The translations under genes were made by a program, and so were the position numbers. A DNA stretch of 64,000 nt from Escherichia phage KKE7M: the sequence record PQ356295.1; one strand, 5' to 3'. Shown piece by piece: positions 1-64,000 of the stretch. Within the stretch, counting starts at the first letter, position 1, and the number at the start of each line of letters is the position of its first letter. The notes under the pieces are model-generated. The model was not told the origin of the DNA. It made no database searches and saw only the letters and a list, made by a program, of their open reading frames with translations.

Positions 1-177
1 GCCCTTCTTGAGCAGTCCAGTTTATAAAGTGTCTGTTATTAGCTAGAACGTTTTGTGGGTTTAATACATAGTGTTGCACTGTAGGATCTACAGTTAAACC
101 TGTATTACGATCTAAGAACTGAATATGTCCATCGATCAGTTGAAAAACATTGTCAATTCTGTGCTTAATTCTTGACA
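1..177 (-). CDS. partial CDS (N-terminus only, continues past window start); probable distal tail/tail-fiber protein
   Basis: ATG at 177-175 preceded by AGGAG RBS; frame open to position 1 (MSRIKHRIDNVFQLIDGH...); last gene of the tail string. Confidence 0.5.
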
Positions 178-651
178 TTAAATCACTCCTGCCATCACTA
201 AACTACCTATCCAGGTAGCTCCATTATCATAACTAACAAATTCAAAAATATCTGTAGCTCCCTGTTTATAACTCAAAACAGGAGCGCGACCAAAACTCCA
301 TTTAACAGATTGAGGCCACGTTACTTTATTTGCTCCACTTCCTTGACGTAGGGATAGAGTAAAGTTTTGAACAATGTTAGTTGTAACTGGAACATTACTA
401 AATGAAATACTGCAAGTTGGACTAGATAAAGTGGCAGAGAAATACTCTGCCGTGCTAATATCTAAAGCTAGGGTATTTGTAACAGTACCCCTTGCAGAAA
501 GACGATTTCGTGTAACACCAGCACCAGCAAGAAGAACACGTAATGATGTTTTCTTAGTGATGCCTGATTGATCTGTTACAAAATAATCTGTGTCTGAAAC
601 AGATGTTGTTACAGGTAGATCAGACACCTTGATTGTAGTTAAATCAGCCAT
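178..651 (-). CDS. hypothetical tail/baseplate protein
   Basis: 157 aa ORF in tail gene string; stop abuts start of next gene (TAA-ATG); Ser/Thr-rich beta-type composition. Confidence 0.5.
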   Translation of the reverse strand: MADLTTIKVSDLPVTTSVSDTDYFVTDQSGITKKTSLRVLLAGAGVTRNRLSARGTVTNTLALDISTAEYFSATLSSPTCSISFSNVPVTTNIVQNFTLSLRQGSGANKVTWPQSVKWSFGRAPVLSYKQGATDIFEFVSYDNGATWIGSLVMAGVI

Positions 652-1279
652 TATTATTTGTAGCTCCCATTGTTGCTGTTATAGCATAGTTGTAATTGGT
701 TGCAAGACCTTTATTGGCTTCGTTAACAAGGTATTTTTCAAGCAATGCCTCGTTAGACCACTCATTCCACCAAGTAGAATAAGTATCTTTAGGAAGACCA
801 ACAATGTTAATAAAGCGATAGAGTCTATTTGCAGATTCAACAATTTCAAATGCTTCACAAGTGATTGCTGCATTATCATCACCAGCTTCTGGATAGATAT
901 ATTCTTCAGACGGCTGTGTACTGAACAGCGCACTAACAACTTGTTCACCAACTGTAACAGTAACGTTCATTGAGTAATACCTATCATCTCTATCATAAGA
1001 GGATGTATAGGAATTAATATTATCTATATAAACATTACTTGCGATAGTTGATAAGAAAATGCGATCAACAATCTCTTTCTTCTTGGCAACACCAATAATC
1101 TCTTGCAGATATGGAACCCCAAAATTAGAATTGAGGAACCATTCTCCACGGAAAGTTCTAAGCGTTATTCCAAGCGTCTGTGCTGCAATTTCACTTTTAG
1201 TTGTGGTTAGTGTTAAATCACCATCCACCATTACTAAATCGTTAGAACCATCAAGTTTTAAATCAAATGGTATTCCCAT
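644..1279 (-). CDS. hypothetical baseplate/tail protein
   Basis: 211 aa ORF, 8 nt overlap with downstream gene, within baseplate block. Confidence 0.5.
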   Translation of the reverse strand: MGIPFDLKLDGSNDLVMVDGDLTLTTTKSEIAAQTLGITLRTFRGEWFLNSNFGVPYLQEIIGVAKKKEIVDRIFLSTIASNVYIDNINSYTSSYDRDDRYYSMNVTVTVGEQVVSALFSTQPSEEYIYPEAGDDNAAITCEAFEIVESANRLYRFINIVGLPKDTYSTWWNEWSNEALLEKYLVNEANKGLATNYNYAITATMGATNNNG

Positions 1280-1282
1280 CTG

Positions 1283-2020
1283 TTAACCTCCATTTGGTTT
1301 GTCGGAAGTAACAGTGCTACCACCAGTTTCAACACCGCGTACAGGGTGTGTATGTGTGTGTAAACCAATGCCACCACTATCTTTCATACGACCGTCAGGT
1401 GTGATTGTTAAACCGTTTAAATTTACAGTACCACCTTTATATGTCATAGTCCCACCTTGCAGTGTAAGTTTTCCTCCTCCTGCATCAGTAAGAACGATAC
1501 TGTTTGGTGTCATATCTATTTTCATACCTTGTGTGTTGTACACAGATATATTACCGTTAGGATCAAACGAAGCGTAAGTTTGCTTATTATTTGAGATAAC
1601 AACTTTTTCAGAATCTACTTCTTCTGAAGAATCTGTAGCTGTTGCTATCTTAGGAATAAAACAGGCTGGATACAAACCACAAGGTTGAATTAATGTTCCG
1701 CTGCTGGCTGTATCTCCGTCTGTCTGGAAAGCATTCGACGGATCTCTTTCTGAAAAGACAACAACACCAATATCTCCTGCTTTAATTGGAAATGAAATTC
1801 TACCTGTACCACCACCATTTACCATAAAAGGAACATCGTGGAATGTTGGGTAATCTATTTCATCTTCAGTAGATCTGGTATTTTTTACGATAGATTCTAA
1901 AGTTACTGTCTTAGACCCATAATCTACACCAATTACCCTTACAGGTAAAGATGTATGTACTTCCGCAACTTGTTCGTTGATTAATCCACGGATTGCTGTT
2001 ACAAAATTTAAAGCATCCAT
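1283..2020 (-). CDS. putative baseplate central spike (gpV-like)
   Basis: 245 aa, Gly-rich beta-helix-like repeats and C-terminal HTHTHP His-x-His tip typical of metal-binding spike apex; position after hub-like gene. Confidence 0.4.
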   Translation of the reverse strand: MDALNFVTAIRGLINEQVAEVHTSLPVRVIGVDYGSKTVTLESIVKNTRSTEDEIDYPTFHDVPFMVNGGGTGRISFPIKAGDIGVVVFSERDPSNAFQTDGDTASSGTLIQPCGLYPACFIPKIATATDSSEEVDSEKVVISNNKQTYASFDPNGNISVYNTQGMKIDMTPNSIVLTDAGGGKLTLQGGTMTYKGGTVNLNGLTITPDGRMKDSGGIGLHTHTHPVRGVETGGSTVTSDKPNGG

Positions 2021-2022
2021 TT

Positions 2023-3033
2023 CTAGCCCTTCTTAATAATTGCAGATACAGATACAGACTCTACTTCAGTTGTCCAGTCTTTACCTTCCCTATCTCCTGT
2101 ATGAACAACAGACACCACCTTAAAACCACCATCATAGTTATGGCTCTTGAGCCAAACAGTTTTTTCTGGTAAGATAGCACCGTTCATTTCACATCTGAAC
2201 TTAACACCATCTGTAGGCTTTTTAGCTTTCTTAGAAGATTTGGTTACTTTTTGTGTCGGTTTAATATCATTGTGGAAAGGTTCTGGACTACCAATTAAAC
2301 CTGTTTCTGCACTAATATATGCACATCTTGCACTAGACATTTGTGATCTTGGTGTTACGTAAACAGATCCGTCTTGTATTGACACATTATGATCAATACC
2401 TTTACAGATACTTTCTAAGTAATGTGATGTGTTACCACACATAGCTGTTGCAGATGATAAAGTTTTCTCTGTGTCTACGTGAATATTACCTTCTGTAGTA
2501 CCTAAATCTTTAACTAAATCTTTAACAACCTTACTTACTTTTGTACCTTTCGGATAACTTCTGCTTGTCCTTGCTTCGGAGATGTTAATACCACCATCCA
2601 GACAATGTAACACTGTACGTCTGTCTGTATTGTTAAAGGTATCACTCACCCATTGCACCGTTCCCTTAAAGATCATAATTAACTCTTGACCTTCATAACC
2701 TACTGCCAAAGCAACAGCCAAGTTGTTACGAATACCCTTGTTAATATAATTAACAGTATCATCGCTTAGGTTATAAATAGTTATCTCAGCTTGATTAGGA
2801 TCTTTATTATTATCTTTTCTTATTGTGAAAGATATTTGGTGCTCCGTAATAACATACAAATTAGGGGTTGACTTTTTAGCATCCCCTAGTTTAGTATCTA
2901 AGTCTACTGTAGATTTGAAAGAGGAATTTTTTGTCCTTTTTTCTTTAGTATTAGTAGCTGTACCTATTAACAGTTTGTATGCTCTGTTTAGATTGGGTGC
3001 AGGAGCTTTTGTGTACTTTCTTTCTTCTGCCAT
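2023..3033 (-). CDS. putative baseplate hub / tail protein
   Basis: 336 aa ORF tightly packed in baseplate block; no specific motif recognised. Confidence 0.35.
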   Translation of the reverse strand: MAEERKYTKAPAPNLNRAYKLLIGTATNTKEKRTKNSSFKSTVDLDTKLGDAKKSTPNLYVITEHQISFTIRKDNNKDPNQAEITIYNLSDDTVNYINKGIRNNLAVALAVGYEGQELIMIFKGTVQWVSDTFNNTDRRTVLHCLDGGINISEARTSRSYPKGTKVSKVVKDLVKDLGTTEGNIHVDTEKTLSSATAMCGNTSHYLESICKGIDHNVSIQDGSVYVTPRSQMSSARCAYISAETGLIGSPEPFHNDIKPTQKVTKSSKKAKKPTDGVKFRCEMNGAILPEKTVWLKSHNYDGGFKVVSVVHTGDREGKDWTTEVESVSVSAIIKKG

Positions 3034-3049
3034 TTAAAAACTCCTTTTA

Positions 3050-3469
3050 TCATGCTTGATATGGAAGAGCGTCGATATAAACCAAAGCAAATCTTTTATC
3101 TACACCTGTGTCATAGTAATTAGGTCTACCATTTATTTTAACAGTATCTACCAAATAAAGTTGACCATCCGGCACAGATTCTATATACTTATATGGTTCT
3201 AGAAGATCTAAACCATTGGTTACTTTAAAAGTTACACTAGGATTGTCTCCTGATAAGCCTAATTGCATTTGCCACGCTTGATCTCTTGTATTCCATCTCA
3301 AACGTATATCATAATCTACCCCATCGAGAGTTACTGTATATGTTTGATCTGGGTACTGTTCTGTAGGTAAGTACCAAGAAGAATAACCTAACTTTTGATC
3401 AATAAATACCGCGTTATATCCGCTATTTGAAGTGCTTCTACTTACTCTTGAATAAGATGAAATAGCCAA
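3050..3469 (-). CDS. hypothetical tail protein
   Basis: 139 aa ORF in tail block. Confidence 0.4.
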   Translation of the reverse strand: MAISSYSRVSRSTSNSGYNAVFIDQKLGYSSWYLPTEQYPDQTYTVTLDGVDYDIRLRWNTRDQAWQMQLGLSGDNPSVTFKVTNGLDLLEPYKYIESVPDGQLYLVDTVKINGRPNYYDTGVDKRFALVYIDALPYQA

Positions 3470-3483
3470 AATATTACTCCTTA

Positions 3484-4200
3484 TTACTTACCGTCTGGAC
3501 TGTCATTACTCAAATGTTCAGTGCCTGTTGCTTGTCCTGCTCGTTTGTTCAAATCAGCATCTGGTTTGCTACCTGTTGCGTTTGTTTTGTTCTTAACACC
3601 TGTGTTTTTATTTGGTTGAGTCTTAAGTGCAATAGCGTTGGTTTCTCCGTAAGAAACTAATCTTACCTGTTCAAATTCCAAGTCAAATTGCATTGCATAC
3701 TCTGTTTGATATTCATATGATATGCCTTTCAAAATAACATTCTCATAGACCTTATGTTCTGTTATTAAAATGATAGGCTGTCTTTCATCAAATATTTTAT
3801 CTAAGTAAGTAATTGCTTGACTGATACGAGTACCGTTAACTCCAGCACTATATAGCATATCTCGCATTAATCTTACAGGTGTCTCTGTAATCATCCCTGA
3901 TAAAGAGAAAGTATTATTTTTAACTTGAACGTGATCGGACACATTAGCACCATTTTCTACAGGATAGCTAGTAACATCTGCTTGGCGTTTTACACCGATA
4001 TTTGGCACAGCATCAAAAACTATAGCTTGATAGTTTTGAATATATTGATCACTTGCACTATTGTAAACACTTGCTAAAATACAAAAACCATTCTCCCCTT
4101 TCACAGTAGAGGCAGAGTTATTTGTGTTTTTTGTAGAGTTTATATCTTGTTCCGCTTTATAAACCGCTTGAACGTGTTGTTCTGGAGTGTTTGCTGCCAT
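3484..4200 (-). CDS. hypothetical tail protein (first gene after tape measure)
   Basis: 238 aa ORF downstream of a terminator plus promoter-like element. Confidence 0.4.
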   Translation of the reverse strand: MAANTPEQHVQAVYKAEQDINSTKNTNNSASTVKGENGFCILASVYNSASDQYIQNYQAIVFDAVPNIGVKRQADVTSYPVENGANVSDHVQVKNNTFSLSGMITETPVRLMRDMLYSAGVNGTRISQAITYLDKIFDERQPIILITEHKVYENVILKGISYEYQTEYAMQFDLEFEQVRLVSYGETNAIALKTQPNKNTGVKNKTNATGSKPDADLNKRAGQATGTEHLSNDSPDGK

Positions 4201-4247
4201 ATAATTTTACCTCTTAATGTGATAAGAAACATTCTCCCTTATCACTC

Positions 4248-4278
4248 ATTTTATCACGAAAAACAACTCTTTGTCAAG
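4248..4278 (-). promoter_or_regulatory. sigma70-like promoter candidate (TTGACA ~18-19 nt TAAAAT)
   Basis: minus-strand TTGACA at 4278-4273 and TAAAAT at 4253-4248, directly after the terminator. Confidence 0.35.
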
Positions 4279-4289
4279 ACAAATAAAAA

Positions 4290-4316
4290 GCCCCGCCGAA
4301 GCGAGGCTTTATCCAT
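4290..4316 (-). terminator. stem-loop with U-run immediately downstream of tape measure gene
   Basis: minus-strand AAAGCCTCGCTTCGGCGGGGCTTT hairpin followed by TTTATTT. Confidence 0.5.
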
Positions 4317-6295
4317 TAACCACCAGTAGAAGATTGTCCACTGCTTAACTGAAGAGTTAAACCTTGTGAGAAGTTACTAAAACTGGTATTCATTGTTGCA
4401 TCTAGATAATTACTAAAACCATAGCCATCTGGAATAACATTAATCTGGAATGCGTTGTCTGGGATAACAACCGTATTCTCTACACTTAACGGTACTGGAA
4501 CACCTTGGCGTGGTGTTAGCATAGATGCTGTTAAATCAGGTCTATTGTAACCGATACTAGAAGCACTTGGGTTTAAGGCACTAGTTAAGAAACTACTATC
4601 AAAGTCACCTAAAGGTTGATTTTCAGGTTTATGTTGATCTCTTCCAATAGGCCAATAAGCCCAAGGATTACCACCAACCTGTGCATCGTAACCATACTGC
4701 GTACCATTATAATATTCTCTTACAGCTTCTTTAGTATTGTTTTTTGGCCCAACCTTATTTGAAAAATCAAGGAAGTATTTCGCAATTTTTGCAAGGCTAC
4801 TTACAATACTACCAGACATTTCACCAAGACCACGAGCAGCTTCCTGGAAAGTTTTCATATTTTCTGCAAAATCTGGTGCAGATTTTAAACCATCCATAAA
4901 ACCTACAAGTAAGTTATTGGTAAAACCTTCTCCTGCTGCACTAATTTGTGCTCTTAGCTTAACAAAATCTTGTGCTGCTTGGATGTTTTCGTCGTTAAGA
5001 GTTGCACCTGAATTACTTAACATTCTCAGGACTTCCATAAACTCTTTACCATTGTCCAAAAACATACGTTGGTAGTGCATTAAGTCATCACCAAGGTTTT
5101 CCATCAGACGACCAATTTGCGCAGAGTTCATTCCTCTTTTTTGACCTTCATTAACAAGTGCTTGAACAAAGTCTAAAGGTCTGTTCTGGAATTTAGCAAC
5201 ATCTTCTTTTGTCCAACCAAATTGGTTCATGATTTCATTAATACCACTATCTCCACCTTTCCATTTCCCTGATTTTTCATCAAACTCAGAGTGGAGTACA
5301 GTATTACCTAAACGTTCACGAACGTCTTTAATGTTATCAATAGCTTTAATAATACTAGCAGAGTCTACACCGTTCATCTCACCCCAAGTACGCATTGTTA
5401 GGATTGCGTTAGGGTTTACCTGTACGTTCTGACCACCTCTACTAACCATATTAACACGCTCTGCCGATGCAGTAATACCTTCGGCAATTTTGCTTATGCC
5501 TTGATATAAACCAGCACCTAAAAGAGCAGCACCAAACATAGCAGGGTTAAGAGCAATAGCAGCATTACCTACACCAGATAGCTTACGTTGTCTATCTCGC
5601 TGTCTTGCTTCTTTTTCTCTTCTTTGCTGACGTTCGAACTCCTTTCTTTCTCTTTCTCTAACACGCTGTCTTCTTTTATCTTCTGCTTCTTGCAGACGGG
5701 CAATTCTACGTCTAGCTCTCTCTTCATCAAGAAGTTGTGCATTCTTCTCTTTATGAGATCTGCGTAGTTCTTCTAACTGTCTAGCCAAAGTATTATTCAT
5801 TTGTTGGCTAGTGATCACACCTTTACGATAAAGTTCAACAGTTTCTTCTACAATCTTTTTAGATTTTTCTAGAATTCTGCTGTCTGCTTTTGTAAAAGGC
5901 ATAGCTTTAAAACTAAAATCGTCTTGCTTCATATTAGCAAGTGCTGCACGTTTAGCGGCGGCTTCTGCGGCTCTTTCCTCTGGTGTCTTACGTCCTCCAG
6001 AAGATCCAGAACCACCTCTACCACTTCCTCCTTTTCCACCACCACTTGAACCTCCGGTTGGTGGGATTGGTGGAGGATTACCGCCGCCAAGACCTGACAT
6101 TTGCTGCCTTATTCTTTTAGCATACTCTTCCATACTTTTAAACTGACGACGCATTTTAGTCATATTTAAAGATGGTTCAATAGATTCTGTAAAAGTTTTA
6201 AGGTTTTTAATTGCGTCTTTAGTATTTTTTAAACTGTCTTTATCTACAGTAAACGTTACTGTATTCTTAATCTTGGAAGTGTTAATTTCTAACAA
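4316..6295 (-). CDS. tail tape measure protein (candidate)
   Basis: 659 aa, Gly/Ser-rich linker, long Arg/Glu coiled coil, hydrophobic segment, lies between chaperone pair and baseplate genes. Confidence 0.55.
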   Translation of the reverse strand: MLEINTSKIKNTVTFTVDKDSLKNTKDAIKNLKTFTESIEPSLNMTKMRRQFKSMEEYAKRIRQQMSGLGGGNPPPIPPTGGSSGGGKGGSGRGGSGSSGGRKTPEERAAEAAAKRAALANMKQDDFSFKAMPFTKADSRILEKSKKIVEETVELYRKGVITSQQMNNTLARQLEELRRSHKEKNAQLLDEERARRRIARLQEAEDKRRQRVRERERKEFERQQRREKEARQRDRQRKLSGVGNAAIALNPAMFGAALLGAGLYQGISKIAEGITASAERVNMVSRGGQNVQVNPNAILTMRTWGEMNGVDSASIIKAIDNIKDVRERLGNTVLHSEFDEKSGKWKGGDSGINEIMNQFGWTKEDVAKFQNRPLDFVQALVNEGQKRGMNSAQIGRLMENLGDDLMHYQRMFLDNGKEFMEVLRMLSNSGATLNDENIQAAQDFVKLRAQISAAGEGFTNNLLVGFMDGLKSAPDFAENMKTFQEAARGLGEMSGSIVSSLAKIAKYFLDFSNKVGPKNNTKEAVREYYNGTQYGYDAQVGGNPWAYWPIGRDQHKPENQPLGDFDSSFLTSALNPSASSIGYNRPDLTASMLTPRQGVPVPLSVENTVVIPDNAFQINVIPDGYGFSNYLDATMNTSFSNFSQGLTLQLSSGQSSTGG

Positions 6296-6314
6296 GGGTA
6301 ATCCTCCGTATTAC

Positions 6315-6542
6315 TTATGAATCTGGAATTAATTTTTTCATAGCCGTATCCAGTTCTCTTATTGTTCTCTGTTGACCACGTTTAATATCCGCATCTTTAA
6401 CGTGAAGATCTTGTACATAATCTTCGAATGTTAAATATTCATAAATTTTAAGTAGATAATCTACACCATAATTATCTAACGAGGACAAGGTTTCGGAGGT
6501 ATTCTTAATTACCTTACAAAGAATTACTTCATACCATGTCAA
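6315..6542 (-). CDS. tail assembly chaperone -1 frame extension (GT-like)
   Basis: ORF in -1 frame relative to 6590..7072, open upstream across that gene's stop; slippery CCCCTTTTTTC at 6653-6663. Confidence 0.45.
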   Translation of the reverse strand: MTWYEVILCKVIKNTSETLSSLDNYGVDYLLKIYEYLTFEDYVQDLHVKDADIKRGQQRTIRELDTAMKKLIPDS

Positions 6543-6589
6543 GCTAAGGGTTTGTGAGGCAATTTCAATTGCTGATTTAATTGCCGGAC

Positions 6590-7072
6590 TTAACTCTTCG
6601 CTAGAGTCTCTATTCCTTGAAATTGGGTCAACAGTTTTCCGAAACCTCGTTTGAAAAAAGGGGCATAGTTCACCTCAAGAACTTTTGCAGCTAAGTCAAC
6701 AACTAATTCTGGGTGAGCAAAAAACAATTCATCAAAATTATCGGAAACACTGTGACCTGCTTCTGTGTAAACTTCATCTAAAATTTTACGTAAGAATGCG
6801 GCTAAGTTTTTTTCTTCCAGACCACTGAATAACTGGATCAGCGCCATAGCAATACGAGCTTCTAGATCTTCATCTGCTGACATAAGAGCAGTATTATACA
6901 TTGTCATAGGAACAGCTAGTACACTACCTAGTTCTGGAATCCTTTCAAAAACTTTAGTTGGACTCCACTTGAGAACTCTAAATTTTACACTGCGTCCTTC
7001 ATCCAGATCAATTTCAACCATTACTTCTGGACGAGCAAATTTTGCAATAGTATTATCTTTTTGTTGTTCCAT
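6590..7072 (-). CDS. tail assembly chaperone (G-like)
   Basis: 160 aa acidic protein immediately upstream of tape measure; contains slippery run near 3' end. Confidence 0.5.
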   Translation of the reverse strand: MEQQKDNTIAKFARPEVMVEIDLDEGRSVKFRVLKWSPTKVFERIPELGSVLAVPMTMYNTALMSADEDLEARIAMALIQLFSGLEEKNLAAFLRKILDEVYTEAGHSVSDNFDELFFAHPELVVDLAAKVLEVNYAPFFKRGFGKLLTQFQGIETLAKS

Positions 7073-7117
7073 TATTTCCTCTCTCTTTAAAAATAAAGGG
7101 CATTTCTGCCCTTTTTA

Positions 7118-7597
7118 TTACTGAATAGTTAGAGCACTAATAGAGTTAAGTGCGTTAACACCAACACCTACAGTAGAACGAAGTAGGCTTGCATCTTTAA
7201 GACCAATTACCCATTGGTTTTCTTGAATAGTTTCACCAATAGTGTCGTCCGGTTGGCTTTGAATCCAACCAATTGTGCTGATATAATATCCGCGAGGGTC
7301 TTCTAGATATACGCTAAATGCTACTTGACGAGTAGAATACATCGTTTGTGCATAAGCAGCAAGAACTTCGTTTGCTGGGGAAGTACGTTGCAGTGACATT
7401 GTTAGCGTACCTAAACGGTTACGACTAAGCGCCAAGGAAACGTCACCATCAGTACCTGAATATGGGTTGATGATATCGTTAGTTTTGTTAATAACAATTT
7501 TGGTATCTGCGGCGAAACCCCAAGGTTCCCAACCACCCAAAGACAGGATTACTTGAGAAGGATCATAGGCCATTACGCCAGTAAGCATTTTATCCAA
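7118..7597 (-). CDS. tail tube protein (candidate)
   Basis: 159 aa ORF directly after putative sheath gene; TTG start with AGGAG RBS 6 nt upstream. Confidence 0.45.
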   Translation of the reverse strand: MDKMLTGVMAYDPSQVILSLGGWEPWGFAADTKIVINKTNDIINPYSGTDGDVSLALSRNRLGTLTMSLQRTSPANEVLAAYAQTMYSTRQVAFSVYLEDPRGYYISTIGWIQSQPDDTIGETIQENQWVIGLKDASLLRSTVGVGVNALNSISALTIQ

Positions 7598-7629
7598 AGT
7601 GGATCTCCTTTTATACTACTTTTCATATA

Positions 7630-7647
7630 AGCGGGGTTGCCCCCGCT
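7630..7647 (-). promoter_or_regulatory. intercistronic hairpin between sheath and tube genes
   Basis: AGCGGGG-TTGC-CCCCGCT 7 bp stem, no clean U-run on minus strand. Confidence 0.4.
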
Positions 7648-7655
7648 GCTTTTAA

Positions 7656-9062
7656 TTATGAAGATACAGTAGAGCTATTGGAATTCTGGCTATTTGCAGT
7701 GCGGTTCGTCAGAACGTTTACCTGCACTTTAACATAGTGGAAGAATCCAGCATATACGTATTCAATAACCATACCATCAACCAAACGTGCATTGATTTGA
7801 GCATCAGTCATATCTGCACGAGATGGGATATAGATAGTAGGTTTAAGGCTTACCAGAAGTCCTGTTTCCTCTGAAGTTACTACCTCATTGGCAATAGAAC
7901 CATTGTTAATACCTACTTGGATTGGGTTTGCAGTAACAGCCTGACGAATCAAAGCAAGACCAGCAGAAGTTGCTCTAACACCACTACCAAGCATAGATTG
8001 CTGTTTGAATAGAGCAAACAGAGATTCTTCTACGCGAGCTTTGAACCACAGAGCGTGTACCACATAGTCAACATAGAAACCACTAACCATGAAGCCATCA
8101 CGGTAGAACAGAACACCGTGTTCTTTACGGTAAATATTACCATTCTGTTGAACGATAAAGTTTTCTGCTGTCTGACCAAGTTTTTCAATCTCGATACCAA
8201 CAAGGGTTTTACCATGCAGGGTAGTAGTACCTGGTGTTGCAGAGCAGATAGAACCAACTACAGCAGCCTCTGGGAACACTGTATCAGCGTTAGTCATCCA
8301 CAATGCCATACAAGTGTTATTGTAGCCCATATCACCTAAGCGTTCTAGAATGTTATCTTCTTCTTTAGTTAGAACACCTGGTTGCGAGGTAGAGAAGAAA
8401 TACACTTTATCATGCTCTTCTACATAACCTGCTAGATCGATAATATCTTGTTCTGCGTGAGAATCAGATAGTAACCAGAACCAACTGTTTTCATAGTCTG
8501 CAATTTTAGCAATATCCTCTAAGATATCATTTGCATATTCTACTTTAGTTGTGAATCCTGAACTATCCATAGTAGCGTATTTACCTGCAACTGGGGTTAC
8601 AGTGATAACACTACCATCGTTTGACACAGTGAAGAATTCTTTATACACCATGTCTGCGTTGATCATTTCTGTTAAACCAACAACAATCTCTTGCGCAGTT
8701 GCAGTATCATCGGCAACAAACTTGAAGTCCTTGCTTTTTGAATTTGCTTTAATAGTGATAACGTAAGTTGCACTATCTTCAACTACTGGAGTTAGAGTTG
8801 TTTTAGAAACATCACGCTTACCGACGATAACTTGTTCCGGTGCGAACAGACCGTCAAATAGTAGTTTTGCCATTTTATAAGCTGGATCGGCAGTGCCAAA
8901 ACCTGCTTGCAGAAGTGCGTCTGAAGAAGTGAAATAATCTACAAGATTGCCAGTAACGTTATGCCCTGTAAGAATTAGAGGGATATCAAACTGTGTTTCA
9001 CTAATTGAAGTAGCACCGTAGGTAAGGGTTACGGAAACTACCTTATCACGAAAAGTTGCCAT
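7656..9062 (-). CDS. tail sheath protein (candidate)
   Basis: 468 aa ORF upstream of tube-sized gene and chaperone/tape measure set; size and order typical of contractile tail. Confidence 0.45.
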   Translation of the reverse strand: MATFRDKVVSVTLTYGATSISETQFDIPLILTGHNVTGNLVDYFTSSDALLQAGFGTADPAYKMAKLLFDGLFAPEQVIVGKRDVSKTTLTPVVEDSATYVITIKANSKSKDFKFVADDTATAQEIVVGLTEMINADMVYKEFFTVSNDGSVITVTPVAGKYATMDSSGFTTKVEYANDILEDIAKIADYENSWFWLLSDSHAEQDIIDLAGYVEEHDKVYFFSTSQPGVLTKEEDNILERLGDMGYNNTCMALWMTNADTVFPEAAVVGSICSATPGTTTLHGKTLVGIEIEKLGQTAENFIVQQNGNIYRKEHGVLFYRDGFMVSGFYVDYVVHALWFKARVEESLFALFKQQSMLGSGVRATSAGLALIRQAVTANPIQVGINNGSIANEVVTSEETGLLVSLKPTIYIPSRADMTDAQINARLVDGMVIEYVYAGFFHYVKVQVNVLTNRTANSQNSNSSTVSS

Positions 9063-9082
9063 TTATGCTCCTGTTAGAAACT

Positions 9083-9739
9083 TTATTCCAATGAATTATC
9101 CGTTGGGATATACTTAATTAATGATCCATCATCAGTCGTCGTAAAGTAATAAGTTTTACTTCTGTGAGCAACAATGTAAATCTTATCCAAAGGAAGATCT
9201 ATTGGAGTAGGATCATCGTAATCATCTCTGAACGAATGAATGTTCATATTAATTGCTTCAATTTCGGTAGTTACTAAATCCTCAATAACCATCGTAGTAT
9301 TGAATGTAAGAAATATTCTCGCTCTTTGTTCAGTTTTATCTCCATCCAGAACAGTGTTAGCCTGTGCAACATTTGTTGCAGATAGAAAGCTAATACCTTT
9401 GGAATAAAGATACTGGTATTTTAATTCATCTGCACCACGAAGTGCCGCAAGAACATAACTTAAAAGTGTCATTGGTCTTCCTCTAAAAGCCATAAGTTCT
9501 ATTTCATACTTATTGTCCATTAGATAGGAAAACGCATCTTCACTAAAAGAATATTTTTGTGACCAACCACCTGAATCATCAGATGATACAATACGTAATG
9601 TCAGATATGGGGTTGTTGGTTTAACAAATGGCTTATCCATAACATAAACCGGAAGCCCCACGAGTCTTTGTAAGAACTTAGCGATATTTAATAATATCGT
9701 ATTTTCATACAATTCAATTTGTTCGTAGATATTAGCCAA
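9083..9739 (-). CDS. hypothetical neck/tail completion protein
   Basis: ORF 9083..9784 in track; likely start TTG at 9739 with GAGGAGG RBS, overlapping upstream stop. Confidence 0.4.
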   Translation of the reverse strand: MANIYEQIELYENTILLNIAKFLQRLVGLPVYVMDKPFVKPTTPYLTLRIVSSDDSGGWSQKYSFSEDAFSYLMDNKYEIELMAFRGRPMTLLSYVLAALRGADELKYQYLYSKGISFLSATNVAQANTVLDGDKTEQRARIFLTFNTTMVIEDLVTTEIEAINMNIHSFRDDYDDPTPIDLPLDKIYIVAHRSKTYYFTTTDDGSLIKYIPTDNSLE

Positions 9740-10148
9740 AATTACCACCCTCCTCAGAATAAGAATAGGTGTTATTCTGGTCATCTAGAATAGCAACACA
9801 ATGTGTGTGTATTAAGAAAGATGTTCTTGTCCAGTCTTTCAAAGAATAAATGGAAAACCATTGTCCATCTATTAGTATTTGGTCAGATAATTGATCTGAT
9901 CCTTGCTGGATGCCTCTGATTTCTGTTTTTGTCCAGAAGCTATATTGTGCCTTAGATCTGTATCCTTCTGGCAGTGCTTGAAGTGTTCTACCTGATATTG
10001 GTTGCAAACTTGCAGCCTCTATTGTAAAGTCTTCGTATGCTACTGTATTACCCATATTGGAAATTGGCGAATCAGGATCTTGAACATAAGTTCTTTTACG
10101 ACCCTGATACGTTGTTAGATCAAGGAGAGTAAATTGGTCTAATAGCAT
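9732..10148 (-). CDS. hypothetical neck protein
   Basis: 138 aa ORF in head-tail joining block. Confidence 0.4.
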   Translation of the reverse strand: MLLDQFTLLDLTTYQGRKRTYVQDPDSPISNMGNTVAYEDFTIEAASLQPISGRTLQALPEGYRSKAQYSFWTKTEIRGIQQGSDQLSDQILIDGQWFSIYSLKDWTRTSFLIHTHCVAILDDQNNTYSYSEEGGNFG

Positions 10149-19975: not shown

Positions 19976-20245
19976 TTATGGTCTGTTAATTACTTTAACA
20001 GTTTGTCCTTTATCATTCATTAAATATGCTGATTCAGTTTTGTGAATGAATAACACTCTTTCACCAGCAATCACAGAAGCTACAACACCATCTGGTCTAT
20101 CATAACCTTCCCAATGATATTGAATAATTACTTCATCTTCTAAGCAATAAAAGAATTCTTCTTCATTTACTACGAATGGTACAGTGTTATAAATTCTTAC
20201 TTCCTCTTCTTGAGGAAACTTGCGAATTACTTTTAAAGTATACAT
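19976..20245 (-). CDS. hypothetical protein
   Basis: ORF 19976..20302 in track; likely start ATG at 20245 with AGGAGA RBS (MYTLKVIRKF...). Confidence 0.45.
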   Translation of the reverse strand: MYTLKVIRKFPQEEEVRIYNTVPFVVNEEEFFYCLEDEVIIQYHWEGYDRPDGVVASVIAGERVLFIHKTESAYLMNDKGQTVKVINRP

Positions 20246-20359
20246 AATATCTCCTGATAAGTATTTAGTAGTAGTAGTATGTTGTGCGTTAAGGAGTCGC
20301 ACCCCTCCATCTCAGAAGGAACTAGGCTTGTTCTTCGAAGACACCGCTGGCACGGAGTT

Positions 20360-20435
20360 TGGTCGTGGTAAACGGAGTCGAACCGTTGTTTCTCGATTAT
20401 CGGTCGAGTGTACTAACCATCTGTACGATACCACA
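20360..20435 (-). tRNA. tRNA, anticodon GAU (Ile) by hand fold
   Basis: 7 bp acceptor, T-arm AACGG-TTCGACT-CCGTT, anticodon loop CCGATAA, CCA encoded; C at position 33 is unusual. Confidence 0.5.
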
Positions 20436-20440
20436 ATAAT

Positions 20441-20523
20441 TGGCAGCAAGGTGAGGAATCGAACCCCTTGATCTATGGTTTGGAGCCATATTGAGTACCA
20501 TACTCTTTTAAATCTACCCAGCT
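20441..20523 (-). tRNA. tRNA-like, anticodon CCA (Trp), atypical D region
   Basis: clean anticodon arm TATGG-CTCCAAA-CCATA and T-loop TTCGATT, but 26 nt between acceptor and anticodon stem and imperfect acceptor pairing. Confidence 0.35.
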
Positions 20524-20581
20524 ATGAGTTCCTTGAAGTGTCAATGTAACTTAATCATTACACCAGAAGGGAGGTATTTAG

Positions 20582-20660
20582 TGGAGGCGGGAATCGGATT
20601 TGAACCGATGATCTCCAGCATATGAAACTGGCGAGGACGACCAGACTCCTCTATCCCGCG
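20582..20660 (-). tRNA. tRNA-Met (CAU), initiator-like
   Basis: acceptor CGCGGGA with 1-72 mismatch as in bacterial initiator tRNA, loop TTCATAT, T-loop TTCAAAT, CCA encoded. Confidence 0.6.
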
Positions 20661-20675
20661 CAATCTGTAGTAATT

Positions 20676-20760
20676 TGGTAGCTAAGGTGAGACTCGAACT
20701 CACAATCCCTTGGGGCAATACGTTCTAAGCGTATCGTGTATACCATTCCACCACTTAGCC
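20676..20760 (-). tRNA. tRNA-Leu (UAG)
   Basis: class II fold with long variable arm, anticodon loop CTTAGAA, T-arm GTGAG-TTCGAGT-CTCAC, CCA encoded. Confidence 0.65.
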
Positions 20761-20837
20761 ATAATAAGTACACCACTGTAAGAAGCCTCAATGTGCTATT
20801 GACAGTTAACCAAGTCTACTCCTTGGATGGTGTTATT

Positions 20838-20912
20838 TGGTGCAGAGAGATGGTAACGATCCATCCTTTCTACCTTTTCAGGGTAGCACTAATCCGTCTC
20901 AGCTATCTCTGC
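20838..20912 (-). tRNA. tRNA-Phe (GAA)
   Basis: perfect acceptor GCAGAGA/TCTCTGC, anticodon arm CTACC-CTGAAAA-GGTAG, unusual T-loop ATCGTTA. Confidence 0.6.
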
Positions 20913-20917
20913 AAATT

Positions 20918-20993
20918 TGGTCAGTGCGGCAGGACTCGAACCTGCGACCTGAAGCGTCCAAGGCTCCCACGCTACCAACTGCGCTACGCACTG
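20918..20993 (-). tRNA. tRNA-Pro (UGG)
   Basis: perfect 7 bp acceptor, anticodon loop CTTGGAC, T-loop TTCGAGT, CCA encoded. Confidence 0.65.
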
Positions 20994-21000
20994 TAAATCT

Positions 21001-21075
21001 TGGCTGGAGATCTAGGAATCGAACCTAGTCATCACGACTTCAAAGGCCGTTGCCTTCCCACTAGGCTAATCTCCA
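21001..21075 (-). tRNA. tRNA-Gln (UUG)
   Basis: perfect acceptor TGGAGAT/ATCTCCA, anticodon loop CTTTGAA, T-loop TTCGATT, CCA encoded. Confidence 0.65.
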
Positions 21076-21127
21076 ATAAAACTAAAAATCACTTAAAAAG
21101 AACCGCTAGAGTTTGAAGGAGAAAACC

Positions 21128-21154
21128 ATGAGCGAAAAGAGAAATTTTCTCTAG
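21128..21154 (+). other. 8-codon mini-ORF (MSEKRNFL) with strong RBS inside an 8 bp inverted repeat
   Basis: GAAGGAGAAAACC-ATG; flanked by CGCTAGAG (21104-21111) and CTCTAGCG (21149-21156); lies between two tRNA genes. Confidence 0.25.
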
Positions 21155-21174
21155 CGATTCCATTTAAATAATCT

Positions 21175-21249
21175 TGGAGCGAGTAACAGGACTTGAACCT
21201 GCACCTGGAGGGTGGAAACCTCATATGCTACCATTAACACTATACCCGC
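21175..21249 (-). tRNA. tRNA-Gly (UCC)
   Basis: acceptor GCGGGTA with one G-U, anticodon loop TTTCCAC, T-loop TTCAAGT, CCA encoded. Confidence 0.6.
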
Positions 21250-21260
21250 TTAACAATATT

Positions 21261-21290
21261 ACTCTAACATATTATTAGCCCCTTTGTCAA
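21261..21290 (-). promoter_or_regulatory. promoter candidate for tRNA transcript (TTGACA N18 TAGAGT), overlapping a hairpin
   Basis: minus-strand TTGACA at 21290-21285, TAGAGT at 21266-21261, about 12 nt upstream of the tRNA-Gly 5' end; hairpin 21277-21296. Confidence 0.35.
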
Positions 21291-21304
21291 GAGGCTTTTG
21301 ATAT

Positions 21305-21634
21305 TTATTTTAAAATAGTAGATGCACCACGTCTGTTTAGATATGCAACAGTAAAGTCCAAATCACCTATTTCTTCAGGTTCCCACTGACCTTCTAAGCC
21401 ATAGCAAGAACAATGATATGCGTGTACTTCATAAAACAGAGATGTTTTCATATCATAAAAATAAACGTGAGATTCACCTTCATAATATGCACAGTCATAA
21501 GTGGCAGAAAGAATTACAATGTTATCCTTATCTAACTCTACTTCATAATATCTTTCAACATCTTCGATATCATCAAAACCATCGAAAACATTGATGTTAA
21601 AATATTTCTCTAACTCTTTTTCTGTCACATACAC
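21305..21634 (-). CDS. hypothetical protein embedded in tRNA cluster
   Basis: 109 aa acidic ORF with AAAGGAG RBS (GTG start likely); no recognisable domain. Confidence 0.45.
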   Translation of the reverse strand: MYVTEKELEKYFNINVFDGFDDIEDVERYYEVELDKDNIVILSATYDCAYYEGESHVYFYDMKTSLFYEVHAYHCSCYGLEGQWEPEEIGDLDFTVAYLNRRGASTILK

Positions 21635-21651
21635 TCCTTTAGAGTTAAAAT

Positions 21652-21726
21652 TGGTGCTCCCACAAGGACTCGAACCCTGATAAGTTGCTTACAAGGCAAC
21701 CGTAATAGCCGTTATACGATAGGAGC
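21652..21726 (-). tRNA. tRNA-Thr (UGU)
   Basis: acceptor GCTCCTA/TGGGAGC, anticodon arm GTTGC-CTTGTAA-GCAAC, T-loop TTCGAGT, CCA encoded. Confidence 0.6.
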
Positions 21727-21732
21727 AATACT

Positions 21733-21809
21733 TGGACTCGACAGGATTCGATACCTGCAATTCCAGAAGCCTATTGGCGACTGGGGGTTTACCTTAACTC
21801 TACAAGTCC
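21733..21809 (-). tRNA. tRNA-like element without a canonical anticodon arm (possible pseudo-tRNA)
   Basis: 7 bp acceptor GGACTTG/CGAGTCC and T-arm with 8 nt loop TATCGAAT, but the 44 nt core does not fold into D and anticodon arms. Confidence 0.3.
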
Positions 21810-21816
21810 ATAATTC

Positions 21817-21901
21817 TGGCGATGGATCAAGGATTTGAACCTTGCTAGAACTTTCGTTCACGGATTAACAGTCCGTCGCCCAACCACTAGGCCAATCCAT
21901 C
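21817..21901 (-). tRNA. tRNA with anticodon GUU (Asn) but class II-like 15 nt variable arm
   Basis: perfect acceptor GATGGAT/ATCCATC, anticodon arm ACGGA-CTGTTAA-TCCGT, variable arm GAACGAAAGTTCTAG, T-loop TTCAAAT, CCA encoded. Confidence 0.5.
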
Positions 21902-21908
21902 TTTAATT

Positions 21909-21995
21909 TGGTGCAGGTAGTTGGACTCGAACCAACGAAGCCCCGAAGGGCAAGAGATTTACAGTCTCCAGCAATTGCCGCTATGCGATACCTAC
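21909..21995 (-). tRNA. tRNA-Tyr (GUA)
   Basis: class II fold, anticodon loop CTGTAAA, long variable arm with GCCC/GGGC stem, T-loop TTCGAGT, CCA encoded. Confidence 0.6.
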
Positions 21996-22000
21996 GTGTT

Positions 22001-22075
22001 TGGTACATCGTGAAGGATTCGAACCTTCGCTCCCTTGATTAAAAGTCAAGTGCCTTACCGCTTGGCTAACGATGC
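22001..22075 (-). tRNA. tRNA-Lys (UUU)
   Basis: acceptor GCATCGT/ACGATGT, anticodon arm CTTGA-CTTTTAA-TCAAG, T-loop TTCGAAT, CCA encoded. Confidence 0.65.
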
Positions 22076-22435
22076 ATACTCTTTACACCACCGTGTATGT
22101 CCAGCATAAGCCTTTGTACTATGGAATACTGCTCCGCAAACACACACCGTGGTTCTAATTCTGTTTCCCATGTCTTGGGAAATTCTTGTCTTCTTCATGT
22201 GACAAGCATGACACAAAAGTTGACATTTGGCAAGTTCTTCTTGCCATTTAGCCTCCGAACATGAACTCATTCGACTAATATAAAACTTCTTCTCGCTTGA
22301 ATCTTTATGATCAAATTCCAAGTCATCTACAGACCCACAATTAACACATTTACCTCCAAGCTGGAGGATTGCGGAAGCTCTTCGCTTCTGCCACCGAGTT
22401 TTCATGTATTCCCGCATATAATCATTACTTGGCAT
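22055..22435 (-). CDS. HNH homing endonuclease
   Basis: CVNCGS...EFDHKD...LLCHACH motif set; AGGAGG RBS; 3' end overlaps first 21 nt of tRNA-Lys. Confidence 0.7.
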   Translation of the reverse strand: MPSNDYMREYMKTRWQKRRASAILQLGGKCVNCGSVDDLEFDHKDSSEKKFYISRMSSCSEAKWQEELAKCQLLCHACHMKKTRISQDMGNRIRTTVCVCGAVFHSTKAYAGHTRWCKEYASLAKR

Positions 22436-22582
22436 ACATCCTCCTCGTATAAATTATCTTTAAAATAGCCAGTGTTTGCGGCACTTAGCTATGAAGTATT
22501 GGGGTATCGGTAAAGTGGTTGCCGCCACTTGCCGAAGATTTACTCTGCTAAAGTAAGAGTACAAGCTACATTAAAGATAACT

Positions 22583-22668
22583 TGGCGGTAGATGTAGGAC
22601 TTGAACCTACACGCCGTTTCCGACGACAGTTTAGCAAACTGTTGTGGCTACCATTTCACCAATCTACC
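22583..22668 (-). tRNA. tRNA-Ser (GCU)
   Basis: perfect acceptor GGTAGAT/ATCTACC, anticodon arm ACAGT-TTGCTAA-ACTGT, long variable arm, T-loop TTCAAGT, CCA encoded. Confidence 0.65.
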
Positions 22669-22713
22669 ATTTTTAATTATTCAAAACAACCTGAATCTGT
22701 TACTAATTGAATT

Positions 22714-22803
22714 TGGAGGAAGATAATGGAGTCGAACCATCACCGTATCGCTACAATGGGCCAGGGTTCAAACCTGGTTGCGCACCGCTGCGCCCTACCT
22801 TCC
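22714..22803 (-). tRNA. tRNA-Ser (UGA)
   Basis: anticodon arm CCAGG-TTTGAAC-CCTGG, long variable arm, T-loop TTCGACT, CCA encoded. Confidence 0.6.
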
Positions 22804-22867
22804 CGTTATCATACTTTAAATCTAACATAAAACTATCTTGCTTGTCAAGTAGTTTTTAAAAACTTTT

Positions 22868-22949
22868 TGGCCGGGGTGACAGGATTCGAACCTGCATACT
22901 CCAATTACTCGGTTAACGCCTGATTAGAAGTCAGGTGAGATACACCCCG
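22868..22949 (-). tRNA. tRNA-like, anticodon UCU (Arg), apparently lacking a D arm
   Basis: perfect acceptor CGGGGTG/CACCCCG and canonical T-arm, but only 7 nt between acceptor and anticodon stem (CCTGA-CTTCTAA-TCAGG) and 23 nt before the T-arm. Confidence 0.4.
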
Positions 22950-23030
22950 TTTTCACAGTAACTATAACAAAAAACTAAGTAAATGTCAAGATATTTTTAC
23001 TAAAATTATTATTTAAATTGAAGCCTAGGT

Positions 23031-23116
23031 TGGTGCAAGTGGAGGGATTCGAACCCTCAATCATTTAAGCGTTGCGTTTTAAGCACAATGTGTATCACCA
23101 ATTCCACCACACTTGC
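23031..23116 (-). tRNA. tRNA-Leu (UAA)
   Basis: perfect acceptor GCAAGTG/CACTTGC, anticodon loop CTTAAAA, long variable arm, T-arm GAGGG-TTCGAAT-CCCTC, CCA encoded. Confidence 0.65.
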
Positions 23117-23147
23117 ATATAGGAGATGCATAGCACCTCCTTTTAAA

Positions 23148-23223
23148 TGGTGGTTCCCCAGGGTTACAATCCCTGCCCTCGACACTTATGAGGTGTGCGC
23201 TCTCGTCAGTGAGCTATGGAACC
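23148..23223 (-). tRNA. tRNA with anticodon CAU (elongator Met or Ile2), unusual T-loop
   Basis: anticodon loop CTCATAA, D-stem GCTC/GAGC, T-loop ATTGTAA between CAGGG/CCCTG, CCA encoded. Confidence 0.5.
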
Positions 23224-23230
23224 TTGAATA

Positions 23231-23497
23231 TTAAGCATACTGGGTCATTTCACCAGCTTCGCGTTTCTCCAGAAGAACTGTAATCAAAGCAATAGCTGCT
23301 TCTTCTTCGTGAGGAAGCCCCATTTCATCCAGAAGAGCAAGGAAATCAATTACCAAACTTTCTGTTTTAAGGCTAACGCTACCATTTTCGTTTTCAGTAA
23401 GAACTGATTCAGGTTCAAAAATAAAGATTGCTCCACCTTTATTATCAATCAATACGTGCTTCTCAATCAATTCTTTACCATAAGTACGTTCTGTCAT
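23231..23497 (-). CDS. hypothetical protein
   Basis: 88 aa acidic ORF upstream of tRNA cluster. Confidence 0.45.
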   Translation of the reverse strand: MTERTYGKELIEKHVLIDNKGGAIFIFEPESVLTENENGSVSLKTESLVIDFLALLDEMGLPHEEEAAIALITVLLEKREAGEMTQYA

Positions 23498-23553
23498 AGT
23501 TTTCTCCTTTTTGTTTAACTTGGGCTTATCTTAGCAAATAACTAGCTATGTTG

Positions 23554-23664
23554 TCAACTAGTTTTTACAATATTTTTTCTTGATCTGTAACCTAGTGTAT
23601 AACCGCATACAAAAGATACAAGAGCAATAAAAACAGATAAGCCAAAAATAATTTCTGTAGACAT
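23554..23664 (-). CDS. small hydrophobic peptide (36 aa, single TM)
   Basis: ATG with AAGGAAACAGT RBS; MSTEIIFGLSVFIALVSFVCGYTLGYRSRKNIVKTS; below track cutoff. Confidence 0.3.
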   Translation of the reverse strand: MSTEIIFGLSVFIALVSFVCGYTLGYRSRKNIVKTS

Positions 23665-23677
23665 ACTGTTTCCTTAA

Positions 23678-23899
23678 TTATGTGAAATCTAATTCCTCCT
23701 CTGGTGCTGTGTAATTTAGAAGAAGATCAGTTACACTTTGATGTTGATAAACCCTTTCGGGACTGTCATCGAATGCCAAACTTGTACAAATCGAGCATAG
23801 ATCCGACTCTTGAATATTACCATTCCTGTCTCTACGGGAGTGATTAGTCAAGTGTCTGTTACAGGCTCGGCAACGAAAATAAAAATTATGTTGTTTCAT
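23678..23899 (-). CDS. small Cys-rich (zinc-finger-like) protein
   Basis: 73 aa with CRAC and CSIC pairs. Confidence 0.45.
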   Translation of the reverse strand: MKQHNFYFRCRACNRHLTNHSRRDRNGNIQESDLCSICTSLAFDDSPERVYQHQSVTDLLLNYTAPEEELDFT

Positions 23900-23970
23900 A
23901 AATCCTTCGTGAAGCCCATCCAGGGCAGTTATAGGCTCTCCTTACCTTAATCTTATCACGAAGTTTTTAT

Positions 23971-25704
23971 TTAGTCAACCTGGATGGTTCCCATAGTACG
24001 AAGAACCTCTACATCAACACGGTTGCGGATATCAGTGAATGTTTCATCACGTCCTTCTACTTGTGGTGTAATAACCTTACCATCCTTGAAGATAACTTGT
24101 AACTCATTGTCTTCATCCTGGATATCTTTAAAAGAAAGATTATCTACAAGAGAAAGATTACCATTGGTATCCTTAACAACCTTAATAAAACCTTTTGCAG
24201 AGCGTTTACCAGGATCAGTTTTAGGCTCCTTACTTACCAAAATTTCGTGTTCACCGATGATGCTACCTGTTGCTTTAACAGCAAAGCCAAAAGTATCTCG
24301 TGTATTGAACTGATAAGTATAACTACCAACACCAAATACAATATTGGAAGCTGCAAAACCTTTCTTCTTCAGTCGGCGTAAGATCTCGTGTTCTCGTTCA
24401 ACAGTAATAGAATCACCATAAATCATACCGATATGCTCATCAAGAACCTTGTAGCCTTTTCGGTTGATAGTACCACCAAACACTTCCCAAAGGATTTGAA
24501 TAGAACCTACTGCTTCACAATAAGGAATCTCATAAGTTTCATCAATACAGTCAGCAACACTACAATCCTGAAGAACATTGTAATACTTATTAACATCAGC
24601 CAAATGAACTACTTCAGTGGCTGTCGCAATACCATTATTTAAAAGATCTTCATAGTTGTCAAAAGATTCAACATTGTATCCTGCAACAACTTTAACCGGA
24701 TCTCCTGAATCTGGACGAATAACAAGACGACCATTTCGTGACATAATGGAATCTTTCAATTCTACCAGAATGCGAGTCAATACAGCCCAATAGTCATAAG
24801 AGTCTGCTACATATGAACAAAAACCTTCTGGAACAATTTCTTCGATATAACGACGAAGAAACTCTTTTTCTGCTACATAACGAAGCCCATCTACATCATC
24901 TTTAAGATGTGGGAAATGTTTCTTCAGATCTTCAACAATAGCTCCAATGTTAGTCGTTGCTACTGAATGTTCTGTTGCCGGAATCGAACCTGCAACAAAC
25001 TGATCATAATCAATACCATAATAGTCATGCACAGTTTCAATAGCCAGAATATTATCTGTTCCTGTGAACGATGCCAAGTGAGCGATACCACTCTTATAAC
25101 CATCTTCGATATTACTTAAACCACGTAGGCTAAAATCATGACACTGGAAGTTAACGTGATCAATATTATCACACGTTGCCATCGCATATGCCATAGCGAT
25201 ACGCTTATACTGAAAAGCTGCTGTGGCATTAGTCATTGTCTTCCAAGTTTCATCTGACAACAGTGTTTCCACATAGTTAGTTAACCAAAAGAATTTTTCT
25301 AAAGTATTATGCACAGTAAATACAGGAACACCAATAGGACACAAAACACCTTCTGGCAGAGATCGAACTTCCAGCGGAAGATAACCTAAATCGTGCAATT
25401 CTCCCCAACACTCAGCAGAAGGAGCAGAAGCACCTAATGCATTCTTAGACATACGATAAAATTTATTTACTGCTGCACTACGAGACATTTTAAAGAAGCC
25501 GTCCCACATAGTTACAAGAGCATCGGTTACTGCTCGACGAATACCTAAGACAATCACACCACGTGCTTCACGATCTGCATAGTGTGCAAAGTTTTTATCA
25601 TTACGAGGAGTTAAATTAGAGAAAATTAGTTTTGTATTTTGGTTGTACATCTGCTTGTGACCAGGTTTATACCAATCAGTAGCAAAAGGTGCAAAAATAT
25701 TCAT
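23971..25704 (-). CDS. nicotinamide phosphoribosyltransferase family protein (NAMPT/NadV-like; could be a Namat-type enzyme)
   Basis: 577 aa with RPDSGDP signature of the NAMPT/NAPRT family; adjacent to Prs-like gene. Confidence 0.75.
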   Translation of the reverse strand: MNIFAPFATDWYKPGHKQMYNQNTKLIFSNLTPRNDKNFAHYADREARGVIVLGIRRAVTDALVTMWDGFFKMSRSAAVNKFYRMSKNALGASAPSAECWGELHDLGYLPLEVRSLPEGVLCPIGVPVFTVHNTLEKFFWLTNYVETLLSDETWKTMTNATAAFQYKRIAMAYAMATCDNIDHVNFQCHDFSLRGLSNIEDGYKSGIAHLASFTGTDNILAIETVHDYYGIDYDQFVAGSIPATEHSVATTNIGAIVEDLKKHFPHLKDDVDGLRYVAEKEFLRRYIEEIVPEGFCSYVADSYDYWAVLTRILVELKDSIMSRNGRLVIRPDSGDPVKVVAGYNVESFDNYEDLLNNGIATATEVVHLADVNKYYNVLQDCSVADCIDETYEIPYCEAVGSIQILWEVFGGTINRKGYKVLDEHIGMIYGDSITVEREHEILRRLKKKGFAASNIVFGVGSYTYQFNTRDTFGFAVKATGSIIGEHEILVSKEPKTDPGKRSAKGFIKVVKDTNGNLSLVDNLSFKDIQDEDNELQVIFKDGKVITPQVEGRDETFTDIRNRVDVEVLRTMGTIQVD

Positions 25705-25736
25705 AGTTATGTCTCCTTGTTTGTTAGTGTGGGAGT

Positions 25737-25765
25737 ATCTTACTAAGCATACTCCCTATTGTCAA
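25737..25765 (-). promoter_or_regulatory. promoter candidate (TTGACA N17 TAAGAT) overlapping an 8 bp hairpin
   Basis: minus-strand TTGACA at 25765-25760, TAAGAT at 25742-25737; stem GGGAGTAT/ATACTCCC at 25731-25756. Confidence 0.35.
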
Positions 25766-25775
25766 CACTTATTAT

Positions 25776-26669
25776 TTAAAAATTCCACACGTATGGAAAT
25801 ACAATTTGTTGTTGCAAATCTGACTGATTCTTAACAAGAACACCGGAATCTTCTTGGATGTTATCTTCCCACACATTAAGAGAATGAATGCAGTCAAAGT
25901 GCTCACTTAACTCTTTAAGACCTTTAGAAAAGATACCGTGTGTAACATATAACTCAATCTTACCTGCGTTACGAGCACGTAGCACTTTAGCCAACTCAAT
26001 AAAAGTTCTACCACCATCACAGATATCATCTACGATCATCAGGTTACGCTTATTGAAATCCTGTACAGAAATGTCTGTACGAACAATAGCACCTGTTGCG
26101 GTATCTCTAACCTTCTCTGCACAGAACACATCTAAAGACATTTTCTTAGATAATTTAAATATTTTCTTAAGAGCACCACCATCAGGGCTAACAAGAGCAA
26201 AATTCTCCATACGTAACTTCCACTTTAAAGTTTCGTAAGCAATCTCTTCTTGAGGTATTACACAGAGTCTGTCAAACACTGCTGGAGTAACATCACTGTG
26301 GGGATCAGCAACGATAACACGTGAGAAATTTAATGAGTTAATTATAGAAGCAAATGCTTTAACTCCGAATGCTTCTCCAGGCTCACACACTCTGTCTTGT
26401 CGTGCATACGGTACATACAGCATGAGTAAATCAACACAATATGGTTTATGATATAGCATATTGTCCAATGCATTCTTAGTCATAACCAAAGTCATCAAGT
26501 CTTTAGCAGATCTTACTTCTAAAGTGAGTAAGATTCTGTCTGTAGCATGATTGAAACCTGATAGATTCGTATCTAATTGAACATGTTGTTCTCCACCAGA
26601 GAATGTAAACACTTTAACGTCTACATCAGTAACATAACAGTCAACACCATGCAGAATACTAACTTTCAT
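25776..26669 (-). CDS. ribose-phosphate pyrophosphokinase family protein (Prs-like; could be an ADP-ribose pyrophosphokinase)
   Basis: 297 aa with VSPDGGA and DDICDGGRT PRPP-binding loop motifs. Confidence 0.8.
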   Translation of the reverse strand: MKVSILHGVDCYVTDVDVKVFTFSGGEQHVQLDTNLSGFNHATDRILLTLEVRSAKDLMTLVMTKNALDNMLYHKPYCVDLLMLYVPYARQDRVCEPGEAFGVKAFASIINSLNFSRVIVADPHSDVTPAVFDRLCVIPQEEIAYETLKWKLRMENFALVSPDGGALKKIFKLSKKMSLDVFCAEKVRDTATGAIVRTDISVQDFNKRNLMIVDDICDGGRTFIELAKVLRARNAGKIELYVTHGIFSKGLKELSEHFDCIHSLNVWEDNIQEDSGVLVKNQSDLQQQIVFPYVWNF

Positions 26670-27078
26670 TCTTTATCTCCTTAGTTGAGTTAGGACTTTA
26701 TGTTCTCTACTCTACCTACAGATAGATCTAAAGTCAATAGATATTTATTATTTAATTAATAATAAAATTAATAAAGAATCTATTGTTAGTATAGAGTATG
26801 TATGTTAGTATTATAGACATAACATAGTGCTATATGTAGACTACTCAGTTGTTTGTTAGATCATGTATCACAAGATTAGATAACACCCCCTCGCTGCGCT
26901 CGGCGTTTTTCGGGGGTTAGGGTAGCATACTTTTTTGCGTTTGTCAACACCTTTTTGGATTATTTTTAAGTACAACCTAAACCTCCTAAAAACGATTGTA
27001 ACGAGTTTTACTGTGAGGTAAGGTGATTGCATATCTTAAAGGCGATTAGCTCGTTACAGAGCCATACAGGAGGAAATA
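26670..27078. promoter_or_regulatory. AT-rich divergent intergenic region with short repeats and a GC hairpin
   Basis: 409 bp between minus-strand and plus-strand gene blocks; direct repeat GTTAGTAT twice, inverted CAATAGAT/ATCTATTG, CCCCC...GGGGG hairpin near 26886-26917. Confidence 0.4.
26709..26737 (-). promoter_or_regulatory. promoter candidate (TTGACT N17 TAGAGT) for the Prs/NAMPT-like operon
   Basis: minus-strand TTGACT at 26737-26732, TAGAGT at 26714-26709. Confidence 0.35.
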
Positions 27079-27447
27079 ATGAGGGTCACACGTTACGTTA
27101 GAAGTGAAACAATAGATGGAGGCATAATGTATGCTTTCTACGATGATAAAACTTTTTGTTCTGCGTTCTATGAAGAAGACTTGTCTATGGAATGGCAACA
27201 AATCATCTTCTTACTTGACATTTTGAAAAGAAGAGATAACTTTGAAGGTATTGAGTGGACAATGGGAAGCAAAGTTATCGTTGCAGGTTTAAGCAAACAT
27301 GAGTTGCTTGACTTAGACTGTAAACTTTGTAATTATCAATTCTCAAAACGTTTACCATTAGAAAGACAGTTAGGAGTTGAGATTCATGTTGACTTGGGCG
27401 ATGGAGTATCCTATACTCTCAACAATCATAGTGCTGACATTAATTAG
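27079..27447 (+). CDS. hypothetical early protein
   Basis: 122 aa ORF with GGAGGAAATA RBS. Confidence 0.5.
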   Translation: MRVTRYVRSETIDGGIMYAFYDDKTFCSAFYEEDLSMEWQQIIFLLDILKRRDNFEGIEWTMGSKVIVAGLSKHELLDLDCKLCNYQFSKRLPLERQLGVEIHVDLGDGVSYTLNNHSADIN

Positions 27448-27513
27448 TGGAATCACAAAGTGCGTCACAAGCATTTGCGATTGTTTAACACATTTTAAAC
27501 AAAGGAAAAATAA

Positions 27514-27711
27514 ATGAATCAAACTATGCAAACAATCTATAGAGTCATCCTTGGTGAGTTCCATGTTGTTAAGTCAACATTGAATTATGAAGAAGCTAAA
27601 GAGAATTTCTTGCTGTGGGTTGAAGCATTCTCTGAAGTTGAAAAGGTGAGTTACAATTGTGTAACTTTAACTGCTGATCACGTACCTGTATTGGAGTTTA
27701 TTAAGAAATGA
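27514..27711 (+). CDS. hypothetical protein
   Basis: 65 aa ORF with AAAGGAAAAATAA RBS. Confidence 0.45.
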   Translation: MNQTMQTIYRVILGEFHVVKSTLNYEEAKENFLLWVEAFSEVEKVSYNCVTLTADHVPVLEFIKK

Positions 27712-27947
27712 AAAAAGAAATTTTAACTGATGTAACATATTCTTGTATTAGCAAAGGTGGTTTATATCGTGTAGTTGGCTTCCCTAAACCAGCAGGTGTA
27801 TCTAAAGTATTTGATCCTGTTGTGATCTACGAAGATGTAAGGACTGGTCAACAGTATTGGCGATTCCAGCAAGATTTCTTACACCGCATGGAGGTTGTTG
27901 ATGGCGAAAACACCGAAGAAGCGATCCGTAACAAAGCGCGCATCTAA
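27708..27947 (+). CDS. hypothetical protein
   Basis: 79 aa ORF, ATGA overlap with upstream gene. Confidence 0.45.
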   Translation: MKKEILTDVTYSCISKGGLYRVVGFPKPAGVSKVFDPVVIYEDVRTGQQYWRFQQDFLHRMEVVDGENTEEAIRNKARI

Positions 27948-28224
27948 AGATGGGGCGGCAAAAGCCGCTCCTAAGAAGGAAAAATTTGACACAGAGGCTT
28001 TTGTCTTTGATACTCCAATAGAAAAGATAGAAGAAGCTCTTGCTAAATTTGAAGAACGTGATGCAGATCCTTTTACAGAAGATGAATTATACTGGTTTGG
28101 CTGGTGGGTTTTGAATCTACCAGAAGCTAAAAAACGAGGAATGAAGTCAGTTCCTATTTGTGCAAAAGAATCGGCTGTGTTAGGTTTATACGAGAAGCCT
28201 AAAAGAAGGAGCAAAAAGAAATGA
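27901..28224 (+). CDS. Lys-rich basic protein, possible DNA-binding
   Basis: ATG at 27901 with GGAGG RBS; KKRSVTKRASK N-terminus and KPKRRSKKK C-terminus. Confidence 0.45.
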   Translation: MAKTPKKRSVTKRASKDGAAKAAPKKEKFDTEAFVFDTPIEKIEEALAKFEERDADPFTEDELYWFGWWVLNLPEAKKRGMKSVPICAKESAVLGLYEKPKRRSKKK

Positions 28225-28499
28225 GAAAAACTTATCTGAAGTGTTTGTCTGTTGTGCAAAATGAATGGTATTCAGGTTTGCTGACAGCAGGTAAGAAATA
28301 TGAAGTGCTCAATAAACCAGGCGCAAGATTTTCATTAATCAAGAACGACGAAGGCACTGAAATGCTTATTTCAGTTGCAGATTCTGTGTATGGTACTTTT
28401 GAGTTGGTCTATGAATATGTACCAATTATTCTTGAATACAGCGGTACAAACAAACCTTACACAGCTTTAGATGTGATCAACAACAAAAGGAATAAGTAA
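28221..28499 (+). CDS. hypothetical protein
   Basis: 92 aa ORF. Confidence 0.45.
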   Translation: MRKTYLKCLSVVQNEWYSGLLTAGKKYEVLNKPGARFSLIKNDEGTEMLISVADSVYGTFELVYEYVPIILEYSGTNKPYTALDVINNKRNK

Positions 28500-28690
28500 T
28501 GTTCCTTATTTATTCAGGTAAAGCCAAATACATGCAAGGTGTAAAGCGTGTAGAAGTAGCAGATACTGTAACTATAGGAAAATCCTTTATTCTTTATTTG
28601 TTTTATATCAATGGAGAAAGATTTGCTGTTTCTAAGAAGTTGGTAGATAATGGTAAAACTTGGAAAGAAGAGAAACAGGAAGGGGGTTGA
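28499..28690 (+). CDS. hypothetical protein
   Basis: 63 aa ORF. Confidence 0.4.
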   Translation: MFLIYSGKAKYMQGVKRVEVADTVTIGKSFILYLFYINGERFAVSKKLVDNGKTWKEEKQEGG

Positions 28691-29034
28691 TAGTGGCTAA
28701 AATTCTTTGGTTAGACGATTTAAGAGATCCTAAAGATTATGGTTATGAGGATGCCATTTGGTTAAAATCTTTTGAGGATTGGTTAGCTTTTGTTTCAGAT
28801 GAAGATAATTTCAATAATATCTCAGAGATACACTTCGACAATGATCTTGGAGAAGATCAGGAAGGATATCATGCATTCTTAGACGTAGAATGTATGTTGT
28901 ACGTGGGTGAATGGGATGCTCTTAAAACTATCTATGTTCATACATCAAATCCTTCTGCTGCTGGTAAATATATGTTAGCTAAGGAAAATTTTATTTCATC
29001 CTATGGTGTTGAAATTAAACGTGTTAACTATTAA
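28660..29034 (+). CDS. hypothetical protein
   Basis: ORF in track; likely GTG start at 28693 after GGAAGGGGG. Confidence 0.45.
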   Translation: MERRETGRGLIVAKILWLDDLRDPKDYGYEDAIWLKSFEDWLAFVSDEDNFNNISEIHFDNDLGEDQEGYHAFLDVECMLYVGEWDALKTIYVHTSNPSAAGKYMLAKENFISSYGVEIKRVNY

Positions 29035-29042
29035 GGAGGTGT

Positions 29043-29189
29043 TATGCTTTATGTTATTTGGGTAGATGAAGGGGATGGGTTTTATGTATACAAACACACT
29101 AACCATTGGCCCGATGTAGAAAAAGCACTTGCAACTTTTGAAGATTGCTTTTACGATATATATACAGACGAAGAGTATGAAGAGAATTG
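29043..29189 (+). CDS. small hypothetical protein (48 aa)
   Basis: ATG with AAGGAGGTGTT RBS; below track cutoff. Confidence 0.4.
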
Positions 29190-29549
29190 ATGTGCGCTAC
29201 TAATCAACATGATATTTGTTACCAACCTCTTACCTGGATTGGTGAGGATCACTATGCTCAACGTGTTATAGTCTGCGCTGCGAATAAGTATATTCTCAAC
29301 AATGGCGAAGAGTTAATTATTCCTTGTGTTAGGCATGCAAATCCTGTACTATCTGCACAACTTAATGTTTTAAAAGATGCAGGATTGATCGATAAACTGT
29401 TTTGCTTACCTGATAATCAAGGGTTTATTGATCAGTATTATAATTGGTGGAGTCGCAAAGATGCTTATATCATTGCAGATAACGCCAAACAAATTAACTA
29501 TGAAAGAAATGGTCACGACAGTGAACTATTCAGCGAGGGATTATACTAA
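29187..29549 (+). CDS. hypothetical protein
   Basis: 120 aa ORF. Confidence 0.45.
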   Translation: MMCATNQHDICYQPLTWIGEDHYAQRVIVCAANKYILNNGEELIIPCVRHANPVLSAQLNVLKDAGLIDKLFCLPDNQGFIDQYYNWWSRKDAYIIADNAKQINYERNGHDSELFSEGLY

Positions 29550-30100
29550 TGTTTATTACAAGTGATTTGCATTTTATGCACAAACGTATTCGAGAGTTTG
29601 CTCCTGCATATCGCCCGTGGGAAGATATGGAGCATATGACAGAAGCCCTGATCGAAGCATGGAATAAATGTGCCACAACACCAGGAGTAAAGATGTACCA
29701 TCTTGGGGACTTCTGTTTCGGGACTGAAGAAGATACCCGTAAGATTGCTTCCCGTCTCCAAGGGGATATTACTTACTGTGTTGGGAACCATGATTACAGT
29801 AAACACAGAAAAGTGCTTGCAGAGTATGGAGAAGTGGTTTATTATGACGAAGTGAAATATCAGAAGCTGTTTTTCGTCTTAAGCCATTACCCTATGGCTG
29901 CCTGGAATAAACAAGGGCATGGATCAATCATGCTACACGGGCACTCTCATGGATCATTCCCTGATCATTTGTATGGGAAAATGTTGGATGTTGGTTGGGA
30001 CGCACACGGAAAAATCTTGCATTTTGACGAAATTATCTCTATTATGGATAAGCGTGATATTGTTGTTGTAGATCATCATAAGATAATCAAAGGAGATTAA
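29549..30100 (+). CDS. calcineurin-like metallophosphoesterase
   Basis: DLHF, GDxxxG, GNHD and HGHSH metal-binding motifs. Confidence 0.7.
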   Translation: MFITSDLHFMHKRIREFAPAYRPWEDMEHMTEALIEAWNKCATTPGVKMYHLGDFCFGTEEDTRKIASRLQGDITYCVGNHDYSKHRKVLAEYGEVVYYDEVKYQKLFFVLSHYPMAAWNKQGHGSIMLHGHSHGSFPDHLYGKMLDVGWDAHGKILHFDEIISIMDKRDIVVVDHHKIIKGD

Positions 30101-30101
30101 G

Positions 30102-31034
30102 GTGGCTAAGTTCAACTGTGATGACCTGATTGCAAAAGGTTTAGTGCATAAAAAAGAAGTTAAATCTGGAGAGTATGCTGGTCTTGCTGTACTTAAATAC
30201 AAAAACAATGTATTCTGGGACAATTTGTGGGACGTAGACAAACGCCTTCTAGATTGTCGTGGGTTGGTTGTTGACTCAGAAGACAATGTTGTTATTTGGC
30301 CTTTTACTAAAATCTTTAATCGTTTTGAAAATGGTACAGATCTTCCAGCAGACCAACTTGTAGATGCTGTCCGTAAAGTAAACGGTTTTATGGCATCTGT
30401 AGGTGTGTACAAAGGGAAACTTGTTGTATCAACAACAGGGAGCCTAGAATCAGATTTTGCAATTATGGCAAAGAACCGTATTGTTTCCGAGTGTGACGAC
30501 ATAGAGTATTTCATTAAGTGGACAGAAAGTGCAAAAGCAACTTTTCTTTTTGAAATCTGTGATCCTTCTGATCCACATATTGTCGAAGAAGAACCAGGCG
30601 CGTACTTAATTGGAGCAAGAATTCAAAACCTGGATGGGACAAGTTTCATGTTACCTGAAGGTGTTCTTGATGGGATTGCATCTGTTACAAAGTTTAAACG
30701 TCCTGAAGTTTATCCGATGATTAAATTTTCAGATGTTGTTGAAATGTCTAAACATTGTAGACACGAAGGCTTTGTTGTTCGTGAAACAAACTATCCGTTT
30801 AACTTACTCTTAAAGATTAAGTCACCATACTATCTTGCTAAGAAGTTCCTTATGCGTGGTGGTAATAAGAAGTGGGATATGATTTGGGACAACCCAAACA
30901 ATGCTAAACAAATTGTTGACGAAGAATATTATACTTTGCTAGAATGGCTTCGAAATAATTTTACGAAGGTTCAATGGGCTGCTCTAGATTCACAAGAGCG
31001 ACGTAAAGAAATAGAAAACTTCTTTGGAGGCTAA
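30102..31034 (+). CDS. nucleotidyltransferase-fold ligase, probable RNA ligase
   Basis: motif I-like KVNG, motif IV EGFVVRE, motif V LLKIK; flanked by phosphoesterase and kinase genes. Confidence 0.45.
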   Translation: MAKFNCDDLIAKGLVHKKEVKSGEYAGLAVLKYKNNVFWDNLWDVDKRLLDCRGLVVDSEDNVVIWPFTKIFNRFENGTDLPADQLVDAVRKVNGFMASVGVYKGKLVVSTTGSLESDFAIMAKNRIVSECDDIEYFIKWTESAKATFLFEICDPSDPHIVEEEPGAYLIGARIQNLDGTSFMLPEGVLDGIASVTKFKRPEVYPMIKFSDVVEMSKHCRHEGFVVRETNYPFNLLLKIKSPYYLAKKFLMRGGNKKWDMIWDNPNNAKQIVDEEYYTLLEWLRNNFTKVQWAALDSQERRKEIENFFGG

Positions 31035-31439
31035 ATGAAACAACTTATCATTTTACGTGGTGTTTCAGGCGCAGGTAAATCTACAGTAGCAGAAATTATT
31101 TCTGAAGGTTATTGGCCTATCTGTGAGGCAGATCAATATCATTACACAGAAAACGGTGTTTACGATTGGAAGCCAGAAAATGTAGGTAAAGCACACGCAT
31201 GGTGTCAGAGTATTGTTCGTGATGCTATGGCATCTAATATTAAAAAGATTATTGTCTCTAACACTTCAACCACAGAGAAAGAACTTAAACCTTATTTTAC
31301 TCTTGCTGAAGAGTTTGGTTATCAAGTTATCTCTTTAGTTGTTGAAAATAGGCACGGTAACGACTCAATTCATGAGGTTCCACAACATACTCGTGATCAG
31401 CAAGAGAAACGTCTTCGCAGTTCACTTAAGCTACAATAA
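31035..31439 (+). CDS. P-loop kinase, probable polynucleotide kinase
   Basis: Walker A GVSGAGKST at N-terminus; 134 aa kinase-only size. Confidence 0.5.
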   Translation: MKQLIILRGVSGAGKSTVAEIISEGYWPICEADQYHYTENGVYDWKPENVGKAHAWCQSIVRDAMASNIKKIIVSNTSTTEKELKPYFTLAEEFGYQVISLVVENRHGNDSIHEVPQHTRDQQEKRLRSSLKLQ

Positions 31440-31448
31440 GGAGAGTGT

Positions 31449-31769
31449 ATGGAAATTTATTCTGGTGAAGGTAAGTATTTTACAGTAGTCGATAATGGTG
31501 AAATTATTATTTATCGCTACGGAAGTGAGTGGAGGAACGAGACAGGAGACGGTTATATCTTATCTTTGCTCCATTTGATTAATGATCTTAAGGAAGAACT
31601 TGAAGAAACAAAACGTTCATATGATGACCAAGTAGATTCATTAGAAAACATTATTTCAGATCTAAATGAAGAAGTTTGTTATTTGAGTGGACAAGTTTCA
31701 GAGTTAACACTGGAATGTGAAGATTTAGGTGATGTTATTGCAGATTTAAATGAACGTCTTAAGGATTAA
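31449..31769 (+). CDS. hypothetical acidic coiled-coil protein
   Basis: 106 aa ORF. Confidence 0.45.
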   Translation: MEIYSGEGKYFTVVDNGEIIIYRYGSEWRNETGDGYILSLLHLINDLKEELEETKRSYDDQVDSLENIISDLNEEVCYLSGQVSELTLECEDLGDVIADLNERLKD

Positions 31770-31772
31770 TAT

Positions 31773-31997
31773 ATGAGTACAGCTATCTATGTTAAAGGTG
31801 TAAGCGAAGATCAACAAATGTTATTCTCATTTGGTGAGAATACTGAAATGGAAGATATGTTTAATGATATCCTTGATGCCCTTTCTTCGGAAGGGTTCAC
31901 AATGATTACATACTTTATGGCAACATCTTCTGAATACGTTGATACAGATCTTGAAGACTTGATGGAAGAGATTCAAACTCTTGTGTATAATTGGTAA
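31773..31997 (+). CDS. hypothetical protein
   Basis: 74 aa ORF. Confidence 0.4.
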   Translation: MSTAIYVKGVSEDQQMLFSFGENTEMEDMFNDILDALSSEGFTMITYFMATSSEYVDTDLEDLMEEIQTLVYNW

Positions 31998-32194
31998 GGG
32001 TAACTATGACATTTATTGAAGAACTAACGAGAATTGCAAACGCACCTAACAGTAGCGAAGATCCTTACTTTATGGTGGATGATTACACTGGTGGTAATAT
32101 TGATGATGCCTATGAACTAGGCAGACTACACGGTGAAATTGAAATGGCTAAATGGGTTCTTTCGCAACTGGAGGTTAAAGATGAAACAAACTAA
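31991..32194 (+). CDS. hypothetical protein
   Basis: 67 aa ORF. Confidence 0.4.
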   Translation: MVRVTMTFIEELTRIANAPNSSEDPYFMVDDYTGGNIDDAYELGRLHGEIEMAKWVLSQLEVKDETN

Positions 32195-33296
32195 TCCTAC
32201 ATTATATGGTAAAACTTCTACAGGTAAAATTAAACAGTGGTCAGTCTATACCGAAGGTAGTGTTGTAACTGTTGCTCATGGTCAATTAGGTGGAAAGATT
32301 ACTAGCAAATCTTATACAGCAGAACCTAAAAATATTGGTCGCTCAAATGAAACAACAGCAGAAGAACAAGCTGAAATAGAAGCTCTTGCCAAATGGACAA
32401 AGCAACTTAAGAATGGGTATTATAAAACAAAAGAGGAAGCTGAAAACCATGTTCCTTCCACACCCATGAAATGTCAGGATTATAAAGATTATGCTGATCG
32501 TGTTTTGTTCCCAGGTTATGCACAATATAAATTGAATGGCCTACGTTCAATGATTAACATGCAAGGTGAATGTTTATCTAAAGCTGGGGAGGTATATAAA
32601 CTTCCACCTCACTGGAAAGAAATTCCAACCTTCATTAAAGAAGTAGTTGGTCATCCTCTTGACGGTGAAGTTTTTGCTGGCTTGGGTGTCCTTAGCCTTC
32701 AACAAATTAATAGTGCGTGGAAAAAGCATAATGCTAACACTCCGCTTCTTAAATACTATGTATATGATGTTCCTGTGCCATCTGTACCATTTGAGAAGAG
32801 GGTTCAAGTTTTAGCTGCTCTAAAAGAAGTTGTTGAAGATAAAGGTTTAGATGAACTTATTTGTGTAGTACATACAGAATACATTGAAAACCAAGAGCAG
32901 TTTGATGAATTCTATGCAAAGGCTCTACGTGAAAAAGCGGAAGGTGTGGTGTATCGTAACGCACAAGGTGTTTACGAGTTTGATAAACGTTCTTATGATG
33001 TTATTAAACGTAAACCACGGCAGACTCTTGAAGTTAAGGTAGTCAGTGCAAAACGTGATAAAAATGGTGACGGGGTATTGACAGGCGAGATGGAAAATGG
33101 TAAAGTAGTCGAATTCCTGATGCGTAAGGATTCAGATGAAACCATTAACTATCGTAAAGAAGAAAATGCTTTGACACTTATTGGTCAATTTGTTGAAATT
33201 GAGTACGAAGAATTTTCAGACGAAGGTATTCCTACCAAGCCTGTTGGGGTACGTGTACGTAAGATGATTCCAGGTACTTGGGAACCAGCAGAGTAA
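32181..33296 (+). CDS. ATP-dependent DNA ligase
   Basis: likely start ATG 32181 with GGAGG RBS; motif I KLNGLR, motif IV EGVVYR, motif V VIKRK. Confidence 0.65.
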   Translation: MKQTNPTLYGKTSTGKIKQWSVYTEGSVVTVAHGQLGGKITSKSYTAEPKNIGRSNETTAEEQAEIEALAKWTKQLKNGYYKTKEEAENHVPSTPMKCQDYKDYADRVLFPGYAQYKLNGLRSMINMQGECLSKAGEVYKLPPHWKEIPTFIKEVVGHPLDGEVFAGLGVLSLQQINSAWKKHNANTPLLKYYVYDVPVPSVPFEKRVQVLAALKEVVEDKGLDELICVVHTEYIENQEQFDEFYAKALREKAEGVVYRNAQGVYEFDKRSYDVIKRKPRQTLEVKVVSAKRDKNGDGVLTGEMENGKVVEFLMRKDSDETINYRKEENALTLIGQFVEIEYEEFSDEGIPTKPVGVRVRKMIPGTWEPAE

Positions 33297-33305
33297 GAGG
33301 TAAAT

Positions 33306-33485
33306 ATGGTATTAGCAACAGTTCTTATGATGTTAATTGCTATTGCAATTATAATGTTAGCCTCGTTTCCAGTGGACAAATGGTACTGCAATTTTTGTAG
33401 ATTTGTTGTTTTCCTCTGTGCTGGGGCGTATATGGGCGAATCGGTAGTTCGCATTAGTGTTTTGTTAGAACAATATTTTAAATAA
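33306..33485 (+). CDS. small membrane protein (59 aa, two hydrophobic segments)
   Basis: ATG with GAGG RBS; below track cutoff. Confidence 0.35.
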   Translation: MVLATVLMMLIAIAIIMLASFPVDKWYCNFCRFVVFLCAGAYMGESVVRISVLLEQYFK

Positions 33486-33494
33486 GGAGAAACA

Positions 33495-34217
33495 ATGATC
33501 GAGAATTTTTTCAAACAAGTAAAAGTGGACAATAGCTTCTTTATCAAAGCTGCCGATCAAATTGTTGCTTGGAATGCTAAGGCACGTGGTGGAGTAACTC
33601 CAGAGTTTACTCAAGAGATGTTTGAAGCTCAACTTTCTTTTGTACGAGAAGAACTTAAAGAGTTCCAAGCAGCAGCACAGGAAAATGATCACGTTGAATT
33701 ACTTGATGCAGCAGCAGATATTTTTGTGGTAGCATCCTACCTGGCGTTTATGTTCTTTGGTAAAGAAGGTGTTGATAAAGCTCTGGAAATGCCGACAGGA
33801 GATGTTCTGGCAGAAAACATCTACGATGTTATCATTGAATTTGATAAAATGGTAGAAAATGACTTGCAATTTGCCCTAATGTCTCTTACACTTACACGTA
33901 TGGCACGAGATACTTTGGTACGTTCTGTTTATAACGAGAAGAAGGTTATGCGTGAAGTGTTGAATAGCAATGAGTCCAAGTATCCTACCAAGAAGCAACT
34001 CCTGGCTATTTGGGAAACTAAGGATATTATTGAAGCTCTTGAAAAAGAATGTGATGCTATCGAGATGCGAAGCAAAGATCGTGCAGAAGGTTCTTATACT
34101 GGGGTACACGCTGTATATAACGAAGTTCAAAAGGTGTATGTATTCTTTGATGACAAAGGTAAAATTATGAAACCATCTACCTTTGTTAAACCTAATATCG
34201 CAGCAATCATTGCTTAA
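33495..34217 (+). CDS. MazG-like nucleotide pyrophosphohydrolase (candidate)
   Basis: N-terminal EExxEF...ELLDAAADI all-alpha NTP-PPase pattern. Confidence 0.4.
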   Translation: MIENFFKQVKVDNSFFIKAADQIVAWNAKARGGVTPEFTQEMFEAQLSFVREELKEFQAAAQENDHVELLDAAADIFVVASYLAFMFFGKEGVDKALEMPTGDVLAENIYDVIIEFDKMVENDLQFALMSLTLTRMARDTLVRSVYNEKKVMREVLNSNESKYPTKKQLLAIWETKDIIEALEKECDAIEMRSKDRAEGSYTGVHAVYNEVQKVYVFFDDKGKIMKPSTFVKPNIAAIIA

Positions 34218-34221
34218 GAAA

Positions 34222-34241
34222 TAAAGCCCCTTCGGGGGCTT
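34222..34241 (+). terminator. hairpin AAGCCCC-TTCG-GGGGCTT
   Basis: 7 bp GC stem with UUCG loop after the 33495..34217 gene. Confidence 0.45.
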
Positions 34242-34253
34242 ATTGGAGGTATT

Positions 34254-34532
34254 ATGTTAACAGCAGAAGATATCTTTAAACACGGTTTGCGTCAGGTGAT
34301 CAAATCCTTGAAGAATGCAGGTATTGAAGATATCACACAGGAAATTGTTGGTTTAGAAAAAGAAGGTAAGAGAACAGAATTTAAGTTTTACACAGAAGAA
34401 CAGTGGTTGAGTAACCCGCAAAACAAAGCTAATGAGGCTGTTAGTCTGTTTGGTAAATCTTATAAAGGATTTAAATATCCTGATCATATTGTCGAATATG
34501 ATGGTGTAAAATATTTTGTAGTTGTTATTTGA
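34254..34532 (+). CDS. hypothetical protein
   Basis: 92 aa ORF. Confidence 0.45.
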   Translation: MLTAEDIFKHGLRQVIKSLKNAGIEDITQEIVGLEKEGKRTEFKFYTEEQWLSNPQNKANEAVSLFGKSYKGFKYPDHIVEYDGVKYFVVVI

Positions 34533-34542
34533 GGAGAAAACT

Positions 34543-35427
34543 ATGTTTGCTAAAAATTTCAAATCTTGCGTAACCCTGATTTCTGGTGATGGCCTGTCTA
34601 TTTCAGCACTGAACACAGTAACAGACAAACCGCTGGATTTTGTTGTGGCACAGGGGCAACAAGCACATACCATTGGTCTTGTTCGTTTTGAAGATGATGG
34701 TTCCTATGTAAAAGTGTTCTCTGGTTTAGAGGTTATTAAAGTAGGGCAATCTGTTAAGAAAGTTAACAAGAAGAAAGTTAAACGCATTCTTAATGAAAAA
34801 CTCCAGGAGATGGAACAAGAGTTTATTGCTGCAAATCCTACTAAAGAATTCTTCTTGGATAAAGAAAGTAAAAAAGCAATTGAGGCTGATATCGTGTTTT
34901 CTCTGCTTCCAGAAACAGAGGCAGATGATTTCTACAACTATGTTGTTGTAGACACTGAAAACAGTATTACCTATGTTCTTAATGGTTCTAAGAAAATTAG
35001 TGAAGATATTGCTGTATTTCTTCGTGAGGTGTTGGGTACTTTCCCAGTTCTGCCGTTTAGTGTACACGAAGAAGCCATTATTAAAGGTTTTGATACCATC
35101 TTAGAAGAACATGAGGCTGAACGACTGACCCTGGGTAATTATATTAAACTTGAAGATTCTGAAGGTGTGGTTGTATGGAGTAAAGAGTCCCTTTATGAAT
35201 CTCGTGCAGTAGAACTTATGGAAGATGGTAAGCACGTTGTTGCCATTGGCCTGGAATATGACGGTTTCGTTAACTTTATTGTCGATAAAGAATTTAAGTT
35301 GAGTGGTATTAAATTCCCTAAATACTTTAACGATGAAGAAGGATCTTTTGAAGCATCTGTCCTTCTGTGCTTTAATGAAATCCGTGGTATTATGCAAGAC
35401 CTTATCAAGTCAACTATTCAAAAATAA
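34543..35427 (+). CDS. hypothetical protein, weak RdgC-like resemblance
   Basis: ORF 34522..35427 in track; likely ATG 34543 with AGGAGAAAACT RBS; about 295 aa acidic. Confidence 0.3.
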   Translation: MFAKNFKSCVTLISGDGLSISALNTVTDKPLDFVVAQGQQAHTIGLVRFEDDGSYVKVFSGLEVIKVGQSVKKVNKKKVKRILNEKLQEMEQEFIAANPTKEFFLDKESKKAIEADIVFSLLPETEADDFYNYVVVDTENSITYVLNGSKKISEDIAVFLREVLGTFPVLPFSVHEEAIIKGFDTILEEHEAERLTLGNYIKLEDSEGVVVWSKESLYESRAVELMEDGKHVVAIGLEYDGFVNFIVDKEFKLSGIKFPKYFNDEEGSFEASVLLCFNEIRGIMQDLIKSTIQK

Positions 35428-35430
35428 TAC

Positions 35431-35460
35431 TTGACTTACTAATTTAATATGTGTTAATAT
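35431..35460 (+). promoter_or_regulatory. promoter candidate (TTGACT N18 TAATAT)
   Basis: TTGACT at 35431-35436, TAATAT at 35455-35460, followed by hairpin CCTACCTA...TAGGTGGG. Confidence 0.35.
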
Positions 35461-35501
35461 GCCTACCTACTTAGTTAGGTGGGCTTTTAAGGAGACACAC
35501 C

Positions 35502-35714
35502 ATGAAAAAACTTCTTGTCGGTTTACTTTTAGTAATCAGTTCTTATTCTTATGCTGGTCAAATAACTTTAATTAATTCTGGAGAACAAGTTTCTGGAAGT
35601 ACAAAATACTGTTTTTACTCTAACGGTATGTACGACAAGGTTATAGAGGTTTCTGCAAGTCGTCAGTGTCCCTACACACGAACATTCTCAACAGAGAGTT
35701 CAGATGATGAATAG
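35502..35714 (+). CDS. small secreted protein with signal peptide
   Basis: MKKLLVGLLLVISSYSYA signal-like N-terminus; AAGGAGA RBS; paired cysteines. Confidence 0.5.
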   Translation: MKKLLVGLLLVISSYSYAGQITLINSGEQVSGSTKYCFYSNGMYDKVIEVSASRQCPYTRTFSTESSDDE

Positions 35715-35722
35715 GAGGTAAT

Positions 35723-36841
35723 ATTAGCGGTTACATTTTAATCCAACCGGAAGACCTGCACAAATATGTTGACGAGAACACAATTCTTGCAATAGACTAC
35801 GATCAAGTGGCGTTCCAAGCGTCTTCAGCTTTAGAGCAAAGAAAAATCCACGCTGTACATAAGGCTTCCGGTAATGTAAAAGAGTTTGAAACAAGAACAG
35901 ATTTTTGGGGTAAGTCTTCAAAAAATATTGGAGGATGGTTAGGAGCACTTAACGCGCAACGCGAAGCTGCTGGTAAGAAGTTGTTCTCTAGAGAAGATTT
36001 TGAAATAAAAGATGTTCAAATAGTTCCAGATAATATTTCTTTTACGTTTCAAGCTGCAAAGACAAAAATAACCCAGATGATGGATCACCTAAAACTTCAA
36101 AAGTATTGCGGTGTCATCGGGGTAGGAAAAACCTTCCGGCATTCTTTCAAAATGCCAAAAGAATATAAATCAGAACGATCAGATTTAAGACCAATCCATT
36201 TATCAGATACTAAAGATTATCTAGTTGAAAAACATAACGGTGACGTTGTTACTGGTATTGAGGCAGATGATGCTTTAGAAATCTATGGGTATGCAGGGTA
36301 TAAAGCCTACAAGGAAACTGGTAAGTTTTCTCATATTGTAGCGTCTATCGACAAAGATAGCTTGCACACACCAAGTTTACTCTTTAACTTTTATAAAGAG
36401 GATGGTGTTTATAAAAATCCTTGTATTATTCTGATTGATGAATCTATCGGCGATATCTGGATCGTAGAAAAAGGTAAGAAAAAAGAAATTAAGGGCTGGG
36501 GTAGTTACTGGTTAGCTTATCAAATGCTAATGGGCGATAAGACAGATAGTATTCGACCTTACCAAGATTTCGATGTTAAGTTTGGAGATATTACTTGCTT
36601 TAATCTTATTTCCAAATGTAAAACACAGGCTGAACTTTTTCAGACAGTTAAAGATCAGTATTATGAATGGTTCCCAGATGGCGTTAAATTTACTTCTTGG
36701 GATGGTGAAGAAGTAGAGATGACAACTGACGAATGGATAGAGACAATTTTTCAGTTGGTATATATGAAACGTTGGGCGAATGATGAAACAACTTTTGAAA
36801 GTATGCTACAAGCATATATTTCAGAGCAGGAGGAACATTGA
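35723..36841 (+). CDS. 5'-3' exonuclease / flap endonuclease (RNase H-like)
   Basis: GIEADDALE and LMGDKTDSIRPY helix-3-turn-helix motifs; FEN-like N-terminus LAIDYDQVAFQAS lies upstream of the GTG at 35807 and is reachable only from an ATT codon at 35723 after AGGAGG. Confidence 0.5.
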   Translation: MSGYILIQPEDLHKYVDENTILAIDYDQVAFQASSALEQRKIHAVHKASGNVKEFETRTDFWGKSSKNIGGWLGALNAQREAAGKKLFSREDFEIKDVQIVPDNISFTFQAAKTKITQMMDHLKLQKYCGVIGVGKTFRHSFKMPKEYKSERSDLRPIHLSDTKDYLVEKHNGDVVTGIEADDALEIYGYAGYKAYKETGKFSHIVASIDKDSLHTPSLLFNFYKEDGVYKNPCIILIDESIGDIWIVEKGKKKEIKGWGSYWLAYQMLMGDKTDSIRPYQDFDVKFGDITCFNLISKCKTQAELFQTVKDQYYEWFPDGVKFTSWDGEEVEMTTDEWIETIFQLVYMKRWANDETTFESMLQAYISEQEEH

Positions 36842-37800
36842 GTAAATTAACAGACGAACAGAAAGCCTTGATTGTATCTATGAAAGCACAAGGTTACTCT
36901 TCGCGTAAGATTGCACAAGAGGTGTTGGGAAGTTCTACTAAGAAGAGCACAGTAAATGATTACTTAGCTCGTGTAAATTCACCACATCGCGGTGCTCCGC
37001 AAGACAAAGGTGGGCCAGTAATTAAAATTATTGACGTAGAGACAGCACCGGAGATTGTGTATAGCTTCTCACGTTTCAAAGCCTTTATTTCACCTGAACA
37101 AGTTATTCGTCGAGGTTACTTGCTTTCCTATTCATCTGCTGACTTAGAAACAGGAGAAGTAGAAGGTAAGAACCTTAGCAATTACCCTCTGTTTGACATA
37201 GATCATACCGATGATTGGGAATTATGTCAAGATCTGTGGCACTTGCTTGACGATGCAGATATTGTGATCGCGCATAACGGTATTAAGTTTGATAAGGCTT
37301 ATATTAACCAACGTTTTGCTTTTCACGGTATGGAGCCACCATCACACTATGTTGTAATTGATACACTCAAGGCAGCTAAGAAGCAGTTTGCACTACCTTC
37401 TAATGCGCTTAAAGAAATGTGTTTGTATTTTGATACAGAAAACTTTAAACTTGACAATGAAGGTTTTCCTTTGTGGAAAGCATGTTGTGAAGGAGACAGA
37501 CACGCCTTCTTCCGTATGCAAACATACAACGATGGTGATGTTGTTTCTCTTAGAGATCTTTACATCAAACTTCGTGCGTGGATTCCACAACATCCTAACG
37601 TATCTGCATTCTATGACGATGAAAAACTTCGTTGTCCTCGTTGCGGTAAAGAGCACCTTGAAGTTGTTCCTGGTAAGGTTTACACAACAGCGGTTAGTAC
37701 ATTCCAAGTGCTAAGATGCACATCATGTAATAGCCTGTCTCGTGGACGTGTTAATTTGCGTAGCAAAGAGAAGCGTGTAAACACTGTTATTGGAATTTAA
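36838..37800 (+). CDS. DEDD-family 3'-5' exonuclease with N-terminal HTH and C-terminal zinc ribbon
   Basis: Exo motifs IDVETAP, HNGIKFD, YNDGD; CPRCG...CTSCN; TTG start overlapping upstream TGA. Confidence 0.6.
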   Translation: MSKLTDEQKALIVSMKAQGYSSRKIAQEVLGSSTKKSTVNDYLARVNSPHRGAPQDKGGPVIKIIDVETAPEIVYSFSRFKAFISPEQVIRRGYLLSYSSADLETGEVEGKNLSNYPLFDIDHTDDWELCQDLWHLLDDADIVIAHNGIKFDKAYINQRFAFHGMEPPSHYVVIDTLKAAKKQFALPSNALKEMCLYFDTENFKLDNEGFPLWKACCEGDRHAFFRMQTYNDGDVVSLRDLYIKLRAWIPQHPNVSAFYDDEKLRCPRCGKEHLEVVPGKVYTTAVSTFQVLRCTSCNSLSRGRVNLRSKEKRVNTVIGI

Positions 37801-37802
37801 TA

Positions 37803-37829
37803 AAAAGGGGCGGAAGCCCCTTTATTTTT
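37803..37829 (+). terminator. rho-independent terminator
   Basis: AAAGGGGC-GGAA-GCCCCTTT followed by ATTTTT. Confidence 0.6.
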
Positions 37830-37838
37830 GGAGGATTT

Positions 37839-38240
37839 ATGACTACAGCACTGGATATTCAAATTGATGGTGATCACTACAAACGTATGCGTATGCAACC
37901 TTTGGAACTTGCATATCTAATTGGTGCAACTCCTTGTTTCACTAAGTTAGCTAAGTATGCTTGTCGAAACAAAGGTGATCGTGTGATCAACCTAAACAAA
38001 GCGATTCACGTTATTCATATTGAAAAAGAATTGAGTGATAAGTATTACAATATGTTGTATGAAGCCTACCCTAATCTAAAAAACCCTGTAAAAATTGAGT
38101 TAGCTAATCAGCTAATTGATTTATACACAGACGATGATCTTGTTCGTAAGGCTTTAAAAGCAATGTATAAAGGTAAGTACATTGAAGCAGCAGATGCTAT
38201 TGAACAATTGAAGGAGAGTGTAGATGGCTTCTCACGGTAA
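37839..38240 (+). CDS. hypothetical protein
   Basis: 133 aa ORF with GGAGG RBS. Confidence 0.5.
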   Translation: MTTALDIQIDGDHYKRMRMQPLELAYLIGATPCFTKLAKYACRNKGDRVINLNKAIHVIHIEKELSDKYYNMLYEAYPNLKNPVKIELANQLIDLYTDDDLVRKALKAMYKGKYIEAADAIEQLKESVDGFSR

Positions 38241-38418
38241 ACAATACGGAGAGGGTGAAGTATATAAAATATACAATAAACGTGGAGATAAACTCCTATA
38301 TACAATCACAATCCCAGAAAACATGTGTAAGGCTGGTTTAGACCGTATGCTTTTCTTTAAGTATAACATTCCACCCGGAGATTATGTAGCTAAAAAGGTG
38401 AGCACTATTGGAAAATAA
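38224..38418 (+). CDS. hypothetical protein
   Basis: 64 aa ORF. Confidence 0.4.
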   Translation: MASHGKQYGEGEVYKIYNKRGDKLLYTITIPENMCKAGLDRMLFFKYNIPPGDYVAKKVSTIGK

Positions 38419-38983
38419 AGAACCTAAAGTTATTTGGGGAGATGGAACACCTTGGAAAACTCAAGCAGCCTTTTATACATATTTAAGGGGTTGCTTAAGG
38501 AAAGCATGGGTGAGACACCCGAATAAGATAAAAAAGATCCAATCTGTACGATTTAAAGCCGATAGGTTGGATAAAGATGGCAATGTAGTTTTAGATAAGA
38601 AAACAGGCAAACCGAAACAGGTTTGGAATTGTAAATGTGAATTGTGTGGACATACAGGAGGTATGAAAGACTTTCAAGTAGACCATATTAATGCAGCAGG
38701 TACATTAACCTGTTATGAAGATATCCCAAGTTTTGTTTTACGCCTATTGTATGTAACAGAAGACGACCTGCGTGTAGTTTGTAAGCAGTGTAACGCTATC
38801 CTGGCTTATGCTGACAAGCACGATATGACATTCAGGGAAGCAAAAGCGGAGAAAGAAGCGATAGCTTTATGCCAGTCTAAAAAGGATAAAAATTGGCTAA
38901 CGAAGCGCGGAATTTCACCAGAAAGTACAATAACTAAGCGAAGAAAACAGATAGTAAAAATTCTTCTTGACGAAGAGAAATAA
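38408..38983 (+). CDS. HNH endonuclease
   Basis: CKCELCGH...DFQVDHINAAG...CKQCNAIL HNH motif set. Confidence 0.65.
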   Translation: MENKEPKVIWGDGTPWKTQAAFYTYLRGCLRKAWVRHPNKIKKIQSVRFKADRLDKDGNVVLDKKTGKPKQVWNCKCELCGHTGGMKDFQVDHINAAGTLTCYEDIPSFVLRLLYVTEDDLRVVCKQCNAILAYADKHDMTFREAKAEKEAIALCQSKKDKNWLTKRGISPESTITKRRKQIVKILLDEEK

Positions 38984-39028
38984 TAAAGTATTATCGCTCC
39001 CACAAATGGGAGCGTTAGAGGAGAAAAT

Positions 39029-39592
39029 ATGGCTAAACTTTATTTCCGATATAGTCCAATGAACAGTGGTAAAAGCACACATCTGCTACAAACAGCTTGG
39101 AACTATAAAGAAAGAAATATGAAAGTTCTTCTTTTAACTTCAGCTTTAGATACCAGATCTGGTTGTGCTATTGCTTCTAGGATAGGTATTAAAGAGGAAG
39201 CAAAACCAGTTAAAACAAAAGAAGATATGCTGGAAATTTATACACAGCTTAAAGAAAATCCAGTAGATGCAGTATTTGTGGACGAATCACAATTCCTAAC
39301 TAAAGATATGGTTGACATTCTTGGAGATGTGGTAGATAATTACGATATTCCTGTATTCTGCTATGGACTTAAAACAGATTTTGCTACAGAATTGTTTGAA
39401 GGTTCTGAACGGCTATTAGCCATAGCAGATTCAATTACAGAATTGAAAAGCATTTGTAAATGTGGAAGAAAAGCTATTTTCAATGCTAGACTTATCGACT
39501 CTAAAGAACAGATTGTTATTGGGGGAGAAGACATTTACGAAACAATGTGTAGAAAATGTTATAACAGGAGAAATAATGCGTCTAGTATGTGA
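39029..39592 (+). CDS. tdk: thymidine kinase
   Basis: YSPMNSGKST P-loop, VDESQFL, C-terminal CxxC...CxxC zinc site; near-colinear with bacterial Tdk. Confidence 0.9.
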   Translation: MAKLYFRYSPMNSGKSTHLLQTAWNYKERNMKVLLLTSALDTRSGCAIASRIGIKEEAKPVKTKEDMLEIYTQLKENPVDAVFVDESQFLTKDMVDILGDVVDNYDIPVFCYGLKTDFATELFEGSERLLAIADSITELKSICKCGRKAIFNARLIDSKEQIVIGGEDIYETMCRKCYNRRNNASSM

Positions 39593-40166
39593 TTGGGATT
39601 TAGTAATAGCTCCTGCGGATATAGAATGGTTAAATTGGTTAAATGCGGTAAGTAGATCTAATATCAAATTTGATAAGACACATAAAACTGTGCATTATGA
39701 TATTACGAAATATTTCCCTGATTTTAAAAAGCAATTTGGTGTAGATCCTTACTCTTTTTGGGATAACCAACATCTATATGATACTATGGGCGTAGTACCT
39801 AATAGTACAGATGTTGTTCATCGTATAATTGCAAATGGAGCTAATATATCTATAGCAAGCCACACTAAGGGTGGACACCTTAGTTCTAAATATAGACACG
39901 TAACACGGTCTTTAGATAAAGTGGATTTTAGTAGAACATCTGGTAATGGTTTTTTCGCAACAAAAGAAAAATACTTATTACCTTGCGACGTAACTATTGA
40001 TGATAGGGCTGAAAATCTTGTCCTATTTCCAGATGAAACGTTGAAAATATATTTCAACACTATTTACGAAGATCCGTACTTGGAAGAGTTAAAGAAACTT
40101 CCTAATGTAATTATCACTGGTTTAGATAATCAGTGGGAAGAAATTGAAAGTATTTTACTACCTTAA
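39576..40166 (+). CDS. 5'(3')-deoxyribonucleotidase-like HAD hydrolase (candidate)
   Basis: ORF 39462..40166 in track; likely ATG 39576 with AGGAGAAATA RBS; N-terminal DWD motif. Confidence 0.35.
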   Translation: MRLVCDWDLVIAPADIEWLNWLNAVSRSNIKFDKTHKTVHYDITKYFPDFKKQFGVDPYSFWDNQHLYDTMGVVPNSTDVVHRIIANGANISIASHTKGGHLSSKYRHVTRSLDKVDFSRTSGNGFFATKEKYLLPCDVTIDDRAENLVLFPDETLKIYFNTIYEDPYLEELKKLPNVIITGLDNQWEEIESILLP

Positions 40167-40175
40167 GGAGAAATA

Positions 40176-41147
40176 ATGGCAGATTCTATTTCAGCAAAAA
40201 TTATTGCACACTCTCAAACATCTGAAGGTAAGGATATTGTTACCTTTGAACTTGAATATCCTCGAATCATTCACTCTGAATTGATGACGCATCGTTTGTT
40301 TTCTCGTAATGCTGCATCAAGTCGAGCTATCCCTGTTAAAACTCTAATTGAAATGGTACGGCAATCTCCAGCACGTCCTTATCGTTTTGGTGCTAACCAA
40401 CCAGGTATGCAAGATAAAGGCACAGATCACGATGCCCTAATTGATGCAGGTTACACTGCAAAAGAATGGTGGGACTTGGCTGCACTAAGTGCTGCACGTT
40501 TTGCAGAAGAGTTTGCCCTTGCTGGTTATCATAAACAGGTTGCAAACCGATTACTAGAACCATTCCAGCGTATGAAGACTGTAGTAACCACTACAGAGTT
40601 AGAAAACTTCTTGTGGTTGCGCGTAGATGCTGATGCAGATCCTACTATTGAGGCTCTTGCTAAAGAAATTAAAAAACTGTATGAATCTTCTGAACCATAT
40701 CTTCTTTTCCCAGGGGAGTGGCATACACCTTACGTTAATCGTGATCGAGATCCAGAAACTGGTATGATCCGTTATTTCTTGGGTGAAACCTTCTCCAACG
40801 AGAAAATGTTGACAGAAGACGAAGCAAAAGCTATTTCAGCTTCTTGTTGCGCTCAGGTAAGTTATCGTAAGTTGAATGATACTAAAGATAAAGCATTGGA
40901 TATCTATTCTCGTTTGCTGTCTGGACAAAAGGTACATGCATCTCCGTTTGAACACCAGGCAACGCCAATGAAAGAAATGGATTTGTCAGGATTAAAACAA
41001 CAGAAAGGTGGTATTAATATTCCTCCGTTCCCTTCCTCTTGGGAAGAAGGTATTACACATATGGATCGTAAACATCGTTTGTGGAGTGGAAACTTCTGCG
41101 GTTGGATTCAACATCGTCAACTTTTGACTAACCATACAAAATGGTGA
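40176..41147 (+). CDS. thyX: flavin-dependent thymidylate synthase
   Basis: ThyX signature HRLFSRNAASSRA (RHR...SxR). Confidence 0.85.
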   Translation: MADSISAKIIAHSQTSEGKDIVTFELEYPRIIHSELMTHRLFSRNAASSRAIPVKTLIEMVRQSPARPYRFGANQPGMQDKGTDHDALIDAGYTAKEWWDLAALSAARFAEEFALAGYHKQVANRLLEPFQRMKTVVTTTELENFLWLRVDADADPTIEALAKEIKKLYESSEPYLLFPGEWHTPYVNRDRDPETGMIRYFLGETFSNEKMLTEDEAKAISASCCAQVSYRKLNDTKDKALDIYSRLLSGQKVHASPFEHQATPMKEMDLSGLKQQKGGINIPPFPSSWEEGITHMDRKHRLWSGNFCGWIQHRQLLTNHTKW

Positions 41148-41164
41148 TCAACTTAAAATTATAG

Positions 41165-41193
41165 TTGACTTTTAATTGAGATTCGTGTAGTAT
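41165..41193 (+). promoter_or_regulatory. promoter candidate (TTGACT N17 TAGTAT) followed by 8 bp hairpin
   Basis: TTGACT 41165-41170, TAGTAT 41188-41193; hairpin AGGAGAGC-TAT-GCTCTCCT 41205-41223. Confidence 0.4.
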
Positions 41194-41244
41194 AGGCTAA
41201 CGTTAGGAGAGCTATGCTCTCCTTAAAAGAGAGAAGGAGAATTT

Positions 41245-41655
41245 ATGTCACTAATTAATACAACCATTTGGGCGACCGTAAGTATGTCTACCATTAAGGC
41301 TACACCGATCTGGAAAGAAATGGCTAAAAAGCACGGAGGAAAAATTCCTCACGAATATCATAACACTACATTGCGAGCAGCATTAGTAATGCTTGGTATG
41401 TCTACCGATGGACATTATACAGTAGAACGTGGTGTTAATATTCGTAGTAACAACAATCGACGTGTGGTGTTTGCAAATACTACATTGTATACTTTCCCAG
41501 TTCGACAGGACTATAAATATAAGCGAATCTATCAAGGTGTAGATATTTTGCACTTTGGAGAAGAAGATTTTACAGGTTGGGGTAGCTCTCATATCAAAAT
41601 GGAAGACTTCGGAAATGAACATGATCCATCACGAGATGATGATTCTGAATTCTAA
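41245..41655 (+). CDS. hypothetical protein
   Basis: 136 aa ORF with GAAGGAGAA RBS. Confidence 0.5.
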   Translation: MSLINTTIWATVSMSTIKATPIWKEMAKKHGGKIPHEYHNTTLRAALVMLGMSTDGHYTVERGVNIRSNNNRRVVFANTTLYTFPVRQDYKYKRIYQGVDILHFGEEDFTGWGSSHIKMEDFGNEHDPSRDDDSEF

Positions 41656-41916
41656 TTGAGAGGCCAAATGACAGAAAGTAATAAATATGAAGGCTGTGAA
41701 ATTGAAGTCTATTTTGATGAAACATTAGGTTGCAATGTAACAGTTATCCTTGATACATCTAAAAGATTATCCCCAAAAAGACAAGAAGCAGACCGCAAAG
41801 CAAAGGCAAAAGGTTTTGAAGGTATAGATCATTTTGAAGGTTTTCTATACGCAAATGGCTTATATAATGAGATGCGTGGCGGTTATGATGTAGATGTTCT
41901 AAACATGCACAATTAA
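41656..41916 (+). CDS. hypothetical protein
   Basis: 86 aa ORF. Confidence 0.45.
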   Translation: MRGQMTESNKYEGCEIEVYFDETLGCNVTVILDTSKRLSPKRQEADRKAKAKGFEGIDHFEGFLYANGLYNEMRGGYDVDVLNMHN

Positions 41917-41927
41917 TAGGAGAGGAA

Positions 41928-44189
41928 GTGACTCAGTATCTAAGCAAATCTATCCGTTATGTAACAAAAACAAACGGCAAGAAAGAAGAATTTAATCCAG
42001 AAAAACTTCGTAAATGGTCAGAGTTTGCTGCTGGTAAATTAAATTGGTCTGAAATTGAACTCGAAGCTGTTAAACGTTGTTACGACGGTGTGCCTACTCG
42101 TGATTTACATAAAGCTATGATAGCAGCATGTATTGATAAGAAAGATCAGGCATATAGTGATATGGCAGGTCGGTTACTTCTTGGTATGATTTATAAACAG
42201 GCTCATGGGGGATATCATAATATCCCCTCCCTCCTGGATTTCTACAATATGTCTGTAAGTAAAGGCTATTGGGGAAAAATGGATTATACAGAAGAAGAAA
42301 TTATTGAGATTGGTAAAATTGTCGATCACGATAAAAACCTAACTTATGGTTATTCCGTACTGCGCCAGATGGTTGATAAGTATCTTGTGAAAGATGCGAT
42401 CAATGATGTTGTTTTTGAATCACCACAGTTTTTATTCATTGGTGTAGCAATGAAGGTAATGGAAATTCAACCAAAAGATCGCAGAGTAGAAGACATTAAA
42501 CGTCTATATACCTACGTAAGTGATCTCAAGATTAATTTACCATCGCCTTATTTAACAACTTTGCGTACTAAGATTAAAGGTAGTGCTTCTTGTTGTCTGT
42601 TTAGAGCAGATGATACAGCAGAATCTTTAGCAATTGCTAACTATCTTGCGCATGAATATACATTGAATAATGCAGGTATTGGTGTTAACCTCCAAACCCG
42701 TGCTACAGGACAAGGTGTTAAGAACAACCGTATCGTTCACGGTGGTCTTTTACCATACCTGAAATGGATGGAGACAAGTGTTGGAGCATCAAAACAAGCA
42801 AGTCGTGGTGGAAGTGCAACAGTAACGTTTACAATATTAGAACCTGATTTTGAAGATCTGGTACGTTTGAAAAACCCAACTACTGTTAGTGAAAAACGAG
42901 TAGATAAACTTGATTACTCTATCGTAGTAAACAATGCTTTCCTGCGTCGTGCAGCAAAAGGTAAAGATTGGATGCTAGTCAGTTATGACGAAGCACCAGA
43001 ACTCTATGAGGCGCTTTATAAAAGCGAGGAAGAGTTTGAAGAAGTATATGAAAAAGTTAGTCGCAAACGAATTAAGAAGAAGTTTGTAAAAGCACGAGAT
43101 CTTCTGGCAGAAATTATTACACAAAGAGCAGAGACAGGACGTATTTATATGTTCTTTGCGGATAATGCTAATAAGCATACTCCGTTTAAGGATGTTATTT
43201 ACCAGTCAAACTTGTGCCAAGAAATTTTCTTACCTACGAAAGCATTTCACAATATGACTGATCTTTTCACAGGTGAGAATACAGAAGATCAAGAATTGGC
43301 ATTATGCTTCCTGTCTTCTATTGTAGCTGGTCGTGTTACACCAGAAGAATATGAAGATGTTGCATATTATACCGTTCTGACTATTGATAATGTTATTGAA
43401 ACAATGCAGTATCCGTTTAAACATAACGAAATCACTGCTAAAGCACGTAGGTCTATCGGTGTAGGTATTACAAACCTTGCACATTATCTGGCAAGTAATT
43501 TTGTTACTTATTCAGATCCTTACGGCAAAAAACTAATTCATGAATTAGCAGAAAGACATTATTATTGGTTAGCAAGAGCTTCTCTTCGTTTGGCAAAAGA
43601 GAAAGGTAATGCAGAATGGATGCATAAAACCAAATGGCCTGGAGGATGGTTGCCTATTGACACCTACGCTAAAGCTGTAGACGATATTGGCAATTTTAAA
43701 CTTAAAATGGATTGGGAAGGTTTACGACAAGATATCATTGCACAGGGCGGTATCCGAAATAGTGTATTAGCAGCTATTGCTCCAAATGAGTCCAGTAGTC
43801 TTGTAAGTAATACGACTAACTCTGTGTATCCTGTACGTGATACTATAGTTTATAAACAAAGCCAAAAGGGTAATGTTCTGTTTATTGTGCCAGACTACGA
43901 TAAACTAAAAGATATTTACCAATCGGCTTGGGATACACCAGATAAAGATATGGCTGAAGCATATGGACTGTTGACTAAATTCTTAGATCAAGGTGCATCA
44001 TGTGATAAGTGGATTGACTATTCTAAGATGGAAGGTGGTCGTTTATCCATTAAATCAGAAATGCAATATATTCTTCAGTTTGCAAAACTTGGTGGTAAAT
44101 CTTTGTACTATCTAAATAGCAGAACAAAATCGGCAACCTCACTCGCTCAAGAGGATGAAGAATCCGGTTGTGAGGCTTGTAAGATGTAA
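41928..44189 (+). CDS. nrdA: ribonucleoside-diphosphate reductase alpha subunit (class I)
   Basis: 753 aa; SNLCQEIFLPT active-site region; GTG start after AGGAGAGGAA. Confidence 0.9.
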   Translation: MTQYLSKSIRYVTKTNGKKEEFNPEKLRKWSEFAAGKLNWSEIELEAVKRCYDGVPTRDLHKAMIAACIDKKDQAYSDMAGRLLLGMIYKQAHGGYHNIPSLLDFYNMSVSKGYWGKMDYTEEEIIEIGKIVDHDKNLTYGYSVLRQMVDKYLVKDAINDVVFESPQFLFIGVAMKVMEIQPKDRRVEDIKRLYTYVSDLKINLPSPYLTTLRTKIKGSASCCLFRADDTAESLAIANYLAHEYTLNNAGIGVNLQTRATGQGVKNNRIVHGGLLPYLKWMETSVGASKQASRGGSATVTFTILEPDFEDLVRLKNPTTVSEKRVDKLDYSIVVNNAFLRRAAKGKDWMLVSYDEAPELYEALYKSEEEFEEVYEKVSRKRIKKKFVKARDLLAEIITQRAETGRIYMFFADNANKHTPFKDVIYQSNLCQEIFLPTKAFHNMTDLFTGENTEDQELALCFLSSIVAGRVTPEEYEDVAYYTVLTIDNVIETMQYPFKHNEITAKARRSIGVGITNLAHYLASNFVTYSDPYGKKLIHELAERHYYWLARASLRLAKEKGNAEWMHKTKWPGGWLPIDTYAKAVDDIGNFKLKMDWEGLRQDIIAQGGIRNSVLAAIAPNESSSLVSNTTNSVYPVRDTIVYKQSQKGNVLFIVPDYDKLKDIYQSAWDTPDKDMAEAYGLLTKFLDQGASCDKWIDYSKMEGGRLSIKSEMQYILQFAKLGGKSLYYLNSRTKSATSLAQEDEESGCEACKM

Positions 44190-44196
44190 TGAAACT

Positions 44197-44217
44197 AGGG
44201 GGCTTTGTCCCCCTTTC
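44197..44217 (+). terminator. hairpin AGGGGG-CTTTGT-CCCCCT with T-run
   Basis: follows the nrdA stop. Confidence 0.4.
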
Positions 44218-44229
44218 TTAAGGAGGAAT

Positions 44230-44565
44230 ATGCCTACATTAGTTGTATTACCTGGGGCAACACCACAAAGACGCTGGGGAAATTATACACTGGTAGATAG
44301 TAAAGATTTTACATTCGATTGGTGTTGTCATTATATTGCAGGTTTTCAATTTTCCAGTGTTGAAATATGGGCTTCCAATGATCCCATAGCTACCTGGTAT
44401 GCTTTAACCAGAGCAAGGTATGAGGGAGAGGTTACTATATTACTCACAAAGAGTGTATGGGACGCATTAGAGAAGGCTTACCTAGAGGATGGTATGGAGA
44501 GAGAACACATTGATACAATAAAAGCAATGTGTGATATTGTGGAGGATTTAAATGGCAGCAATTAA
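44230..44565 (+). CDS. hypothetical protein between nrdA and nrdB
   Basis: ORF 44155..44565 in track; likely ATG 44230 with AAGGAGGAAT RBS. Confidence 0.45.
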   Translation: MPTLVVLPGATPQRRWGNYTLVDSKDFTFDWCCHYIAGFQFSSVEIWASNDPIATWYALTRARYEGEVTILLTKSVWDALEKAYLEDGMEREHIDTIKAMCDIVEDLNGSN

Positions 44566-45637
44566 CTTATACAACGACACTTACAAAGAAGGTTTCTACC
44601 CTGTATTTTTGGGAGAACAGTTAGGTATTTTTGATTCTATTAATGTAACATACCCAGAAATGCATCGTCTGTACAAACTACAAAAACAGCAAGATTGGGA
44701 TGAAAACGAAGTAAACTTAGATCAGACACGAAAAGATTTCGTAGCTTGTTCTAAAAGCAACTATGATGTTATGATCAAAAACCTATCCTTCCAATGGGAA
44801 AATGATTCACTTGCTAAATCAATCATCACTTTGTTTGCACCATTTTTAAGCAACAATGAAGCATGTGCAATGATGATGAAGCAATCAGAAATGGAAGTTT
44901 TACACGCTTTGACATATTCTGAAATTATTCGTCAGTGTATCCCTAATCCAAATGAAGTTATCGATCAGATTATGGAGAACGAAAGAATCTTCCAGAGGAT
45001 GGGTATAGTTGAAGAGATAATGAGTGATCTGGCAGAGGCAGGACATAAATATGCTCTAGGTCTGATTGAGAAGGATGATAACCTTCGTCTACTGATTCTG
45101 AAAGGAATGATTGCACTTATCGGTCTGGAAGGCATTCAATTCATATCATCTTTTGCTGCAACATTTGCCTTAGCAGAGCAGCAACTGTTTGTAGGTGCAG
45201 CTAAACTCATTCAAAAAATTATGTTGGATGAACTATTGCACGTTAAAATGGATTATGCTATTATTGATGCACTGCTGAAAGATCCTGTCTGGAGAAAAGT
45301 ATACGAAGATAATATCGACGTTCTGACAGAAATTCTTGACACGGTAGTTGGACAAGAGGAAGATTGGTGTGACTATCTGTTTAGTGAAGGAAGGATTATC
45401 GTTGGTGGTAACGCAGAGTTGTTCAAACTTTGGGTTTACTTCAATGCTGCGCCTATCTATCGCAGACTGAAAATGAAACACAAATTCCGTGCACCGAAGA
45501 AAAGTCCACTACCTTGGATGGATGTTTGGTTAAATCCAGACCAAATTCAAGCAGCAGCACAAGAGATCCAAATTACAGCTTACAAACTGAATTCAGCAAA
45601 TAAAGATGTAAGTGATGACGAGGAGTTAGACTTCTAA
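44552..45637 (+). CDS. nrdB: ribonucleoside-diphosphate reductase beta subunit
   Basis: 361 aa ferritin-like protein with paired Glu/His iron-ligand helices; downstream of nrdA. Confidence 0.85.
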   Translation: MAAINLYNDTYKEGFYPVFLGEQLGIFDSINVTYPEMHRLYKLQKQQDWDENEVNLDQTRKDFVACSKSNYDVMIKNLSFQWENDSLAKSIITLFAPFLSNNEACAMMMKQSEMEVLHALTYSEIIRQCIPNPNEVIDQIMENERIFQRMGIVEEIMSDLAEAGHKYALGLIEKDDNLRLLILKGMIALIGLEGIQFISSFAATFALAEQQLFVGAAKLIQKIMLDELLHVKMDYAIIDALLKDPVWRKVYEDNIDVLTEILDTVVGQEEDWCDYLFSEGRIIVGGNAELFKLWVYFNAAPIYRRLKMKHKFRAPKKSPLPWMDVWLNPDQIQAAAQEIQITAYKLNSANKDVSDDEELDF

Positions 45638-45855
45638 TGAAACTACTTTGTGTTGGATTAATTTCTGACTTCAAAGACGTTTTCGAAAAGGGAGCCTCTT
45701 ATGAGGCTTCCGAATTACAGAATGGTTTCTGTGATGTTTACGGCAAACGTTTAAAAAAGAATGGTGATCATTGGCTAGGAGTTATGTCTTGCGGTCATAT
45801 TATAGTTAATGGTGTAGCCAAGTTTGAAATTATCAAAGGAGAAAAAGATGATTGA
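45637..45855 (+). CDS. hypothetical protein
   Basis: 72 aa ORF, ATGA-type overlap with nrdB. Confidence 0.4.
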   Translation: MKLLCVGLISDFKDVFEKGASYEASELQNGFCDVYGKRLKKNGDHWLGVMSCGHIIVNGVAKFEIIKGEKDD

Positions 45856-46030
45856 TTTTGTTGATGTAGATATTAATTCTGACTTAACAGAAGATGAAGG
45901 TGGTGCTTTTGTGTGTTCAGATGGAGAGAAATGTTTTACTCTGATGGTAGAAACTTATGATGGTATCACAGAAATTCTGTTAACAGAGAATGAGTTAAAA
46001 CAGATGTTAGAAAAGATTGAGGAGCTTTAA
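45824..46030 (+). CDS. hypothetical acidic protein
   Basis: 68 aa ORF. Confidence 0.4.
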   Translation: MKLSKEKKMIDFVDVDINSDLTEDEGGAFVCSDGEKCFTLMVETYDGITEILLTENELKQMLEKIEEL

Positions 46031-46032
46031 TA

Positions 46033-46179
46033 ATGGACGATGTAAGTATTTGTCCTATCTGCGGCGGCACTGGGAATTTTATTGTTAGTATGGAACAATT
46101 TATTCCTTGTTGGAATTGTAACGGCTTAGGTTTCGTTCATACAGAAGAAAAAGAAGAGGAGGAAGATAGTGGGAGTTGA
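46033..46179 (+). CDS. small zinc-ribbon protein (DnaJ-type CxxCxGxG pair)
   Basis: 48 aa; CPICGGTG and CWNCNGLG; GAGGAG RBS; below track cutoff. Confidence 0.4.
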   Translation: MDDVSICPICGGTGNFIVSMEQFIPCWNCNGLGFVHTEEKEEEEDSGS

Positions 46180-46495
46180 TATTGCATGGCGTATGTTACA
46201 GGGTGCACCTTTTAATAAATGGGAAGAGGCTGTAGGAGAAGATCCTAAAATTGAAGAAGAATTTGGTGGAGATTTGAACTGGTTCTTACAAGAAGGTCTT
46301 GATTTAAGTCGTATCTCTCCTTTCTATGATGCTGATGAATCTTATTGCATATATGGCATTTATTTAGAAGGTGGCGAAGGAAGTATAGCTGTAGATCTTG
46401 AGCAACTAAATAAGAATGCAAAAGAAGCCTATGCACAACTTCTTGAAAAATATAACATTGAAACGGAAACTATTATTTCTCAACACGTTTGGTAA
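46169..46495 (+). CDS. hypothetical protein
   Basis: 108 aa ORF. Confidence 0.45.
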   Translation: MGVDIAWRMLQGAPFNKWEEAVGEDPKIEEEFGGDLNWFLQEGLDLSRISPFYDADESYCIYGIYLEGGEGSIAVDLEQLNKNAKEAYAQLLEKYNIETETIISQHVW

Positions 46496-46508
46496 GGAGG
46501 ATAGTAGA

Positions 46509-46706
46509 ATGATGCTAGATCAACTGATCAATGCTCCTCGCGTAACAGTAAGTCCAAAAACATTTGCATCACTTTTAGAAGATGCTAGAGAGGTTTATAA
46601 CTTTACTGAAGAAGAGCTTCCTGTTCCTGTTAAAAAAGGTTCCAGATGGTTATTTTATGAAGGTATTGTTTTTACTGAAGGGAATAATTGGAAGGAGACT
46701 AAATGA
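46509..46706 (+). CDS. hypothetical protein
   Basis: ORF 46416..46706 in track; likely ATG 46509 with AAGGAGGATAG RBS. Confidence 0.4.
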   Translation: MMLDQLINAPRVTVSPKTFASLLEDAREVYNFTEEELPVPVKKGSRWLFYEGIVFTEGNNWKETK

Positions 46707-47692
46707 AATACTTAGTAACAGGTGGTTTAGGCTTTATTGGAAGTGCGGTAGTTCGTTTCCTGGCTAAAAACACTAAGAATGATATTTACGTTATAGATAA
46801 ATGGGGTTACGCTTCAGACCCTAGAAATTTATCAGAAACACCTAATGTAAAGTTTTGTCGTGTTGACTTGACAAATGCTCAGTTAACTGCTAAGATTGTG
46901 GCAGATGTTAATCCAGATTATATAATGCATCTTGCAGCAGAAAGTCACGTAGATAATTCAATAGCATCACCGAGTGTTTTTATAAATTCAAATATTGTTG
47001 GAACATTTAATCTTCTAGAAGCTGTTCGTTTAATGGGAGATAAATCAAATCTTAAAATGTTTCATCATATTTCAACAGATGAAGTGTATGGTGATATGGA
47101 AGAAGGGGATTATCCGTTTACAGAACAGAATCCTTATAAGCCAAGTAGTCCATATGCTGCATCTAAGGCAGCAAGCGATCATTTGGTAAGAGCGTGGCAT
47201 CGTACTTATGGTATTCCAACAGTTATAACAAATTGTTCAAATAATTTTGGAGCGTATCATCATCCAGAAAAACTAATACCTAAAACGATAACAAATATCT
47301 TGATGCATAAACCAATCCCTGTTTATGGCAATGGTCTTCAAGTAAGAGATTGGTTATACGTTGACGATCACGCAGAAGCATTACACCTAGTAGTAACTAA
47401 AGGCAAATCTGGAGAAACATATAATATTGGGAGCAGAAACCCTAGAACTAATATTGATGTAATCTATATGATTTGTGATTATATGGATGCGGTGTATCCA
47501 TCTGAAACAGATGCTTGTAGCCTCATTGAGATGGTTACAGATAGACCTGGACATGATTTAAGATACGAAGTGAATCCTTATAAGATTGAAAAGGAATTAG
47601 GGTGGAAAGCTAAAGGCACATTTGAAGAAAAACTTTATTCAACCATTGATTGGTATGTAGATAACAAAGAGTGGTGGGAAAATAAAGTTTAA
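46703..47692 (+). CDS. rmlB: dTDP-glucose 4,6-dehydratase
   Basis: GGLGFIGS Rossmann motif, [20 protein letters not shown] (YxxxK). Confidence 0.8.
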
Positions 47693-47700
47693 GGAGGAGT

Positions 47701-48570
47701 ATGAAAGGTATTATCTTAGCAGGTGGTAGTGGAACAAGACTTTACCCAGTTACTAAAGGGGTTAGTAAACAACTATTACCAATTTATGATAAGCCTATGA
47801 TTTATTATCCACTCTCTGTCCTAATGCTTTCTGGAATTAGGGAAATACTAATAATTACAACACCAGAAGATCAAATTAATTTTGTAAATCTTTTAGGTGA
47901 TGGTTCTTCTTTTGGTATTTCCCTACAGTATGCAATACAGGATAGCCCAAGAGGTTTAGCAGAAGCGTTTATTATTGGTGAGAACTTTATTGGTGAAGAT
48001 TCTGTAGCACTTGTGCTAGGTGATAATTTATTCTTTGGTCAGAGTTTTGGTAGCATTTTAGATTCTGCTAAAGAACATATTGAAAAGAATGGTGGAGCTA
48101 ATATTTTTGGGTATCACGTAAATGATCCTGAAAGATTTGGTGTTGTTGAGTTTGATTCTGAAGGTACAGTGGTGAGTATTGAAGAAAAACCAAAAGCACC
48201 AAAAAGCAACTATGCAGTTACAGGCTTGTACTTTTACGATAATTCTGTTATACAGAAAGCTAAAAGCGTTAAACCTTCTGCTAGAGGGGAGTTAGAGATT
48301 ACAGATATAAATGAGATGTACTGGAAAGAAAAGACTTTACGTGTCTGTAAACTAGGAAGAGGTTTCACTTGGTTGGATACAGGAACACATGAAAGTCTTA
48401 TGGAAGCATCTCAATTTGTTCATGCAATAGAGAAGCAACAAGGTATGAAGGTTGCATGCCTAGAAGAGATTGCTTTTAAAAATGAATGGATTACTTTAGA
48501 TTCTGTAAAAAGTTCTGGAGAGGTTTTAAGTAAAACAGACTACGGTAAGTATTTACTTAAATTAAAATAA
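47701..48570 (+). CDS. rmlA: glucose-1-phosphate thymidylyltransferase
   Basis: [18 protein letters not shown]...[18 protein letters not shown], near-colinear with bacterial RmlA. Confidence 0.9.
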
Positions 48571-48581
48571 AGGGGAATTAA

Positions 48582-49136
48582 ATGATTCAAGCAACAAAAA
48601 TCGAAGACTTGTTGATCATTCAACCTGACGTTTATGGAGATGAACGTGGCTTTTTCTTAGAAAGTTTTAATCAGGCTTTATATGATCAATACATAGGTAA
48701 ACAAAACTTTGTCCAAGATAACCATTCACGTTCTATCAGAGGAGTTCTACGTGGGCTTCATTTTCAAAAGAAAAACCCACAAGGGAAGTTAGTACGTTGT
48801 GTTCGTGGTGAAGTTTATGATGTTGCTGTAGATATTAGGGTTGGTAGTCCAACATTTGGAGAATGGGTAGGTGTTCTCTTATCTGAAAAGAATAAAACAC
48901 AATTTTGGATTCCTCCTGGTTTCGCTCATGGCTTTGTTGTGATTAGCGATATTGCTGATTTTGAATACAAATGTACAGAATATTACGATCCGACTTCAGA
49001 GTGTAGTCTTGCGTGGAATGATCCAGATATCAATATAGATTGGGGTTTTGATTTAATCTTTAATGATATTAATTTTAAACCTATCTTGTCACAAAAAGAT
49101 CAGGAAGCCAAAACACTAAAGGAGATCATATTTTGA
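48582..49136 (+). CDS. rmlC: dTDP-4-dehydrorhamnose 3,5-epimerase
   Basis: 184 aa cupin-size protein with RGLHFQ motif; position in operon. Confidence 0.75.
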   Translation: MIQATKIEDLLIIQPDVYGDERGFFLESFNQALYDQYIGKQNFVQDNHSRSIRGVLRGLHFQKKNPQGKLVRCVRGEVYDVAVDIRVGSPTFGEWVGVLLSEKNKTQFWIPPGFAHGFVVISDIADFEYKCTEYYDPTSECSLAWNDPDINIDWGFDLIFNDINFKPILSQKDQEAKTLKEIIF

Positions 49137-49963
49137 CAAAATTTTTAGTCTTTGGTTCAAAAGGTCAATTAGGACAGTCTTTGGCAAAAGTTGCGCCAGA
49201 AGATGTTATTTTGATTGAAGCAAGTGATGTAGACATTACCAACTTTAAAGATGTTATGGATAGTCTTGTACAACATATGCCTGATGTTGTTGTGAATTGT
49301 GCGGCTTACACGGCAGTAGATAAAGCGGAAGAAGATGTTAACACCTGTATAAATGTTAATGCATACGGTGCAACAAACATTGCCAAAGCATGTAATGATT
49401 TACTGATACAGTTTGTACATATTTCAACAGATTATGTTTTTGATGGGAATGTTGCTGGCACAGAAGATAGTAAAACAAACCCCTTGAACATCTACGGTTA
49501 CAGTAAACAATTAGGTGAAACTTTAGTACAAACAGTTTGTCCTACAGCACTTATTATCAGAACAGCTTCTGTTTATAGTGAATTTGGACATAACTTTTTG
49601 AAAACTATGTTGGAACGCTACAACGGTGGTCAAAAAGAATTTAATGTAGTGTGTGATCATTTATCATGTCCTACTTATGCACCTGATCTTGCAGAAACAA
49701 TTTTTAAACTTGTAAAAGATGGTGTAAATAGTAAAATTGTACACTATGCAGGTGCAGATTATATTTCTTGGTATGATTTTGCACGAAAGATATTTCTTGT
49801 TATAGATTTATCTGTTACAGTTAATCCTGTATCTGCTTCAACCTATAATTCAAAAGCAGTCAGACCAGCAACATCTTATTTAAAAACAGATCCTACTTTA
49901 AATCCGCGAAGTGTTGATAGCGGTATTGTAAGAACTTTAACTATACTTTTAAACAAGGAGTGA
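49133..49963 (+). CDS. rmlD: dTDP-4-dehydrorhamnose reductase
   Basis: 276 aa, FGSKGQLGQ Rossmann N-terminus; last gene of rml set. Confidence 0.7.
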   Translation: MTKFLVFGSKGQLGQSLAKVAPEDVILIEASDVDITNFKDVMDSLVQHMPDVVVNCAAYTAVDKAEEDVNTCINVNAYGATNIAKACNDLLIQFVHISTDYVFDGNVAGTEDSKTNPLNIYGYSKQLGETLVQTVCPTALIIRTASVYSEFGHNFLKTMLERYNGGQKEFNVVCDHLSCPTYAPDLAETIFKLVKDGVNSKIVHYAGADYISWYDFARKIFLVIDLSVTVNPVSASTYNSKAVRPATSYLKTDPTLNPRSVDSGIVRTLTILLNKE

Positions 49964-50226
49964 AAATGAATTTTATTATCTACGGTAAACCAAATTGTCC
50001 TTTCTGCACTAACGCTAAGATTCTACTGGAACAGCGTGAACAGGATTTTAAATACCTTACCTTAGATGAAGACTATTCTTTAGATCAGATTCAGAATCTG
50101 GTTTTAGAGAAAACAGGTGTTCTACCACGCACATTTCCTCAGATTTTTGTGGAAGATGGTGAACAGCTAACCCACGTAGGAGGTTTTTCTGAACTACGTG
50201 AATTCATGGCTCAGATTGCGGAGTAA
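49960..50226 (+). CDS. nrdH: glutaredoxin (NrdH-like)
   Basis: 88 aa with CPFC redox motif. Confidence 0.75.
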   Translation: MKMNFIIYGKPNCPFCTNAKILLEQREQDFKYLTLDEDYSLDQIQNLVLEKTGVLPRTFPQIFVEDGEQLTHVGGFSELREFMAQIAE

Positions 50227-50229
50227 CAA

Positions 50230-50373
50230 TATGAAAGGTAAACAGAAACGTAAGATCTTTTCTCGTGCTTTGGCAACAGAGCTTAAGTCCCAAACTAAAA
50301 AGACGAAGCCTAAACGTGAAATGTCTCCTGAACACCTACTGTTTCAAGAGCTAGATCATGGGGAGGGCGACTA
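50230..50373 (+). CDS. small basic protein (47 aa)
   Basis: ATG 50230; Lys/Arg-rich; below track cutoff. Confidence 0.3.
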
Positions 50374-50386
50374 ATATAAGGAAAAC

Positions 50387-50887
50387 ATGGCTAAAGTAGT
50401 TGATGTGTTTGATATGTTACGTTTTGATGAAGGACTAAAGCTAACTGTATACACTGATACCGAAGGGTATTGGACAGTTGGTATTGGACACCTTCTGACA
50501 AAACTCAAAGATAAAGCAGAAGCTATACGCATTCTTGATAACTTAGTAGGTAGAAAAACCAATGGGGTTATTACTGAAGCGGAGGCTAGAAAAATCTTTG
50601 AGGGTGACGTAAAGAAAGCGATACAACAAATCCATTCAAGTACCATATTATCTCCTATTTACGATAAAGTAAGTCCTAATCGTAAAATGGCTATTATCAA
50701 TATGGTATTTCAAATGGGGTTGAAAGGTGCAGAATCTTTCAAAAATAGCTTGACTTTAGTGAGTAATTCATATTATACTCAAGCCTCTATAAATTTACGT
50801 AAAAGTAAATGGTATCGCCAAACGCCTAATCGCGCAGAGCGTGTAATTCAGGTGCTTAAAACTGGAACATTAGACGCTTATAACTAA
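50387..50887 (+). CDS. T4-type lysozyme (endolysin)
   Basis: DEGLKLTVYTDTEGYWTVGIGHLL catalytic region and WYRQTPNRAERV near-identical in pattern to T4 gene e product. Confidence 0.9.
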   Translation: MAKVVDVFDMLRFDEGLKLTVYTDTEGYWTVGIGHLLTKLKDKAEAIRILDNLVGRKTNGVITEAEARKIFEGDVKKAIQQIHSSTILSPIYDKVSPNRKMAIINMVFQMGLKGAESFKNSLTLVSNSYYTQASINLRKSKWYRQTPNRAERVIQVLKTGTLDAYN

Positions 50888-50888
50888 A

Positions 50889-50910
50889 CAAAGGGGCGAA
50901 AGCCCCTTTT
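50889..50910 (+). terminator. rho-independent terminator
   Basis: AAAGGGGC-GAAA-GCCCCTTTT. Confidence 0.65.
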
Positions 50911-50925
50911 ATAAGGAGTGCAAAC

Positions 50926-51678
50926 ATGGGAAATAAAACCGCAAAGGCTCGTCGTCAATCAGCAGCCAATGATGACAAACGTGCCAGTCGTTATGCGGCT
51001 AAAGCAGTAGGAAATGATGATTACCGTCTTGATGAATTTACCCCTATTGGGAATCAAGAAGCTATTGTAAGAAGCATGGTTTGGAATGACTTAACCATTG
51101 TTAATGCCCCAGCAGGAACAGGAAAAACAACAACAGCACTATGGAAAGCATTGCAAATGCTTAAAGCTGGTGACTTCAGAAAGTTGATTTTCCTTAAAAA
51201 CCCGACAGAAGTAGGTGATGATCAAATTGGTTTCTTATCTGGAGATAAGACTGATAAACTAGCAGCACACTATGAATCAACTAAAAGAATTTTCCAACAG
51301 TTTATGACTGCAAATAAATTGGAAAACGATATTGCAAGTGGCAAAATTGAACTTAATATTCCAAACTATGCACTAGGTGCTACGTGGGATAACAGCATTA
51401 TTCTTATTGATGAAGTTCAACTTATGTCACCAAATACAGTAAAACTTCTCCTTGAGCGAGCAGGTCTTAATACACGTATTGTCATTATGGGCGATGTTAA
51501 TCAAACATATGCAATTAAACGAAGAGCTAATGGGTTAGGTGATTTGTTAGATCGTGTTGTTCCTATTAACGAAGAAGGAGAAAGGGAAGCTATTGTAGAT
51601 TTTATTGGTTATGTTGAAATGACAACTGCTGATAACCAACGTTCCCGTTTGTCTCAGTTCATCACGGAAGTATATTAA
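50926..51678 (+). CDS. phoH: PhoH-like ATPase
   Basis: NAPAGTGKTT Walker A and overall PhoH length and pattern. Confidence 0.75.
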   Translation: MGNKTAKARRQSAANDDKRASRYAAKAVGNDDYRLDEFTPIGNQEAIVRSMVWNDLTIVNAPAGTGKTTTALWKALQMLKAGDFRKLIFLKNPTEVGDDQIGFLSGDKTDKLAAHYESTKRIFQQFMTANKLENDIASGKIELNIPNYALGATWDNSIILIDEVQLMSPNTVKLLLERAGLNTRIVIMGDVNQTYAIKRRANGLGDLLDRVVPINEEGEREAIVDFIGYVEMTTADNQRSRLSQFITEVY

Positions 51679-51714
51679 TAATTACAAGGCAAGGATGCCT
51701 ATTATGGAGGTTAA

Positions 51715-52206
51715 ATGACGCTAATTGAGATTGATCGCAATGGTATTGATGAATGCTATCAAGCTGGCTTAGTTAAGCCGAATGAGTTTAGACAGATTTA
51801 TATTGACAAGATTGAAAAAGAAATATCTCTTCGTTTAGAGAACATGACAACTTTGCAAAAAGTTCAGATGTTTTTTAGTTGGTTGAAAGGGGAGGATTGG
51901 CTAACTAAATATTACCAGGAATTATCTGATAGTCAAGAAGGCTTGTTTGAGTGTATAATAAATGTAGCTGGGTCTAATTCAGAATTACTCCTGATCGATG
52001 AAGAAGATTGTAAACTTCTTTTTCTTAGCAGCATCTTTCACAAGAAATCTATGTTAGTAAGAAATTGCAGTGATTTACTAAATCATCCACTAACAAGAAC
52101 TAATAAAATTCTTGTGGATAAAGAAACACTAAGAGCTATTGATTACCTCCGTAAATATGTAAGCGGTGGTAAAGCAGTCCTTAAAACACTACAGGAGGAA
52201 GTATAA
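51715..52206 (+). CDS. hypothetical protein
   Basis: 163 aa ORF. Confidence 0.45.
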   Translation: MTLIEIDRNGIDECYQAGLVKPNEFRQIYIDKIEKEISLRLENMTTLQKVQMFFSWLKGEDWLTKYYQELSDSQEGLFECIINVAGSNSELLLIDEEDCKLLFLSSIFHKKSMLVRNCSDLLNHPLTRTNKILVDKETLRAIDYLRKYVSGGKAVLKTLQEEV

Positions 52207-52859
52207 TGACAACAATTATTGCAACACGTAACAAAATTCTGTCTGACGGTAAGGTAACAGTAGGTAGTCGTGTAGACACTTTAAATTTCAAGAAAGTGCG
52301 TAAAATTGGGGACTACCTTGTTGGTGGTGCAGGACGTCTGTCTTCTATCCTGACTTTCTTTTCTTGGTTTGAACAAAACTTACAATGCCAGGCAGCACAA
52401 GAGACAATCCCAGGTTTGGTGATCCAGTCAGATCCCGATAAAGAAGATGAAGAGTTTGTGGCATTGGTTGTTCACCCAGACGGTAAAATTTATATGCACG
52501 AGGGTAATAATCCAACTCGAGCATATCCTTTAACTGAAGATTATTATGCAGTTGGTAGTGGGGCAGATTTTGCTTTAGCAGCTTTAGATGCTGGGGCAAC
52601 CCCGGAAGAAGCGATGGAAGTTGCAAAACTACGAGATGCTTTTTCAGGTGGTGAAACTTTTGTCGAAGAGATCGAAGAACAACTGGAGTTAACAGCGGAA
52701 GATATTCTGAACTTCAGCAAGGAGCAACTAATTAGTATGCTGTTGACTGGTGATCCTGATAGTGATGAAGCTGAAAGTATTTTAGCAGAAATGAAAGAAT
52801 CACAAGAAAAAGTATTGACAGTCTCTGAAAAACTTGATAAAGTATCCTCTGATAATTAA
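52206..52859 (+). CDS. HslV-like Ntn-hydrolase peptidase (proteasome beta-type), candidate
   Basis: N-terminal MTTIIA (Thr nucleophile after Met), KKVRK and AVGSGADFALAALDAG parallel HslV blocks. Confidence 0.45.
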   Translation: MTTIIATRNKILSDGKVTVGSRVDTLNFKKVRKIGDYLVGGAGRLSSILTFFSWFEQNLQCQAAQETIPGLVIQSDPDKEDEEFVALVVHPDGKIYMHEGNNPTRAYPLTEDYYAVGSGADFALAALDAGATPEEAMEVAKLRDAFSGGETFVEEIEEQLELTAEDILNFSKEQLISMLLTGDPDSDEAESILAEMKESQEKVLTVSEKLDKVSSDN

Positions 52860-52867
52860 TCTATCAT

Positions 52868-52886
52868 AAACCCCCTCAAGGGGGTT
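52868..52886 (+). terminator. hairpin AACCCCC-TCAA-GGGGGTT
   Basis: 7 bp GC stem after the 52206..52859 gene. Confidence 0.45.
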
Positions 52887-52899
52887 ATTAGGAGGAGAT

Positions 52900-53328
52900 A
52901 TGTTACCAGTACCTGTAATATTTGTAGAAAAAGCCTACTACTCTTTAGAACAAAACTGTAAAAGAGCTAAAAATTTTATTGAAAGTTTAGCAGAACAACG
53001 TTACACTGTATCTAAAAAGGGATGGTTTAGAAATTCACAATATTTAGTCAACCCTTTCGGAGAAGTTCGTGTGTTGTACGGCAACACAGAAAACATCTTA
53101 GAAAGAATGTTAGAACTAGATAGGATCTCCTCCTGTGATTATCAACTGTTGAAATTTTACGATGTGTCAGAAAACATTAAAAACTTTCTTGACGATTTGT
53201 CTAAACGAAAAACAGAAGAAGATACAATACCAGTATCTATGGAAGAATTAACGTTCTTAAGAGATATTATGGTTTTTGAAGAAAACCCTGAAATTACAAA
53301 AGAGGAGATTTTAAGTAGTGGCAAATAA
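52900..53328 (+). CDS. hypothetical protein
   Basis: 142 aa ORF with GGAGG RBS. Confidence 0.5.
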   Translation: MLPVPVIFVEKAYYSLEQNCKRAKNFIESLAEQRYTVSKKGWFRNSQYLVNPFGEVRVLYGNTENILERMLELDRISSCDYQLLKFYDVSENIKNFLDDLSKRKTEEDTIPVSMEELTFLRDIMVFEENPEITKEEILSSGK

Positions 53329-53827
53329 GTATGATCGTCCACCAACTGATTACTATCCTACTCCACAAAAATGTATAAATGCATTATTTAGTGTAATAGA
53401 TTTTAATAACCTTAAAGAAGAAGGTTTTATTTTTGCAGAACCGTGTAAAGGCGCTGCTGCTGCAATTTATCAACATTTTCCAGAAGGATCAGAATATTGT
53501 GAGTTAGAAGAAGGGAAGGATTATTTTAACCACGAATGGCATACTAAGCCGGATATTATAATCACAAATCCACCATTCAGACTTGCACTTGAGTTCTTGC
53601 AAAAGAGCTTAAAAGAAGCAGACGTTTGCATATACTTGTTGCGTCTTGGGTTCCTAGAGTCTATTAAACGAAGGGAATTCCATAAACAGAATCCACCAAC
53701 AAATTTGATTGTTCTCTCTGAACGACCATCTTTTGTTGCAGGTGGCACTGACAAGACAGCATATGCTTGGTACGTCTACGACCCAAAAAACAGGCTGGGT
53801 TTAACTCAACCTTTCTATTTTGTTTAA
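53318..53827 (+). CDS. DNA N6-adenine methyltransferase (phage Dam-like), candidate
   Basis: IIITNPPF motif IV and FAEPCKGAAA SAM-binding motif I. Confidence 0.55.
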   Translation: MANKYDRPPTDYYPTPQKCINALFSVIDFNNLKEEGFIFAEPCKGAAAAIYQHFPEGSEYCELEEGKDYFNHEWHTKPDIIITNPPFRLALEFLQKSLKEADVCIYLLRLGFLESIKRREFHKQNPPTNLIVLSERPSFVAGGTDKTAYAWYVYDPKNRLGLTQPFYFV

Positions 53828-53840
53828 GAGGAGCATTTTT

Positions 53841-54071
53841 ATGACCGAGAAATTTATTGTTACTATGGAACTCACCTTTGATGAAGAAGATTTTGATCTT
53901 CACGTATCAACTAAAGCAGATAACATTCACACAACACAGAGTGTTGCAATCGCTATGTTCTTTAAACAAGCAATTGCAAAACAAGCTGAAGTGTGTGCTG
54001 GTTTAGCTGTAGAGTATGCAGAAGTTGTCAAGGTTCTTGAAAATGCTCGTAACAACGATTGGGAAGAATAA
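53841..54071 (+). CDS. hypothetical protein
   Basis: ORF 53820..54071 in track; likely ATG 53841 with AAGAGGAG RBS. Confidence 0.4.
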   Translation: MTEKFIVTMELTFDEEDFDLHVSTKADNIHTTQSVAIAMFFKQAIAKQAEVCAGLAVEYAEVVKVLENARNNDWEE

Positions 54072-54274
54072 TGGCATACAATTACTATCTGGTATATTTT
54101 AACGAAACTAAGAAAAAAGACACAGGGACTAATGTTTATGCGGAATCCGAAGAACACGCAAAAGCTATTGGTTCAGTGCTTCTTTCTAGAATAGCAGGTG
54201 AAGAAATTCCTGTAGAAGCTATCTTTGCAGAAGTTGATCCTGGTATTCAAGAAGATGATATTACCACTACTTAA
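54071..54274 (+). CDS. hypothetical protein
   Basis: ORF 54059..54274 in track; likely ATG 54071. Confidence 0.35.
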   Translation: MAYNYYLVYFNETKKKDTGTNVYAESEEHAKAIGSVLLSRIAGEEIPVEAIFAEVDPGIQEDDITTT

Positions 54275-54277
54275 CTG

Positions 54278-54306
54278 TTGACTTTAACGTTAAGGTAGTG
54301 CATACT
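54278..54306 (+). promoter_or_regulatory. promoter candidate (TTGACT N17 CATACT) with palindrome TTAACGTTAA in the spacer
   Basis: TTGACT 54278-54283; 10 bp perfect palindrome 54284-54293; -10-like 54301-54306. Confidence 0.3.
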
Positions 54307-54331
54307 TCCTGTAACAGAACAGGAGGGTATT

Positions 54332-54994
54332 ATGAAGTTTGTACTGTATCATCGACTTTCTAAGAAGAAACAACAAGGCAACCAGTATGGTATAGAATCA
54401 CAGGAAGCAGATATCCAACGCTTCCTGGATTCACAAGAAAATTATACTATTGTAGGTAGCTTTGCAGAGTTTTATTCTGGTAAAGGCGATTGGAAGCAAC
54501 GTAGAGAGCTTGTAAAAGCTGTTAATCTTTGCAAAGAAACAGGTGCTACACTTGTTGTTGCTAAGGTTGACCGTCTTGGACGTAACACAGCTTCTGTTGC
54601 AACCTTGTTAGAGATGATTAATGTACGAATAGCAACGATGCCCTCCGCTGAAAATATGATAATAAATATTTTAGCAGTTCTGGCAGAAGAAGAGGCTCGT
54701 GCAATATCGGATCGTGTTAAGAAGAGCCTTAAGGTAGCAAAAGCGAAGGGAACGCTTCTTGGTGCAGCAAACCCTAAATACAAAAGAACAGATTATACGA
54801 AAACGGAAGAAGCAAAACGCTCAAAAGAGTTTGCGCTTTCTTTAAAAGATTCTTTAGTTGCATACAGGGCTTGTAAAACGCCATATATGACGATTGCAAA
54901 GCATCTGAATGAATCAGGAAAGAGAACTATTCGTGGGAGTTTGTTCGATGCCAAAGCGGTACAACGTCTTTGTGCAAAATTGAATATTAAATAA
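54332..54994 (+). CDS. small serine recombinase (resolvase/invertase family)
   Basis: LYHRLSKKKQQ catalytic Ser region, VVAKVDRLGRN, LAEEEARAISDRVKKSLKVAKAKG, C-terminal HTH-like tail. Confidence 0.65.
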   Translation: MKFVLYHRLSKKKQQGNQYGIESQEADIQRFLDSQENYTIVGSFAEFYSGKGDWKQRRELVKAVNLCKETGATLVVAKVDRLGRNTASVATLLEMINVRIATMPSAENMIINILAVLAEEEARAISDRVKKSLKVAKAKGTLLGAANPKYKRTDYTKTEEAKRSKEFALSLKDSLVAYRACKTPYMTIAKHLNESGKRTIRGSLFDAKAVQRLCAKLNIK

Positions 54995-55003
54995 GGAGGA
55001 AAC

Positions 55004-55207
55004 ATGGCAGTTCAATCTTTTGAGGAGACTGTTAAAAAACAATTCCTATCGAAGCGAGCGATGGTTGAATTTTTGCATTTTCTCGAAGTAGATAGGGTAC
55101 TTATTGAGACTACACCAGATGGTAACTGGCAAGTCTCGTATATTGCCACCAGGCATATCGTAGACAGTACGAAAGAAGAAATTTCGGAAGTTACGGTTGC
55201 TAGTTAA
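55004..55207 (+). CDS. hypothetical protein
   Basis: 67 aa ORF with AAGGAGGAAAC RBS. Confidence 0.45.
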   Translation: MAVQSFEETVKKQFLSKRAMVEFLHFLEVDRVLIETTPDGNWQVSYIATRHIVDSTKEEISEVTVAS

Positions 55208-55218
55208 AGGAGTTAAAT

Positions 55219-55791
55219 ATGCGTTTAGCTTTTAACGGGAAGATAAGCACAGCAAACATATTATCAGCAATAGGATTATTAGGTAAAAAATTCACACCTT
55301 TCAGTTTACCCGTTTGTGTAGATTTTGATCATGTATTTGATATTAATAATCCTTCACGTTGTATCGCCAGAAGTAATATTGATAACCCAAGTGAAAATCT
55401 GTTTTATATTACTAAACCATCCCAAGCAATTTTGAATCAATGGGAAGCAGGTCTGATTAAACCAGGTAAATATTTTGCATTACTACCTTGTAAATCATTG
55501 GCTATAGAGGACAGTCTAAACTATGCAAACAATCTTATTGTTACAGCATTCATTGTCTCAGAAAAAGAAGAAACTGCGGCACTTGCAAACACTGTTAAAT
55601 CTTTGTATGATTCTTTGGGTGTTACTTACACTACATTCGTTTGTGAAGATATTCCTCATTGCGTTGAATTTGTAGTAAATGGTGTAACTGTATGTCGTGT
55701 AGAAACAACGCAAGATGAGGACGTTTTTATTACTGTAGCCGATGTAATATCTGAACCTGTGTTTAGTTACGCAGTTTCATTAACACATTAA
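55219..55791 (+). CDS. hypothetical protein
   Basis: 190 aa ORF. Confidence 0.5.
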   Translation: MRLAFNGKISTANILSAIGLLGKKFTPFSLPVCVDFDHVFDINNPSRCIARSNIDNPSENLFYITKPSQAILNQWEAGLIKPGKYFALLPCKSLAIEDSLNYANNLIVTAFIVSEKEETAALANTVKSLYDSLGVTYTTFVCEDIPHCVEFVVNGVTVCRVETTQDEDVFITVADVISEPVFSYAVSLTH

Positions 55792-55801
55792 GGAGAAGGG
55801 G

Positions 55802-56128
55802 ATGAAAATAACGACAGAACAGGCTTTAATAGACAAAGGAAGGGAAATCTTAGAAAGTCATTTGGAGGATATTCAAAGGACTCCAGGGTATCTCGGCTGG
55901 CGTATACAAGAAGCCGTCGATTTTCTACCCCGAAAAAATAAAGAGATTGAGGTAAGATCTCTATTCCTCCTTGTTAAAGTAGATGGTGACGCTATATACA
56001 AAGATGTAGCGTCTCACATTGAACAAATAGAAGAAAAAGCCTACAAAGAATTTGCAGATCTTGTTGTAGAACATAATATAGAAGGTAAAGTTAATATCTT
56101 TATACTTATGGATTTTGAGGAGAATTGA
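55802..56128 (+). CDS. hypothetical protein
   Basis: 108 aa ORF with AAGGAGAAGGGG RBS. Confidence 0.5.
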   Translation: MKITTEQALIDKGREILESHLEDIQRTPGYLGWRIQEAVDFLPRKNKEIEVRSLFLLVKVDGDAIYKDVASHIEQIEEKAYKEFADLVVEHNIEGKVNIFILMDFEEN

Positions 56129-56871
56129 TGCTAGTATATCAAGAAATTAGTGTAAAAGATGATCAAGACCTGTTTATTATTGGTGATTTACATGGTTGCT
56201 TTGATTTGTACCAGAAAGGTGTTAATACTTTAGGTATCCGAGATCAAGATGTTGTTGTATCTTTAGGAGATCTTACAGATCGCGGCAAGCAGAATTTTCG
56301 TTGTACCGTTGAATTCACCAGAAAGCTAAATCGCTATGGTATTCGTGGAAATCACGAAGATATGATGATTAAAGGGTTGCTAGAAGGTGATAGACGATAT
56401 TACGAATGTTGGTTTCAGAACGGAGGCCATACAGTTCTAAATGAGTGTGGAGAAGAAGGTGCAACTGCTCTTGCTTTGATGCTAGAAGACTTACCTGTTG
56501 TACTTGTTGTCAATTATCGTAATATGAAACTAGGCTTTATTCACGGAGGATATCCTTCAGTTTTGGAACATCTGCCAGTGACGGAAGTTTTGCCATTTTG
56601 TTCGAATATGAATAAAGAACAAGTATCTCGATTCACAGAATCTTTAATGTGGGATCGTGATATGATAGATTGCGCCCTTGAAGGGATTCTTCTTCCTAGA
56701 GTTTCAGGAGTAGATTATGTATTTCACGGGCATTCTTATGTTCCTAAACCTGTGATTAGCAGTAATAGGGTATATATGGATACAGGATCTTGCTTCAATG
56801 GTAATTTAACCTTTGCATATTTTGATGATTCAAATACGTTACAATTTTATTCTACTTTAGAGGAGGACTAA
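56128..56871 (+). CDS. PPP-family Ser/Thr protein phosphatase (lambda-phosphatase-like)
   Basis: GDLHGC, GDLTDRG, GNHE motifs in canonical order; ATG 56128 with GAGGAG RBS. Confidence 0.8.
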   Translation: MLVYQEISVKDDQDLFIIGDLHGCFDLYQKGVNTLGIRDQDVVVSLGDLTDRGKQNFRCTVEFTRKLNRYGIRGNHEDMMIKGLLEGDRRYYECWFQNGGHTVLNECGEEGATALALMLEDLPVVLVVNYRNMKLGFIHGGYPSVLEHLPVTEVLPFCSNMNKEQVSRFTESLMWDRDMIDCALEGILLPRVSGVDYVFHGHSYVPKPVISSNRVYMDTGSCFNGNLTFAYFDDSNTLQFYSTLEED

Positions 56872-57191
56872 TGTATAAAGTCACAATTAAAGAGACGGTA
56901 GGGAATATTACGAAAGAAACTACTATTGAAACAGAAGATGTTGAGTTAGTCAAAGAGCTTTTATTTCCAAAACCAGAAATAAAAGATAATGACGAACAGT
57001 TGGATGAAGATAATGAGACAGCAAGGGATAAATGGAAGAAACAACTAGCGGAGATTTGGAAAAAGCCTCAAGTAACGCCTCCATTTGATCCTCGTACACC
57101 TTATAATCCCTGGGAAATTGGAAGCCCTTGGTATACGTATCCTATTACTCCAATTGTTACTCCTAATATTATTCCCAATATTACTTGTTAA
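56871..57191 (+). CDS. hypothetical protein
   Basis: 106 aa ORF. Confidence 0.45.
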   Translation: MYKVTIKETVGNITKETTIETEDVELVKELLFPKPEIKDNDEQLDEDNETARDKWKKQLAEIWKKPQVTPPFDPRTPYNPWEIGSPWYTYPITPIVTPNIIPNITC

Positions 57192-57201
57192 GGAGAAAAC
57201 C

Positions 57202-57780
57202 ATGAGCGATTTATTCTACACAGGTGTTGGTAGCAGAGACATTACAGACGAAGAATGGGACACTATGGTAGCTGTTGCAAAATGGTTATCTACATGGTTC
57301 ATTTTGCGATCTGGTAAAGCAGAAGGTGCAGATTCCGCATTTGAATGCGGGGTATATGATAGTGGAAACAATACAAAGAAAGAAATATACATTCCTTGGC
57401 CTTCGTTTAAAGGTAATGAGATAGAGGGAGAGGTTATTGTTCTTGACAGACCCGATAGTGTAAACTATGCTCTAACTTTGCAATATGCAAAAGAATTGCA
57501 TCCAGCTTGGGACAGATTATCTCAAGGTGCTAAAAAATTACATCAAAGAAATATCCACCAAGTTCTTGGCAGAGATCTTGAGAATCCAAAACCATCTTGT
57601 TTTCTTTTAGCTTGTGCAAATACAGATAAGAATGGAGATCCTTTAGGTGGTACAAGAACAGCTTGGATGTTGGCTAAAAAGTTTAATGTTCCTTGTTTTA
57701 ATATTCGAGGTAAAAGTAAAAAACAAATCTTCGAATTTATTAAACCTATTTTAGAGGAGAATGGTCTTGTCCAGAAATAA
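57202..57780 (+). CDS. SLOG/DprA-like Rossmann-fold protein (candidate)
   Basis: ORF 57085..57780 in track; likely ATG 57202 with AAGGAGAAAACC RBS; GVGSRD...SGKAEGADS pattern. Confidence 0.3.
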   Translation: MSDLFYTGVGSRDITDEEWDTMVAVAKWLSTWFILRSGKAEGADSAFECGVYDSGNNTKKEIYIPWPSFKGNEIEGEVIVLDRPDSVNYALTLQYAKELHPAWDRLSQGAKKLHQRNIHQVLGRDLENPKPSCFLLACANTDKNGDPLGGTRTAWMLAKKFNVPCFNIRGKSKKQIFEFIKPILEENGLVQK

Positions 57781-58285
57781 TATAAGTGTCATTAAAGATA
57801 GCTTTATTGATGTAACAAACGATATTGTACCTACAATACAATATATAGTTGAGGCACAAGGTTTAAACTTCATACGTGATAAAGTTAAGATTGTTTTTCA
57901 TAACACTCCAGGTTTTGTAATAGTAGGTTCAACAGAAACGATGTATCCTACAGATCTGATCACTTTAGACAAAAACTTAACACAAGAAGAAGTAGAAATT
58001 CTTAACCTCTATTGGTTAGGTTTTAAAAGATATGAGGATACAGCTTTATCCCGAATGTCAACTATTTTAGCTAATATTCTGGTGCGGAAAATTTCTAAAA
58101 TATGGGATGAAGAAAACCCAGATGAAATAATTTTACACTTTGCTAAACCGGAAGACGGGGCATATGATATAGACACATCTGAAATGGCTTATGGGTTTAT
58201 TATTTCTGGTAATGTATTACAGATGGAATCTTTATTGTATGTTGAGACAGTAAAACACAATAACAATTACGAGGAGGTTGTATGA
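57761..58285 (+). CDS. hypothetical protein
   Basis: 174 aa ORF overlapping upstream gene end. Confidence 0.45.
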   Translation: MVLSRNNISVIKDSFIDVTNDIVPTIQYIVEAQGLNFIRDKVKIVFHNTPGFVIVGSTETMYPTDLITLDKNLTQEEVEILNLYWLGFKRYEDTALSRMSTILANILVRKISKIWDEENPDEIILHFAKPEDGAYDIDTSEMAYGFIISGNVLQMESLLYVETVKHNNNYEEVV

Positions 58286-58539
58286 AAGGTTTAGAGTTTA
58301 ACTTTGTAGATGCGTGGGAAGGATGGGATGAACTAGGAGTAGGGGATTTATGTTTTTATGATGTTACCTTGAAGGAAGAATACAAACATCTAGCTCCTAG
58401 TGAAGATTGCGATGTGATTCTATCTATTCTATTAAGTCAGTCTATAGTGCAATTCGATTTCTTAAAAGGTAGTGAATGTATTGAAAGTAAAGCATTCCGT
58501 TTGGAAGTTTCTCTTGGTGAAGAAATTCCTGTAGAATAA
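58282..58539 (+). CDS. hypothetical protein
   Basis: 85 aa ORF. Confidence 0.45.
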   Translation: MKGLEFNFVDAWEGWDELGVGDLCFYDVTLKEEYKHLAPSEDCDVILSILLSQSIVQFDFLKGSECIESKAFRLEVSLGEEIPVE

Positions 58540-58544
58540 TATAA

Positions 58545-58567
58545 ACCCGCTTCGGCGGGTTTTTTGT
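58545..58567 (+). terminator. rho-independent terminator
   Basis: AAACCCGC-TTCG-GCGGGTTTTTT. Confidence 0.7.
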
Positions 58568-58621
58568 TGACAACACCAGTTTTTTCGAATAAACTACAGA
58601 AAAACAGAAGAGGAGATTAGC

Positions 58622-59035
58622 ATGTACTATAGTGACTATTTTGTAAACCCAACAAAAGAACAACTTCAATCGGCAGTGGATAAGATGCAGATTGTAGTTA
58701 AAGAATGTGAGAAAATAAGAAAACAACTACAAGAAGAAACTGTTGTTGTTAATAAATGGTTTGGTCTTAGAAAGAAGGTTGTTAGTAAACACAATATCAT
58801 CCTTGAAAAAGCAAAAACGACAGGGACTAGTTACGCCTTACAAGGCTTGTTGCTAAATTACATTGATATAGAACAACATTCTCTTCTGCACTGTTGGCTT
58901 CACAGTCCTAGTATTGAGGATCTCTTGTTCTGGTTGTCGTGTGAATCTGTACTTTTAAACGAAAATGAGGCTTACCGTTTAAACTTCTGCCTTAAGGCAG
59001 AGTTACCAGCTAGTGTTAAGGAGAAGAAGCAATAA
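58622..59035 (+). CDS. hypothetical protein
   Basis: 137 aa ORF with GAGGAGA RBS. Confidence 0.5.
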   Translation: MYYSDYFVNPTKEQLQSAVDKMQIVVKECEKIRKQLQEETVVVNKWFGLRKKVVSKHNIILEKAKTTGTSYALQGLLLNYIDIEQHSLLHCWLHSPSIEDLLFWLSCESVLLNENEAYRLNFCLKAELPASVKEKKQ

Positions 59036-60024
59036 TGAAAGTTTTAAGTCTTTTTGATGGTATGTCAGGAGGAATGCTTGCACTAAAAAGCGCAGGTATT
59101 GAAGTAGATAAGTATTATGCCTCAGAATTGGACAAATTTGCCATAGCTGAAAGCCAAGCCAATTTTCCAGATATTATTCAATTAGGTGATGTTACAAAAT
59201 GGAGAGAATGGGATATCCCGTGGGGAGAAATTGATCTTTTGTTAGGTGGTAGCCCGTGCCAAGGCTTCTCTTCTTCTGGTAAGGGTTTGAACTTTCAAGA
59301 TCCGCGATCTAAACTGTTCTTTGAATATGTTGAAATTCTTGAACATATTAAAAAGTTTAACCCTAATGTTAAGTTCATGCTTGAAAACGTTAAGATGAAG
59401 GTGGAGTGGGAAAACGTGATCACAAGTTACTTAGGTGTTGATCCCGTATTCATTAACTCCGCAGATTTCACGGCACAGAATAGGCAACGTTTATACTGGT
59501 GCAATTGGGAAATAAAACCTTGGGATATTACCAATGAAGTGTTGCAAGATATCATTGAAGATGATAGTATCGTAGACAGAGATAAGGCTTATTGCATAGA
59601 TGCAAATTATGCCAAAGGTGGTAATATAGAACAGTATTTTGAAAAGAGTCGCAGACAACTGGTTTTTTATCCGGCAGCAATATATGGGCGTAGAATTAAT
59701 GAAAATGGCAAACGTAGTACATCTAAAACTGATCGTTTGGTACATTGTTTGGAAGTTCAGGACAGTGAAAAAACTCGTTGCCTCACGACTGTGCCTAAAG
59801 ACGTACTACTAGCTTACATTCCACCTGGAAGATATCTAGATGCCTTTGAAAAATTGAGTGAAGGCGTACATTATAGAAAGTTAACGGTTAAAGAGTGTTG
59901 CCGCTTACAAGGTGTTCCAGATGATTACTTTAAAGTGAGTAGTAACACACAAGCATATAAGATGTTAGGCAATGGTTGGACTATACCTGTCATTGCGCAT
60001 ATTCTTAAATCTATGGAGGAATAA
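59035..60024 (+). CDS. DNA (cytosine-5)-methyltransferase
   Basis: motif I LFDGMSGG, motif IV GGSPCQGFS, motif VI ENV. Confidence 0.85.
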   Translation: MKVLSLFDGMSGGMLALKSAGIEVDKYYASELDKFAIAESQANFPDIIQLGDVTKWREWDIPWGEIDLLLGGSPCQGFSSSGKGLNFQDPRSKLFFEYVEILEHIKKFNPNVKFMLENVKMKVEWENVITSYLGVDPVFINSADFTAQNRQRLYWCNWEIKPWDITNEVLQDIIEDDSIVDRDKAYCIDANYAKGGNIEQYFEKSRRQLVFYPAAIYGRRINENGKRSTSKTDRLVHCLEVQDSEKTRCLTTVPKDVLLAYIPPGRYLDAFEKLSEGVHYRKLTVKECCRLQGVPDDYFKVSSNTQAYKMLGNGWTIPVIAHILKSMEE

Positions 60025-60147
60025 TGGAAACATTGTGGAAAGGCTGGAAGACTGCTCTGATAGCTTTTATAATTCCATTAACTTTTCTTGGTTGGTGTTT
60101 TTGGGAATTTATCTTTTGGGTAATTTCCCATATACATTGGGGGTAAT
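60025..60147 (+). CDS. small hydrophobic peptide (40 aa)
   Basis: ATG with GGAGG RBS directly after the methyltransferase stop; below track cutoff. Confidence 0.35.
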
Positions 60148-60759
60148 ATGACTCAAAAAGTTGCATATCAAGTAGATCGTGAAGATGGTGAAGGTAGCGT
60201 TGTAGTTTTTGATACACATGGTCTTGCAGCAAGACGCAGAGGCGCTTGTCTATTGGACATTGGTGGTGAAGATGAATACTGCACTGTACGTAGAGTAAAA
60301 GAATTTGATCAATACGCTGAAAAAGGTTTTGTACCTGCAAAAGCACTATTAGAAGCTGGATGGTGGATACCTAGTGCACATGATTATGATATTTTGGAAT
60401 CAGATACAGACGAGTTTAACAGTGAAAATTTTGTTTTCTCTCTGGATGAAAAATGCGTTTGGAAAGATTGGGATGAAATGGAACGCCATGCTTATTTTAT
60501 AAACGAAGCATTAGATCGTAAAACTTGGTTTGAAAATACAGTTAAAGCAGCGTATCCTCAATTTACTTTTACAGAGTTTTGGGGTGGCCCACACCATATT
60601 ACTCATGTGGCATACTTCGAGTTCCCAGGCTCACGCTATAAAGGTACTGTCTACTGGGATTGGGACGAGGACAAAGAACCTTCTGCTCAAGACTTCCGTT
60701 GCTATGTTTGTCAAGGTGATCAAGAAGCCCTTGACAAGTACCTTAAAAGTCTGGTATAA
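60148..60759 (+). CDS. hypothetical protein
   Basis: 203 aa ORF. Confidence 0.5.
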   Translation: MTQKVAYQVDREDGEGSVVVFDTHGLAARRRGACLLDIGGEDEYCTVRRVKEFDQYAEKGFVPAKALLEAGWWIPSAHDYDILESDTDEFNSENFVFSLDEKCVWKDWDEMERHAYFINEALDRKTWFENTVKAAYPQFTFTEFWGGPHHITHVAYFEFPGSRYKGTVYWDWDEDKEPSAQDFRCYVCQGDQEALDKYLKSLV

Positions 60760-60775
60760 TCCGTAAAACTTAACC

Positions 60776-60797
60776 AAAGCCCCAAGCAGGGGCTTTA
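60776..60797 (+). terminator. hairpin AAAGCCCC-AAGCA-GGGGCTTT with T-run
   Basis: follows the 60148..60759 gene. Confidence 0.55.
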
Positions 60798-60813
60798 TTT
60801 GTCTGGAGGATAT

Positions 60814-61347
60814 ATGGGTTTTGATGACATGTTATTATATGAGGAGGCTTGTGTGAAAGAAGCTATGGCTTTACCAGTTTTATCTATTGATATTACAACA
60901 GTAGACACTTTTTCAGATTGTGAAACGTGTGGATCGTATTCATCTATTGTACATGAAGTCAGTGGGGATTTAGGCACTTACGAAGATGGAGATTATGCAA
61001 GTTGTTTAGGTGATAATCGAGATGGTGAAGTGGCGAATGTTGCAAACTGGATCGCTTCTAAGTTAAAAGAAAGAAATCGTCCGTTCCCTAATCTTCTTAC
61101 ACCAGAATCTATGCTTAAAGCTGAACAAGAGATGGATGACTATGGTTATAAAGTAGATTATGACTATAATGATCCTACTTATAAAAAATTGAGTGACAAG
61201 TATTGGGAACTAGCTAATGCTTATGATAAATACTACTCTACAGAAAACATTGTTAAATTATTTTTAGATTTTGGAGTAGAAATTAATTGGGATTTCGAAG
61301 AGGAAGAGCGTTACGATGCATCTTATTGGGAGGACGAGGGTGAATGA
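60814..61347 (+). CDS. hypothetical acidic protein
   Basis: ORF 60799..61347 in track; likely ATG 60814 with GGAGG RBS. Confidence 0.45.
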   Translation: MGFDDMLLYEEACVKEAMALPVLSIDITTVDTFSDCETCGSYSSIVHEVSGDLGTYEDGDYASCLGDNRDGEVANVANWIASKLKERNRPFPNLLTPESMLKAEQEMDDYGYKVDYDYNDPTYKKLSDKYWELANAYDKYYSTENIVKLFLDFGVEINWDFEEEERYDASYWEDEGE

Positions 61348-62084
61348 TAGAACGAAAACCCTTACCAGATAGAGATTACTTGTTATCAAGGTTTAGTGTG
61401 GAGAATGGTCGTCTTGTTTGGAAACCTAAACCTTCTACAACAAAAGAGAACAAAAGGTGGAATAGCAGATACGCAGGGAAGATTGCAGGGACTATTGATA
61501 AAGTTGGTTACTCTCATGTCAAAATAGATGGTATTGTATATTTGGAGCACAGAATTTGTTTTAAAATGTATCATAATTACTGTCCAGATGTTATAGACCA
61601 TGACGACGGCAATAAACTTAATAATGCGGAAAGTAATTTATTGGATAGTAACTATTTATTAAATAATAACAATAGACACGTAGATGGGTTAGAAGGTATT
61701 TATGAAAAGGATGGTGTTTTTCTTTGGGTTATAAACTACAACCAAGAAACTTTCTCTGTTTCAGGTTTCAAAACTAAAGAGGAAGCTACTGTAGCTAGAG
61801 CTTTAGCAAAACAAGAAATTTTGAAAGGATCTTATATCAAAAAAGAAAAGAAGCGTATAGATAACACTTCAGGATTAAGTTGTGTGTTTGTGGCAACAAG
61901 AGAGAGAACATTCTTTTTCAAGTTTGTGTTTGACAAGACCGCTTATTGCAAATATGGTTTCAACGATCCAGAGAGATGTGCTATAGCTCTGGAGAAGTTA
62001 AGGTTGAAGGTGATGAAAGAAAAATATAAACCTGCAAATAAAAGCATTTGCGAAAAATATAAGGAGGAGATTTATGCCGCGTAG
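61344..62084 (+). CDS. HNH homing endonuclease
   Basis: GYSHVKIDGIVYLEHRICFKMYHNYCPDVIDHDDGNKLNN HNH core. Confidence 0.65.
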   Translation: MIERKPLPDRDYLLSRFSVENGRLVWKPKPSTTKENKRWNSRYAGKIAGTIDKVGYSHVKIDGIVYLEHRICFKMYHNYCPDVIDHDDGNKLNNAESNLLDSNYLLNNNNRHVDGLEGIYEKDGVFLWVINYNQETFSVSGFKTKEEATVARALAKQEILKGSYIKKEKKRIDNTSGLSCVFVATRERTFFFKFVFDKTAYCKYGFNDPERCAIALEKLRLKVMKEKYKPANKSICEKYKEEIYAA

Positions 62085-62889
62085 AGTCATATTCATAACT
62101 GGCGCAGGACTATCTGTGGATAGCGGTATCCCAGCTTTTAGAACAGATACTTCTTCAGGGGAGGCGTTATGGTCTTCTTATGATCTTTCTGAGGTCTGTG
62201 ACATTTTCAACTTCCGTGATGGTTATCAGCAAGAACAAGGTGTTCTTGATGCTATGGGTGGTTTAGATGCGGAAGGATATAACCTCTACCGTAAAACTCA
62301 CGACTTTTACAATAAACGTCGCGTGGAATTAGCGAAAGTTGACCCGAATCCAGCACATCTTCAGATTGGAGAATGGTTCAAAAAATATGGCCCAGAACGA
62401 ATTCTTAACATTACTACTAACGTGGATGACCTCCTTGAACGAGCAGGAGTAAATAGGGAAGAAGTGCTACATGTGCACGGTTTTCTTCCTGAAATTACTT
62501 TTCAAAGAAAAGCTGGACAACCTACAATTGTAAAAGATGTTGGTTATCAAGCCATAGATGTAGATGACTACCATTATGTAAAACCTAATGTAATTTTCTT
62601 TGGAGAAGCTGCTCCACTTTACACAGATATGTATCATATTCTTGATACACTAACGGCTCAAGATATGGTTGTAGTAGTAGGATGTTCAAACCAAGTTATC
62701 AATTTTAATTGGGAATTATTCCCTGCACTTAATATGGGTACAAAAATGATCGTTGTTAACCCAGGAATTAATTACGAAGAAACTCTTCTTTACGAAGATA
62801 GAGGAGTCTTTGTTTATCGAGAAAAGGCCGCAGATGCTTTTAGCAATCCTGCTTTCATAAAAATGATAGAAGATCATTTGACTAAATAA
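62074..62889 (+). CDS. SIR2-family (sirtuin-like) NAD-dependent protein
   Basis: FITGAGLSVDSGIPAFR NAD-binding motif, TTNVDDL, HVHG catalytic His; no CxxC zinc module evident. Confidence 0.75.
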   Translation: MPRRVIFITGAGLSVDSGIPAFRTDTSSGEALWSSYDLSEVCDIFNFRDGYQQEQGVLDAMGGLDAEGYNLYRKTHDFYNKRRVELAKVDPNPAHLQIGEWFKKYGPERILNITTNVDDLLERAGVNREEVLHVHGFLPEITFQRKAGQPTIVKDVGYQAIDVDDYHYVKPNVIFFGEAAPLYTDMYHILDTLTAQDMVVVVGCSNQVINFNWELFPALNMGTKMIVVNPGINYEETLLYEDRGVFVYREKAADAFSNPAFIKMIEDHLTK

Positions 62890-62896
62890 CTTAACC

Positions 62897-62917
62897 AAGG
62901 GGGCGAAAGCCCCTTTT
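62897..62917 (+). terminator. rho-independent terminator
   Basis: AAGGGGGC-GAAA-GCCCCTTTT, near-identical to the one at 50889. Confidence 0.65.
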
Positions 62918-62933
62918 CTTATAGGAGAATATT

Positions 62934-63191
62934 ATGACCACAGAACAAATCGTTAAAGACCATTTTATGATGCACTACGTTTATTACTTCAATAATAATC
63001 AGCAGAAAGGTGAGGGATTTTGTTATCTATCCGCACAACAAGGTTTTGGTATCCGTCAAGCAGATATTAACGGGGCAGTAGCTGGGATTACAAAAGGCTT
63101 GGTTGCAAACCTTAAAGATAATGTTGTTGTTGTCCCAACGTGCATTTCTTATCTCTCAACCTGTCCTGAAGAAGATTTTATGCATTCCTAA
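62934..63191 (+). CDS. hypothetical protein
   Basis: 85 aa ORF. Confidence 0.45.
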   Translation: MTTEQIVKDHFMMHYVYYFNNNQQKGEGFCYLSAQQGFGIRQADINGAVAGITKGLVANLKDNVVVVPTCISYLSTCPEEDFMHS

Positions 63192-63257
63192 AACCTCCTG
63201 TAACGCATTCTAACGCACTTTTTATTTTAGTAATACGTTTCCCTACCTTATGCAAAC

Positions 63258-63290
63258 AAAAGCCCCTAGAAGCGATTCTAGGGGCTTTAT
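63258..63290. terminator. bidirectional terminator between convergent gene blocks
   Basis: AAAGCCCCTAGAA-TCGC-TTCTAGGGGCTTT long perfect stem flanked by A/T runs on both sides. Confidence 0.65.
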
Positions 63291-63291
63291 T

Positions 63292-63366
63292 TTAGTCTTC
63301 TGTAAAATATCCTATGACAACAATGATAAAGATGATTAACACTACAATACTCTCTAATAAAGTCAT
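63292..63366 (-). CDS. small hydrophobic peptide (24 aa)
   Basis: ATG immediately after upstream stop; MTLLESIVVLIIFIIVVIGYFTED. Confidence 0.2.
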   Translation of the reverse strand: MTLLESIVVLIIFIIVVIGYFTED

Positions 63367-63588
63367 CTATAGATCTCGTTCATATAGTTCAATTATCAAT
63401 TCATCCTCTGCTGTTATCGTACCAATTTGCCAAGTGTGAAGATAAACCTCTGTATAAGAGTGTATCTTACTATCTAACAAGCACAGCCACGTATTGTTGC
63501 TTACCTTTTCTTGAATATGAACCTTAACCACGAAAGGGTGAGGGTTATCTACTAAGAAACCAATACTACCTTCTACAACTACAGACAT
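63367..63588 (-). CDS. hypothetical protein
   Basis: 73 aa ORF. Confidence 0.4.
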   Translation of the reverse strand: MSVVVEGSIGFLVDNPHPFVVKVHIQEKVSNNTWLCLLDSKIHSYTEVYLHTWQIGTITAEDELIIELYERDL

Positions 63589-63645
63589 AATACCTCCTAT
63601 TGTTTATGCTAAAAGTGTTTATAACATATAAAGAGCATATATACA

Positions 63646-63668
63646 AGAAAACCCGCCGAAGCGGGTTT
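63646..63668 (-). terminator. rho-independent terminator
   Basis: minus-strand AAACCCGC-TTCG-GCGGGTTT, same stem as the one at 58545. Confidence 0.55.
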
Positions 63669-63673
63669 ATGCG

Positions 63674-63997
63674 TCATACAATGTGTTTTGTTTTAACGTG
63701 CGAAGATTTAAAAATCTTGTTATGTAATGAAATACGATTATCACGGAACACATAATAGTTAGCAACATCTGGTTTATCAACACAGAGTGTAGCCACAACT
63801 TTCATAGGTATAGATACATTCTCACGAAGAGTAACACTACCTTTCAAACGTTCAGATGAAATGTGAATCAAACCTTCTTTTTCATCAATGATGACTTCTT
63901 TAACATTTTTGAAATTATAACAAGAGTTATCAATATAAGACACCCTTGCTTTTGTTTGCTTCTGTTTAGGACGAGAACCAGTGTTTATTTTTTGCAT
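63674..63997 (-). CDS. hypothetical protein
   Basis: 107 aa ORF. Confidence 0.45.
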   Translation of the reverse strand: MQKINTGSRPKQKQTKARVSYIDNSCYNFKNVKEVIIDEKEGLIHISSERLKGSVTLRENVSIPMKVVATLCVDKPDVANYYVFRDNRISLHNKIFKSSHVKTKHIV

Positions 63998-64000
63998 AGT

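Follow-up and report, generated by a model that had tools for sequence, protein, structure and literature searches.

A conserved small serine recombinase in phi92-like lytic coliphages, with a possible resolvase-like role

Introduction

What use does a lytic phage have for a site-specific recombinase? Small serine resolvases and invertases are carried by a transposon, a plasmid or a temperate phage, whereas the gene considered here is carried by a lytic phage, Escherichia phage KKE7M (record PQ356295.1), of which a stretch of 64,000 nucleotides (the window) was analyzed. A sequence-only reading of the window had offered three roles for the product: an invertase controlling a switchable segment, a concatemer resolution function, or autoregulation through a palindrome in the putative promoter spacer. 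The question has a practical side. Phages considered for therapy are screened for recombinase genes, which are flagged as possible markers of lysogeny, and an intact serine recombinase is maintained by strong purifying selection throughout this subfamily of therapeutic-candidate lytic phages and also in many other large lytic phages.

A literature search on the recombinase and its orthologs found no experimental work and one speculative sentence on an ortholog. The account favored here, tentatively and with confidence somewhat short of even, is that the gene is the ortholog of Phi92_gp053, that it has its own promoter, that the palindrome in this promoter is a product of chance, and that the enzyme would act in a single-site, resolvase- or Cre-like manner on copies of the phage genome.

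The gene and its orthologs

The gene and the ORFs on either side of it are arranged as follows.

54071..54274, + strand: upstream ORF of 67 aa (phrog_15892), which accompanies the recombinase in some lineages
54332..54994, + strand: serine recombinase gene, an ORF of 220 aa, ortholog of Phi92_gp053
55004..55207, + strand: downstream ORF of 67 aa, beginning 9 nt past the recombinase stop codon

The source of the window is a phi92-like lytic coliphage (Justusliebigvirus). The window matches 55 Justusliebigvirus records at 95-99.5% identity, and the description of this phage as apparently lytic in the sequence-only reading was right. The recombinase has 100% protein identity to phi92 gp053, with no difference in sequence, and every one of the 55 Justusliebigvirus records has it, at 99-100% identity; phage records that match it number 161 in total. 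Public Justusliebigvirus genomes label the orthologs DNA invertase or recombinase, and annotated counterparts are found in both Justusliebigvirus and Phapecoctavirus (e.g. bas62_0194, "putative site-specific recombinase", and phAPEC8_0049). The ORF at 54332-54994 is a real, intact and already annotated gene, not a new one.

The recombinase is also widespread in other genera of the Stephanstirmvirinae, with the catalytic residues all intact, and the hosts of this subfamily span several genera (Escherichia, Klebsiella, Salmonella and Serratia). Against diverged orthologs, dN/dS is 0.02-0.09 with synonymous change saturated, and the gene is, to judge from these alignments, under strong purifying selection.

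The recombinase sits within a block of DNA-metabolism and host-takeover genes. Gene order around it matches that in JohannJBalmer and FKP3, and its neighbors vary between genera. In FKP3 and KP13-16 a homolog of the upstream 67-aa ORF immediately precedes the recombinase; phAPEC8 and the P0019 contig lack this ORF. The downstream 67-aa ORF has a conserved counterpart next to the FKP3 recombinase and a weakly conserved one in KP13-16; it gave no match in Pfam, NCBIfam or PADLOC, and its AF2 model (pLDDT 78.6) has no significant fold match. With two database homologs only and no such fold match, it was rejected as a candidate accessory factor. Also set aside was the FKP3 gene annotated as a "recombination directionality factor", which is a PF25682 member with a lipoprotein-like N-terminus and without a homolog among phi92-like genomes. 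PADLOC and Rfam scans found nothing.

Domain architecture

Two domains can be delimited in the protein.

54341..54754, + strand: catalytic domain, residues 4-141 (Pfam PF00239 Resolvase, E 8.4e-22)
54797..54979, + strand: predicted C-terminal four-helix DNA-binding domain, residues 156-216 (AF2; PF07508 in relatives)

The proposal that the product is a small serine recombinase of the resolvase/invertase type is borne out by Pfam PF00239 (78.3 bits over residues 4-141, against a curated cut-off of 23.3), by PHROG 125 "DNA invertase" (E 1e-31), by the AF2 model and by Foldseek. Both of the motifs that had been pointed out are present in the translation: the RLS nucleophile region is part of YHRLS, with the codon of the nucleophile Ser10 at 54359-54361, and DRLGRN (54569-54586) is part of VDRLGRN, residues 79-85. 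Conserved across 27 homologs are Y6, R8, S10, Q24, R57, D80, R81, R84, E121 and R128. No homolog departs from D80, R81 or R84, and conservation of R8 and S10 is 90% or more; these five correspond to R8, S10, D67, R68 and R71 of gamma-delta resolvase. The AF2 model (pLDDT 86.6) shows what is expected of the superfamily, a mixed alpha/beta fold and then a long E-helix (residues 108-138), and Foldseek with this model matched Sin, gamma-delta resolvase and Bxb1 with a probability of 1.0. By motifs and predicted fold, the catalytic domain is a member of the serine recombinase superfamily, strand exchange being predicted to proceed via a 5'-phosphoserine, and the ORF as a whole encodes what is, on the same grounds, a small serine site-specific recombinase of the lytic subfamily Stephanstirmvirinae.

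The catalytic fold, the serine nucleophile, the Arg/Asp set and the long E-helix are common to this protein and to gamma-delta/Tn3 resolvase, Sin, Hin and Gin, which are also of similar size (~190-220 aa). It differs from these enzymes by the absence of an adjacent res site or invertible segment and, in alignments with small resolvases and invertases, by connections between helix D and beta4 and between beta4 and helix E that are each ~5 residues shorter.

The C-terminal domain sets it further apart. In the AF2 model its helices comprise residues 156-170, 172-180, 185-194 and 207-216. PF07508 is matched by 19 of the 27 family members and HTH_7 by none (E <= 1). The domain is similar to the helical portion with which the "Recombinase" domain of large serine integrases opens, and unlike the helix-turn-helix of Hin or Tn3 type. 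In line with this resemblance, the best PDB match found by Foldseek is Bxb1 integrase, over 251 columns that run from the catalytic domain into the first part of the recombinase domain, and the NCBIfam CcrB model aligned over positions 10-225. The catalytic domain and the beginning of the "Recombinase" domain are thus common to the phage protein, the integrases Bxb1, PhiC31 and TP901-1, and CcrB. Large serine integrases exceed 400 aa, however, and have a full recombinase domain, a zinc ribbon and a coiled coil, the last two of which are used for att-site selection. The phage protein, with 220 aa, lacks these; the AF2 model and the domain search find only four helices after the E-helix, and no zinc ribbon or coiled coil.

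Near full-length alignments were obtained with two further NCBIfam models, that of the Mpi master invertase (NF009949; positions 5-197 of 203, 33.5 bits where the cut-off is 272) and that of YneB (NF049883; positions 2-190 of 211, 29.8 bits against 175). These alignments suggest that the recombinase has a two-domain layout similar to that of Mpi, of Bacteroides, and YneB; membership in either family was rejected on scores far under the cut-offs.

The two domains evolve differently. Among ordinary orthologs, identity is 63-86% in the catalytic domain and 31-62% in the C-terminal domain. Klebsiella phage 05F01 shows the reverse (N-domain 37%, C-domain 60%): its catalytic domain has been swapped for that of a different serine recombinase, and the phi92-type C-terminal domain has been kept, which argues for selection on both catalysis and site recognition.

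A possible single-site role

Resolution of concatemers or multimers is, judging by analogy with plasmid-borne homologs, the best remaining of the three roles proposed earlier. The sequence-only reading had held that a lack of recombination sites genome-wide would count against its proposals, but this does not apply to concatemer resolution, since for a res- or lox-type function a single site in each copy of the genome suffices.

Among plasmid-borne proteins, the nearest full-length homologs (34-36% identity at 96-100% coverage) are encoded on plasmids of 5.8-7.3 kb. Three were examined: pMaD11 (Marinovum), pP18_i (Phaeobacter) and pIITB3_2 (Synechococcus), each with a recombinase that is a full-length homolog of the phage protein at low identity (~35%). 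Two of the three, pMaD11 and pP18_i, encode little besides replication, ParA-type partition and the recombinase, a gene content typical of multimer resolution, which would be the function of the plasmid enzymes; pIITB3_2 has only unannotated genes. The presence of homologs on minimal replication-plus-partition plasmids is consistent with a role at a single site, like that of a resolvase or of Cre.

In such a reaction, a recombinase dimer would bind a putative target site and two sites would synapse as a tetramer. Ser10 would then cut all four strands to leave 2-nt overhangs, and subunit rotation would exchange the partners. The most likely substrate would be a single site in each copy of the phage genome, so that resolvase-like or Cre/lox-like action would separate or join genome copies. 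These phages have short direct terminal repeats, and cyclization or concatemerization of genomes with such ends may be a further possibility; the flipping of a switch or integration of the phage would not be likely. Direct terminal repeats have been reported for the Stephanstirmvirinae (PMC12210895, PMC12695924), and the same resolution-type guess has been made, without data, for a Phapecoctavirus ortholog (PMC10282059).

Several points count against a resolvase-like role. Resolvases of the Tn3, gamma-delta and Sin type are part of the transposon or plasmid that they resolve, whereas this gene is in a lytic phage genome. A res site of their type, with several dimer subsites overlapping the promoter, was not found in the 57-bp upstream intergenic region, where promoter hexamers are the only elements conserved across lineages. 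The usual arrangement of res beside its resolvase gene is therefore absent. For comparison, pMaD11 has ~680 bp of non-coding DNA before its recombinase gene, while the phage gene has 57 bp. Furthermore, phages that package from short terminal repeats by T7-like logic require no site-specific recombinase, and so the necessity of a resolvase-like role is undemonstrated. The frameshifts in the Schickermooser copy of the gene (see below) and the modest identity of the plasmid homologs (only ~35%) were counted on the same side.

Fur-box-like 19-bp palindromes at the terminal repeat were considered as recombinase sites and judged unlikely. Their symmetry, 9-1-9, is odd, while cleavage by serine recombinases is centered on 2 bp; they also match the Fur 7-1-7 consensus exactly.

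The proposal that a virulent phage uses a serine recombinase routinely in its lytic cycle, either in a Cre/lox-like manner, as in P1, to join or cyclize copies at or near the 342-bp terminal repeat, or to cut or rearrange the DNA of the host or of competitors, is given only a small probability. If lytic-cycle recombination does occur, the conserved C-terminal domain would define the target. Knowing the target would also make available a compact recombinase, 220 aa long, of new specificity.

Alternatives: targets outside the phage genome, or no role at all

The failure of searches of the phage genome to yield a site raises the alternative that the target lies elsewhere, in host DNA, resident plasmids, prophages, satellites or the genomes of co-infecting phages; a host locus might, for example, be rearranged or broken. 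The predicted host-type promoter and the location among host-takeover and DNA-metabolism genes would suit such a function, and the faster evolution of the C-terminal domain (31-62% identity, against 63-86% for the catalytic domain) could reflect the tracking of different hosts. However, there is no positive sign of any host target, PADLOC gave no match, and the spread of hosts over Escherichia, Klebsiella, Salmonella and Serratia argues against one specific locus. A target off the phage genome is accordingly rated unlikely.

Also improbable, in our assessment, is that the gene is a dispensable passenger, a selfish or relic recombinase with no lytic role in a variable accessory region. Its gene neighbors do differ among genera, and the catalytic-domain exchange in 05F01 shows modular turnover. 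In addition, phage Schickermooser has a copy with several frameshifts which, if they are no sequencing errors, would mean that the recombinase is dispensable for plaque formation. Against this reading stand the low dN/dS (0.02-0.09, at synonymous saturation) and the occurrence of the gene in 55 of 55 Justusliebigvirus records and widely in other genera of the subfamily, with its catalytic residues intact; even the swap in 05F01 retained an intact enzyme.

Is the recombinase a DNA invertase?

The invertase proposal holds that the recombinase flips a phage segment between inverted crossover sites, switching expression as Gin, Cin, Hin and Mpi do. It draws on the name "DNA invertase" in PHROG 125 and many GenBank records, on the weak full-length match to the Mpi model (33.5 bits, cut-off 272), and on the one inversion polymorphism of the genus, an 871-bp cassette (EC_OE_11 L007:2445-3315) that is inverted in ~30 of the 55 genomes and lies ~29 kb beyond the window. 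The cassette does not behave as a switch. Its ends have no inverted repeats (alignment score at chance), and identity is 97.6-100% in one orientation versus 91.7-95.8% in the other, with 6-7% divergence co-segregating. Because orientation follows sequence lineage exactly, the inversion is best read as an old, fixed event.

Otherwise the ~55 related genomes are collinear, tail-fibre genes included, the collinearity of the gene-variable early region resting on direct comparison with three genomes. For the Hin, Gin, Cin and Pin enzymes, one expects the gene to lie beside a segment bounded by ~26-bp inverted crossover sites, an HTH_7-type C-terminal domain, and both orientations independent of lineage. 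Here, matches to flanking DNA are at chance level, HTH_7 is absent, and among the ~55 genomes no lineage-independent orientation was found. A search over ~146 kb for partners of the recombinase-flanking DNA gave a best score of 26 bits, the null mean also being 26, which leaves the gene-adjacent DNA without an inverted partner, and none of 79 viral-contig relatives has an adjacent invertible segment between inverted repeats.

The sequence-only reading had called for a genome search for inverted repeat pairs resembling Gin/Hin-type sites. In the window and the early region no convincing pair of crossover sites, inverted or direct, was found; the repeat pairs detected there are tRNA genes, terminator hairpins, promoter/stem-loop units and Fur-box-like dyads, and Mpi-type inverted-repeat pairs were likewise not found in these parts of the phage genome. 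Three other signals were examined and discarded. A tail-fibre match in "two places" in J-01 (also flagged in cardinal; J-01 was the one checked) involves collinear genes with tail-protein genes of different size and no inversion; a 15.9-kb deletion in 92CQ has no repeats at its junction and was rejected as a site-specific deletion; and a fused gene at the inversion border is unsupported by Pfam as DUF2829/Tad2-like. In these genome comparisons nothing suggests that the recombinase flips a DNA switch, and control of a switchable segment, as first proposed, is very unlikely. "Invertase" is an annotation label, not a finding.

The promoter and its palindrome

The region just upstream of the gene contains the following elements.

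54278..54283, + strand: -35 hexamer TTGACT of a sigma-70-type promoter (TTGACT-17-CATACT); TTGAC is shared by six diverged lineages
54284..54293, no strand: palindrome TTAACGTTAA, perfect over 10 bp, within the spacer of the promoter, an exact match and a chance feature
54301..54306, + strand: -10 hexamer CATACT; nATAnT at 17-bp spacing is conserved in the alignment
54321..54327, + strand: AGGAGGG, the ribosome-binding site, 4 nt upstream of the start codon ATG, conserved in Justusliebigvirus-type relatives

A promoter match here is not significant by itself, since between 50 and 60 kb of the window there are 30 promoter-like matches where 31 would be expected. The evidence comes from conservation: TTGAC and nATAnT at 17-bp spacing are retained in six lineages (51-88% protein identity) with unrelated spacers. 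The recombinase is predicted to be driven by its own host-type sigma-70 promoter, in which the hexamers are conserved and the spacer is free to vary.

The palindrome had been seen as a possible means of autoregulation, in which the recombinase would bind TTAACGTTAA between -35 and -10 and repress its own promoter. The location exactly within the spacer invites this idea, and resolvases of the Tn3 TnpR type do repress their own promoters through res. The palindrome itself stands, exact at 54284-54293, but its significance does not. Perfect 10-bp palindromes are fewer in the window than in shuffled sequence (52 versus 85 +/- 7), and the motif with at most one mismatch occurs twice against 4.4 expected. 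It is missing from all six lineages compared (relatives at 88, 85, 82, 78, 57 and 51% protein identity), the spacer being different in each while the flanking hexamers are retained. Moreover, 10 bp is far under the dimer site of a serine recombinase, which spans roughly 24-30 bp. Frequency and lack of conservation speak against the palindrome as an operator; it is, on comparative grounds, a lineage-specific accident of a variable promoter spacer, not a conserved operator. The earlier over-reading is corrected accordingly, in that the palindrome carries no signal, and autoregulation through it is highly improbable.

Probably not a marker of lysogeny

That the enzyme is a cryptic integrase, inserting all or part of the phage into the host chromosome, is suggested by the fact that some serine recombinases are integrases and by the second-best PHROG match (PHROG 95, "integrase"), but it is extremely improbable given the missing zinc-ribbon and coiled-coil domains, the literature description of these phages as strictly lytic, and a search of 5,426 complete E. 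coli genomes, plasmids included, in which the region had no match and neither phi92-like DNA nor a prophage copy with att junctions was found. The lack of prophage copies, together with the missing integrase-specific domains, argues that this recombinase is not a lysogeny marker.

A serine recombinase gene in a lytic phage subfamily

The sequence-only reading had pointed to a small serine recombinase gene, with its catalytic motifs, a putative promoter and a perfect palindrome in the promoter spacer, and every one of these features is present:

54278-54283, +: -35 hexamer, TTGACT
54284-54293: 10-bp palindrome, TTAACGTTAA, between TTGACT and CATACT
54301-54306, +: -10 hexamer, CATACT, 17 bp from the -35 hexamer
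54332-54994, +: serine recombinase gene (ORF, 220 aa)
54359-54361, +: Ser10 of the YHRLS motif
Residues 79-85: VDRLGRN

Residues 4-141 of the protein match the Pfam Resolvase family (PF00239) at E 8.4e-22, scoring 78 bits where the cut-off is 23, and the protein also matches PHROG 125, "DNA invertase". The surrounding region, 53300-56200, shares 95-99.5% identity with 55 phage records of Justusliebigvirus, a genus of phi92-like lytic myoviruses in the subfamily Stephanstirmvirinae, and its nearest record is that of 92CQ. The protein itself matches Phi92_gp053 at 100% identity and its counterpart in all 55 records at 99% or more. The gene is already public, under names that differ from record to record ("DNA invertase", "recombinase family protein", "putative site-specific recombinase" and "hypothetical protein"). 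Elsewhere in the subfamily, phAPEC8-like phages, FKP3 and KP13-16 carry orthologs at 51-78% identity, and remoter homologs are found in large Vibrio, Shewanella and Cellulophaga phages. The gene lies in a long + strand block devoted to nucleotide and DNA metabolism, along with genes for ribonucleotide reductase, PhoH, a methyltransferase, a phosphatase and a DprA-like protein. The point of interest is the retention of this recombinase by a lytic phage subfamily.

A probably active, short serine recombinase

In an alignment of 27 homologs, extending to 30% identity, residues Q24, E46, G50, R57, D80, R81, R84, E121 and R128 are invariant, and conservation at Y6, R8 and S10 reaches at least 90%. 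Pairwise comparisons with orthologs at 78-88% identity give dN/dS values of 0.02-0.09 and saturated synonymous sites. Together, these values indicate a strongly constrained gene whose product is probably an active enzyme.

In an AlphaFold2 model (pLDDT 86.6), the alpha/beta catalytic domain is followed by a long E-helix (residues 108-138), and beyond a disordered linker (145-158) lies a C-terminal domain of four helices (156-216). The top Foldseek match is the large serine integrase Bxb1, in an alignment that spans the catalytic domain and runs into the start of the recombinase domain; the catalytic domains of Sin and gamma-delta resolvase come next. The Pfam "Recombinase" family (PF07508) is matched by 19 of the 27 family members and HTH_7 by none of them, while the NCBIfam matches to CcrB, Mpi and YneB are weak and all below threshold. 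Based on these results, the protein is a short serine recombinase whose DNA-binding domain is the initial helical portion of the "Recombinase" domain of large serine recombinases. This architecture differs from that of Hin/Gin-type invertases and from that of Tn3-type resolvases, and it has neither the zinc ribbon nor the coiled coil of the integrases. Viral contigs contain at least 591 relatives of like length.

In ordinary orthologs the catalytic domain is better conserved than the C-terminal domain, and this pattern is reversed in the chimeric recombinase of Klebsiella phage 05F01 (locus L104:1108-1779).

Identity of each domain to the window protein (phage: N-domain, C-domain)
FKP3: 86%, 62%
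phAPEC8: 68%, 42%
KP13-16: 63%, 31%
05F01: 37%, 60%

The 05F01 protein has a phi92-type C-terminal domain fused to a catalytic domain of a different, classical resolvase-like type, with a longer beta4-helix E connection. The original catalytic module has given way to a foreign one and the DNA-binding module was retained, as expected if the selected function is recombination at a particular target. The comparison provides evidence that both halves of the recombinase matter. In Schickermooser (locus L103:1000-1750), several frameshifts interrupt the 5' half of the ortholog and the gene is annotated for the 3' part only, reflecting either sequencing error or a gene that can be lost in culture.

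Possible roles of the recombinase

The best remaining proposal, of low confidence, is a single-site role like that of a resolvase or of Cre. The nearest plasmid-borne full-length homologs (34-36% identity) are found on plasmids of 5.8-7.3 kb. Two of the three plasmids examined, pMaD11 and pP18_i, consist essentially of a replication gene, a ParA-type partition gene and the recombinase; the third, pIITB3_2, has unannotated genes only. Replication, partition and recombinase genes together are the standard setting of a multimer-resolution system, for which one site per replicon suffices. The concatemer resolution suggested by the sequence-only reading belongs here, and a multimer-resolution role has been guessed for the SKA64 ortholog in one paper (PMC10282059).

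Short direct terminal repeats are reported for BME3, where they measure 342 bp, and for new Stephanstirmvirinae (PMC12210895, PMC12695924). The BME3 repeat maps to L007:19731-20072 of the close relative EC_OE_11, about 12 kb past the window's end, and one end of the mapped repeat falls at a perfect Fur-type palindrome. Because a direct repeat at each end provides two copies of its contents, a Cre/lox-like cyclisation or joining step is conceivable. No candidate crossover site was found, the conserved dyads in or near the terminal repeat included, and the res site that usually lies beside a resolvase gene is absent. Those dyads are unlikely candidates, given their odd 9-1-9 symmetry and their match to the Fur-box consensus. 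In the BME3 record the repeat is present in three copies, full or partial, several bases are N, and the ends look imperfectly assembled.

The proposal that the enzyme inverts a switchable segment is not supported. The window plus the remainder of the genome from EC_OE_11 (L006 and L007) was compared, in pieces of 19-25 kb, with a phage collection. About 55 Justusliebigvirus records are collinear with window 1-64000 and L006 1-50000, a span containing every tail-fibre and tailspike gene; those matching in two places are split by an arbitrary record start or, for J-01, differ in the tail-protein region. Matches to the gene-variable early region (L007 1-25000) were fragmented, and direct comparison with muut, 92CQ and JohannJBalmer showed collinearity except for an inverted cassette of 871 bp. 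Repeat searches in the window and the early region revealed no convincing inverted pair; what they returned were tRNA genes, terminators, promoter units and Fur-box-like dyads. No direct or inverted partner of the DNA beside the recombinase gene rose above chance anywhere in the genome, and in 79 viral relatives no segment adjacent to the recombinase has flanking inverted repeats.

The 871-bp cassette, the single inversion polymorphism, lies at EC_OE_11 L007:2445-3315, about 29 kb past the window's end (92CQ counterpart, L009:2104-2975), and contains a pair of small genes, divergent promoters and the 5' portion of another gene. The inverted form is found in 92CQ, phi92 and muut, and in about 30 of 55 Justusliebigvirus genomes in all. 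The cassette's orientation tracks sequence lineage exactly (97.6-100% identity one way, 91.7-95.8% the other), makes or breaks a gene fusion (a 183-aa fusion gene versus split 55-aa and 112-aa genes), and is accompanied by no inverted repeat at the borders. These properties argue against a flip-flop switch, and the inversion is an old, fixed rearrangement.

Two findings argue against lysogeny: a search of 5,426 complete E. coli genomes, plasmids included, gave no match to the region, and the protein is missing the integrase-specific domains.

Promoter and palindrome

Promoter-like matches in 50-60 kb number 30 against 31 expected, and a consensus match by itself would not be significant. The intergenic region was judged by conservation, in an alignment of relatives whose recombinases are 88, 85, 82, 78, 57 and 51% identical. 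TTGAC and nATAnT hexamers 17 bp apart, just 5' of the ribosome-binding site, occur in all lineages aligned, and the 17-bp spacer shows no relation between them. Such conservation supports a real promoter with an unconstrained spacer.

The palindrome, proposed as a possible means of autoregulation, is present in none of the six relatives. The window has 52 perfect 10-bp palindromes against 85 +/- 7 in shuffled sequence, and a search for this motif that allowed up to one mismatch gave two occurrences, with 4.4 expected. The palindrome is a one-lineage accident, noise not above chance, and the autoregulation reading is not supported. The gene and its promoter are genuine; the original observation was real but only half meaningful.

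Other features of the window and its relatives

Arrays of a 19-bp palindrome, AATGA[T/G]AATCATT[C/A]TCATT, which matches the Fur-box consensus and includes a perfect 7-1-7 core, TGATAATCATTATCA, occupy two large non-coding regions (EC_OE_11 L007:8032-8148, 18777-18854 and 19474-19960; FKP3 L105:40, 540 and 10833-10920). The consensus, with up to three mismatches, occurs 5 times against 0.01 expected; it is absent from the window, and its position is conserved in a Klebsiella phage. The arrays could serve in iron- or Fur-linked regulation, in Fur titration or as a packaging signal. Beside the first array, a non-coding AT-rich unit of 67-79 nt is repeated three times in tandem (L007:7791-8011); these iteron-like units could mark a replication origin. 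A repeated early-gene unit (L007:9041, 9411, 12010, 12328, 15580, 16138 and 17213) consists of a TTGACA-type promoter and then a conserved GC stem-loop, CATAGGGCGG...CCGCC, just 5' of each small ORF.

Within the window, an identical 23-nt GC hairpin, AAACCCGCTTCGGCGGGTTT, is found in both orientations 5 kb apart (58541-58563 and 63648-63670), with further copies in L007; it is probably the same terminator serving opposite strands. Repeat families at about 20300-23100 on the - strand look like a tRNA gene cluster, the repeats being tRNA 3' halves, and many tRNAs are annotated at the counterpart in related records.

The 92CQ genome (129.8 kb) is missing 15,877 bp present in all relatives (L106:3065/3066 versus EC_OE_11 L006:27440-43316). 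The junction, inside a gene annotated "ribonucleotide reductase", has no repeats, and the gap represents either a deletion mutant or an assembly error. Four records named "Campylobacter phage" (MG065639, MG065645, MG065656 and MG065689; host Campylobacter jejuni) match these coliphages at about 98% identity across tens of kb and are probably mislabelled or contaminant genomes. Finally, the window has about 0.7 kb extra at 61331-62561 relative to EC_OE_11 (1,230 versus 509 nt between matching blocks), an indel in the minus-strand early-gene region.

What the first reader, a model, noticed from the sequence alone, without database searches (positions are those of the whole stretch)
62074..62889. 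Phage-encoded SIR2-like protein lacking the zinc module
Canonical sirtuin NAD-binding signature (GAGLSVDSGIPAFR, TTNVDDL, catalytic His in HVHG) but no CxxC...CxxC zinc ribbon. SIR2 domains are best known in bacteria as NAD-consuming immune effectors, so one on a lytic phage that also carries an NAD-rebuilding pair is unexpected. It could be a deacylase or ADP-ribosyltransferase acting on host or phage proteins, or a decoy or regulator of host NAD-based defence.
Basis: partly seen in the sequence, partly recalled or inferred. Interest (0 to 1): 0.7.

Follow-up and report, generated by a model that had tools for sequence, protein, structure and literature searches.

The report
Zinc-less CobB-like sirtuin of phi92-like phage
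The gene is a real, intact, NAD-using sirtuin without zinc-binding cysteines, but it belongs to a large phage-only family that has been annotated for years and described in print as zinc-less, so the sequence finding is ordinary; no experimental test of its biochemical job was found.

Summary
It has only two cysteines and no CxxC.

This is not an immune-type SIR2: it has no PADLOC hit, and its best structural matches are E. coli CobB, archaeal Sir2 and SIRT5. It is also not unexpected. It matches phrog_2162 over its full length (E 2.6e-99) and is the counterpart of Phi92_gp038. Homologues occur in 982 of 50,697 phage records, including T5-like, rV5-like, Mydovirus and KVP40-like phages.

Zinc loss together with NAD-salvage genes was published for KVP40-like phages (Skliros 2016). 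An RNA-repair role for this phage sirtuin group was predicted by Iyer et al. 2022.

Added here:
- The zinc ribbon decayed in place; more distant relatives keep CxxC...CxxC around the same D[IV]GY motif.
- The class III Tyr/Arg pair and the acyl-lysine tunnel residues are kept.
- The proteins are acidic (median pI 4.9).
- In this lineage the gene has moved about 28 kb away from the RNA-ligase/kinase/cREC cluster that flanks it in related phages.

Best guess: an early-expressed, dispensable protein-lysine deacylase (confidence 0.45). Main rival: a KptA-like remover of RNA 2'-phosphates (0.22).

The parts
62074..62889 (+). sir2 gene: 271-aa zinc-less, class III-like sirtuin; counterpart of Phi92_gp038; member of phrog_2162
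62061..62067 (+). Shine-Dalgarno sequence AAGGAGG, 6 nt upstream of the ATG
62101..62142 (+). NAD-binding loop GAGLSVDSGIPAFR (residues 10-23). It is followed by the clade-specific insert TDTxSG (residues 24-29), where the model is least confident and may be flexible
62305..62322 (+). FYNKRR. Y79 and R82 align with CobB Y92 and R95, the class III YxxR pair that binds acidic acyl groups
   Evidence: alignment; conservation
62413..62433 (+). TTNVDDL, a variant of the TQN[IV]D motif. N116 and D118 are kept; the Gln is replaced by Thr in 49 of 61 zinc-less relatives
62470..62481 (+). HVHG; H135 is the catalytic histidine and is invariant in 146 sequences
62482..62580 (+). Degenerate zinc ribbon (residues 137-169). 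The beta-hairpin is retained and all four Cys are lost. The D[IV]GY motif is shared with relatives that still have CxxC...CxxC
62596..62607 (+). FFGE substrate-staple motif. V173 and F176 align with CobB V187 and F190, which line the acyl-lysine tunnel
62897..62915 (+). Short terminator-like hairpin 8 nt after the sir2 stop codon
60731..60760 (+). Perfect sigma-70 consensus promoter (TTGACA-18-TATAAT, with extended -10 TG) 1.3 kb upstream. It is a candidate early promoter for the phrog_9509 / HNH / sir2 transcript
61344..62084 (+). HNH homing-endonuclease gene inserted immediately upstream of sir2, overlapping its start by 11 nt. It is absent from phi92 and most relatives
61338..62690 (+). Mosaic cassette made of the HNH gene plus the first ~205 codons of sir2. 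It is 56-77% identical to an HNH-less relative, whereas the flanks are 96-100% identical
63259..63288 (+). Strong 13-bp-stem terminator that closes the + strand gene block, after the 85-aa phrog_15991 gene
28660..34217 (+). RNA end-healing/sealing-like cluster, which flanks sir2 in related phages but lies 28 kb from it here: cREC (28660-29034), calcineurin-like phosphoesterase (29549-30100), Rnl1-type RNA ligase (30102-31034), P-loop kinase (31035-31439), ATP-dependent DNA ligase (32133-33296), MazG-like protein (33495-34217)
23971..26669 (-). NAD-rebuilding pair: NAMPT-like gene (23971-25704) and Prs-like gene (25776-26669). Probably NARP1 (Namat + Adps)
   Evidence: bioRxiv 10.1101/2024.02.11.579819

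Best explanation
The gene encodes a catalytically competent NAD+-consuming sirtuin. It descends from zinc-containing, class III-like (CobB/SIRT5-type) sirtuins, and its zinc ribbon has lost its cysteines while keeping its beta-hairpin.

Its most likely activity is the standard sirtuin reaction. An acyl-lysine on a host or phage protein enters the conserved hydrophobic tunnel. [quoted passage not shown] The retained Tyr79/Arg82 pair suggests that acidic acyl groups (succinyl, malonyl) are accepted as well as acetyl.

The gene is probably expressed early and is an accessory gene rather than an essential one. The phage's own NARP1-like pair could replace the NAD+ it consumes.

What is shown: the fold, the residues, the selective constraint, the distribution and the dispensability.
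What is inferred: the substrate class, the expression timing and the link to NAD+ supply.
For: 1. Pfam SIR2 hit and full-length phrog_2162 hit.
2. High-confidence model whose best PDB matches are CobB (TM 0.84), Af-Sir2 and SIRT5, all protein deacylases.
3. Every residue lining the CobB active site and acyl-lysine tunnel is kept and invariant in the clade: F22/R23, Y79/R82 (CobB Y92/R95), N116, V117 (I131), D118, H135, V173 (V187), F176 (F190) and E178.
4. Zinc-containing relatives share the same D[IV]GY small-domain motif, so the domain is a decayed ribbon and not a new module.
5. The clade is acidic (median pI 4.9, net charge -6 to -20). That fits basic protein substrates better than RNA.
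6. The phyletic pattern is uncoupled from the Rnl1 RNA ligase in both directions.
7. In this lineage, in KVP40-like phages and in phage 7-11, the gene sits away from any RNA-repair gene.
8. A consensus sigma-70 promoter lies upstream.
9. NAMPT-like or Prs-like genes lie within 0.6-6.7 kb of sir2 in several lineages. NAMPT and sirtuin also co-occur in KVP40-like phages (PMC5107563).
10. Two viable T5-like phages carry disrupted copies.
Against: - I found no biochemical data for any member of the clade.
- The zinc module normally forms half of the peptide cleft, and here it is changed.
- The NAD-ribose-contacting Gln is replaced by Thr.
- The region after GCS (NQVINFNWELFP) is clade-specific.
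- NCBIfam CobB models score far below their cut-offs (95.6 bits against 243), so this is not a CobB orthologue.
- sir2 is adjacent to cREC in two unrelated lineages. It is adjacent to a HAD_SAK_2 phosphatase in T5-like phages, where the two genes are lost together. Simple protein deacylation does not explain these links to phosphate-processing genes.
- Overexpressed host CobB restricts T4, and cobB deletion raises the burst size of T4 and lambda (PMC4271551). The benefit of a CobB-like activity to a phage is therefore not obvious.
Confidence: 0.45

Rival explanations
1. KptA/Tpt1-like RNA repair enzyme (the prediction of Iyer et al. 2022). A 2'-phosphate left on RNA after end-healing and ligation attacks C1'' of NAD+. 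His135 then helps the ribose 2''-OH release ADP-ribose 1'',2''-cyclic phosphate, leaving a clean 2'-OH. cREC, HAD or Nudix neighbours would process that product, and NARP1 could rebuild NAD+ from it.
For: - In rV5-like, Mydovirus-like and Henunavirus phages sir2 is packed between the Rnl1 ligase, cREC and a P-loop kinase on one side and a DNA ligase on the other, with overlapping stop and start codons.
- In the unrelated jumbo phage RaK2, a 27%-identical homologue is followed by a Nudt16-like Nudix, cREC (E 2.4e-24) and a PIN-PhoH protein.
- In T5-like phages sir2 lies next to HAD_SAK_2 (E 2e-20), and both genes are destroyed together in two deletions with different breakpoints.
- All components of the cluster are still present in this window.
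- The chemistry parallels the sirtuin mechanism, and Y79/R82 form an anion-binding site (inference; PMC9503650 section 3.7.3).
Against: - The hydrophobic lysine tunnel is unchanged, with no added basic residues.
- The proteins are strongly acidic.
- T5-like phages, which make up a large share of the carriers, largely lack an Rnl1 homologue. Many phages with Rnl1 lack sir2.
- In this lineage sir2 has moved 28 kb away while the cluster stayed intact.
- The functions of cREC and HAD_SAK_2 are themselves only predictions (PMC7824862).
- T4-type healing and sealing leaves no 2'-phosphate (my own knowledge, not tested here).
- No sirtuin is known to use a phosphate nucleophile (my own knowledge, not tested here).
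Confidence: 0.22
2. ADP-ribosyltransferase that modifies a host protein (as T4 Alt/Mod enzymes or SirTM do) or nucleic-acid ends in order to redirect host machinery.
For: - It has an intact NAD-cleaving site.
- It is probably expressed early.
- Some sirtuins are ADP-ribosyltransferases (PMC9503650 section 3.3.2).
- The clade-specific surface motifs are strictly conserved, which suggests one specific target.
Against: - The catalytic His needed for the second, deacylation-type step is invariant. As I recall, SirTM-type transferases lack this His; I did not check that.
- No macro-domain partner is annotated next to the gene in this phage or in the related phages examined.
- The best structural matches are deacylases.
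Confidence: 0.12
3. Free NADase, or a decoy or regulator of host NAD-based immunity.
For: - The phage invests in NAD+ reconstitution.
- SIR2 domains act as NADases in Thoeris, DSR and SIR2-HerA defence systems (PMC9503650; bioRxiv 10.1101/2024.02.11.579819).
Against: - It has no similarity to defence SIR2 proteins: no PADLOC hit, Pfam hit PF02146 only, and the 50 best PDB matches are all canonical deacylase sirtuins.
- It has no sensor or partner domain and no informative fusions in relatives.
- A decoy would not need invariant catalytic residues.
- An unregulated NADase would work against the phage's own NARP1-like pair.
Confidence: 0.05

Closest known systems
phrog_2162 phage Sir2 family (T5 Sir2-like protein YP_006930, rV5 gp080, Phi92_gp038, KVP40/phiSt2 Sir2/CobB)
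   Same: Full-length profile match (E 2.6e-99). The gene is 97.8% identical to the copy in phage BME3 and shares 36-79% identity with T5-like, rV5-like, Mydovirus and KVP40-like copies. The closer relatives checked (T5-like, rV5-like, Mydovirus-like, phi92-like) lack the zinc cysteines; zinc loss in KVP40 and phiSt2 was reported in PMC5107563.
   Different: Only the position and the allele differ. In phi92-like phages the gene has left the ligase/kinase/cREC cluster. In this phage its 5' three-quarters belong to a divergent cassette that arrived with an HNH endonuclease gene.
E. coli CobB and human SIRT5 (class III sirtuin deacylases)
   Same: Same fold (TM 0.84 to 1s5p), NAD loop, Asn/Asp/His catalytic set, FGE staple, tunnel residues and YxxR pair.
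   Different: About 25% identity. It fails the NCBIfam CobB cut-offs. It has no zinc cysteines, TTNVD instead of TQNID, a 4-residue insert in the cofactor loop, a variable 30-residue insert in the helical module, and a distinct NQVINFNWELFP motif. The clade was not found in cellular genomes.
Defence-associated SIR2 NADases (ThsA, DSR1/2, SIR2-HerA, SIR2-pAgo)
   Same: Distantly related Rossmann-type NAD-cleaving domain without a zinc ribbon.
   Different: No profile match, none seen among the 50 best structural matches, no sensor or partner domains, and encoded by a lytic phage.
Tpt1/KptA RNA 2'-phosphotransferase
   Same: Proposed functional analogue. Both are NAD+-dependent, release nicotinamide, use the ribose 2''-OH in a second step, and have an RNA-ligase neighbourhood in some phages (PMC9503650).
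   Different: The fold is unrelated. The protein is acidic rather than basic (that KptA-type enzymes are basic is my own recollection). The function is untested.

Membership tests
Sir2 family (Pfam PF02146) | Profile score above the gathering threshold | tested here: met
   74.3 bits against a cut-off of 24, E 1.5e-20
Sir2 family (Pfam PF02146) | Rossmann NAD-binding loop GAGxSxxxG[IV]PxFR | tested here: met
   GAGLSVDSGIPAFR at residues 10-23. G10 and G12 are invariant; A11, S14, S17, G18, F22 and R23 are conserved in at least 90% of 146 sequences
Sir2 family (Pfam PF02146) | TQN[IV]D motif with catalytic Asn and Asp | tested here: inconclusive
   N116 and D118 are present and conserved, but the Gln is Thr (TTNVD). 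This holds in 49 of 61 zinc-less relatives, against Q in 63 of 80 zinc-type relatives
Sir2 family (Pfam PF02146) | Catalytic histidine (HG) | tested here: met
   H135 and G136 are invariant in 146 sequences
Sir2 family (Pfam PF02146) | Four-cysteine zinc ribbon (CxxC...CxxC) in the small domain | tested here: not met
   No cysteine lies between HG and FGE, and the protein has only C42 and C204. The same is true of the closer relatives checked (T5-like, rV5-like, Mydovirus-like, phi92-like). The beta-hairpin is retained in the model
Sir2 family (Pfam PF02146) | Sirtuin fold | tested here: met
   Model pLDDT 95.1. Foldseek E 4e-17 and TM 0.84 to CobB 1s5p. The top 50 PDB hits are all sirtuins
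Sir2 family (Pfam PF02146) | NAD+-dependent deacylase or ADP-ribosyltransferase activity | not testable with these tools
   No biochemical report was found for any clade member
Class III sirtuins (CobB/SIRT5 type) | YxxR pair that binds acidic acyl groups | tested here: met
   Y79 and R82 align with CobB Y92 and R95. Y79 is present in 61 of 61 zinc-less and 74 of 80 zinc-type relatives
CobB orthologues (NCBIfam NF001753, NF040867 and related models) | Score above the curated equivalog or subfamily cut-off | tested here: not met
   Best score 95.6 bits against a cut-off of 243; the other models are lower
phrog_2162 phage Sir2 | Full-length profile match | tested here: met
   E 2.6e-99, residues 2-270 on profile positions 10-270 of 277
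Defence SIR2 effectors (Thoeris ThsA, DSR, SIR2-HerA, pAgo-SIR2) | Match to defence-system SIR2 profiles | tested here: not met
   No hit among the 5027 PADLOC models at E <= 0.1
Defence SIR2 effectors (Thoeris ThsA, DSR, SIR2-HerA, pAgo-SIR2) | Fused or adjacent sensor or partner (SLOG, HerA, pAgo, large C-terminal domain) | tested here: not met
   The protein is a single 271-aa domain. Its neighbours are an HNH endonuclease and unknown phage proteins
SirTM (macrodomain-linked sirtuin ADP-ribosyltransferases) | Adjacent macro-domain gene | tested here: not met
   The four flanking genes have no Macro hit. No macro domain is annotated in the BME3 regions that correspond to this window
Tpt1/KptA RNA 2'-phosphotransferase | Tpt1 fold or sequence family | tested here: not met
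   The only Pfam family hit is SIR2 and the fold is that of a sirtuin. Any similarity would be functional only
Tpt1/KptA RNA 2'-phosphotransferase | NAD+-dependent removal of RNA 2'-phosphate | not testable with these tools
   Only contextual evidence is available

The most novel reading that the evidence does not exclude
The phage-only zinc-less sirtuin clade is not a protein deacylase. It is the first sirtuin to use a phosphate nucleophile. It would strip 2'-phosphates from (or ADP-ribosylate the phosphate ends of) damaged RNA. Its ADP-ribose cyclic-phosphate product would be opened and dephosphorylated by the linked cREC, HAD or Nudix enzymes and fed back into NAD+ by the phage NARP1 pair. 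Together these would form an NAD-neutral repair cycle that counters host anticodon nucleases.
Probability: 0.2. Interest if true: 0.75.

Novelty: already known. Interest (0 to 1): 0.27.

Why it matters
As a sequence finding it adds little. The gene family, its lack of zinc ligands, its co-occurrence with phage NAD-salvage genes and a predicted RNA-repair role are all already in databases and papers.

The remaining interest is experimental. About 2% of sequenced phages, including model and therapeutic coliphages (T5-like, rV5-like and phi92-like), carry a conserved, phage-restricted, NAD-consuming enzyme for which I found no biochemical test. Measuring its activity would decide between two outcomes:
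- Phages reset host or phage protein acylation.
- Sirtuins can act on RNA phosphates, which would be new chemistry for the superfamily.

It would also show how a phage balances its own NAD+ use against NAD+-depleting host defences.

Tried and rejected
1. Immune-type SIR2. Rejected: no PADLOC hit, and the 50 best PDB matches are all canonical deacylase sirtuins, with no defence-system SIR2 protein among them.
2. Domain fusions in distant relatives as clues to function. Eight longer homologues showed only SIR2, plus one with a WG repeat. Uninformative.
3. Context of a zinc-containing sister sequence (P0149). Only short contigs with unannotated neighbours were found. Uninformative.
4. Search of 185,579 species genomes for cellular members of the clade. 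It returned only 26-27% identical generic sirtuins. The scan relies on two peptide patterns, so absence is not proven.
5. The upstream phrog_8514 protein as a dedicated partner. Rejected: it also occurs in Pseudomonas, Xanthomonas and Vibrio phages whose groups do not appear among the Sir2 carriers.
6. Obligate coupling of Sir2 to the Rnl1 RNA ligase. Rejected on phyletic counts.
7. Fetching phage Bas63 by a guessed accession, to compare NARP1 proteins directly. This failed. Similarity to the Prs-like gene of Bacillus phage FADO was used instead.
8. Literature searches for a biochemical characterisation of any phage sirtuin. None was found.
9. Residue-level inspection of the model's surface.
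Full report
**1. Observation**

The window carries an ATG-to-TAA ORF at exactly 62074-62889 on the + strand, encoding 271 aa. A canonical Shine-Dalgarno sequence, AAGGAGG, lies 6 nt upstream of the ATG.

- GAGLSVDSGIPAFR at residues 10-23
- TTNVDDL at residues 114-120
- HVHG at residues 133-136

The protein has two cysteines (C42 and C204) and no CxxC.

It scores 74.3 bits on Pfam SIR2 (PF02146; cut-off 24; E 1.5e-20). Against PDB sequences the best matches are Archaeoglobus Sir2-Af2, E. coli CobB and SIRT5.

An AlphaFold2 model built on a 146-sequence alignment is very confident (pLDDT 95.1, pTM 0.92). Foldseek places it next to E. coli CobB (1s5p, E 4e-17, TM 0.84 on the target), followed by archaeal Sir2 and SIRT5.

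The gene appears to be under purifying selection. dN/dS is 0.23 against a 98%-identical copy. Against other lineages synonymous sites are saturated while dN is 0.24-0.41.

**2. Where the window comes from, and how common the gene is**

The region is 97.6% identical to Escherichia phage BME3 and other Justusliebigvirus (phi92-like, Stephanstirmvirinae) phages. The gene is the counterpart of Phi92_gp038 and is annotated in GenBank and RefSeq as a Sir2 / NAD-dependent deacetylase.

It matches phrog_2162, 'Sir2 (NAD-dependent deacetylase)', over its full length at E 2.6e-99.

tblastn finds a homologue in 982 of 50,697 phage records. The carriers include:
- phi92-like phages
- rV5-like phages (Vequintavirinae)
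- Mydovirus-like phages
- T5-like phages (Demerecviridae)
- Salmonella phage 7-11
- KVP40-like vibriophages
- more distantly, the jumbo phages G17 and RaK2

The annotation of phage 7-11 cites a 'putative Sir2-like protein' in T5 itself.

A pattern-based scan of one genome from each of 185,579 bacterial and archaeal species found no close relative, only generic sirtuins at 26-27% identity. As far as that scan can see, the clade is restricted to phages.

**3. Canonical sirtuin, not an immune SIR2**

There is no hit to any of the 5027 PADLOC defence models. The 50 best PDB matches are all canonical deacylase sirtuins, with no defence-system SIR2 protein among them. The protein is a single domain with no sensor or partner domain.

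It is not a CobB orthologue either. All NCBIfam CobB-type models score far below their cut-offs; the best is 95.6 bits against 243.

**4. The missing zinc module**

HMMER was run against 1.84 billion cluster representatives. In the resulting hits:
- The closest representatives all have no cysteine between HG and FGE, and nearly all carry TTNVD.
- From about E 1e-28 outward, relatives have TQN[IV]D together with a standard CxxC...CxxC.
- Both groups share the same D[IV]GY motif in the middle of the segment. Compare HGELTKMKCLDCDHYWDIGYKAWDIEKDTCPNCGKAEHVKPGVIMFGE with HGFLPEITFQRKAGQPTIVKDVGYQAIDVDDYHYVKPNVIFFGE.
- Segment length is similar in the two groups (median 37 against 34 residues).

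The model keeps the beta-hairpin (strands 136-144 and 152-155). The small domain is therefore a zinc ribbon that lost its ligands in place, not a different module.

Loss of zinc correlates with the Gln-to-Thr change in TQNID: T in 49 of 61 zinc-less sequences, Q in 63 of 80 zinc-type sequences.

**5. Active-site audit against CobB**

I used the HMMER alignment to CobB chains and checked the numbering offset against the mutant names in the PDB titles.

| Phage residue | CobB residue | Note |
|---|---|---|
| C42 | A76 | acyl pocket |
| Y79 / R82 | Y92 / R95 | class III YxxR pair; in SIRT5 it binds succinyl and malonyl carboxylates (my own knowledge, not tested here) |
| V117 | I131 | |
| H135 | H147 | catalytic His |
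| V173 | V187 | |
| F176 | F190 | |

These residues are invariant in the 16-member alignment and highly conserved in the 146-member alignment, as are F22/R23, N116, D118 and E178.

Clade-specific features are:
- a TDTxSG insert in the cofactor-binding loop, which is the least confident part of the model
- a variable 30-residue insert that Mydovirus-like copies lack
- an invariant NQVINFNWELFP stretch after the GCS motif

The proteins are strongly acidic, with net charge -6 to -20 and median pI 4.9.

**6. Genomic context**

In this window sir2 is the last-but-one gene of a long + strand block. A perfect sigma-70 consensus promoter lies 1.3 kb upstream at 60731-60760. A weak hairpin follows the sir2 stop codon. 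A strong terminator at 63259-63288 precedes the convergent - strand genes.

The neighbours are unknown phage proteins (phrog_8514, phrog_9509, phrog_15991) and an HNH homing-endonuclease gene.

In other lineages the picture differs:
- **rV5-like, Mydovirus-like and Henunavirus phages.** The order is calcineurin-like phosphoesterase, Rnl1-type RNA ligase, cREC (PF20274), P-loop kinase, Sir2, ATP-dependent DNA ligase, MazG. The genes are tightly packed. A Prs-like / NAMPT-like pair lies 5-7 kb upstream.
- **This window.** The whole cluster is intact at 28660-34217, but sir2 is missing from it. The gene was relocated about 28 kb in the phi92-like lineage.
- **T5-like phages.** sir2 is followed by small ORFs, a HAD_SAK_2 phosphatase (PF18143, E 2e-20) and two DUF7415 genes.
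- **Jumbo phage RaK2.** A 27%-identical homologue sits in the order NAMPT-like, small ORF, Sir2, Nudt16-like Nudix, cREC, hypothetical gene, PIN-PhoH.
- **KVP40-like phages and phage 7-11.** The neighbours are unrelated: a topoisomerase and a DNA methyltransferase.

These results reproduce the contextual observations of Iyer et al. 2022 (PMC9503650, section 3.7.3). [quoted passage not shown]

**7. Tests bearing on the RNA-repair idea**

For it:
- Sir2-cREC adjacency recurs in two unrelated lineages.
- Two T5-like phages (DT57C and SelmaRatti) carry deletions with different 5' breakpoints. Each fuses a sir2 fragment to the last 40-50 codons of the HAD_SAK_2 gene, inactivating both genes together. 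This also shows that the pair is dispensable in the laboratory.

Against it:
- The lysine tunnel is unchanged.
- The proteins are acidic.
- The phyletic patterns do not match. Rnl1 homologues occur in 665 records, including 175 Pseudomonas but only 15 Salmonella phages. Sir2 occurs in 982 records, including 289 Salmonella phages, and Pseudomonas is not among its ten most frequent groups.
- sir2 has separated from the cluster in this very lineage.
- The functions of cREC and HAD_SAK_2 are themselves computational predictions (PMC7824862).

An alternative reading of the same neighbourhoods is an NAD/ADP-ribose metabolite module. A NAMPT-like or Prs-like gene lies within 0.6-6.7 kb of sir2 in several lineages. 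Phage pairs annotated as prs plus nampt have been shown to be NARP1, which rebuilds NAD+ from ADP-ribose and nicotinamide (bioRxiv 10.1101/2024.02.11.579819). The window's Prs-like protein is 34-41% identical to those of Felix-O1-like phages and of Bacillus phage FADO. FADO's NARP1 operon was one of those deleted in that study.

**8. Prior literature**

- Skliros et al. 2016 (PMC5107563) modelled the Sir2/CobB proteins of phiSt2, phiGrn1 and KVP40. They reported absence of the zinc ligand, a conserved catalytic His and acetyl-lysine tunnel, and a link to phage NAMPT/NMNAT. They listed homologues in T5, SPC35, GAP32, My1 and JD001, and measured transcript levels during infection. These proteins are 36-40% identical to the one studied here.
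- Koyuncu et al. 2014 (PMC4271551) showed that overexpressed host CobB restricts T4, and that cobB deletion raises the burst size of T4 and lambda.
- I found no biochemical or genetic characterisation of any phage sirtuin.

**9. Conclusion**

The finding is real, but it is an instance of a well-populated, already annotated and already discussed family.

- **Best-supported mechanism.** A CobB/SIRT5-like NAD+-dependent lysine deacylase that is active without zinc, probably expressed early, and accessory rather than essential (confidence 0.45).
- **Main rival.** The published KptA-like RNA 2'-phosphate hypothesis (0.22).
- **Other rivals.** An ADP-ribosyltransferase (0.12) and an NADase or decoy (0.05).

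Noticed in passing
window 61338-62690: The HNH homing-endonuclease gene (61344-62084) and the first ~205 codons of sir2 form a divergent cassette. It is 56-77% identical in DNA to an HNH-less relative, while both flanks are 96-100% identical. The right-hand junction falls on the conserved SNQVINFN motif. Only 4 of 104 related phage records span the insertion. This looks like homing-endonuclease co-conversion with sir2 as the target gene.
   Followed up: partly
L073 3968-4240 (phage DT57C) and L074 3998-4447 (phage SelmaRatti): Two T5-like phages carry deletions with different 5' breakpoints. Each fuses a sir2 fragment to the last 40-50 codons of the neighbouring HAD_SAK_2 gene, destroying both genes. 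phrog_18062, which is labelled 'Sir2', appears to be built from such fusion remnants.
   Followed up: yes
window 23971-26669 (-): A Prs-like (296 aa) and a NAMPT-like (577 aa) gene pair, annotated as PRPP synthetase and nicotinamide phosphoribosyltransferase. It is probably the NARP1 anti-defence pathway (Adps + Namat). The Prs-like protein is 34-41% identical to those of Felix-O1-like phages and Bacillus phage FADO.
   Followed up: partly
window 28660-34217 (+): An intact RNA end-healing/sealing-like cluster: cREC, calcineurin-like phosphoesterase, Rnl1 ligase, P-loop kinase, ATP-dependent DNA ligase and MazG. In rV5-like and Mydovirus-like phages sir2 sits between the kinase and the DNA ligase. 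Here that slot holds three small ORFs (31449-32194).
   Followed up: partly
L071 2906-8422 (Klebsiella phage RaK2): A compact run of genes: NAMPT-like, small ORF, Sir2, Nudt16-like Nudix, cREC, hypothetical gene, PIN-PhoH fusion. This is a third, independent neighbourhood linking a phage sirtuin to NAD and cyclic-phosphate enzymes.
   Followed up: partly
window 60731-60796 (+): A perfect sigma-70 consensus promoter (TTGACA-18-TATAAT, with extended -10 TG) is followed within 16 nt by a GC-rich hairpin that also reads as a terminator on both strands. The arrangement is odd and sits at the junction between the phrog_8514 and phrog_9509 genes.
   Followed up: no
window 60148-60759 (+): A 203-aa protein of unknown function (phrog_8514) travels with sir2 in phi92-like phages. 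It also occurs in Pseudomonas, Xanthomonas and Vibrio siphophages, groups that do not appear among the sirtuin carriers. It has no Pfam match.
   Followed up: partly
phage records MG065639, MG065656 and others: About 25 records named 'Campylobacter phage' (host given as C. jejuni) are about 95% identical to coliphages of the phi92 and rV5 groups. The host labels in these records look unreliable.
   Followed up: no
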